A stretch of 60,399 nt of DNA, counting the filler, from Dugesia japonica (Eukaryota): the NCBI GenBank assembly GCA_001938525.1. It is 6 parts of 6 records of this genome, joined end to end, with 100 filler letters (N's around TTAATTAATTAA, not from the genome) between each part and the next. Parts side by side here need not be neighbours in the genome. Positions count along the whole stretch, not along the records: positions 38,860 to 51,840 come from MQRL01639370.1; 5 more parts are not named here. One strand, given 5' to 3'. Positions 1 through 60,399 of this stretch are shown piece by piece (positions within the stretch are counted from its first letter, which is position 1; the number at the start of each line of letters is the position of its first letter). The translations under genes and the position numbers were made by a program. The notes beneath the pieces were generated by a model. It was not told where the DNA came from. It ran no database searches and was given only the letters and a program-made list of their open reading frames with translations.

Positions 1-123
1 TCAATCTTATGATGAACTCCAAAATGAAGAATATTATGAAGTCGAATATTCTGACATTTTATTCGAGGTATGCATTAATTCAATTCGCAATGTTACACGA
101 TTTTTCAAGCGTTACTTGTAAGC

Positions 124-379
124 CAGGGGTGGGCATATTTTGTGGTTTTCAAGTGATATTGAAAAATCAAAATTTTCAATATTTTTTCTAGTCATTTTAT
201 TTTTTACTGTTTTAAAATAGAAAAGCATACTAAATAAATGAAATTGCCAAGTGTTATTTAATATATTTAAATATATGCATTAATACAAAATTTCACATCT
301 TACATTTGAAGTTTGGCTCTCAAAAAAAAAAATAATTCAATTATTGACTCTTTAGTTTACTATTTATTGCACACTCCTG
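124..379. mobile_element. Non-autonomous hAT-type MITE
   Basis: Termini CAGGGGTGGGCA / TGCACACTCCTG match at 10/12 positions as an inverted repeat. The 8-bp flanks TTGTAAGC / CTGTAGGC (6/8, central TA) resemble a hAT target-site duplication. Confidence 0.6.
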
Positions 380-481
380 CTGTAGGCAATACAATTTTGG
401 GGCTTGATTTTAGTTTAATTTCAGTTTAAATATTATACAACAAAATGATAATAAATTCCATATTTTCGTCACATACTTTAG

Positions 482-767
482 CAGTCGTAGATCTCGACTA
501 AGCGTCTCAACCTTTTTTTGTTATGGCACACTTTAAACGTTTTCAAAATTTGGCGGCACACAAAGAACAAGATAAGTTCAACAATTATTTACTTACCTAT
601 AACACACTGCGTAAAATAGTTTATGATAATGATTTGAAATGTGCAAAATGAAATAATATGTACGTTTATTAATGGATTAATTACAAGTTAATAATAAGAA
701 TACTTTTAATGCGAAAATTTGACGGCACACTTTTAGAATTTCGGGACGCAGTGGTTGAGAATGACTG
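482..767. mobile_element. Probable non-autonomous hAT (Charlie/Buster-like) element
   Basis: Right end GGTTGAGAATGACTG is followed by GTCTAGAG. Left end CAGTCG...TCTCAACC is interrupted. Internal GGCACAC repeats are present. The TSD match is poor. Confidence 0.4.
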
Positions 768-799
768 GTCTAGAGCGCTATGATTTCGTTTTTGCTANA

Positions 800-955
800 C
801 AACTGCGAACATACATTTTGGGATCAAGAAGAAGTGAGTGGAGGACCAACAAGTTTTATAAAGAGCAAATTTCAGAGAGTTCTAGTCAATACAATCGATC
901 GTGTTGGTGTAAATTCATGGCTGAAAATATTCACTCACATTCGGCACTTGAAATT
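800..955 (-). pseudogene. hAT transposase C-terminal (dimerisation) remnant
   Basis: Minus strand reads ISSAECE*IFSAMNL and, after a frameshift, NLLFIKLVGPPL, typical of ZNF862/KIAA1586-like hAT transposases. Confidence 0.65.
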
Positions 956-1078
956 CTTTATAATTACAAGAATTATTGCGAGAATATTTGTTGGACAGGT
1001 AACCATTGATCGCATTTGAGGTTATTTCATTAAAATAAAGAAAAAGCTTCGATCAAAATAAAATGTATTTGTAAAAAG

Positions 1079-1117
1079 GTTCAAATTTTCGAGAAAAAAC
1101 TTGTCTTCTTCAGGAAC
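1079..1117 (-). ncRNA. Minimal type I hammerhead ribozyme motif (stem II imperfect)
   Basis: GTTC CTGAAGA AGACAAGTTTTTTCTC GAAA ATTT GAAC, with stem I GTTC/GAAC. It is an inverted copy of the 1224-1257 motif. Confidence 0.5.
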
Positions 1118-1223
1118 ATGACGACTTCTTGATTGATTTATTTATCAGAAATAGAAATCTGATAAAATCTAAAGAATTGAGTAACAAAGATCTATTGTTT
1201 GGAATCAATCGAGAAGTCGTCGT

Positions 1224-1257
1224 GTTCCTGAGGAAGATTTTTGTCGAAAATTTGAAC
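1224..1257 (+). ncRNA. Minimal type I hammerhead ribozyme motif
   Basis: GTTC CTGAGGA A GAT-TTTT-GTC GAAA ATTT GAAC: CUGANGA and GAAA core, 3-bp stem II, stem I GTTC/GAAC, and a palindrome in place of stem III. Confidence 0.6.
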
Positions 1258-1504
1258 TTTTTTACAAATACNNNNNNNNNNNNNNNNNNNNNNNNNNNNN
1301 NNNNNNNNNNNNNNNNNNNNNNNNNNNNNNNNNNNNNNNNNNNNNNNNNNNNNNNNNNNNNNNNNNNNNNNNNNNNNNNNNNNCGTATCTATGAATATTC
1401 GAACATCTGTCATTGTGTTGAAATGTCGCTTAATGGTAAACTTATTGGTAAAGTGTGTGTGTGTGTTTGCAGAAATCACAGAACTCGTTGATGTTAACAC
1501 GTTT

Positions 1505-1700
1505 AGAAAAGAATGTCTTTTTTCGAAGTAACCTTAGAAAGAACAAACTACTTAGAATTGATTTTCAATGTTTAACTCACAGATAAACCAACTTCAATGG
1601 ACTCAGAAAGAACCGGAAAAATTTTGCAATAGAATTAAGAGTCGTCTTGGAGATGAGACGAAAAATGCTTTAGTATTTCTAAAATACTTTTTTCTTTCAG
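1505..1700 (+). pseudogene. hAT transposase C-terminal remnant (second family)
   Basis: Frameshifted translation ..FEVTLERTNYLELIFNV..KPTSMDSER..NRIKSRLGDETKNALVFLKYFF matches the hAT dimerisation motif PTSxxSERxFS...RxRL. Confidence 0.6.
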
Positions 1701-2782
1701 ATCGGAAAATCCGTAAAACCGGTTTTACAAGAAACTCCTGATAACACTGCGTGAAAGCAATCACTTGGTGTCAATAAATTGGTGTTTTCCACATTCATTT
1801 TCGTCATTAAGTGTNATATACCGCTAGAATCGGACGAAACATGGTAGACGGTTTNGAATTGGAGTAGAACCAAAGTTATAAGAGATTTTCAATAAAATAA
1901 ACGGAACCAGAATCAAGGAAGCCAAGGTATATCGTTACGTAACGTTTGGGCGTTCAGTGTTAAAAGGGTTCATTTAATTGAAAATTTTCGTTCTTTTTTC
2001 AATTTTATGAACTTATTCAAAGAGCACATTATCGATTTCAGTGGTTTTTGGTGTCATCATAATACTTGCCGCCCGCTTTATCTGGAAGAGCTCTCGTTAC
2101 TCCCTGAGATTAAAAAGGTAAGACACTTCTGCTCTATGGGATTCAATTCGAGAGATAATGAAAGGTGAGGAAAAGGAAATCCATTGCATTCAAAACTATT
2201 GGTGAATGATGAAAACGAACATTAACTGATGATTTTTTCCAAAATAAATTTAATTTGGTAATGAAACGGTAACAAAAACAACAAACAGAGCTTGTGTATC
2301 CAAATAATTTTTGACATTTATATTAAAATAAATTCAATTTATCAATAAATTCAATTATCAACAACCAATAATATTAGGATTAAAATTTGATTGGTTAAGT
2401 TTTTTATATGTATTAAATTTGCATAAAATTTTTATAATAAATTCAATTAGATTTGTTAAATATACAGAAAAAATCGACTGAAAATATGCGTTAAAAACTT
2501 TCTTCCTAGAAACACAATACTTTCATGATTTTGTGTAAGCATTTCAAATAAATGATTAAATAGATTAAAAATTGGAAATTATTGAAACTACATTCCAAAA
2601 ATGGAAAAATCAAAAATTATCTTTCATTTTATATGAAGAATTATCAGTAAAATTATTAGAATTACTTGATAATATTAAAATAATTTTCATTATTATAATT
2701 GATTTTGGAAATTGTAATATATCTTACCATACAATTGTCATAAATAATAAATTAGCAACTTCAAAAATATTAATTTGCTTAC

Positions 2783-3206
2783 AATTATTTTAGATAATGG
2801 CATATCACCACAGGAATTGAATTTTTTCAAATATTTTTCCAGATCAAAATCACCTAACTCAAAAACTAAGTCCATGCACATTTTACCATCGATTTTATTC
2901 AGTACAACATCAAAAAGTCTAAATTTGCGTAAATAAATTAAATAGAAATAAAATTCACTTGACTATGTTTCTATTGTCATACAAATTTAATTTTTTTAAT
3001 GCGCATAATTCTCTGTGAGTACTTAAAGGGATATTATTATTACCATCCTTATCTGTGATAAAAATTCGTTTTAGAGCGATATTTACCCCATCATCTTCAC
3101 GTAAACCTTTATAGACAACACCATATGCGCCAGATCCTATTTCTTCAGATAAGCGATATTTTGTTATAGGAGGTAATAAGAAATTTGTAATACTAGAATT
3201 TGACAT
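2783..3206 (-). CDS. CDK4/6-like cyclin-dependent kinase, first two exons (3206-2959, 2918-2783); remainder not found
   Basis: Contains IGSGAYGVVYK, IALK and PLSTHRE (PLSTIRE-like). A 40-nt GT-AG intron (2958-2919) splices in frame to KLFDVV...LVFELGDFDLEKYL. The next donor, GTAAGC, is at 2782. Confidence 0.8.
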
Positions 3207-3667
3207 GAAATATTTAAAATTTTGTCAATTCAAAAAATTGCTAAATATTTATTATTAAAACTAATTATGCTTCATAATTGAAATTCAATAAATTAAATTT
3301 GAAAAATTATTTCAATAAATTTATTTAATCTTTAACTTCACTTAATATCATTAAATGAAGATTCTAATGCAGTAGCTTAGACATGGAAAAATAATACTCT
3401 GATAATTATTGAAAAACCAATATAATTAACTTCAGCTTAAATGTTCTAATTAAAATCAATTATTTGAAAAATAATATATTAAAAAAAGCGTAATTTTCGA
3501 AAAATTTGTTGTAATTGTATTCTTTACTTCTTTAAAACTCTTGCAAATTCGTCGAAATATTGTGAAAATATTATCGAAATACAAAAGAATGACTTATTGT
3601 TAACTCAAATTGCTACAATTTACTATAAGATTGTTTAAATAATCTCATTTTTTTTGTTAAATTTATC

Positions 3668-4050
3668 ATGCGAATTAAATTTAGATATATATGTTGTCGA
3701 CTAACTAGTGCATCTTATAAAAGTTATGATATTGTTCAAGCTATACATTTATCGGTTAAGCAAATGTTTGGGTTATTTGGAGACGGAAAACTCCTTCACA
3801 GATTTAAAGTTGTATATTGTAACGAAGAAACAAAATTAATCGTATTTCGTGTATTAAGTGATTCTAAGAAGAAATTTTTGTACGCTTTAACAATGCTGAA
3901 AAAAATATCTGGTAACAAATAATTTTCACTGAGAACTTAATATTAAATTTTATAGACAAACCAGCAGTATTCGATGTTGTTGCAATTAGCGGCAGTCAGC
4001 GCGGTGTCCAGAAACAAATTCTTGATTGTTATAAGACAACCTTTTATTAA
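3668..4050 (+). CDS. POP5: RNase P/MRP protein subunit POP5 (Rpp14/Pop5 family), 2 exons
   Basis: N-terminus MRIKFRYI and FGLFG motif. A 44-nt intron (3912-3955) joins to DKPAVFDVVAISGSQRGVQKQI (the family's SG motif). Stop at 4048-4050. RPP14 is not strictly excluded. Confidence 0.75.
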
Positions 4051-4369
4051 ATAAAGATTTTAATTTATTCATTAATTTCAATATATTATTTCACATTACT
4101 TACATCTAANATTTGTCACCAAGTTAAATCAAGTCAACTTAAACTCTCAAAACTTTAATTGAATTGTTCTACATTTACGGGCTAATTTGAATTAATATAC
4201 ATCTAATAAGGGACGAGTGTGAATACAACATAAACTATAACAAATAATTCCCATAAAAATAACTACTTAATTTATCGACGAACTAACATAACAAACGCAG
4301 ATTGAAATGTATATTTTGAAAGCTGTTGAATTTAAATAAATTAAAATAAAAAATTTTTCTGTGAATGTA

Positions 4370-5095
4370 TTAGGATGTTTTGGGCTTTTTATTTGGAATG
4401 CAATCTAAATTATAATTGAATTTTCGTTTACAATAGTTAATCTCCATCTCTGTATCTACACTTGAATGGATAATTTTTTTAAAATTACTACAAGCACTAC
4501 AGGACATATTTGAGGAATTTTCCATTCTAAATTTAGTAGGTGAATTAGATGTATCTCCTTTTAAACGAACACTTGCATAATGCTCATTGTTGTGATAAGA
4601 TATATGGAATTCTCTTGAACACCCGTGAGATTCATTACCTGATATTGTCATAGTTGGTCGATTTAATTGATGAATTACAATATTTACTGAAAATAGCTTT
4701 GCAAAACCAACTATCGCATCATTTCCAGCATATGTTCCAGGTAATTTCAAACTTTTAACATAATCATCAAAATTACATTTATCCAGCAAAAATGGCTCAA
4801 AATCTTCTCTGTTGGACTCAATATACTCACAAACCTTTTCACGATAATACAAATGATTTTCAGATTGTCCATCCATTTGATCTGCTAAAGATCGGAACAA
4901 ACAATTTCCATCGCCTATTATATCACGAATTTCCAGCCCCAATTTACTTAACTGATTTTGAAAAGCTGGTGTATTTTTGTCTGTTTCTAGATATGATTTA
5001 GATTCATCTTTTTCTGATAATGCCCCGCCTCTAGAGGGTTTAAAATTGCAATGCATTGGTTGACCATTCACATTGAATGAACTTTTGTGGCACAT
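4370..5095 (-). CDS. OTU-domain deubiquitinase, OTUD3-like
   Basis: Catalytic Cys loop GDGNCLFRSLADQ, REDFEPF, GTYAGNDAIV and His box HISYHNNEHYASVR. Confidence 0.88.
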   Translation of the reverse strand: MCHKSSFNVNGQPMHCNFKPSRGGALSEKDESKSYLETDKNTPAFQNQLSKLGLEIRDIIGDGNCLFRSLADQMDGQSENHLYYREKVCEYIESNREDFEPFLLDKCNFDDYVKSLKLPGTYAGNDAIVGFAKLFSVNIVIHQLNRPTMTISGNESHGCSREFHISYHNNEHYASVRLKGDTSNSPTKFRMENSSNMSCSACSNFKKIIHSSVDTEMEINYCKRKFNYNLDCIPNKKPKTS

Positions 5096-5899
5096 TCAAA
5101 TATATTTAAAATACCACATTATAAATTTATTTGAACAAATAATTAAAGCATAGTAAATAAGATTATTTAAAAATTGTAAATTCAATAGAAATTTTACTTA
5201 AAATTTATTAATAAAAAGGTATATTATTGTTCTTAAAATCGTGTTCACATTTTTATTTAGAATTTCATTTTCCTTCATTTAATAATTTTCAATTTATTTT
5301 TCTATTAGTATCTTAAAATTTTATTAATTTAATTCCTTTGAAGAATTGTATTGAGAAAAAATAAATTACTGAAGTAGAAATTAGAGTTCTATAGTTTCAA
5401 TGAAAACAAACACTTTAACATAAAGCTGATATCAAAATAAAATTTAGAGTGCAATTTATACAATTGCAATTAGATATTATTTATTTAAACTTATCTTACA
5501 ACACAATGTAAATTTTCTTATTTGACTATTTTTTACTCTTTTACTCCTATTTTTGTTTTCTTCATTTGATAATTTATTTGAATAATAAACTGAACTCGTT
5601 GATCTGATCTCTCTTTTAAAATTTTTTCCCGAAATAGCTTTTTTCCTTTGAAATTAGGTTTCTCAATTTTTATTGTTCATTTTAACTGCTTGGAATATGT
5701 TTTCGGAAAAAATACTTTGCCACTATTGTTNNNNNNNNNNNNNNNNNNNNNNNNNNNNNNNNNNNNNNNNNNNNNNNNNNNNNNNNNNNNNNNNATGATT
5801 TTTGGGACTTCCAATATTTGTAATCAACTGCTCAGAAATTCTTCGGACGATGGTATTGCTATTTCTAACGAGTAATGTCTTTCCGGTTAATCACAATTG

Positions 5900-6150
5900 A
5901 AACAAAATTTGGGTTTCACAAAGGTCATGATTTGTGTCTAGTGGAGTTAATATGATGTTGTTTACTTCGAACTAGTTATCAATGAGGAACTCTGATGACA
6001 GCAATTTGACCGTGTTTCAGATGAATTGGTTGAAAAATTATCCTACTTTATTTCGATGAAATCGCCTTTGTTTCGCCTGAACTACGACAAGGAGAAATTT
6101 GAAAAGTTAGACGATGTTAAGGCTTTACTACATTAACCATGCAGCCCAGA
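5900..6150 (+). pseudogene. mariner transposase catalytic-domain remnant
   Basis: Degenerate KVMICV..YFEL..QQFDRV..LLH*PCSPD (HPPYSPD-like) running into an N gap. Confidence 0.5.
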
Positions 6151-6343
6151 NNNNNNNNNNNNNNNNNNNNNNNNNNNNNNNNNNNNNNNNNNNNNNNNNN
6201 NNNNNNNNNNNNNNNNNNNNNNNNNNNNNNNNNNNNNNNNNNNNNNNNNNNNNNNNNNNNNNNNNNNNNNNNNNNNNNNNNNNNNNNNNNNCACTCATCC
6301 TTTGTTCATATCTCTCTTAGACGACAGAACTAATATTTAATTA

Positions 6344-6905
6344 TTAGGTAGTTGCATTATTTCTTGCTGTTTGTTTTAATTAACAAACTTATTAAATATT
6401 TCAGCGATAATTTAAATCGATCGGTAATATTTGTTAAGTATTAATATTTAAATGTTAAAATAATGGTATATTATTTAGTTAAGTTGTACAGCAAACTAAA
6501 ACCGATCCATTTAATGTGAATATTTATTCCAAAAAACGCACATTTGTTTTCATCTCAAAAGAAGTGCTGTAGAAAGTCATATGATGCTTTCAGAAGCTTA
6601 TGGCAACCATGCTCTGTCTGAAACATGCTGCCGAGAATGGTTTCGGCAATTCAAAAAGAGTGACTTTAATTTACAGAATAAACAACGTCCAGGTCAACCA
6701 AAGCGCATTTCAGGTGAAGATTTGTTAAAGGTGTTGAACAAAAATCGATCTAAAACAATTTAAACAATGTCAGAAATCATTAATGTAAATAAATCTACCA
6801 TCAGCAGACGATTAAAAGCTATTGGATACAAACAGAAAGTCGGTAAATGATTGCCTTATCAATTGAAAGAAACAGATATCTCAAAACGATTAGACATTTG
6901 TCAGA
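6344..6905 (+). mobile_element. Truncated mariner element (left TIR plus HTH region of transposase)
   Basis: TA followed by TTAGGTAGTTGCATTATTTCTTGCTGTTT resembles a mariner TIR. ORF EAYGNHALSETCCREWFRQFKKSDFNLQNKQRPGQPKR continues past stops to STISRRLKAIG..GK*LPYQL (WVPHEL-like). Confidence 0.8.
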
Positions 6906-7194
6906 TCGATAGAAAACAAATGCACTAAATACTAATTACAGATCAATATAGAAAAAGACAATTTTTTAATAAAATAACTAAGCATTTTCATACAACACAC
7001 CCTATGCAGAAAATGTCCAGTTTTTAATTCTGAGTTTAACAATACTAAACTTAAAATTTTTTGATAACATTTGAACCAAAAGTCGAATTTTTGAACTTTT
7101 CGAGTCAAAATTCGACCATGTTTACTTATTCGTAACGACCAATCAAAATCCTACATTTCTAGGTCACTTAAATTGCTAGATCATTTTGCCGGTA

Positions 7195-7232
7195 AGGCGT
7201 GGGTTGATCCAGTGCTGACATATCTATCTACT
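7195..7232 (-). mobile_element. Polinton/Maverick-like terminus
   Basis: Reverse complement begins AGTAGATAGATATGTCAGCAC, matching the other AGTAG.. termini in the window. Confidence 0.45.
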
Positions 7233-7624
7233 TGCAAGTCAAATAATTTGGAACCGTCCACCTTAAAACTAAATTTTTGGTTTCATCAATATTATCATCA
7301 GGAAGACACTTGTATTTAAATTTTTTAAACGATATATATTTTAATTTAAATTCTCTGTAAAATGGTATCAAAAACTTGATGGTTGTAAAGGAAAAAGTTT
7401 TTAAAATTTTAAATCTTTGTAACTTTTCAACCTTATTTTTGATTAAAGTTTTAACAACACAATTGTGTTTGTTATCTCATTGCGCATCCAACAATAACAA
7501 GTTTGGTAACAAAACACGATTTTAAGTGGACTTTGACTCATTAAATTAATATGTCACATTTGCCGCCATTTTGATAGGGAAGAAAGTATTTTCATAAAAA
7601 TTGCATGTGTTGAAGTTTTTTATC

Positions 7625-8030
7625 TAGGTGGGTTGCTTATTTGTAATTAGGTCCAGGGTGGTTTGCCTAGTAAAACCCCGCGAAGAATTTAATCTAGTGT
7701 TCCCAAAAATCCACGTCTTCAGAATGGAGCTGTTGACTTGTAGCTCGTAGTTCGAGTGCGTGGTCGCATTTCTTTGGTTTGTATTCGTATTTTATAATTC
7801 CCGCTCGATTTTCGAGATAAACCTATTTCTTATCAATTATTATCTAATTAGTTTAAAGTTTATGAATCATTTATTAGATTTATTTTATTAGTTAGTTCAA
7901 TCTTAATTTATTTTAATTTTTACTAATTTCTGACTACAAAGGTTTAACTGAGTTAGTTTATTTGATTCTTGCCGTTTAATAATCAATACCTTATGAGGGT
8001 CTAGGACTGAATTTATTGTTATAAAAAACA
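7625..8030. repeat. Dispersed repeat, copy 1 (possible solo LTR); homologous to 55603-56070
   Basis: Shares AGGGTGGT..GTAAAACCCCG.GAAGAATTT.ATCTAG..CCCAAAAATC..GAATGGAGC..GAGTGC..CTTTGGTTT with the copy on another scaffold. Confidence 0.65.
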
Positions 8031-8404
8031 AAAGAATTTAACAAGTGAAAAAACATATTAAAAATGTCAGATTTCACTAGGATATATTAATTTAACAATT
8101 ATGATAAGTAATACAACTAACGTGACATGAATCCCGATCCGGAGCAAATATGACACTTGAATTGACGCCATTTTGGTAACCATTAACGACTCAAGGGGTC
8201 CTTCATAATTTTCCATATTTAAGTCAGAAATCCTTGTTCCAAAATCCAAATAGCGAAATAATTACCTTTTGTAATATCAGAGATTTCTGTTCGATTTTAC
8301 TATTTTTATTGACCTTTTGCTATGAAATTTCATCAATGTTTATACTGTTTTCCTAATACACCCTCGTTCATTTTATTCTTTGAACTTCATTTTTTGCATT
8401 TTTA

Positions 8405-8504
8405 NNNNNNNNNNNNNNNNNNNNNNNNNNNNNNNNNNNNNNNNNNNNTTAATTAATTAANNNNNNNNNNNNNNNNNNNNNNNNNNNNNNNNNNNNNNNN
8501 NNNN
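8405..8504. other. Artificial scaffold spacer N44-TTAATTAATTAA-N44
   Basis: An identical 100-nt spacer with stops in all six frames occurs five times. Confidence 0.97.
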
Positions 8505-8564
8505 ATGTTGCTTCATCAACTTTATTTATCGGTTCTTCGCCTGGTAAAGGATTACTATTTTCAT

Positions 8565-9725
8565 CTAATCTTGTATTTTGTATTTTGCTTTAAAATCCGT
8601 ATCTTTTGTACAATGTAATGTTACGTCAACATTATTAATTGATAATTTATCATCTTGTGCAGATACATCAATACAATAGATCGGATATAAATTTTTATAA
8701 TCTTGTAAACTTAGTTGCGGTTTTGATTTAAAATCTTTACAACATTTAACATATGAATAATATGGAAACAATACTTCATTATTCGTTTCATTGAATTCCA
8801 TTCGATTAATTGGATAATAAGAATTATTTAATTGAATTTGAATTGTTTTTAAAATATTTGTTCCTGATTTCATTAAAAATAAATTATTATTCTTTTGAAA
8901 AGAAATATTTTTAGGCCTATAGGCTAAAGTAGAACCAGCACCCATTTCAATAACTGAACAAATTCTATTTAAATAATTTACAAATATTGATTTATTTGAA
9001 TTTAATCTTTCTAATAATGCCACTTCTGATCTCGGATTTAATGTCCATTCAGGAATGTGAAGTTCGAAAGTTGTTAATTTTAATTTTGCTGTTGTATCGT
9101 CTGCGCCGTAAAATAACATTTTATCTACTAATTGTCTGTTGCAAATTAATTCGATAAACACATTATGAATCACTCTATCATAATTTTGTAAAAATCCAAA
9201 TNNNNNNNNNNNNNNNNNNNNNNNNNNNNNNNNNNNNNNNNNNNNNNNNNNCAAATTCTATTTAAATAATTTACGAATATTGATTTATTTGAATTTAATC
9301 TTTCTAATAATGCCACTTCTGATCTTGGATTTAATGCCGATTCGGGAATGTGTAGCTCGAATGTTGTTAATTTTAATTTTGCTGTTGTAGCGGCTGCGCC
9401 GTTTTATTTTTCTAATTTTATCTTCTAATTGCCTGTTGCAAATNAATTCGATAAACACATTATGAATCANTCNANCNTAATTTTGTAAAAATCCAAATAA
9501 ATATTTTAAATCGAAATAACCTTCGTATTTCTTCGATCCATATAATAATTTTCTTCTGTAATATCCTAAATTTATATCTTCACCGGTAACATCATTAATT
9601 CCTTTACTATTATCTGGAATCCATCCTGTCATTTCCCCAAATTATTTTTTATAATCATCATCAGTAAAAATAAGATTTAACATTGTTGAATAAATTCCTG
9701 GATTTAAGACATTTTCTACTTTTTT
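8565..9725 (-). pseudogene. Polinton/adintovirus major capsid protein (fragmented; about 245 bp duplicated across the N gap)
   Basis: VENVLNPGIYSTML..GWIPD..FDLKYLFGF..IQIQLNNSYYP..LYPIYCIDVSAQD resembles Polinton MCP motifs. Segments 8959-9201 and 9252-9498 are diverged duplicates. Confidence 0.7.
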
Positions 9726-9881
9726 CTACATTTTCTATAACGATATAACAATTTAAATAAAATCATTACAATAAACATTGCAATGAAATTAACTTATTAT
9801 TATACTAAAAATGTTGATAATATTATTAGTGTTTAAATCATTACAATAAACATTGTAATAGATAAAAATTGTAATTATTGA

Positions 9882-11195
9882 TTGATAACGACATGTACAC
9901 CTTTTTTGAAGATGGAATTAGATGTGGACTCACCTTTATCAACAAAAACCATGTTTTTTTTAGATGAAAACACCGAGTTGTTATACATCGATATAAATAA
10001 CCTGTATGGTTGGGCTTTGAGCCAGAAGTTACCATACAAAGATTTTGAATGGGTATATTGTGGATTAGAAGAAGTTTTTGAAGAATGTAAATATGCAGAT
10101 CTCAAGTCGTTACAAAATAGATACACTCTAGAAGTTGATATTGAGATTCCCAACAAACTTCACGATTACCTCAGTGACTTACCCATTGCAGCCAAACATC
10201 AATGTGCTCCAGGAAGCAAGGTCAAGAAATTAATGTTGACTCATTATTCAAAGTTCAATTACGTATTACACTGGAGATTACTGCAAATGTACTTGCAATT
10301 AAGCGTGCAAGTTACAAATGTTCACAGGGCAGTGAGATTTTCACATGATCATATTTTCAAGCAATACATCGATGAAAACACTAATTTAAGAGCTGAAAGT
10401 GTGAATGAATTGGATAAAAATTACTATAAGCTCATGAACAACAGCTTGAATGGCAAATCAGTTGAAAATCTTAAGAAACGAATAAACCTGTGAATATGTA
10501 ATTCAGCAAAAATGTTAGTGACCTATACCTCAAAACCAAATAGAACCATTAATATCGATAAAGATTTAATAGCGGTACAACTAAATAAAGACATTGTGTG
10601 TCTCAAAAGACCAAGTTAAAAAGGACAGACAATTCTCGATTTAAGCAAATTACGAATGTATCGTCTTCAATACATTGAGCTAGAGAAGTATAAGAAACAA
10701 GAAAATTGTGAGATAGGAATAGGAGCTGGGGATACTGATAGCTTTTTCTTAGAAGTTAGGAACATTAGGTTGTAAAAGTTATTACCACTGATGGTAAAAG
10801 ACCCACTATTAGATACTTCAAATTACTCGCCAGACCACATTCTTTTTAACATGGAACTTAATTCGGTTGTAGGAAAGTTTAAGGAAGAAAATAAAGGAAG
10901 GAAATATAAAGAATGGGTTTTCCTCAGACCAAAGTGTTATGGCTTACTTAGCGAGAAGGAATCGATGAAGGCTAAGGGTATAACATTAAAAGGTACTGAT
11001 ATTAATCATCAATCATACCTCGATTGTTACAATTACAGTAAGCCGGTCTCAGTTAAACAATTTAGAATAGGAACGAAAAACCACCAACTGTATAGTTTTT
11101 TAGGACCAAAAGTCGCATTAACCAATAATGACGACAAAAGATTAAGGACTGACAAAAATATAAGCTTACCATACAGACATTATTCTATCTCGTAA
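9882..11195 (+). pseudogene. Protein-primed family B DNA polymerase (Polinton pPolB) C-terminal half, copy 1
   Basis: Motif A YIDINNLYGWALS, motif B YKLMNNSLNGKSVEN, motif C GDTDSFF (about 10728-10750), VVGKFKEE, LRPKCY, KAKG and DDKR. Interrupted by stops and frameshifts. Confidence 0.9.
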
Positions 11196-11419
11196 TAAAT
11201 AAGACTCAAATGAAAAGAAGCACATTTACAGGTAATTTATTTTGATATTTAACTAATTAATTTGTACTATTAAGATCTAATTTACAATGATGATTCAGAT
11301 TTAAATAACTGTACACAATGACTGATTATCTGTGTTTTATCAACAATAAATTTTATGTTTTGATTAGTCTTTTCATTTGTCTTTTATATATTATTATTAA
11401 TATTGTCTAAGAAGTATCT

Positions 11420-11870
11420 AATCTTAATATTGTCCGGGGGAAATTCACTTCAAAATTTAAAAATTTTAACAAAAAAGGTTTTACCATCAATCTTCTGTGA
11501 AAAATACATGAAAATCATTAAATCAGTTAATTTAAATAAAAATCTCAAAAATCTGTAAATTTAAAGCAATCATAAAAATCAATTAATTTAAACAAAAATC
11601 CTTAATTTCACTTAATTTAAACAAAAACAAATGACCTTAACTTTAAAACCCTACGATGACCTCATCAGAACACAACGATGACTCATCAGAAATCGAGACC
11701 AGTTGACCTTGACCTTAAAAATTTCAACCAATCAAAACTTGACCTTAAAATTTCATCCAATCAAAAACTTTAAAAACGTGTGTTTGGCCAATAAAAACGT
11801 TAAAAATTGGACCCAGTTAAAATTTTCTTTTGGGGGGAAGGGGTGGCCCGTGTGCTACTATCCATCTACT
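11420..11870 (-). mobile_element. Polinton terminal region downstream of pPolB copy 1
   Basis: Short subterminal repeats (TTGACCTT, CCAATCAAAA), a G-run, and an end at GCTACTATCCATCTACT (reverse complement AGTAGATGGATAGTAGCAC). Confidence 0.6.
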
Positions 11871-12525
11871 TTAGTTAGTTCTAACGGATACTTATGAATT
11901 CAGTTGTAATTTCTATATTAATGTAATTATTCGGTTTTCAGTTTAATTTAACGGATATTAATCAGGTTATTATATTATTGATTTTCTAAAATTTTTATAG
12001 AAAATTGAATAACCTTATAAAAATAGAAATTGTAATAAATAAATTTTGTAAATTTTCTAAAAATAGAAAACTTTACCAGTAAACTTTATAAATATTTATA
12101 ATTTTCTATGAATCATTGTAATGTGCATCCATACCTCTCTAGTATAAATAGAGAGCTTAATTTCATTTTTATTACCCTCATTTTATATTCTTTTATAAGG
12201 TCTAAAACTTCTTAAGTTGCAGACCAAAGAATAAAAATATTAATTTGAGAAACTTTGTAAATTATTGTTGAACTTTAATAAAACCTTTAAAGTAATTACT
12301 TTATTTATTTGCATAAGGAATACTTTATAGTATATTTATACGATATTGCTATATTTATATTAATCATATTTAGAAAAGTCATATATAAAATATATTCGGA
12401 TTTCATATTCAAATTTCTTATGAAACTAAACTCACAATCGTGTTGATTTGCCTTTGCAAAATCCCAAAGACATCTCAACACCTTAGAGTAATTTTGAAAA
12501 AGCCACAAAAGAGGTTATTGATTAC

Positions 12526-13750
12526 GTGAATCGAAATCCAATCCAAGGATTACAATTTATGTTTAATAAAGCGAAAGAAATACAGAATGACAAGTTTAAT
12601 GTCGGTTATTCTTTTAAAGTAGATTTACAATATAAAGATGATGCAGCAAAATTAGCTAATAGGAAATATCCATTAGCTCTAGAGAAAAGAAAGATAAAAA
12701 TAAATGAATTATCTAATTATCAAATAAATTTATTAAAACAATCAAAACCAAATTTGTTGAGACAAAAAATCCAAAAAAAAAATCCAAAAACAAATTAGGT
12801 TATATTGAAAAATCTAGAATATTATATTCAAAGAAGAATGGCTGTAATAAAGATCCACGAGATAGTTTCATTTAGAGATAAATCATCGTTAAAAGATTAT
12901 TATACAAGAAAAAGAACTGTTGCTAAAACTGAGTTTGAGAAAGATTTATGAAAATTAATGAACAACGGTTTCTTTGGTAAAACAATGGAGAATATAAGAT
13001 TAAGAAAAAATATAGATCTAGTTAATACACCAGAACAATTTATAAAAAGAACTTCTTAACCAACTTTTAAAAGCTTAAAACAATTTGATGAAAATCTATT
13101 TGCTGGTCACTTTACAAAGAAACAAATACAAATGAATAAACTAATTTACATCGAATTTGTTATTTTATAATTATCAAAGTTACATATGTATAAAACATTT
13201 TATGAAGAATTAAATCCTAAATTAGATATCATACCAATATACAAAGATACTGATTCTTGGGTATTACATATTAAATCAAATGATTTATATAAAGAAATAA
13301 GAGAAAAGAATTAAAAAAAATATTCGACTTCAGTAATTATAAAATAGATAGTAATACTGGTAGAGAATTACAATTAACTCCTGAAGATTTAACCAAGCAT
13401 AAATAAGTAATTAGTTATTTTACGGATGAATTAAGAGGTCAGATAATGTTAGAGTTCTGTTTTAGCTTCAAAATCTAAATCATATTGTTTTATAAATGAA
13501 GATAAGAAAGAGGATTCGGGAATTAAAGAGAAAAATAAAAGAACAAGTAAAAGTGTTGTTGCTAAAAAAATACATATGAATAATTACAAAGATGAAATAA
13601 AGAATGGTAATTTACAATATAATATTAATTTTAATATTAGATCAAAATTACATAATGTTTATACAGTAAAACAAAATAAAATAAAAAAATTTTAAATCCA
13701 TATGATGATAAAATATTTTATTGCAATAATATAATTAACATTCCATATTG
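12526..13750 (+). pseudogene. Polinton pPolB C-terminal half, copy 2 (different, more AT-rich lineage)
   Basis: VDLQY..YPLALEK, KLMNNGFFGKTMEN (about 12952), LSKLHMY, IYKDTDSW (about 13237), FDFSNY, NIRSKLHNVYTVKQNK and YDDK. Many stops and frameshifts. Confidence 0.85.
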
Positions 13751-14879
13751 CAATGGAAGTTATTTACAATCGCATTTAATTTAAAAATACCCATCCCACA
13801 TAAAAAATCTTTTATTGAAATTTATAATATTATTGCTTCAATATTCTTGTTTCAGCAGGACAAACAATTCAAAAGCATACCAGAAATGTTAAATGCTTTT
13901 ACATTAGAAACAAACTATAAAATAAAAAGAGCTACTTACTATAAATATATACGATACTAAAAATCATCTATTTATTTATTAAAGACTTTATATTAAAGAC
14001 AAAGTAATAACAATATTATTCTTTTTATTATGAAACATGATACAATAAATATTAATTTTGATCATTTAAAACACTTAATTGATTTTACTAATGAGGAGTC
14101 TGTCTATTTGTCTCAATACCAGACAAGTTGCTTTATCGACTTTATAGGAAATGACTGCAGTCAACAACAGTCTAACAGCAGCCAACTACAGTCAATTCCC
14201 AACGACAGAGATAATGAAGTTCTGACTAAACAGACGAACAGACAGACGACAGACAGACAAACATTAGCAACAAGAGAGAAAAAATCAAATATTAGCAAAA
14301 TTGACAAATGTTTGGCGAAGAATTTAGATAAAAAGTTTAATAAAGATTATTTAAAATAAATTAACTATTAATAGTCGAATCAGATATAAAACAGATTTAT
14401 TATACTCTTGGGAAATTAGAGTATTTGGTTAAAGATAAAAATAAAGAAATAAATAAAATTTTCAATCTCTATATCCATATCATAAATAGTATCACCCATT
14501 AATTCAATGCACCATGTATATTTTTAAAGCTTTATAAAAAGATCTAAACATAATACCGCTCTATTCATTATAGATGGCTGCTCAACTTTATCATTTCTAT
14601 CTTTAATTTTATTTTTAAACTCATCAGTATTAGTATATTCTTCAATTATATCATTGATAAATGTTTCCATTTTTATAATTTATTTTTATAATTAACTTTT
14701 AACTTTATAAAATTTAAGCAATTATAATCTATTTCTAATTTACTCTCCTTCTTAATTTTGGTGTAAGTTGTTTTATTATAGTTTCTATTTCCTTAGGCTT
14801 TGTTAATAAAAAAGTATTATCTCTTCCTGTTTCTTTATTATCATTATCTACACTATCTGTTTTAATCTTTATTATTTTA

Positions 14880-15320
14880 TTTTTGATTTCATTAAAAATT
14901 GTTTTACTAGTATTAATTTCTTCATCAGTTAATATATTGTCGTGTAAACATTTTTGATGATATAGAAATAATATATTTTTACTAGTTTCTAATTCTTTAG
15001 TTAAATCATTATATTTCTTCTTTTAATTAAACCGATGTTTAATACACTGTGAACAATTGAATTTGCTAAAGGGAATGTACCAAGTATAATAACAGGTAAA
15101 GTTAAAATAACTATACCACTTGTAGCTAAAACCGTTATTGTTATACCTGCTGCACTAAATAAACTTCCCATTAAAATATCAGTATATCTTACGCATGTAT
15201 CAAACATTTTTTATCTTCTATATAATTTATTATAATGATTTATTTTATCAGTTAAGAATATTAAATCATTTTCAAAATCTTTAATTCTTAATGTTTTAAG
15301 TTTATTCTTATAATCATCTA
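14880..15320 (-). pseudogene. Polinton/adintovirus-type membrane protein remnant
   Basis: A charged helix, two Gly/Ala-rich hydrophobic segments (GSLFSAAGITITVLATSGIVILTLPVIILG) and a C-terminal CLHDNILTDEEI motif, similar to proteins of adintovirus-like elements. Located within the Polinton gene array. Confidence 0.35.
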
Positions 15321-16346
15321 AAGGTGGCATTCAAATTGGCTGATCTAAATCTTTATAAATATTATCTACTTCATTTATATGAGGATAAATATGATCATAT
15401 TTTTTCTCCATTTTTAATTATAATATTTTGTTTTTATAATGGTTTCATTTTTTTCATTAATATTATTATTATCAAACTTTGTTACTCTTGTTTGTGTACT
15501 AAAAATGTGAAAAAATTGTCCAAATATTGCATTGTTATTTGTTTCACCCCGACTAGTTTCATAGCATAAACACTCATAAATAAATCCACTCGTATATTTA
15601 TCTCCTATAATTAGTTTACCAAATTCAAAATCTTTGTTTATAGTAATGTATTGTTTATTTTGCGGATTATTTTGATTAAGAATAATTTGATTTCCTTTCT
15701 TTTCAATATATAATACATTAGGATAAGGCTTAGGAAGATTATTCAGGAAAGTTAAATTAACTTTTTGATTGTGATATAAATCTTCTTTATTTGATTGTAC
15801 ATAATTTGTATATCATTTATATTTCACTATTATATTTTTATTTGATTCACCTCCTTTAATGAACGCCCCTTTTGAATAAGAATAACTTTCTTTATTAAAA
15901 AGAATAATAACAACAAAGTCTTTTTTAAATTCATAATTAGAAATAAATTGATCTCCTTTATTTAAATAAAAACATTTATTGCGACTATAGAAAGAGGTAT
16001 TTCCTAATGACATATTTCTCAATCGTAATTCAGGTTTTCCTTTTATAGTTAAACCGCCGCCGCTTATATCTTCAAAACGAAAATTATCATTTATATTATC
16101 TAAACAAAAACTCTACTTTTAAGTTATATACTTTTTCAAATTGTCTTATTTCATCAATTTTAAGTAATGAATAACTATTAAAAGTATTAATAAATAAATC
16201 TTTGAAGAAATGTAATCTTTAATCATTATTATAATTATTTAATTTATTACTAAACTCTGTTTGAAGGCTCTTTAGAGCTGTGAGCTGCTCCTGTTTAAAA
16301 GACTTAAGATTTTTTTTATTTTCATCAACTTATGTTACACTATCTT

Positions 16347-16892
16347 TTAAAGATTTTTTTCTTTTTCTGGCTCTTGTTTAAAAGAATTAAATGTATCATT
16401 TGATTTTAACTCGACCTGTTTTATTATATCTTTTAAAGCGGCATTTAGCCTAGAGCAAAGCTCGGATTTCACTTCTTTATCTATTAGATCTGTAATTTCG
16501 TTATCTAATTTAGTTTTAAACTTTAATATTTTAGATTCAATCATTTCATTTACTCTAGTAATAAATGTATCTATTCTAAACTTAGTTCTATTACTTATAT
16601 CGGGAAGAAGATCCTTTTTAATTTGATCAGCATATTTCTTTAAATATTTATCATTTACAACATCATTATCAGTTTTAAGTTCTTGAATAACTTCTAATTT
16701 TTCTATTTTATCGCCCGATTCATTTACATAAACTTTATTAAGATTATTTATCTCACTAGTAATTTTATTATTTAACCTGTGTTCTAAAGGTTTAGCTAAT
16801 TTAGCTTCAGTATGTTTAATTACATCTTCAAAATTAAAATAACTTGATTGGATAGTTGAACCAGATTTGCTAGTAGGTATAAAAGTACTCAT
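16347..16892 (-). CDS. Hypothetical coiled-coil protein in the Polinton structural gene array (probably continues, decayed, to about 15400)
   Basis: 181-aa open frame rich in K/E/L heptads, co-oriented with the penton-like gene. Confidence 0.4.
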   Translation of the reverse strand: MSTFIPTSKSGSTIQSSYFNFEDVIKHTEAKLAKPLEHRLNNKITSEINNLNKVYVNESGDKIEKLEVIQELKTDNDVVNDKYLKKYADQIKKDLLPDISNRTKFRIDTFITRVNEMIESKILKFKTKLDNEITDLIDKEVKSELCSRLNAALKDIIKQVELKSNDTFNSFKQEPEKEKNL

Positions 16893-16949
16893 TTTTATTT
16901 GTGATAAATAACATAATAATTTACTTATTTATTCAAAAGTGTTATTAAA

Positions 16950-18213
16950 TCTAAGTAAATAGAATCAATAATTTTATGATAGAAATATATCTGTACTTTA
17001 TCCTCACATAAGAAAGTTTGAAAAAGTTAACCAGATAACAAATAAAAGAGACTGATTGACCAGATTTTTTATTAAATAAATTTTAGTCTAAAAAATTTCG
17101 TTATCTTTCTTAATTTTGAAATATACTTGTGTTTTTTATTATTTTTTAATGTTCTTCGGGGACTCTCAAATAAAGTACTTGTTTTTTCGCTATATAACTT
17201 TTTATGTATAAGGTTTGTTGATTTTTAACCGTTTTATTCGTACTCACCGTAAAATGTCCAGTCGAATGATATAAATTTCTATAGATTTTGAGGTACTTTT
17301 GATATTTTCGAAAAATGTCACCGAATTCCGGGAGGGTGGCTCTACATATTCGTTAGAAAGCATTTTTACCGAGACGATATTTAAACTTAGCACAGTCACT
17401 TTTTCCTCCTGAGTAAAATGATACTAAATTTGAAACTATACGAGTTATGCACACAGAGAAAATTGAGTATAAANNNNNNNNNNNNNNNNNNNNNNNNNNN
17501 NNNNNNNNNNNNNNNNNNNNNNNNNNNNNNNNNNNNNNNNNNNNNNNNNNNNNNNNNNNNNNNNNNNNNNNNNNNNNNNNNNNNNNNNNTCTATCGAATA
17601 GACAGTTTATTTTGAGAAGAAAATATTTTTTCGAAAAAATCCTGTGCAAAATACTGTGAAAACCAAAAATGATAGCCGTAAAATTCTGAGTCGATATATC
17701 TAAAAATAACTATATGTTGTAAAAATTATATTTAAAATTTTTGAAGCTCCGGATTCCCATAAAAATTTGATTTAAAAAGTTTTAAATTTTCATATTTTTA
17801 AACAACATTAACGGTTTGTCCAGATTCCTATAAAAAATTCCCATAAAAAGTTTTCCCCAAACAAAAAGCTTGAAAAAATAATTGCTGCTTAAAAAGCCTA
17901 AAATATTTTCCCAATTAAAACCACAGGAAAAAGTAGCCTCTCTTAATCCTATTACGTAAACTTTCACCGATGAAATTAATATTATGACATAATTTGTGTT
18001 CAAATAATTTCCCCAACTAAATACACAGAAAATAATAGCCTCACTTATGTAATAATTTAGCGACAAAATTAATTACATTATGTAATGCACATAAATGTGT
18101 GCCACCGCCTATTTACATTCGAAAAATACAGCCTCACTTATGTAATAATCCGATTACGTTGGGGGGGGGGTTACAAAATGTGTGCAGAGGCTGGAAGCCA
18201 CTATCCCTATACT
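16950..18213 (-). mobile_element. Non-coding Polinton-like end inserted into the penton gene (left limit approximate)
   Basis: Ends GCCACTATCCCTATACT (reverse complement AGTATAGGGATAGTGGC) after a G-run, with repeated AGCCTCACTTATGTAATAAT. It truncates the penton reading frame. Confidence 0.55.
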
Positions 18214-18654
18214 AATATTAGCACTTGTATATTTCCCTTCTTTATTATAAACACCCGAATTAAATCCTAGAATTGTATGAAAGAAAGATGTGTTTTCAAT
18301 AAGTAATATTTGATCTTTTGGAATAGTTAATTCACATTTAGATGTAGATAAATCAGCTTTAATTTCTATTTTAAATAATTTAAGCTTTTCATTTAATTCT
18401 TTAATTTCATAGGCCCCGGGATAAATCACTATTACTTTTTCATTTAATTTAAATTTTTTATTCAAATTATTAATATTAAAAATAGTATTATAACAACTAA
18501 GCCATAATAATCCTAATTCATAATTAAAGTCTTTATTTAATTCAATAGGTGTAGGGAAATCTATTTTAAATTCAGATGTTTTTGATTGTGCAAATATAGT
18601 TGTTGAAAATTTTGAGCTCATTAAATTAATTAACTTTTCCATTTCCTTTTCCAT
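18214..18654 (-). pseudogene. Polinton/adintovirus minor capsid (penton) protein, N-terminal part
   Basis: FPTPIELN..YELGLLWLSCYNTIFNI..IYPGAYEIKELN..ILGF, cut by an inserted terminus. Confidence 0.7.
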
Positions 18655-18655
18655 T

Positions 18656-19124
18656 TTATTTTATTTTCTTCAAAAAATAATTATACTTATCTGTTGAAAT
18701 CGAATGATGAATTCTTAATTTACTAAGAATATTTTTAATTTGTTGATCAACATTATCATGTCCAGCTTTTTGTGCAGCAAATAATTTATTTAATTCTACA
18801 AATAGATCAATAGGATTGTCGTTATTTTCTTCATCACTAATTGAGTTGAGATGACTTATTATACCCCTTCCTTCTTGAATTATTGGCCCGTCATTAGATA
18901 AAGCATATTGTTTTAAACTTTTGATATAATTACTTGCTGTAGATGATTTACAAAATTTGATTAAATTTAAATGTTTCTTATTTTCGTCTTTATTATTACA
19001 GTTTTTACCTAAAATTGAATTCTCTAAATCATTTTTAAATTGAATTTCTAAGTTATGTGTTTTAGAATATAAATATATCGTTCCATTTCTTTTATACAGC
19101 ATAAAGGAATAGTTATTAATAGTC
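18656..19124 (-). pseudogene. Conserved Polinton/adintovirus hypothetical protein preceding penton (5' end cut by another terminus)
   Basis: C-terminus EGRGI..NPIDLFVELNKLFAAQKAGHDNVDQQIKNILSKL resembles the PxxLxxxLxxLxAxxxAGN motif of such proteins. Its stop abuts the penton ATG. Confidence 0.55.
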
Positions 19125-20028
19125 AGTAGATATATAGTAGCAATCCGCACCACGCACACGTTCAGTAGCCCCCCCGGCGTGACGTAACGTAATGAAATTT
19201 AATACTAATGCATTTAGTTGGGAATTTAAAAATTACATCATTAGGTAATAGTACTTAATTTGATGTTACTTTTTCCCTGTGTGTTTAGTTGGGAATTTAT
19301 TCGGTGAGGTCGAATGAGGTCAATTTTTTATTGGTTTTAAGTGGTTTTTGTCCAAGATTTATTCGNTGAGGTCAAATAAGGTCTATTTTTGGATGGTTCA
19401 GGTGAATTTGGTTACTTATTTCCTCGGGATTGGTTGGTTCGGGTTATTTTTGGGCGTTTTGGTCAAATTTTTCCTCGGCATTGATGATTTTTGTGTGATT
19501 TAGGTAAATTTGGTCCAAAATTTCCTCGGTGAGATCGAATGAGGTCGATTTTTGGCTGGTTCAGATAAATTTAGTCAAATTTTTCCTCGGTTTTGGTCAG
19601 TTTGGGTNNNNNNNNNNNNNNNNGATCAATTTTTGGTTGGTTTAGGTGAAATTGGTCCAATATTTCTTCGGCATTGATGATTTTTGGATGATTAAGGTGA
19701 AATTGGTTGAATGTTTTCTTGATGAGGTTGAATGAGGTCAATTTTTGATTGGTTCAGGTAAAATTGGTTGAATAATTCTTCATGTTTTAGACGTTTGGGT
19801 AAATTTGGAAGATTAGTCAACTATTTCCTCAAGATTGGTCACTTTAGGTAATTTTTGGGAGTTTTGGTAAATTATTTCCTCGGGATCGGTCAGTTTAGGA
19901 TGAATTTTTACGGAAATTCTAGGAAAAAGTAGAATTTGTTCAAATTTTCAAGTTTATTTTAAAATTACTTTAAACTTTTGTGGTAAATTGGTGAAATTAA
20001 GTCATTTTTGTTTAAATTTTCAGATTTT
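19125..20028 (+). mobile_element. Polinton terminal repeat with degenerate subterminal tandem repeats
   Basis: Starts AGTAGATATATAGTAGCA..GCACACGTTCAGTAGCCCCCCC, close to the 52069 terminus. It is followed by many TTCCTCGG / GAATGAGGTCAATTTTTG / TTGGTTCAGG units (19270-19900). Confidence 0.65.
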
Positions 20029-20128
20029 NNNNNNNNNNNNNNNNNNNNNNNNNNNNNNNNNNNNNNNNNNNNTTAATTAATTAANNNNNNNNNNNNNNNN
20101 NNNNNNNNNNNNNNNNNNNNNNNNNNNN
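20029..20128. other. Artificial scaffold spacer
   Basis: N44-TTAATTAATTAA-N44. Confidence 0.97.
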
Positions 20129-21631
20129 GGGTTCATAAATATTTTGCAGGAAACTTTTGTATGTAAAAACACTTTACACTTTCATAAAAATGTATTATTC
20201 AAAAAAAAATTTTCATAATAAAATAATATGATATTTACAATAATGAGACACTAATAAAATTTTAATATTAACAAATTCACATTTTAAAACATTCAAAATA
20301 CATTTTATATACAAAAAAGAGTAATTAAAAGTTTTCTTTGTACATCAAATAAAAATATTTTTAGTTTTGTTCACAAAACTGTTAATATTTTCTCGCCTTC
20401 TTGGTGGCAAAATCTTTTAAAATATTTTCATAACTTAAAGAATTTGCTTATTTCTTTTCTATTGACATAATTGCCAAAAAAATAAATAGTTCTTGGCTTA
20501 TCTCTGACCGCAGAGAACGTTTTAATCATTAAAGGCCCCTCGAGTGGGGTCTCGATAATCCTGAGGCCAAGTTCCGACAAGCGCACTAAACCCGCCTTAT
20601 GGNNNTGGCGGTTCTGATAATGGTTGACGAAGATGGGTTTTAGTTAATCACAAATTAAATCAAATTTTTATTTTATTATTTCAAAAATTATATAAATGTA
20701 CTTTATACATTATACGGCATTTAACATTCATGTGGAATACCTCATCGTAATATTAAAATTAAATAAAATTTGTCTCAATCTATTTATTTTCGAGTACATA
20801 AATAATATGGTGTACTCTTTGCAAAATTAAATTCTATTTTATTAGGTTTCATTTTAACAAATTTTTGTTTGCAAACTTTTTTAAATTATCACAAATTTTC
20901 ATACTAAGGCCAAATATGTCAGTCATTTCTGAAAATTTCATGAATATTAGCTAGTATGTAAAAACGGTCTGAAATGATTCATCAATATAAGTTTCCAATA
21001 ATAAAAGTTCATTAATACTGTTAATTTTAATTGTCATCTAATCGCGTTCTTGTCAATAGAATGTATTGATAAATTAATTATAAACAAAATTTAGTTTAAA
21101 ATATAACTGTTTACATTGAGAAAATGGTATTCTTTCAGTTTTAACTAAATTATTATTGATTATGGTCAAAATTTATGAACTATATAAAATTATTATTGAT
21201 ATTTTCAATTTTAAAAAACTTTTAAAATCTGAAAATTGGTTACTGTTATTATATTTTTCTTTAGAAAGTAAATTTTCATCCTTGCTATATTTTAATATAT
21301 ATTTTATATTGGAGTTTTGAAGAATAATAATTTGTTTAATTGATTAATTATTAAAGTAAACCTTATTTCTTGATTAAATATACGATGGGACCTTCAAATG
21401 TTTTAATTGAAATTTTACCGTCTTTTGACGTTTGTCCTAACTATATTAAATTTAATTCAATATTTAATTTAAAAGTTTACATACAATAATGTCAAACAAT
21501 TTTATATATTATGAAATTTTAAAACTAATTTTAATTTCAAAAAATTTTTAAAAATAATGGAAAATTTTTAAATAAAAATTAAATAAGGCGATTTAAAATA
21601 AAACTATAATTATATATGTCATCGGACAAAA

Positions 21632-21662
<31 letters not shown>

Positions 21663-22449
21663 TATTAATAAATTTTCTTTAAAAATTTAAATCTAATAAT
21701 GAAATTATATGAATTTAAAAACCTAAATTGCAACATGAAAAACCCCAATTCAATTTTAAAAAACTTTTTATTAATTGACGCGATCGAGTTTTTAGTACAT
21801 CGATGCATGAATTATGAAATCTAATTATTAATACCTCGTACAACACACAATCTTTCTCAATGTTAAATTTAAAAATTTTTGAATTTCTATTATAACCATC
21901 TAATATTCAGTATAATTGCTTAAATCTCGGTTTGAATAATATAGATCAGTAGTGAGTAAATGATGTGTCGCGAAAAAAATTTTAAAAATTAAAAAACACT
22001 GTTCACAACGCCAATTTCATATATTGCATTGATTTTTTCAATCTTACATAAAGAAAAATAAAATTGCATTTTTATGCTTTCTGTCGTTTCTTATGTTTTA
22101 TTAACTTTTTCAAAAAGAATTTAAATTAATGTTTATGGTACCGCTTAAAATTGCGACAGAATAAATTTGTATCGTTAAAACAAAATTTTTACTTTGTCGC
22201 GGCTTGAATGGGTTTGCTCACCACTGATATAGACTAAATAATTTCATATTTTTTATTTCATTTGGTGATGATAGTTGATCCATCGAAACATATTACAATA
22301 AAATTTTAATGATATTAATTTTATAATTTATTAAAAAATACCAANNNNNNNNNNNNNNNNNNAAAAATACCAACTTTTATTTTAACATTTATAAAATATA
22401 TCTATTCTCGTTAACGTTAAGGCATCCATAGGCAAATCAAATGTTAAAT

Positions 22450-23960
22450 TACATAAACACTTTAGAGATCTGTTCAAAAGTAAGGGATTAATAAAATCAA
22501 TTTTATTAAAATTAAATCCCTGTATGACTTTACAAGCATGGGCACATGGATATCCAAATTCTTTATTGAGAGAACAACTACAGCATTTTATTACTTTATT
22601 TAAAATTATTTTGTAAATAAAATTTCTGTCTCTCTAAACCTCAATAAAATTTGAATCAGCTCTTTCTACAAGTCTTAAATTTCTGGAATTAGTTTTATTA
22701 ACAACCAAGTTTACATTTATATTGGAAATTATGAGATTATCGGGAATCTCTGACAAAAATGCTCTAAATGGAATAATATTATTTTCATGCATATAAATAA
22801 AGTTAACCAACATTTCCGAAGANNNNNNNNNNNNNNATTTTCTGATAGAGTTATTTAACGATTCTGCTATATTTGAAGTGACTTGACCATATCTTGGACA
22901 TGAAGAGCAATATATAGTCCAAAGAGAAATTCGTATATTTCTAATATATTTGACAACATCTGCCTCTACTTTAGTTTCAATTTCATTAATATATCGATTA
23001 AATTCTTCGTATATACTGGCTTTAGGTGCTTTCCATATCAAACCTTGAGTATCTCTTTTAAACTCTTTTTATATTCTTTTCAATGTGAAAAACACAAAAA
23101 GAATAATTAGCTTCTAATAATTAACTTCATTTAATCCCGACTTTATGCCCTTTTCTCTGTCTGAAATTACAACTAGATTTCTTATTGTCGAAAAGCCCAG
23201 TGCTTCATTCAAGCCAATAATAACCTTTTTCTAATAATTTAATATCTCAGTCGGTGCCACCCCAATTGCAAGAAGATAAATTTTATTCCCTCCAGTAATC
23301 ACACATGCAGAAAATATCATTCCCATGTTTGATTTAGTACCATGACAAGTGTCTAAAACAATAATCGCCAAAGTATGTTGAGTAGTTTGTTTTGACTGAC
23401 TAGAACAAAAGAAACAATTTTCAAATTTTGACGCACTACCTATTACAGTTTGAGATTCACCATATACGTAATAAGATTCAGGATTATTTAACGTATTCGA
23501 TTCCAACCATGGTTTTTATATAACCCAAACCTTTTAATATATCTTAATTTTTTAATTTATTACCGTTTCTTAGACAATAATAACTTTGATAATAAGAAAG
23601 TTGTCTTCCTGTAGTTGACAGCAGATAGTTTGAAAGATCATCTGCTTTTAATATCTGTAAATCTCTGCTCAATTGATTTTCAGTATCTTTAACTGTAATA
23701 GACTTAAAAATATCTACATAAAAAACACAATTGGGTTGTTCAAACGTCCTCAGCTTATATCCAACACATTATTTGTATTTGTAAAGCATAGAAAAGCTAC
23801 AATAATTTTATGTGCATTGGACAAAAAATGTTTTTCACTTTTCTTTACTCGATAGGGTTTATGGTTAGCTAAACAATTGTCAGTTACCAACTTTTTGCTA
23901 TCAATCTTAGATGTTACACATAAAGGAGGAGCTTGCAAATTTTCTGTTCTTGTATTCAAA
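22450..23960 (-). pseudogene. Mutator/MULE transposase remnant with SWIM finger
   Basis: IVLDTCH (first D), VVISDREKGI (second D), FCVFH, TSNIAESLN (E) and CSCSLNKEFGYPCAH (SWIM). Confidence 0.85.
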
Positions 23961-24092
23961 TCTTCCGTAATTATTTTTATAAATATATTTTTTAAATGCT
24001 AAAAAAAAGTTGATAATTTTTATAATTCCATTATTTTTTTAAAATAAAAGCTTCGATCAAAATTTTTTTTATTTCATTTGGTTTTTGATAAT

Positions 24093-24127
24093 AATTCGAT
24101 ATTTCGACTTAGTCTTCTTCAGGAATT
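24093..24127 (-). ncRNA. Minimal type I hammerhead ribozyme (best copy)
   Basis: AATTC CTGAAGA A GAC-TAA-GTC GAAA TA TC^GAATT: perfect 5-bp stem I, 3-bp stem II, UC cleavage site, and palindromic ATAT instead of stem III. Confidence 0.72.
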
Positions 24128-24404
24128 GACTTTTTTTACTATTTTTCTTGGTATTTTTCAAACAACCCTATTTATAATTATGAATTTTTAAAAAAAATAT
24201 TCCAGTCATTAAATCAAATTAAATAATTATTTGTTATTAAAGTAAAACTTAAAAAATTATTATTTACAAAAAAATATAATGAATTACTTTACAGAAATAT
24301 TTCAAAAAATTTATGAAAATTTTTAGCAAAGAAATATTAATCATCGTATTTACTATATAAAAACTTATTAATACATTTAACGATTAAGTGATATTCCAAT
24401 AAAT

Positions 24405-27362
24405 TTACAAAAGATTTGTTATTTGTTTCTCTAGATTATTATTATTGAGAATCCAATCTATATTGGATTTAGCTTCTTTGAGAACAACATTTCTCGGCCT
24501 ATATTTTTGATTGAATACATGAATAATAAAATTGTAATGACTTCGAGTAGGAATCGCATATTCGACAATGGAATTTGGTAATGGGAAATGCGGAGGATAC
24601 TGGAGTGCGTTGTAAATTATNNNNNNNNNNNNNNNNNNNNNNNNNNNNNNNNNNNNNNNNNNNNNNNNNGTATTATAAATTGATGAAAGTATTAAAAGAT
24701 TTGACAATGATGTTGTTCCACGAAGATAATCAGGAGGAACATTATCAATTATTATATTTGATACATGTGGAAAATCATTTCGTTGACTGTAATTCTTCAA
24801 TATATTATAAGAAATATCAATATTTTTTTCAATTATCCAGGGAACTTTTGAACAACCCATAGCATAATACTTCACATTGATAAAATCCCAACTTTGGAAT
24901 TTTGTACTATTATAGATTGACTGCCACTTTTCACCATTTGCATCCATTTCAATGTATTTACATAGAGCCAAATGCAATAAATCATAATCTGTCATTAGTA
25001 GTTTATTCGAGTTCCAACGATCGATTATTTTATTTGTGATTTCCATACAGTAATGTGATTTTACTTTACATGCAAAATTAAATAAAACTCTTCTCAGACT
25101 GGAATATGTTGAATTCTTTTTATTGAAATTATTTTTAAAATCATTCATCAAACTTTGAAAGGATGGTTTTAAAATTTTTGTTAGATATTTATTCCAAATC
25201 GGATAGAAAGATCTCATTTCAAAGAGTCCATTTAGTTTGTCTAATAAACTAACCGCTGTATACAATGGAATGGGATCTTTTTCATTTTCAAGATACAGAA
25301 ATAACTTCAATAAACTTTTCAAATTGTTTCTCTGATATTTCTTTGATAAATCATAGAAATCCTGCATGATTTGTGCCCGACTCAGTGGTGGAATAAATAA
25401 ATGATTTTTCATCAATTGTTTCGATAGTCTACTGAATAATATGTCATCATAATCAGTAGTAAAAAACGAATTATAATTTAAATTCAATATTAACCAATCA
25501 TTTGAAACATTGAAATTATTTAATTGAAGAATATCAGAATGCATTTCAAGCTTTGAAAATTTAGTCCTAGACAAAAATGTTTGATTTCCAAATATAATAT
25601 AGAGTGGAATATTCCAAACACTAATTTTCGTTTCATCGTATTTGACTTTTGATTTGAAATTTCTAAAATTAATCGATGAATTTTGTTTTAAATTAATCGA
25701 TATATTTTTATAAATACTGACATGTACAATTGGATAGCATGATTGAGTTAACCAGCCATCAATAATATTTTCAATTGGTACTTGATAGTATTTATTTAAA
25801 CTTTCCCAAAGATCATTTGGAGTAACCGAATCGAATTTACTACTATTCAAATAATTAGTTATTGCTAAATCAAAAGAATTTTTTCCTAACAACTTTTCAA
25901 GCATACTTACAATTATGAAACCCTTTTTATAAGAAAGATAATCAAATTTAGCTTCAACATATGATACTATTGGTGCTGCAATTGATGATTTGACCAGTGC
26001 AAAATAATCATCAAAGTTTCTTACATAATTAAAAATCGATAAATGTTCCAAACCGTAAAACACTTCATCATTTAAAACCTCTTGTGCCATAATATATGAA
26101 TAGAATGTTGCAAATCCTTCATTGAGCCATAAATCTTTCCACCAGGCTGTCGTTACCAAATTTCCAAACCACTGGTGAGCAACTTCATGACAAATAATAG
26201 AAACACACAACAGTTTTGAGAATGATAACGGAAACTTTTCATTCCATATTATTACCGGTTCTTCATACGTTATCAAACCATAATGTTCCATACCTAAAAA
26301 TCCTTTTAAGTTTGGAATTGCTAAAGAATCTATTTTTCTTAATGGGAAATCGATTTTCAATTTTTTCTCAAATACATTCAACGTTTTTATTGTTGTATTT
26401 AATGCAAAATGTGCTTTATCAATTTGAGATTTACGCGCCCAAATTCTAAATCGTCTTCCTTTCTGATCAAACTTTTCAATAAATCCGAAATTAACAATTG
26501 CAAACGCTAAATTATAAACTGGCATCATTGGAGATATTTCAAACGAACACGTTCGCCAATTCGATGAATTTCCAAATCTACTGTTGAAACACGATAATTC
26601 AGGCATATTGCTTAACATAGAATATTCTTTGTTTGTTGTTAATGTTAAAATGAATTTCGCTTTAAAACGAGGCTCATCAAAACAAGGAAAAACGGTCCTA
26701 GCTGATTCTGGTTGGAATTGTGTTGCTAATAATTGTTCAGATGTTCCATTATTATTAACATATGTACGTGTTATTATTCCAGATTCTTGATTAGTAAAAT
26801 GGTGACTTTCGAAATTATTAATTTCAATGAAATATTTTTCTCCAGCAGAAATGTTAGTAGTCAAAAATATTTTAACGATATTTATCTGAGAAATATTGAA
26901 TCGTTGTGTAATATTCAATTTCGGTTCAGTCGAATTTGCTTTTGTTACTCGTATTTGTCGAATTGTTAAATTTTCTGATGAATGCAAAGAGATTGTATCA
27001 GTTTTAGAATAAATTAATACAAGTATCGATAAATTTCCATACGCTCGACTATCTGATATTATTTTTAATTGATTGAAATCGAATTTCATTGATAATCGAT
27101 ATTCTAATGGTCGAACAGAATTTGGCAAATAAAATATTGTGTTTTCATTGTCAGTGGTTTTATTTTTCGGTGCTTCAGTAGTTGATTTGATTTTGCTCTG
27201 ATTACATGAACAGCAATTGTTTTCGAATGAATTTTTCAAAATTGAATTTCTGAATTTATCAAATTTCTTGAAATTTTTTGTTTGATTTCGGATGATTTCC
27301 GATTTGACCATTACAAATAGTATTATAGTAAAAATGATAAAAGTAAAATGTTTTGGTATCAT
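24405..27362 (-). CDS. M1-family zinc aminopeptidase (aminopeptidase N-like), apparently intronless
   Basis: N-terminal hydrophobic anchor, ATQFQPESARTVFPCFDEPRFKA, HEVAHQWFGNLVT..WLNEGFA (HExxH-18-E), SYKKG and an ERAP1-C-like tail. One internal N gap. Confidence 0.93.
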   Translation of the reverse strand: MIPKHFTFIIFTIILFVMVKSEIIRNQTKNFKKFDKFRNSILKNSFENNCCSCNQSKIKSTTEAPKNKTTDNENTIFYLPNSVRPLEYRLSMKFDFNQLKIISDSRAYGNLSILVLIYSKTDTISLHSSENLTIRQIRVTKANSTEPKLNITQRFNISQINIVKIFLTTNISAGEKYFIEINNFESHHFTNQESGIITRTYVNNNGTSEQLLATQFQPESARTVFPCFDEPRFKAKFILTLTTNKEYSMLSNMPELSCFNSRFGNSSNWRTCSFEISPMMPVYNLAFAIVNFGFIEKFDQKGRRFRIWARKSQIDKAHFALNTTIKTLNVFEKKLKIDFPLRKIDSLAIPNLKGFLGMEHYGLITYEEPVIIWNEKFPLSFSKLLCVSIICHEVAHQWFGNLVTTAWWKDLWLNEGFATFYSYIMAQEVLNDEVFYGLEHLSIFNYVRNFDDYFALVKSSIAAPIVSYVEAKFDYLSYKKGFIIVSMLEKLLGKNSFDLAITNYLNSSKFDSVTPNDLWESLNKYYQVPIENIIDGWLTQSCYPIVHVSIYKNISINLKQNSSINFRNFKSKVKYDETKISVWNIPLYIIFGNQTFLSRTKFSKLEMHSDILQLNNFNVSNDWLILNLNYNSFFTTDYDDILFSRLSKQLMKNHLFIPPLSRAQIMQDFYDLSKKYQRNNLKSLLKLFLYLENEKDPIPLYTAVSLLDKLNGLFEMRSFYPIWNKYLTKILKPSFQSLMNDFKNNFNKKNSTYSSLRRVLFNFACKVKSHYCMEITNKIIDRWNSNKLLMTDYDLLHLALCKYIEMDANGEKWQSIYNSTKFQSWDFINVKYYAMGCSKVPWIIEKNIDISYNILKNYSQRNDFPHVSNIIIDNVPPDYLRGTTSLSNLLILSSIYNXXXXXXXXXXXXXXXXXIIYNALQYPPHFPLPNSIVEYAIPTRSHYNFIIHVFNQKYRPRNVVLKEAKSNIDWILNNNNLEKQITNLL

Positions 27363-28413
27363 ATTTCAAATTAAAAATTTTCCAATGAAATTAATTCGGT
27401 ATCTCATTTAAAGTAAGTAAAATTTTCAAATGATTCTTGATATAGTTTATAAAATCGTATTGTCGATATATAAACATCCTTTCATACCAGTCAAATGGTA
27501 TTTTTCGATGTTCTTTAAAATTGATTTGAGAAAACTAACTATATTGTTTATTTAAAATTGTAATCAATTTAATCAAACTTCATAATTATCACACAGCAAA
27601 TTTCATATAAGGAGTAAAATTTTTTTCCTGATATATTTTTTATCATAAATATATTCTAAAATTAAGTAAAACAATATTGTCAACAGGAACACTCAAGCAA
27701 TGATAAGAATGGGATTTATCTCCCGCCACGAACTTAACAGAAGTATTTGATTACTTTAATATAAAATAATTTAACAAATGTATTTAAATAATAATAAATA
27801 ATAACTGTTTGGAACTGATAAATAATATTTTACTAGAAATAGCCCGTCACTTCACTTAGCTTCGCTCATTTCGTCATGCTTTTTGTAATTTCTGTTCACT
27901 GGATAAGTAAATTCTTAATTCATGGATCTTTTTTAAATTGTTTACTGTATAATTGATTCTTCATGCTTCCAACAAATGAAATGAGAAAACATTCTAAATT
28001 TCTCATCACACTTTTGATTTTCATGATTTTTATATAAATAAATAGATCTGTACAAGATAAATATTTATTCCACTTATCTTATTTCTATTTTATACTGATC
28101 ATAGTTTTCTTTGAAATTGAAAAAGTAAAAAAATATAAGGAATTATAAAATTGAGTTTTTTCCAAATTCTTTTTCATATTTTATATGCCTCAATAAGACT
28201 GTCATTTAACCATTTACATTACCAGGGTAACTATCATGATTGGATCAAGAAATGTGAAAATATTTGATCTTTTGAAGGATTAAAAATTAACCTTTTATTT
28301 CATATTTTACTACTATTTTGAAAACTAATTTTATTGAGCTAAGGAGTGCTTTTATAATTTGAAAAATTTATTGATAGTCATTTTTCGTTATTCATTTTAA
28401 TTGATATCCAACA

Positions 28414-28415
<2 letters not shown>

Positions 28416-28480
<65 letters not shown>

Positions 28481-28484
28481 ATTA
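28416..28484. repeat. (TTA)n microsatellite
   Basis: Direct reading; runs to the scaffold end. Confidence 0.95.
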
Positions 28485-28584
28485 NNNNNNNNNNNNNNNN
28501 NNNNNNNNNNNNNNNNNNNNNNNNNNNNTTAATTAATTAANNNNNNNNNNNNNNNNNNNNNNNNNNNNNNNNNNNNNNNNNNNN
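28485..28584. other. Artificial scaffold spacer
   Basis: N44-TTAATTAATTAA-N44. Confidence 0.97.
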
Positions 28585-29226
28585 TAGATTTGGTTTTTGT
28601 ATTCCAATGATTAATAAAAATCAGGAATCATTAAAAGAAGCTTATGAAAATATATTTGAAGAAAATAATAGAATTTGAAATTATATTTGATTTGACAAAG
28701 AATCAGCAATTAGATTAAAATACTTTGATAAATTTCTTAAAGAAAATGATAATAAATTATACCATATAGAAAATGAATGTAAATTAGTTTTTGTTGAAAG
28801 ATTTATTAGAATTTATAAACTAAAATGTGGAAATACTCTACATTAGTTGGAAATCAAAAATGGAATAAAACGTTGTTAGATAAAATTGTAAATGATTATA
28901 ATAATACAACTCATTCTTCCATTTTAACAACACCAAATGATGAATCTGGTAATTCAGATAAAATAAAAGAAATAATAAATAAACATAATCACGAAAATGA
29001 TTTTATAAAAGAGAAACAGAAATTTAAATTTGGTTATAGAGTTAGAATATTAAAATATAAATATAAATTTGAAAAAGGTTTTACAGCTAAATGGACAGAT
29101 GAAATATTTGTAATAACCCAAGTTTATAAAACAAAACCTTTTATGGAATTAGTGATTTGGAAAATGAAAAGATTTTGGGTAGATATTAAAGTAATAAACT
29201 TCAGAAAACTGTTTTATAAATTTTAA
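28585..29226 (+). pseudogene. Polinton retroviral-like (c-)integrase
   Basis: FDKESA, VERFIR, YNNTTHSSI, KFKFGYRVRI, FEKGFTAKWTDEIFVI. Confidence 0.85.
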
Positions 29227-30085
29227 ATTAAAATGAGTGAGAATTCTTGTGATTTTATTTTAAAAGGCGTTTTATAAGAGGAATCAATAAAATACTCTAA
29301 AAGAAGAATTTAAAAAAGAATTAAACGAAGAATTTAAACAAACATTTATACATGAATTTAAACAAGAATTAAAAAATACTTATTTCTACAAAACAGAAGA
29401 GGAAGTAGATGAAGAAACTATAGTTTAAACTAATTATTTTAAAATTTTTAATTTTAATAATATGGATCCATATAGTATAGGTATATTAAATCTAGTTGCA
29501 AATAAACTAGGTAATTCTTATATGGATGATGAATATGTACGGGAACATTTAAATGAAAAAAATCATCAACAAAGAGAAAAATTATAAGTTTTGTTGCATG
29601 ATTTAATAACTTCTGATTTTGAAAATAATAAAATTTAATTTTTTATAAATTTTAAATTAATCAAATATAAACATGGGAAATACACAAAGTTCTAAATATT
29701 CAAATGAAAAAGATAAAGAAACAGTTGAAAAAAATAAAGAAGAGCAAATACAAGCTGAAGGTGATCCCAAAGGCCTCTACAAAAGACCTAAAACATTTTG
29801 GAAGTGTGTAACTACTGATACTTCTGAATACATGTTTAAAGAAGAATTAGATGAAATTCAATTTTTTTAATAATATAAATTTTATAAAGATCGATATGCC
29901 TAATTTAGCTATAATAAATATGAGTGTTAGTAATTTAGCTAATGATTATATTTTCAAGTTATACATTTCAAGTTATCCAACGGTTTATAGAAATAAAGTA
30001 CTTGTGAAATAAATCAAGATTAATAAACGTAGTTTTAAGTAATAAACCAAATGAAATTATNNNNNNNNNNNNNNNNNNNNNNNNN

Positions 30086-30420
30086 AAAAAGAATTTAATA
30101 ATTTTTGATAATGTTGTAAATTTAAAAGATCAAGAAATACAAAAAAGTTATTTTACTAGAGGAAGACATGTAAATTGTAATGTAATTTATAATTCTCAAA
30201 TTTTTTTTCATTTAGTTAAAAACTCTATTAGAAATAATTCTAACTGTTTTTTTTAAATTAAATAAAACAGATAAAGATTAGGTTTATTATGATTTATTTA
30301 GTAATATATTTTCTAGTAAAATGAAATATGATTATAATGTAAATTTATATTGGGAAAAAAGTATAATTATTACTATCTAGATGGAGAAGCAGATGTATTA
30401 ACTGAAAATTTATTTAAAGA
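30086..30420 (+). pseudogene. Polinton A32/FtsK-like packaging ATPase, C-terminal remnant
   Basis: KKNLIIFDNV (Walker B-like), SYFTRGRHVNCNVIYNSQ and SIRNNSN. Confidence 0.8.
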
Positions 30421-32603
30421 GGATGATTTTAAATGGAAGAGGTGAAAGAGGAATTAAAAGAAGAATTAAAATAGGTATTAAATTTGGATACTAAACATAA
30501 ATAAGAATATTTTTATTATTTTTTTAAAATAAAATGTCTTCAGTGTCAGCACAAGAATTGATTGATTTGATAAATTTAAATACATTTTATTAGAAATATA
30601 ATTAATTAACTAATTAATTTAAATAATATATGTATTTTATTTGTGTGGCATCATTTGCATCATAAACTCTTCAAAAAATAATTAATATTCCATCTTATGT
30701 TATAATAATAAATGGAAATTATTATATCGCAATTGAACTTATGATAAATGAAATAATAGGTTGAGATTTGATATATATANNNNNNNNNNNNNNNNNNNNN
30801 NNNNNNNNNNNNNNNNNNNNNNNNNNNNNNNNNTAGGTGTTTCAGAATATATTTTGATATTTAATAAATATTCATAATAGATTGGTGTTGTATCCTTGCC
30901 TAACATGGCTACCACGTATGCTCTAATAATCAGACTGGTACCAGGTTTATATGTTTGGAAGAATTGATCCAGAAACCTTCATTTCAGATTGCCAGAGATT
31001 TTTTAACGAAGCAAATATTGACGAAAATTTAAGACGATTAATCATCAAAACAATGATCAAAAGAGAATTGATTCCAATTTTTGAAGCAGTTGAAGTCAAC
31101 ATTAACAGTTTGGAAGATTGAAAAAGCGTTTCAAAGGCCAAGTTCACTTATTAGTGATCTTAAAGAAATCATAGAATACCGAAAAGGATTGACTACTGCA
31201 AAAAAGTATTTTGAAGATGTAAATCGCTAAACGGAAAAATTATTGCAACACAAACAAGTCAAAAATGAACTAACAAAGTATATTTTAATTCATTTCGTTG
31301 ATGAAAAAAAAATTCAGAAAGAAATAAAAATGAGAGAAACAACAGATGTACCAGAATTTGAAAATATTATTAAAAAGATTGATAATATTATGATGGATGA
31401 AGAAGTTGCACCAATAAGACGAGTTACATTTGCAGAAGTGTTCAGAGGTGAGAAGAAATTCGGAGAATATCAAAACAAAAATATGAAACCCGCTCATGTG
31501 AAGGAACATCAAATGCCTAAGAAAATAATATGTTGGACATGCATTTTTGTAGGACATTTTTCATGACAATGTAAAATGGTGCCATTTGTAAGATGCTATG
31601 CTTGTAATGAAGAAGAACATATCTGAAGAAATTGTCATAAATTCAAATGCAAGAATTGTCATTGATCAGGCCATTGGAAAAAACAGTGTTATTTCAAAAA
31701 CTGAATTTCAAAGACATCAATACAGTAATAGATCCAATACAAGAATTCAACGAGAAAATAATGGAAATGATAATCCATATAACTTTTACGCGAACATAGA
31801 AAATAGAAACAGCAATGAAGATTATGGTAAATATCCGCAAAATTCCTTTTTTAAAGAGTACAAGAATTCAGTGGATATCAACAGACAAAGCCAAGAGCAG
31901 TTGTAAATGAGGATTTCTCGGATAATCAAGTAGATACATTCAGATCAAATTACCCAAAAGACGAGGCTCGACCATGCAAAGAGATGATCGGAGCCATGTA
32001 GTAAAATGTGGGATTTATGTTGACACAAATTATTCATATTATAATAGATGTAGTGATAATAAGTATTATATAAGTAAATTTGATAACAAGAATATAAATA
32101 ATAAATTAAATATTTTGATAATGAAAATTTGATGATTATGGATATTGATTTAAATAATGATAAAAATTTTNNNNNNNNNNNNNNNNNNNNNNNNNNNNNN
32201 NNNNNNNNNNNNNNNNNNNNNNNNNAAATGTTATGATTAAAAGTAATGATTTAAATAATGGTGTAATGTTTAATGATAGTAAGTTTTGCCGTCAAAAATT
32301 CATTAAAATGAATTATTTTGACAAAGTAAATTTTATGATAAAGAATAAGAACTTAAATATTGATAAAATAAATAAGCCTTGTAGAAATGTTTGTATGGAC
32401 AATAAGCGAAAATCAATAGATAAAAGTATTATGATAGATAAAAATAGAATATTAACTTCGTATTTAGAAATGATAGACAAAAGTATTGAAAGAAATAGTG
32501 ATGAGATATTTGAAGAAAATTATATGATTTTAGAAAATTTTGATAACTGGAATGGTCCTTTAAAAATTAAAAAGAATATAAATACAAATGTTCCTGTAAT
32601 AAC

Positions 32604-32819
32604 TATTAGCAAGAAAAACACTATCTTCATCCAACATTTATTTATGCCAAAGTTTATATATATTAAAAAACTTAATTAGAATAGTTTTAATATTCAAACA
32701 AATATACGCAATACATATTTTAAATATTTTCTTGAAATATTTTAAATTTTAAAAACTTTATAAATATTTTAATTGCGCATTTACATTTGAAATCAAACCA
32801 TTCAAATATCATTCTCACA
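32604..32819 (-). repeat. 3' LTR of Gypsy B
   Basis: Direct repeat of 37197-37396. Begins TGTGA on the minus strand, preceded by purine-rich AAAGTGGA just after the integrase stop. Confidence 0.88.
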
Positions 32820-35800
32820 TCCACTTTATTTAAGAAATCTTCTGATCTTTTCAAAATTTCTTTCCATTGTCCGACCCAGATCATCTCGAATCAGATATCT
32901 TCGGTCATGTGTCTTTTTTACTACTAAGAATGGACCATTAAAACTATCCTGATCCTTATTTCTTGTTTCTTCCTCGATAAGCAATAAATCTTCAATAGCG
33001 AATGTTCTCCTGGTTGAGTCCGTAACCTTCGATATATTGTCTACCTTCTCGCACTCTAATTGTCTTGGTGGAAACCATCTTTCTCTGCTGATGTTTCTAC
33101 CAAACACCGTTTCTGCTNGACTTTTACCTGTTGTTTTCTGAACTGTCACATTCATCGCAAATTTTATCTCTGGAAGAATTTCTGCCCAATTCTTTTTATT
33201 ACTGTCTGCTATTGATGCTCCAATCTAGTCTCTGATAGTCCGAAACTATCTTTCTACTGTCCATTTGTATTATGGTGATAAGGACTTGAAAAACATAGCT
33301 TAATATTCATCTCATCGGAACGTTTCTTCATTATTTGTAATTCAAATACCTTAACACAATCTGTATGAATATATCTCGGAGCTCCTACCTTTAATATCCA
33401 GTTATCTTTTGATACACGAGTTATTGACTCATTTTGTTTTGCTGTTGCTATGAATTGTAGAAAATTTTGTATGGACAATAAGCGAAAATTAATAGATAAA
33501 AGTGTTATGATAGATAAAAATAGAATATTAACTGGATATTAACGGAATTAGAAATGATGGACAAAAGTATTGAAAGAAATTGTGATGAAATATTTGAGGA
33601 AAATTATGAGATTTTAGAAAATTTTGATAACTGGAATGGTCCTTTAAAAATAAAAAGAATGATATATCTTTACTATTTTGATCGATTATAGCCACGATAT
33701 ATTTTTTTTTGGAAGGTTTCTGGCCATGGTTTTGCTATATCAATATATTCTCTCAAACGACTTCGCCAACTTGGATTTTATAGTTTCTTCTTTAGTTTTA
33801 GTTGTTACCACCTTCACACGCCGACATGCTTTGCATCTGTCCACGATTCCATTTCCACTTCTCCACAACCTTGTCATGTCATAATGTTCTCTAATATATT
33901 TGGCACCTTTTTCTGTTCCTGCATGTGCTGGCAACTGATGCATTTCTCTGATCATATCTGATTTTCTATCTGCTGATATCCAAATCGTTTCGTTTTGTGT
34001 TAATATCTGACCATATATGCATTGAAATCTCTATTCTTGACCATCTTTGATCTGTTCTGGTATTATTCGTATTTCTTCATTATCTCTTTGCTATTTTGAT
34101 GTCTCCGTTATTGTTTTCAGTCGTCTCTTTTTTAACTTGCCCCCTATAGGATATTTGTGTAACATCATACATTGTACACATGTGCTACATGCTTGCCTTG
34201 AGAAAAAATCTGCATTGCCATGTTTGTCGCCTTTCCTATACTGTAAATCAATGTCTAATCCAATTAGGTAATTGATCCAATTTTGAAACTGTGCCGTTAT
34301 AGGTTTTTTCGTAGTTAACATAAACGTAATTGCTTTATGGTCTGTTCATAGAGTGAATCTTCGCCATTATAAGTAGTGACGTAAATGGTTGCAAAAGTAG
34401 AATATCNCCAACAGCTCCTTTCCTGTTATACAATATCCCAATTCGTGGTTATTCATTGCGTGTGATTCATACCCTATTACTTTTTCTTGTCCATTGTTGT
34501 CAATCTGTGATAATACGATACCAATAGTATTTTAGCTTAGATCTGTATACAGTATGAATTCTCTTCTGACATCCGGAAACACTAAACTTGGTGGCTTCGT
34601 TAACGCTTCTTTCATATCTCTGAATGATTGTTCGCAGCTCTCTGTCCATAATAACTTATAATTTACACTGCATAGTTTTTCTAGTTCTCTAGTTTTCTTT
34701 GTGTAATCCTTTATGAATCTTTTGTAATAGCAACATATTCCCAAGGTACTCCTCAATCTTTTAACGCATTTTGGTTTTTTGTATGTCTGTATTGCAACCA
34801 ATTTTACTGGATTGGTCTGAACTCCTTTATCACTTNNNNNNNNNNNNNNNNNTTTCATCTCTTTTCTTCGCAATTGACATTTTTACGGACTCAAACTTAG
34901 TCCCGCTTGATGTATTTTACTAAATACTTCATCCAGTGTTTTGTAATGCTCTTCTAAGTTTTCTGAATATATTAGAATATCGTCTAAATACACATTTGTT
35001 TCTTTTGTTGTACCTAAAACCTCTGTCATGAGTTCCTGGAATGTGCCAAGCTATGACAAACGGCATTCTATTGAAGCAGTATTAAACTGACTTTGTTGAA
35101 AAGGCTGTTTTATCTTTTGACTCCTCTTCTAGCTCAACTTGATAGTTTGCATTACCTAAATATAATAAACTGAAGAATTGTGAGCCGCCTAATTTATCCA
35201 GAATCTCTTCTACATTTGGCATTGGAAATGCTTGCTTTCCGTAANAGCGTTCAGCTGTCGAAAATCGAGACAGAGACGAATGTTTTTCTTTTCTTTTTTC
35301 CGGATACATATCAACGGGGTTTTCCATGTTGAATTGCACCTTCGTATAATTCCATTTTCAAAAAAATTACGTACTCCTTTGTTTATCTTATCTTCTAGGT
35401 TCATATGTGTTCTCCCTGGCTTAACATTTATAGGTCCTCCTTTTGTTACTGTTTTATGCTTCGCCAGTTTTGTGCATACTATGTCCCATTTATTTCCCAT
35501 AAAGATATTTGAATGTTTTCTTATCAACTCCTTGATCGTGTCACTCAAAGCTTTTGACATCTTTCTTCATCTGTATTAAACCTTCCAAAATGCGGCTCGA
35601 TGTTTATCTTTTTCTCCAGTATATATAATGTAATTCTTATCCAAAACTAGTATGCAACTCAATGCCACCAATTATGCTAGGGATTAACTTTTCCACATCT
35701 ATGAAATTAACCCATCTAGTCATATTGCCGATCCTCACTTCCACCTCAAATCGCCCTTTGGTACTTAATGAACTGTCGTAAGCGCACCGTAGTATGTCAT

Positions 35801-36123
35801 TGGTTGTAAGTAACGGGATATATTTGAATTTGTTAAGCNNNNNNNNNNNNNNNNNNNNNNNNNNNNNNNNNNNNNNNNNNNNNNNNNNNNNNNNNNNNNN
35901 NNNNNNNNNNNNNNNNNNNNNNNNNNNNNNNNNNNNNNNNNNNNNNNNNNNNNNNNNNNNNNCCCATTCTTCCACTGTTGCGATAGTTGGTTCCACTGAT
36001 GTTTCTTTCTTAATTACTGATATCTCTTTCTTAAAAAATAACAAACTTGTTCTTTCACATCATCTTCTATATTATTGATATGACTTCTTTTACTATAACT
36101 ATCAATATTTTGGGGATTACCCA

Positions 36124-36960
36124 TTAAATTTTGAGTTCTACTGCTCCTACTATCTCCCCTGTTGACGGAGACTCTGCATTTGGGTTTTTCTTTGATTCAA
36201 ATACGTTAGCGTAATATCTGTTGTTACCATATCTAACGTCTTCATATATGTCATTCTCATATTTCTTGTTACTTGTCTCATCATCTTCGACTGCATTGAT
36301 GTTAACATGCCTACCAGAAAATGGGGGCTTTTTTACCTCGTATTTCTTCGTTTCCGAAAGATACTTGTTCCATCTCTTGTACTCTATCATTTTGAAACAG
36401 TCTTTGGTTTTATGACCGTTCTTGTTGCATTTTCCGCACTTTATCTTGTTGCAATGTCTTCTTTTATGCCCTGCATTTCCACATGCGTAGCATGTAAGAG
36501 GCTTTCTGTCTGGGCACTCCTGACTTATGTGTACCAATTTGTGACAGTTCCAACATTCTACTTTCTCTGTTCTGAATTCCCTTCTGGTATTTGGCCGTTT
36601 GTAGATTGATTTCTGTATCCTTGGTACCGATCTTTTTGGTTCCGCGTATAATGTTCTCTTGTAGCTACGCATCACCGTTAATCCTTCTGTCTTTTTCGCG
36701 ATTCTTGAAACTTCTGTGATCATTTCTTTTATTTCTTCCGTTTGGGAAACCTTTTTCATCAGAATCTCTTTTATTGCCTTCTTTTGTGCTGTTGCGTTTA
36801 TCAGGAGTGCTGATATTACTGAATCCTTTGACAGATTATGGTTAAGCAATTTATCTGCCAGTTTTTCTACATCGTGGAAAAAGAACTCATTATCGGTATC
36901 ACCCTGCCTGTAACGAATGAATTCTTCTAGGTCTTCAAAAACGTCTTTTGGTCTTTCCAC
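36124..36960 (-). CDS. Gag of Gypsy B (C-terminal part open)
   Basis: CWNCHKLVHISQEC, CYACGNAGHKRRHC and CGKCNKNGHKTKDC zinc knuckles. Confidence 0.85.
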   Translation of the reverse strand: MERPKDVFEDLEEFIRYRQGDTDNEFFFHDVEKLADKLLNHNLSKDSVISALLINATAQKKAIKEILMKKVSQTEEIKEMITEVSRIAKKTEGLTVMRSYKRTLYAEPKRSVPRIQKSIYKRPNTRREFRTEKVECWNCHKLVHISQECPDRKPLTCYACGNAGHKRRHCNKIKCGKCNKNGHKTKDCFKMIEYKRWNKYLSETKKYEVKKPPFSGRHVNINAVEDDETSNKKYENDIYEDVRYGNNRYYANVFESKKNPNAESPSTGEIVGAVELKI

Positions 36961-37180
36961 CAGTAGTCATAACCTAGCTTCATACCCATTTACTTTGTTC
37001 TCTGATGTTTCATATCTTTCTTCAAGATTCGGGTCAATCAACTTACCGATAACAATTTCTTGTAAATGTTTTGGAATTTTGGCCGCTTGGAAGAATCAAC
37101 CGACGTCCCTCAAGAATCTGTCAAGATTGTCACCTAACTTGAAATGTCTTGGGCGTAACAAATCTGTTAATAAGTTTGAG

Positions 37181-37196
37181 CCTGGCGTGGTCGCCG
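37181..37196 (-). promoter_or_regulatory. Primer-binding site of Gypsy B (probably tRNA-Arg)
   Basis: CGGCGACCACGCCAGG lies directly after the 5' LTR and is a TGG-type PBS with one change. The tRNA identity is inferred. Confidence 0.6.
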
Positions 37197-37396
37197 TATT
37201 AGCAAGAAAAACACTACCTTCATCCAACATTTATTTATGCCAAAGTTTGTATAAATTGTAAAGACTGAATAAGAATAGTTTTAATATTCAAACAAATATC
37301 CGCAATAATTATTTTAATTATTTTCTTGAAATATTTTAAATTTCAAAAACTTTTAAATATTTTAATTGCGCAAATAATTCCAATATTATTTTCACA
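37197..37396 (-). repeat. 5' LTR of Gypsy B
   Basis: Direct repeat of 32604-32819. Confidence 0.88.
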
Positions 37397-38759
37397 ATGA
37401 CAATAGATGAAATGAAGGAAAAAGCAGAAATAGCTTATTACATTATGCAAGGAAGACCTATTTTAAAAATAAAATTGAATCCGATTGGGATAGATTGTTT
37501 ATTGGATACAGGAGCTAGAGTAAATGTTATTGATGTAAAAATTGAAATGACAAATGAGAGGTTAAGAGCAACAAATGACAGTATTATTACAACTTTAGGA
37601 AAGGCAATATTGAAAACACAAATTAATGGTTGTACCAAATGGATTGAANNNNNNNNNNNNNNNNNNNNNNNNNNNNNNNNNNNNNNNNGGATTGATTTAC
37701 AAAAGAAATTTAATATTAAGCTTAAAATAGAACCCATAAATAAAGTACAAATTAATTATCAAGTATGTGAAATTATTGCAAATTTTGGTAAGGAAGTAAC
37801 TGATGAGCAAAGTTTTGAGAAGGTTTAAAAAACTTTCAAAATAGATAAAAATTCTGAATTATATCGTATAATAACTACACATTAGGCAGCTTTCATTGTA
37901 GACGCGTGGGATATGGGATGTACTAATTTGATAAAACATTCAATAATAACAGAAAAAGGTCCAATTTTACCTGCTTACCTGTAAATTTAGAAAATAAAAT
38001 CAACGATGCTATTCAAAATTTATATGAAAATAATATTATCAGGAAATGTTATTCACCGTGGAATACACTTTTAGTGTGTTTATGAAAGAAAGATAAAAAA
38101 GATAAAAAATTGCGTTTAGAATTTAGTCAATTAAACAAAATAACCGTTAGACAAGTTTTTCCGATGCCAAATGTAGAAGAATTGTTGGATACTTTACATA
38201 ATGCACGTTAGTTTAGTTCAATTGATCTTGAAAATGTTTATTATCTAGTAGAATTGGATGAAAAATTCCAAGAAAAGACAGTATTTTCCACAACATTAGA
38301 ACAATTTTGTTTTACAAGAATGCCATTTGGTATTGCTGCTGCTCCAGAAACGTTTCAAGAGCTTATAAATTAAGTATTAATCTGTATAAATGGTGTCAAA
38401 GCCTTGGTTTATTTCGATGATGTCTTAGTTTTTTCTAATTCTTTGGAAGAGCACATGNTTCGTTTAAATAATGTGTTACGTAGAATAAAAANTNTAGGTT
38501 TAAGAATTAATCCAGACAAATGTTCGTTATTGAAAAAAGAAGTTAAATTTCTCGGACATATTATTACAAGTGATAGAATACGCACAGATCAAAGTAAAAT
38601 TGAAGCAATAATTAAATTTGAAAGGCCGAAATTTATTAGGAGTTTGAGAGGTTTCTTAAGACTATGTAATTATTTTCGAAAGTTTATAAATAAATACGCA
38701 GAAAAAGTTAGAATTCTAGAAGCTTTGTGTGGTAAAAGTAATGAAAAGTTGATTTGGTC

Positions 38760-38859
38760 NNNNNNNNNNNNNNNNNNNNNNNNNNNNNNNNNNNNNNNNN
38801 NNNTTAATTAATTAANNNNNNNNNNNNNNNNNNNNNNNNNNNNNNNNNNNNNNNNNNNN
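38760..38859. other. Artificial scaffold spacer
   Basis: N44-TTAATTAATTAA-N44. Confidence 0.97.
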
Positions 38860-40524
38860 TACCATATCTATTTTTTTAAATTTATGCCCTTAAGTTCATA
38901 TAACGCCATTTAAATAAAGAAGTAGCTTTATTAATGAATCTTGTTAACTTATTAAACCATACTTTAATTTTATATTTTGGAGCTCTAATAATGTACTATA
39001 TAAAAGTCTTGTCAAGAGTTAATTGGATTTACGAAGAGTTTGATTTGAAGATAAAGGATTATATTTCAAAGTTTCCAAGTAGATCAAGCTGAGTTTGAGT
39101 TTAGCTTCTTCTAAACGGACCTTAACCTGACATCGGAGTCAGGTTACATTATTAGTCAAGCAGAAAATGTATCACCTTTAAAAATTTAAATATCGGCCTA
39201 TTTATCCATTAAGTAGCAGTAACAGTATATTAACTTCAATTAACATTGAATTAATAACAGATTTATTTGATTATGATTTTCTTTTAATGGCAAAAAACAA
39301 ATTATTTTATAATTAAATTTTAAAATAAAATTTATCATATTTTTTTAAATCTCATGTTGAAATGACTTAACATTGCAAAGTTTCAAAATAAATTACTTAT
39401 TATGAAAATGGGTATATTGGTTCTAATGAAAGTAGTGTTAAATTATTTAACAATAATTTAAAAATTTAGAAAGTGAAGTGCATAAGGTATTTTCTTCTGA
39501 TAATATTGTTTTTCTGGAAAAAATATTGTAAACTAATAAATTGAGAAATAAAAATAATTATTCCGCTATCTATTGTTATTATAGAAAACTATCAGCATAA
39601 TTTTATTAAAATACAGTTCCTACACTTTCGATTCATGAACATAGGAATCGAACCATCACTAATTCATAAAAAACAAAGGATTTATAATGTTTATTTTTAT
39701 AGAAATTACATGAAGTTAAGATACATGTAATCACAAATGTTCGAAATGATTTACCTTTATTGGCAAGGCATTTTTAAGACGTTTTATCCAATTTTTAGAA
39801 GCCTTCTGTATGACCTTCTGACTGATATTATTCCATGCTTTTGTTAGAACCAGTTTAAGTTCATCAATCGTGTTCACTTCACCTTATGCAATCAATTTTT
39901 TTATTTTCTATTTCAATCGACCTGTTTCCTTCTTTTAGCAACTGTTGATGCATCTGTCTTCAAGCGACAACATAACGAATAGAATTGATTTTCTGATATC
40001 GGTTGAAAATACTTCGACATTTTTAAAATTCCCATGTACAGTGTTCTCGTTTGAATAATATAATGACTTCTCTCTGGAAATTCATAATTTGAGAAGCCAC
40101 TTGGTTTTAATATAAAAATTCTAAAAATATAAAAACAATTTCACATTAAAAAGATTTTGTTATGAATTCTTTATACTAATAGGATTTATTTACTGTATAA
40201 CTGAAGAAATAACAGAAATCACCTCAAGAATATATTCTCTTATATGATTTTATTACAGCACTACAAACTAACTCCCAATTCTTAATATTGAACATATACA
40301 ATTAGATCCTGATAAGTTTTTTCTGCAACGATGTGATCACAAATAGTCGCCTAAAGTCTATATAATCCCTTGTTTACGAAGTTTTGTCGATCATTAGGTA
40401 TATTACTTTGTAAATCTATTAATTGATTAATATGTTATAAAACTTGAAAATATTCTTATGCAAAATAAAAATAAAAACCATTACAAAATAAACAAAAATT
40501 AATAACAAAAAAAATTATACATTA

Positions 40525-42140
40525 TCAACCATAAAATTTTTGGTCCTGAAGAGGACCTTTAATCGTTCTCATAAATGATATTGTTTCATAATTAACAATG
40601 TCTTCCATTTGCAGTATAATTCTTTGGGAACATTTAAAAACAGGAACATATTTTTTCTTAAGATTCAATCTGTAAATTATCATAAAATACCATTNNNNNN
40701 NNNNNNNNNNNNNNNNNNNNNNNNNNNNNNNNNNNNNNNNNNNNNNNNNNNNNNNNNNNNNNNNNNNNNNNNNNNNNNNNNNNNNGAATAACACAATCAT
40801 AAATTGTGGCCCTAAAGAGGACCATTATATGTTCTCATAATAAATAAATAAATATATATAAAAAAAATTAATTATTTCTTCTGATTTCCACGTGTGGAGT
40901 GACAAATAATCGGTGACACATCCACCGTACTGATATTTATTCGGCCAGATCTTCTCAAAATCTTGCCGAATAGTCACATGTAGAGGACTATTAAAGTGAC
41001 TTAAAGCAATATTTGATTTGCCTATACCTAAAATAAAAGAAAATATTATAAAACTAATATTTATTAAAATTTAATTATTACCATTTCCTCGTATAAAAAC
41101 CTTTGTTTTCCCATCTTCCCAATTAAAATACGGTATCTTCCAATTTCGATTAAATTTAGCAGTTGTAGGCTTCCCGATTTGGTTAGCCAACACAGATTTC
41201 AGCTTGTTATTCATTCGAATAAAATCAAGCGGTCGTTCAGATTCAACAAGCTCCAATCCATCTACTATTGAAAGACTTTCTAAAACACTTGCCCAAAATG
41301 TTGAATCTTCCATTCTTTTACGGTATCCAAATTTAATTTTTATACCGTTTCTTGTACTTCAATAAACATTGCTTAATTTATCGATTTCATTATTTATTAT
41401 TCATTATGCGGAATACTTGAAATCAAAATCATTTAATCATATATTAAATTTTAAATAAATATTACCTTTTATAGATTCAACTTGTAAAAATTTCATAGCA
41501 GATTTAATTGACAAATTGTTTTTGAATGTAATCAAACATTCAATAACTGTCAATTCATCTGACACAGAAATTTCATTTGCTAAGAAAAACTTAGCATTGC
41601 CTTCTATTTTTTTCATAAAAGCATTTTGAATATTGATAAATTTATTTTTCTCTGTTTTGAATATAAAATTTCGGAATCTTTGTTGGTTAGACTCTTCCAT
41701 ATCACTTATATTTTCATTAATTCTAAATAAAAAAATATATTTCAATAAACAACAGTATTATATATTATTTTACCTAGACGGTGTCGCATAAACTGCCATA
41801 TTAGGAGCACATATTTTGGTTGGTGGAACACTACTAAATTTAAATTTTATATTAATTATATAATAATTAATAAAAAAAATATTACGATTTCAACTTAATA
41901 GGAGCATTTGATGTAGTGAGGAGTCGGTTTCATAACATTCCTCGTCAAAATCAACATTCCATATTGCTTCTTCTTCCCTTCCTCTTTGTATCATTTCAGC
42001 TTCTTCTTGATCTTGTACCCAATCCCGTGCTCTTGGTTCGGCACGAGCATTTGTAATGTCCAAAACTTCCCGTCGATCATCATATTTCCATGTCATCAAG
42101 TCTAATTCGTCCAAGTACTTTTGGGTGTTTGGGCTAACTT
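40525..42140 (-). pseudogene. Intron-containing gene resembling CRESS-DNA virus Rep (degenerate HUH domain plus SF3 helicase)
   Basis: GT-AG introns at 41885-41834, 41773-41723, 41465-41416 and 41081-41028. The spliced product includes RFRNFIF, FFLANEIS..IECLITFKN, Y*ST..KFG and TKVFIRGNG|IGKSNIALSHFNSPLHV..GCVTDYLSLHTWKSEEII. Confidence 0.6.
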
Positions 42141-42785
42141 TCTTAATATATACTTTGTATATATAGCAGAGAAATACTATGCTATAATTAAATTTCAACA
42201 TAAAATATTCTGTACGCTATATATATAACTATTATTTAAATATTTAATTTTATATGTAATTATTATACATGTTTTTATTATGTTTTTATGAAAATTTATT
42301 TAAAGCTATATTTTTATTAATACGTGAGGAAATAACGTTCCGAAAAATGTGTCCTAGACTCCTCCCATGTTTTTGAGCGACTTGTAATATTTATATTTGA
42401 AAANNNNNNNNNNNNNNNNNNNNNNNNNNNNNNNNNNNNNNNNNNNNNNNNNNAAAATTTGAAAAAAGTTAAACTTTATTTTTTTTGAAAAATTTTATTT
42501 TTTTATTATTTTAAATGTCCAAAAGCTAGGATTTATATGTGTGTCCAAAAATTAGGATTTTATTTAAATTTGAATTGAAATTTTATTTGTATGAAATTTA
42601 GGACAAAATATTTTTTAATTGTCCAAAATTTAGGTTTTAATTGTTTTAATCTGAGTAGACAAATATTTCTTATTTGTAAGTTCCGAATAATGTGAGGAGA
42701 ATTGAGTTTTCTCTGAGATTGTTGTATGAGTTGATAGTTTCCACAGACTGAAAATCTAATTTTTGATTTATAATTTTGTTTATAT

Positions 42786-42973
42786 CAGGCGTCCGCATAG
42801 ATCATGGAACGAATGGCCAAATTTTGACGAAAAACAATTGATATTGTTTTGCATTTAAAGTCAATAATAAAATACGGATTTTCCGAAATAAAGTGTTATG
42901 AATTATGCATTTTTTTATTTTAATCGCTAGGCCATACTTCAAAATAAAACTGGCAGCAATTTGGGCAATCCTG
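42786..42973. mobile_element. Small hAT-type MITE
   Basis: CAGG...CCTG ends with 8-bp flanks GTTTATAT / GTTTATCC. Confidence 0.4.
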
Positions 42974-45859
42974 GTTTATCCAAGATTTTATAAAATTTAA
43001 AATACGACGAAGATGGTGTCGAATAGTTCGTCTTCATATTATCACAACTTTAATTATAAACTACTGATCATTAGTAGTGGCTGAAAACTATAAACATATT
43101 TCGATAATTTAATTATTTATTCATAAGAACTATTTAATTCGAGTTTAATAATAATGATTTCAATATATCGATAATCCAGTTAAAATTCTGTTTAAATAAT
43201 TATGGGCTAAAAGCATAAATTATGGATTACAAAACGATAGTGCATAATATATTAAATAATTATTAATGGAATAATAAATATTAAAAAATAATGACGATTT
43301 AAATAGTGCGATTTAATTTACATGAATTATATAAGATTAATAAATTTTTTGTAATTTCATTTAAATTTAATTTACGCTGGATTTTCTCGTTTATACACGT
43401 TGCAGGTCACCTATAATTTAAACCGATGTACCTACCAGCGGTTAAAATTTTACTTTTCTCTTTTAACAAAATTAAGATAAAAGTAATAACAAAAATTTCA
43501 CGTTTATTTCATTACTGCCCCTGCAGGTCGTTTCATTTCACAAATAAAACACTGACGCACATATTACAATCAATTAGTCAAACAAAACGACCTGTCAAAT
43601 TAACAGCGAACATTTATTTCTCCTTTTTATTCATTTACACTTTCTTCCACTGGTCGAACTACATCCAGGCTCATATTCATACTACATATTCAGTTCCCCG
43701 ACTTCCTCATCCACCTCGGTGGTGTTGGAGAGAGTTCGTACATCCGATATCTTCAACGATCAGATGGACAGCTTCTTTTTGAGCAGTTTTATCTGTTTCA
43801 TATAAGATTCTCAGATTCTCTTCATCTGTCATTCCAGTGATTTGATGGTAGTATTTTTGATAGCCTACCTTCCATATTTTGAATCTCGTGTCTAACTTTC
43901 GTTTCTTTTTCTACCATCGCTCGTACCTCCGTCCACTCGATGTAATACCGACCCGACTCATCGATGTAGGGCCAGATGTAACGGGGCCTTTTAATGGTTC
44001 TCTTGGTTCTGTGCATCTTCGAAATTCAAAATAAACGACGTTAAATTATTTCAAACACAAACAAAATAAAAGACAGTTTTAGATTTTCCAAATTCGTGTC
44101 GTCTAGTGAATGTCCTTGTTTTAACTGTCTGGTTTTTCAAATGAATTAGCATTTGGAAAGCCAGAAAAGTCGGACGATATCAAACGGAAAATTCCGTTAT
44201 TTATAATAAATAAAATTGGTCGTAGAGATCCCTTTATTATAATATGGCATATTATTTTTATTATTCATTCAAACATTCTGTTCTTATTTCTTGAAAAAAA
44301 ACTTTTCTATAATCCAAATTAAGGTCCTCTACGCCTTTATTTTTTTTAATAAATTCGTTATAATTATAATAATAATGTTGGGGTGAAACACTCAATTACG
44401 AAATAAAAATAGCCAGGGGCCTTGATATTGGTGATCAAGAAGTAATAAAATATAGAACAATCAATAACATTTGTTATTTAGTTAATAATGATTATTATAA
44501 AATCACATTAGAAAATGATTATCACTTTAATAAAGTCAGAATTTAAATAATCAAAGAAAAATTATTTTACGGTGATAAAAACAAGAAAAACATTAATTTA
44601 GAAAAAGTTTTGAAAATCAATTAATTAATTTTGGAAGAAAAAGAAAATTAATTACACAAAAATGGGGTTAAAAAAAATATCTTCGTTCAGTAAAGTCAGG
44701 GGAAGATCGCGAAAGGAAATTTGAAAAGAGAAAGTCACGGGGCAACTAAATTCTGTATCAAGAAATTTCTAGTACCAACTGAAGGTTCGTTAAAGGGGTT
44801 CCAAGATTTGACCAATGAGAGACCGGAAAATAAATAAAAAACAAAGAATGAAAAGTCACCAGGGGTCCTAAAAATAGGTACCAATAAAGAATCTGAAATT
44901 CCTAGAAAAACAGAAAATTTAGCACTGGTGCCAATAAGAATCGGCAAACCAAAAGATAAAAATAATCGGACAATGACAGAAAAATCCTGGTGTCGGAGAA
45001 ATCCTATAAAACTCCCCCTGATTTTAGTCGAAAAATATAAAAAATTGCTAATTTCTAATATTTTCACCGCTGTGAAAGCTATAATATTTTTATAATCAAT
45101 TTCTGTGGAAAATTCGTGAAACTTAGTTGGTAAAATAACAAAACACTCCGTTCGTTATTTACTCTTATTAAATTCCCTTTGCAGAAAACAAATTAGACTA
45201 GAAGTGAGTAAGATGTTCATTTATTGTATTGGTTAATTCATACTATGATTAATAAATGTTCATAAAACATTCCACTTCGATGTGGTTTTTTCCTTTTATT
45301 TGTTCAACGGTGATACAATCAAATATTATTCTAAACTTCACTTAAGGACATAAATGACGTTCGTATAATGTGATATTTTTTTGTATTAGGTTAATTCGCG
45401 AACAATTCTAGGTTAATTCTTGCAGTTTATATACAGTCATGGAGTTCCCTAAACCTCCTCTTGAGTAATAACACAATCCATATCCGCCGTCGTTCGCTTT
45501 TCAAAGTACGCCTTCCACAGCGTTCGCACATTTGCGAGTACAGAATTAGAAAATTTAAATAATAAAAGGAAACAAAACAAAATTTTGATTGAAGCTNATA
45601 TTTTAANNAAATCTCAAATGCGATCAATGGTTAAGTCCAAAACTTATTCTCGCAATAGTTGTAATAGTAAAATTCAATTAAATCATCGAAAAAAATTGTG
45701 ATTAACACATTTTAGGTTAGTGTAAAAGTCATTTCGTTTTTTAATTATAAAAATAAAAAAACGCTAACTCGGCTCAAAATAAATTTTATTAATCCAATTA
45801 AAAACCAACAGATTCAATACATGTCTGCCAAGGTAAAGGTTTGTAGTTTCTTGAGGTAA

Positions 45860-46250
45860 GGTTTGTAAAGCACCTTTCCTGCAGGAAGTTTTTCAGTTAC
45901 TTAAAAAAATGGAAGTCTGTTAGCAAATATTCTGATGAGTATAGGGATAAGTATGGGAGGCTAAATTTCGAAATCCAACTCGTTTAATTTTTGCAGCATT
46001 ATTTGTGCGATATTTAGGCGGACATAGTCATGCAACATTTTTGGTGTAAATTTTGCTTTGGGAAAGGTTTTGGATCTTCGTCGTGGTTTAATCATAGTGC
46101 CGAACTTTGATGACTTCCCAATATTTATTTGTCATTGCACATAATGAATCGATGGAGAAATGGGTTACTGTTGTACAACTGCCATGAAGATAACACTACT
46201 TCAAAATAGTGATTTCATTGGTTTTCGCTCAGGCGGCATCCATTTATTCT
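45860..46250 (-). pseudogene. mariner transposase remnant
   Basis: LSENQ.., PFLHR, PKPFPK, LHDY, MLQKLNELDFEI and PYSSEYLLTDFHFFK (YSPDL..DFHLF-like). Confidence 0.7.
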
Positions 46251-47564
46251 TATTTTTCAACTTCCAAATTGGCTTTAAATTCTGAAGTATTGTGAAATGG
46301 TAAACAATAAGTTCCTCTGTAACTTTTCTGGTCGTTTTTTGAATTAATCAGCTTCGAGTATATTAAATTGACCATTATCAAGGAAATGACGGTACCAGAA
46401 ATTACAATATGATTTCCAAGCACCAAGAGAAGGCGAATGGAAAACAAATCACGAAAAATATTAGCGATTAATATAAAAAAATCAATTTGAAAAAAATAAA
46501 AATGTTAAAACAATTATTAAAATTATAATAAAAGATAATAAATTATTTAAATTTAATTCAAATAATTGTCAAAATAACAAATGAATTCCTCATTTCATAT
46601 TAAAATTAATAGAATAATCAATAAATGTGTAATAAAATAAATGAAATTATTTCAAATAAAATTAATTTTATAATTAATTCGACTAATAGAAAATTTGAGC
46701 TACTCCAAAAAGGAGTATAATACACAAGAAAATTTTTCGAAATAGGCAAGCAAAAAAAATCTCAAAATAAATAGTGGTTTAAGTTAAACACATATTTATG
46801 CTTACAAGTGTAACCACACAATAACGTCAATTAATTTCATTCCTCTTTCAAATTTTGCTGTTTCCGAAGAAAATTACAACTAATTTCATTATCAGAACTC
46901 TTGACACCGGATTCCACCATTCATCTGCTGTAAAATTTCAATCAACAAGTTTATTGAGAAACACAGTGGAAATTTTAATCGATCACATTTCTTTTTCAAT
47001 ATGATCACGACTTGATTAGTAAATCAATCGACAAATCTCTGAACAGGATTTTAAAAACCGACAAGACACGAGGAAATTTAAAATAATGACAAGTTCGTGG
47101 TATGTAGTATGAAATCTACAGAGATTTTTTCAAATTCATTCATTTCTTCCTAATTTACAAGTAATTTCTACATGTTTCAGCCTACCTCAGTCACTAATCT
47201 TACTTAAAATAAATCCAAAATTACAAAATGTACATGAAAAGAAAAATAATATGATGTTTTCTTACTGAAAATAATTATAGTAGTCGTAATGTAAACATAA
47301 TAATTACAATACCAACGTGCCAATTAAGGACCCAAATCCATAAGTCGGGTTACCACAAAGACCCGCTGGATCAAGGAAAATGGTGAACACACGCGGGCGG
47401 GCGTAAGTCATGTTACTTAAGTCATGCCCTAGACCAGGATTATTAAAGCTTGCCGTAGATTCACCTACAAGAAAACATCGATAAAGAAAGAAAACAACAT
47501 AAGATAAGCAAGCACTAAAAGCCTGGAAACAACAAATTTATAATGTGAGTAAAATATACAATGA

Positions 47565-47566
<2 letters not shown>

Positions 47567-47597
<31 letters not shown>
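47567..47597. repeat. (AAT)n microsatellite
   Basis: Direct reading. Confidence 0.9.
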
Positions 47598-47599
<2 letters not shown>

Positions 47600-47689
47600 T
47601 AATAGCTTACCTTGATGAGTATAAAAATATCTAGTCTTGATAGTTCTACTTTTATCAAATTTTAGAATTATAAACACTTGATACTTTTA

Positions 47690-47825
47690 CTAAGACTAAA
47701 ATAATCTATCCTCCTTTAACACAGTCACAAATGGCTAAGGCTATTGGATCTTCTACTTCTAGCTTATCTAGAATTTAGAATGGATTTAAATGCTCCATAA
47801 TTTCATTGTTATAGTATTCCTAAAA
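47690..47825 (+). pseudogene. Small helix-turn-helix protein remnant, probably Polinton accessory
   Basis: PPLTQSQMAKAIGSSTSSLSRI is an HTH-like pattern. The Polinton origin is an inference. Confidence 0.35.
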
Positions 47826-49359
47826 AGGAATCTAATATTAATCATGATGAGAAAGATAAAGTTATCTGTCAATATTGTAATAGGGAATGCATTAATATGT
47901 TTGGTTATATAGTATATCCATGTGGTTGTAAATTATATAATCAATCTATTAATAATCAACCTACTAATAATAATTAATTAAATATAAATCAACAATATTA
48001 TTTATATCTACAATATAATTATTTGGATGTTTTTTATTAGTTCTATAATTATTAGGATGGTTATTATCTCTATAATTAATAGAATTACTATTAGTTGTTT
48101 GATTATGTATTGAAATTTTTGTAATATTCTTAAAATCTTCAAATTTTTTAATGTATTTTTAATAATTAAAATTTTAGATAAAATAAAAGATAAACTTTTA
48201 AATATAATAGACCATAAAATAGTTTCAATAAAATGGGTTTTTATATTTAAAATTAATAAAATTTAAATAGAATAAAAGAAAATTTTTAATTAAATAGAGA
48301 ATAAAATATTTTTAATGAAATGGTTTTTACTGTATTTTTAAATTTAATATTAATAAAATTTGAATTGTTTAAAATAAAATATTTAATTTTAAATTGAAAT
48401 ATTTTACAAATGCTGATATCTGATATTTTCTGCTTTGAATATAGATTTTCAAATTTTTTTGAAAAAAGCAAATTTATGTAGTTTTTTGAATAAAATTTTG
48501 TTATGAAATCGAGTTTTGATATTAATGATCCCATTAGTATTCCAAACTCATCTAACAGTTATTTTATTTTTACACTTTTTATAATTATAGAATATATAAA
48601 TATGCTACTAAAATTATTGATTATTTAATAAATAATAAATATAATTTATGTATGAGTTTATTGGATAATGATGTATTTAAACATGATAAAATGAATTTCT
48701 TTGAAACGAATGAAGATGTAACTAAAATCGATATTATATAAAAATATTTTATAATTTTTCATACCTATGTAATAAGTAATAAACTATATCACTATTATAA
48801 TGAAAAATATTTATATTTTTTTCTGTTTTAAATTTACATTTCATTGATAAATTTCATTAAAAAGAATTTATACTAATGAACTGTTTTAAATTAAAACTAG
48901 ATAATTTATAACTTATAATTTATGTAAAACATTTTTAATATTGTTGGGCTTCGAGGTTTTTTATGTTAATTCCTTTTATCTATTTATTCTTGGTCTATTA
49001 TTTTCTGATGATAATTATCTTTCTTCTAGGTGTAGATACCCTGAAGCCAAGAGAAATTTGTCAACACAATCTATGCTGAGACCACCTACTCCATTATCCA
49101 TGCGTGACTTTGCAGTATCCCGTCATTCTAGAAAGTCTTAATTTTCTCGCTCATTTTTGCTTGATTCCATTAATCTATTAAATAACCAATAAAACATTTG
49201 TTACATTTATATATTTATTTATAACAGTGTCATTATGGTGAACCAAAGATCTGTTCACTCTTTACAATACAATCAGCCTTTTCGTTGATCTTCTTACCAT
49301 TGAAGTCCTTTCAGAGCATCCTGACTTTTGCTAACACTGATGCTTCTCGGTCATAAAAG

Positions 49360-49380
49360 AGTAGATAGATGTGGCACATT
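49360..49380 (+). mobile_element. Polinton-like terminus
   Basis: AGTAGATAGATGTGGCAC, followed by a long G/T-rich non-coding tract like the one after 19125. Confidence 0.5.

Positions 49381-60399: not shown

What the first reader, a model, noticed from the sequence alone, without database searches (positions are those of the whole stretch)
40525..42140. Spliced, CRESS-DNA-virus-like Rep gene (HUH-like plus SF3 helicase) with host-sized introns, one inside Walker A
Seen: four GT-AG introns of 50-54 nt, the size of host-gene introns here, link ORF fragments that look unrelated in the ORF track. Splicing 41081-41028 builds VFIRGNGIGKSNIALSHFNSPLHV...GCVTDYLSLHTWKSEEII. Knowledge: this parallels the CRESS Rep helicase pattern GxxGxGKT..ALAHFxxPLxV...GIxFDD.SFxHW. 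Upstream, RFRNFIF, FFLANEIS..IECLITFKN and NVY*ST..KFG fall in the order and rough spacing of rolling-circle motifs I-III. The HUH histidines are absent, Walker A is one residue short, and Walker B reads TDY. Inference: an ssDNA-virus Rep that gained several introns and an acidic N-terminal extension, either as a domesticated host gene family or as the gene of an unrecognised mobile element. This copy has a frameshift and a stop near 41390-41360, so it is decayed.
Basis: partly seen in the sequence, partly recalled or inferred. Interest (0 to 1): 0.85.

Follow-up and report, generated by a model that had tools for sequence, protein, structure and literature searches.

The report
Decayed spliced virus-derived Rep gene
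This is a broken genomic copy of a replication-initiator (Rep) gene from a small circular DNA virus-like element of flatworms; its family has gained host-type introns, one inside the ATP-binding loop, and carries what looks like the 3' end signal of histone genes.

Summary
The minus-strand ORF pieces between 41722 and 40864 are homologous to a Rep family. Its only named member is the Rep of the planarian (Girardia tigrina) extrachromosomal virus-like element PEVE. A family profile matches the porcine circovirus 2 Rep structure over its full length (E 2e-14), and the predicted fold of the PEVE Rep matches it best.

The intron 41081-41028 inside Walker A is real. The flanking exons abut exactly on unspliced relatives, and two other copies (L001, L124) have an intron at the same codon and phase.

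The window copy is a pseudogene: three in-frame stops, one displaced splice acceptor, one small in-frame insertion, and one large deletion that removed the helicase C-terminus.

- The piece beyond the N gap is not a Rep exon. It is a second copy of the gene's 3' module.
- The acidic N-terminal ORF cannot be joined in frame and has no homologue.
- Walker A is not one residue short.

New here: a histone-type 3' stem-loop follows the gene in the window (twice) and sits 23 nt after the stop in the intact relative L001. No origin hairpin or recognisable capsid gene is nearby.

The parts
40786..41722 (-). Broken Rep-derived gene, given as one part. It runs from the first base of the exon that carries motifs I-II to the last base read before the N gap. 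It holds an endonuclease-like domain remnant, the central (geminivirus AL1_M-like) domain, the first half of the SF3 helicase domain, and the 3' module.
   Evidence: tblastn of L001-L003 ORFs hits only 41685-40864 plus 40838-40794. Exon-wise matches: E 7e-25, 2.2e-10, 3e-6, 2e-27.
41028..41081 (-). Phase-1 GT-AG intron (54 nt, 7% G+C) that splits the Walker A codons.
   Evidence: The flanking exons abut on unspliced relatives. L001 (1060-1118) and L124 (338-383) have an intron at the same codon and phase.
41723..41773 (-). Candidate GT-AG intron (51 nt) upstream of the motif I exon. It preserves the frame but no relative shares it.
40808..40823 (-). Histone-type hairpin, copy 1 (6-bp stem with one G-U pair, 4-nt loop), inside the 3' module 40794-40839.
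   Evidence: Rfam Histone3 14.9 bits on the stretch cut by the gap. The module is 89% identical to L001 1569-1614.
40695..40785 (.). Assembly gap (N). It was not filled. Continuity across it is unknown.
40459..40576 (-). Second copy of the gene's 3' module. Its hairpin (copy 2) is at 40542-40557 and has a perfect 6-bp stem.
   Evidence: Rfam Histone3 27.9 bits, E 1.8e-4. blastn to L001 1566-1688, E 1e-11. Direct repeat D8.
40577..40694 (-). Unassigned stretch between the gap and module copy 2.
41893..42201 (-). The link to the Rep exons is unverified.
   Evidence: No homologue in Pfam, PDB or L001-L003. The only GT-AG link breaks the frame.

Best explanation
The locus is a decayed nuclear copy of a Rep gene of the lineage of the planarian extrachromosomal virus-like element (PEVE). 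That lineage belongs to the Reps of circular ssDNA viruses: an HUH endonuclease that nicks the origin, followed by an SF3 helicase.

Shown:
- Homology to that family.
- Two spliceosomal introns shared with an intact-looking relative.
- Loss of coding capacity in the window copy.
- Absence of an origin-like hairpin and of any ORF with a recognisable domain (capsid or second helicase) around it.

Inferred: the copy descends from an integrated Rep gene that lived for a long time as a spliced nuclear gene. In the subfamily of the window and L001, the endonuclease catalytic residues were lost while the central and helicase parts stayed under purifying selection. The gene was therefore kept for something other than starting rolling-circle replication, for example as an ATPase/helicase or as an interfering partner of incoming Reps. 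The window copy later died.

Also inferred, with lower confidence (about 0.6): the gene's transcript is not polyadenylated but cut after a histone-type stem-loop, which would tie its expression to S phase.
For: Family:
- The central exon finds six proteins among 1.84 billion (E 7e-25 to 5e-8).
- More distant relatives carry Pfam Viral_Rep.
- P0003 passes the Gemini_AL1_M cut-off.
- The family profile hits PCV2 Rep 7lar_A at E 2.3e-14 over 14-279, and nanovirus and circovirus endonuclease domains.
- The AlphaFold model of the PEVE Rep matches the PCV2 Rep and its ATPase domain best.

Introns. Other copies have introns at other places.

Decay: reading against L001.

Constraint: against L001, dN/dS is 0.11-0.17 for the central and helicase exons and 0.72 for the endonuclease exon.

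No origin or capsid.

3' signal: Rfam Histone3 at E 1.8e-4 in the window and E 0.012 in L001, 23 nt after its stop. A histone H4 gene in an AT-rich metagenome contig is followed by nearly the same hairpin, and that hairpin scores in the same range at 24.4 bits.
Against: - Single exons give no Pfam or PDB Rep hit on their own. A profile of the close clade alone also gives none. The link to classical Reps is therefore transitive.
- Synonymous sites are saturated, so the dN/dS values are rough.
- All Histone3 scores lie below Rfam's gathering score of 34.
- The flanks of the hairpin resemble the H4-linked module only modestly without gaps: 19, 17 and 13 of 40 letters, against a null mean of 11.6.
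- L003, an intact-looking relative, has no such hairpin and has an AATAAA instead.
- The host is not identified. 'Flatworm' rests on the closest named relative only.
Confidence: 0.85

Rival explanations
1. The Rep gene belongs to an integrated or episomal PEVE/PIVE-like element, that is, a mobile or virus-like replicon that uses host splicing, and not to a host-retained gene family.
For: - The nearest named relative is an extrachromosomal element.
- An integrated planarian element (PIVE) is recorded in Repbase according to PMC3198968.
- Copies occur in several unrelated data sets.
- L003 keeps the motif II histidine and the motif III tyrosine.
- From my own knowledge, not tested here: spliced Rep genes exist in bona fide ssDNA viruses such as mastreviruses and genomoviruses.
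Against: - Within 13 kb there is no origin-like nonanucleotide hairpin, no long terminal or inverted repeats around the gene, and no second ORF with a recognisable domain.
- The flanks are unrelated between copies.
- Intron places differ from copy to copy, as expected of long nuclear residence.
- The window/L001 subfamily lacks the catalytic histidines and tyrosine.
Confidence: 0.12
2. The window copy is still a working gene. A longer or alternative intron skips the stop-bearing stretch, and the piece beyond the gap supplies the C-terminus.
For: - All ORF pieces lie in one reading frame.
- A good acceptor-like site follows the gap.
- The gap could hide sequence.
Against: - The 3' module with its hairpin already follows the helicase exon before the gap.
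- About 25 bases stand where L001 has about 290, so motif C and the arginine finger are absent.
- The post-gap ORF matches no Rep.
- Walker A and Walker B each carry a substitution at a conserved residue.
Confidence: 0.03
3. The hairpin is not a histone-type processing signal. It is an unrelated conserved hairpin, for example a piece of a repeat family or a transcription or DNA-level signal, that only resembles the histone stem-loop.
For: - All scores are below Rfam's gathering score.
- The same hairpin with near-identical flanks ends several non-histone ORFs in metagenome contigs, which could mark a repeat family.
- Folding energy is not better than that of shuffles (z -1.1 to -1.4).
Against: - The hairpin has the 6-bp stem and 4-nt loop geometry, with GG at the base and U-A at the top.
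- It lies 23 nt after the stop in L001 and 45 nt after the stop of an H4 gene.
- The three Rep-linked copies differ only by changes that keep pairing through G-U.
Confidence: 0.3
4. The region is an ordinary host gene, and the likeness to Rep is chance. An example is the weak glutathione S-transferase C-terminal match of one exon.
For: PDB 1yq1 at E 0.0025 for the motif I-II exon.
Against: - The same exon matches Rep relatives much better (tblastn E 5e-14 to L001; BLASTP 3e-6 to P0006).
- It is collinear with the other exons along Rep.
- Pfam GST models do not hit it.
Confidence: 0.01

Closest known systems
[quoted passage not shown] 2002, cited in PMC3198968)
   Same: It is the only named member of the family found with the window's own exon (44% identity over the central domain). 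The order is the same: motif II, motif III, central domain, Walker A/B, motif C, arginine pair.
   Different: The PEVE Rep is an uninterrupted ORF on an extrachromosomal element and keeps the motif II histidine and motif III tyrosine. The window copy is chromosomal, spliced, lacks those residues and is broken. The PEVE DNA was not fetched, because it is an animal virus-like element, so its 3' flank could not be compared.
Rep of circoviruses, nanoviruses and geminiviruses (CRESS-DNA viruses), e.g. PCV2 Rep, PDB 7lar / 8xms
   Same: HUH endonuclease plus SF3 helicase architecture. The family profile matches at E 2.3e-14 over the full length, and the fold search puts it top. The central domain matches Gemini_AL1_M.
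   Different: Identity is only 19-23% at the structure level. The window/L001 subfamily has lost the catalytic endonuclease residues. There is no origin and no capsid gene nearby.
Endogenous Rep-like sequences of circular ssDNA viruses in eukaryote genomes (Liu et al. 2011, PMC3198968), including the integrated planarian element PIVE of Repbase
   Same: A virus-derived Rep sequence fixed in an animal genome, often decayed.
   Different: That paper does not mention introns (0 occurrences). It discusses PIVE and PEVE for their parvovirus NS1-like helicase, not for the circovirus-like Rep. It describes no histone-type 3' end.
Histone mRNA 3' stem-loop (Rfam RF00032)
   Same: A 6-bp stem and 4-nt loop, with the A-rich 5' flank in copy 2. 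It lies a short way after the stop codon. Scores of 22-28 bits equal that of a true H4-linked stem-loop from a similar AT-rich genome.
   Different: It follows a non-histone, intron-containing gene. Scores are below the gathering score. No purine-rich downstream element was recognised.

Membership tests
CRESS-type Rep (HUH endonuclease + SF3 helicase) | Significant profile or sequence match to known Reps | tested here: met
   The match is transitive. Window exons match the family at E 7e-25, 2.2e-10 and 3e-6. The family profile matches PCV2 Rep 7lar_A at E 2.3e-14. Relatives carry Viral_Rep and Gemini_AL1_M hits. Single window exons alone give no Pfam or PDB Rep hit.
CRESS-type Rep (HUH endonuclease + SF3 helicase) | Motif I | tested here: inconclusive
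   A gapless alignment places the window's motif-I-like stretch on that of P0006. The letters are degenerate compared with P0012.
CRESS-type Rep (HUH endonuclease + SF3 helicase) | Motif II: metal-binding histidine(s) (HUH) | tested here: not met
   The histidine column of relatives holds valine in the window and in L001. P0004, P0006 and P0010-12 keep it.
CRESS-type Rep (HUH endonuclease + SF3 helicase) | Motif III: catalytic tyrosine | tested here: not met
   The tyrosine of the family's motif III is replaced in L001 and in the window (reading). In the window this stretch also carries stops.
CRESS-type Rep (HUH endonuclease + SF3 helicase) | Walker A (P-loop with Lys-Ser/Thr) | tested here: met
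   It is present once the shared intron is removed and has the same length as in the family. The first glycine is replaced by arginine and the Lys-Ser pair is kept.
CRESS-type Rep (HUH endonuclease + SF3 helicase) | Walker B (two acidic residues) | tested here: not met
   The second aspartate is replaced by tyrosine in the window. L001 keeps both.
CRESS-type Rep (HUH endonuclease + SF3 helicase) | Motif C and arginine finger | tested here: not met
   The whole stretch is missing from the window copy. It is present in L001, L003 and P0004.
CRESS-type Rep (HUH endonuclease + SF3 helicase) | SF3 helicase fold | tested here: met
   Tested on the closest named relative, not on the window copy. The model has pLDDT 77. 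Top Foldseek hits are PCV2 Rep and its ATPase domain (target-normalised TM-score 0.6), followed by papillomavirus E1 and AAV Rep40.
Autonomous circular Rep-encoding ssDNA replicon | Origin stem-loop with a conserved nonanucleotide in the loop | tested here: not met
   There are ten nonanucleotide-like sites in 13 kb. The best perfect stems are at most 5 bp and made only of A-T pairs.
Autonomous circular Rep-encoding ssDNA replicon | Capsid gene next to Rep | tested here: not met
   Sixty other ORFs of 45 aa or more in the piece give only a TBP hit in Pfam. Capsids of such viruses are often unrecognisable, so this is weak evidence.
Histone mRNA 3' stem-loop (RF00032) | Score at or above Rfam's gathering score (34 bits) | tested here: not met
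   Scores are 27.9, 22.5 and 14.9 bits. A stem-loop 45 nt behind an H4 ORF scores 24.4 bits.
Histone mRNA 3' stem-loop (RF00032) | Position a few tens of bases after the stop codon | tested here: met
   It lies 23 nt after the stop in L001. In the window the stop itself is lost.
Histone mRNA 3' stem-loop (RF00032) | Downstream element pairing with U7 snRNA, and binding by SLBP | not testable with these tools
   A block after the hairpin is partly conserved: 10 of 18 columns are at least 70% identical in alignment A4. The U7 RNA of the host is unknown.

The most novel reading that the evidence does not exclude
The intact relatives (L001 type) are a host-retained gene family derived from a PEVE-like Rep. 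They are endonuclease-dead but helicase-constrained, and they have been colonised repeatedly by short introns, one of them inside the P-loop. Their mRNA ends in the histone-type stem-loop instead of a poly(A) tail. That would make them a virus-derived gene wired into the S-phase histone expression programme.
Probability: 0.3. Interest if true: 0.75.

Novelty: new variant of a known kind. Interest (0 to 1): 0.55.

Why it matters
Endogenous Rep genes of circular ssDNA viruses are known, and a dead copy is ordinary in itself.

Three things stand out about the family this copy belongs to:
- It links chromosomal sequences to PEVE, one of the very few DNA virus-like elements described in free-living flatworms.
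- It offers a clean series of independent intron gains in a gene of viral origin. The same P-loop intron occurs in three copies, and other copies have introns at other places.
- It may be a rare non-histone gene family that uses the histone 3' end signal. That would be a simple way to restrict a replication protein to S phase.

All three points can be tested with existing genome and RNA-seq data.

Tried and rejected
- Pfam, PHROGs and PDB sequence searches with single window exons found no Rep hit. This reflects the shortness of the pieces and is not evidence of absence.
- The GST C-terminal hit of the motif I-II exon (E 0.0025) was rejected, because Rep relatives match far better and in collinear order.
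- The search for homologous proteins with two exons found nothing, because of its length window.
- IMG/VR scans with two exons found nothing.
- A profile of the close clade alone found no PDB hit.
- A DNA-level count of indels against L001 was rejected as unreliable. At 64-72% identity the aligner invents compensating small indels. The break count in this report rests on the single homologous reading frame and on block-level comparison instead.
- My by-eye likeness of the post-gap ORF to the helicase C-terminus was not supported by BLASTP or hhalign.
- The accession search for the SRA/ENA runs in the literature found nothing.
- The hairpin pattern scan of metagenomes gave mostly chance hits in unrelated contigs. 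Only the AT-rich subset was informative, and none of those contigs carries a Rep.
- The TBP-like fragment gave no usable host introns for a size comparison.

Full report
**Scope and rules kept**

- I worked only in 38860-51840.
- The N run 40695-40785 was not filled.
- The splice model was tested exon by exon by reference. I built no joined, repaired or consensus sequence, and the joined-exon search was left out on purpose.
- The DNA of the named planarian virus-like element (PEVE), of its 91%-identical relative P0007 and of P0009 was not fetched.

- In my thinking I walked through the places of the breaks codon by codon.
- They also hold a degenerate pattern of the hairpin flanks.
- The 17-letter degenerate hairpin pattern was written from three tool-given copies.
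- L002, L003, L124 and L125 were looked up before their nature was known. They are unnamed contigs and I only describe them.

**1. The gap**

The last 46 bases before the gap (40839-40794, minus strand) match the 3' untranslated module of the intact relative L001 at 89%. So the part homologous to Rep coding sequence ends before the gap.

After the gap, 40576-40459 is a second, about 80% identical copy of the same module (repeat D8). It matches L001 1566-1688 at E 1e-11.

They match no Rep relative by hhalign or BLASTP.

Both sides of the gap thus carry paralogous 3' ends. Possible causes are a local tandem duplication, a second largely hidden copy, or an assembly join, and these cannot be told apart. 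Frame across the gap has no meaning, because the gap's length is only an estimate.

**2. The observation**

The piece has about 25% G+C. On the minus strand, ORF pieces with 30-47% G+C alternate with stretches of 0-13% G+C bounded by GT and AG.

- The intron 41081-41028 is 54 nt long.
- The intron 41773-41723 is 51 nt long and keeps the frame.
- The third donor follows the motif I-II exon.
- The stretch 41894-41834 is 61 nt long and does not keep the frame between the acidic ORF and the next piece.

**3. What it is**

Single exons hit nothing in Pfam, PHROGs or PDB. The only exception is a weak GST match that I reject.

The 80-residue central exon was searched against 1.84 billion representative proteins and found six relatives (E 7e-25 to 5e-8).

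- The others come from unnamed Logan, ENA and JGI contigs.
- A search with P0004 added P0009 (48% identity) and three more distant proteins that carry Pfam Viral_Rep.

The family alignment A1 shows motif I, motif II, motif III, a central domain, Walker A, Walker B, motif C and an arginine pair, in that order.

- P0003 passes the Gemini_AL1_M cut-off. P0006 hits Viral_Rep at E 6e-4.
- The A1 profile matches PCV2 Rep (7lar_A) over residues 14-279 at E 2.3e-14. It also matches nanovirus and circovirus endonuclease domains.
- An AlphaFold model of P0004 (pLDDT 77) finds PCV2 Rep and its ATPase domain first, then papillomavirus E1 and AAV Rep40.
- A profile of the close clade alone finds nothing, so the link to classical Reps is transitive but solid.

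The window exons fit the family in collinear order.

| Window exon | Compared with | Result |
|---|---|---|
| Motif I-II exon | P0006 | BLASTP E 3e-6, gapless over 74 residues, ending exactly at the donor |
| Motif I-II exon | L001 | tblastn E 5e-14 |
| Central exon | relatives | 59% identity to the best relative |
| Helicase exon | family alignment A1 | hhalign E 2.2e-10 |
| Helicase exon | L001 | 69% identity, E 2e-27 |

**4. The introns**

The exon before 41081 ends where unspliced relatives (P0003, P0004) have the third glycine of the P-loop. The exon after 41028 begins with the next residue.

L001 (Logan SRR27560321, 1758 nt) has an intron of 59 nt at the same codon and phase. L124 (ENA ERZ27292660) has one of 46 nt at that place. 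L001 also shares the intron after the motif I-II exon (52 nt).

Other copies differ:

- L003 has a 40-nt intron seven codons earlier and none of the two above.
- L125 has a 53-nt intron sixteen codons after Walker A.
- L002 has none at Walker A and a 40-nt intron after motif C.

So this gene family gained short introns (40-59 nt) repeatedly.

**5. State of the window copy**

I compared the window copy with L001, whose exons are all open. In the frame homologous to its relatives, the window copy carries:

- three in-frame stop codons;
- one in-frame insertion of three codons;
- a displaced acceptor, which makes the only available junction out of frame (one frameshift-equivalent);
- one large deletion, where about 25 bases stand for about 290 in L001. 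This removed roughly 92 codons with motif C, the arginine finger and the stop.

All of these lie in the central-domain exon and the helicase exon. The motif I-II exon is open.

Conserved residues are also replaced. The first P-loop glycine and the second Walker B aspartate are changed. The motif II histidine and the motif III tyrosine are replaced in the window and in L001, but not in P0004, P0006 or L002.

Nei-Gojobori estimates against L001 give dN/dS of 0.17 for the central exon, 0.11 for the helicase exon and 0.72 for the endonuclease exon. Synonymous sites are near saturation. This pattern fits a subfamily kept for its helicase/ATPase part after the nuclease died. This particular copy decayed later.

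**6. Surroundings**

- Only 40794-41685 matches the relatives. The flanks do not.
- Sixty other ORFs of the piece give only TBP in Pfam.
- There is no nonanucleotide origin hairpin and there are no long repeats around the gene.
- The acidic ORF 41893-42201 has raised G+C but no homologue, and it cannot be joined in frame.
- A methionine codon lies a few codons before motif I in the window and in L003. The Rep frame could start there.

**7. The 3' hairpin**

Rfam finds Histone3 at 40517-40562 (27.9 bits, E 1.8e-4). It also finds it in L001, 23 nt after the stop (22.5 bits, E 0.012), and in the copy cut by the gap (14.9 bits).

The three stems differ only by changes that keep pairing through G-U.

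A scan of metagenome contigs with the hairpin pattern gave many chance hits. Its AT-rich subset included L094, where the hairpin lies 45 nt after the stop of a histone H4 C-terminus. That ORF hits Pfam histone-fold families, and the hairpin scores 24.4 bits in Rfam. A true histone stem-loop of such a genome therefore scores like the window's.

Two caveats apply. Flank likeness to that H4 module is modest. Several non-histone ORFs in those contigs also end in this hairpin.

I conclude that a histone-type 3' end is likely (about 0.6) but not proven.

**8. Literature**

PEVE and the integrated planarian element PIVE are mentioned by Liu et al. 2011 (PMC3198968). A 2019 preprint calls the Girardia elements the only DNA virus-like elements reported in planarians. 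The original PEVE paper is not held.

I found nothing on spliced Rep copies or on a histone-type end.

**Verdict**

This is a real, decayed endogenous Rep of the PEVE lineage. The family's intron history and its 3' end are the interesting parts.

Noticed in passing
L091 4200-4275(-), L097 783-828(-) and 1646-1689(-), L103 371-414(-), L025 16-61(+): In AT-rich metagenome contigs the same histone-type hairpin, with near-identical flanks, lies 25-28 nt after the stop of non-histone ORFs that hit no Pfam family. Either many non-histone genes of that lineage use this 3' end, or a repeat family carries it.
   Followed up: partly
L094 93-346(+): A histone H4 C-terminal ORF is followed 45 nt later by the hairpin. 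The ORF seems to be preceded by an intron-like stretch, which is unusual for a replication-dependent histone gene.
   Followed up: partly
L001, L002, L003, L124, L125: Intron places differ from copy to copy of the Rep family. Six distinct places were seen, with lengths of 40-59 nt. This suggests repeated intron gain in a gene of viral origin.
   Followed up: partly
L003 1170-2015(+): A 281-residue ORF overlaps, in another frame, the long low-complexity N-terminal part of the called protein P0006. A methionine lies just before motif I, so the called N-terminal extension may not be real.
   Followed up: partly
L002 about 3100-3280(+): A Tc1/mariner-type transposase fragment (recognised by eye) lies next to a broken Rep copy, which places that copy in a cellular genome.
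   Followed up: no
window 51552-51767(-): A lone TBP-like fragment (Pfam TBP, E 7e-5, just at the cut-off) has no recognisable neighbouring exons. It may be a diverged or decayed TBP-related gene.
   Followed up: partly
window 39734-39883(-): An ORF resembles the C-terminal end of a mariner-type transposase by eye only. Pfam finds nothing.
   Followed up: partly
window 43417-44031, both strands: A stretch has raised G+C (33-35%) and overlapping ORFs of 60-120 residues on both strands, with no family match. Its nature is unknown.
   Followed up: partly
window 45427-45627(-): An ORF holds two ambiguous codons (X), so there are single unread letters in the assembly here.
   Followed up: no
window 47569-47600: There is a run of (AAT)n trinucleotide repeats.
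   Followed up: no
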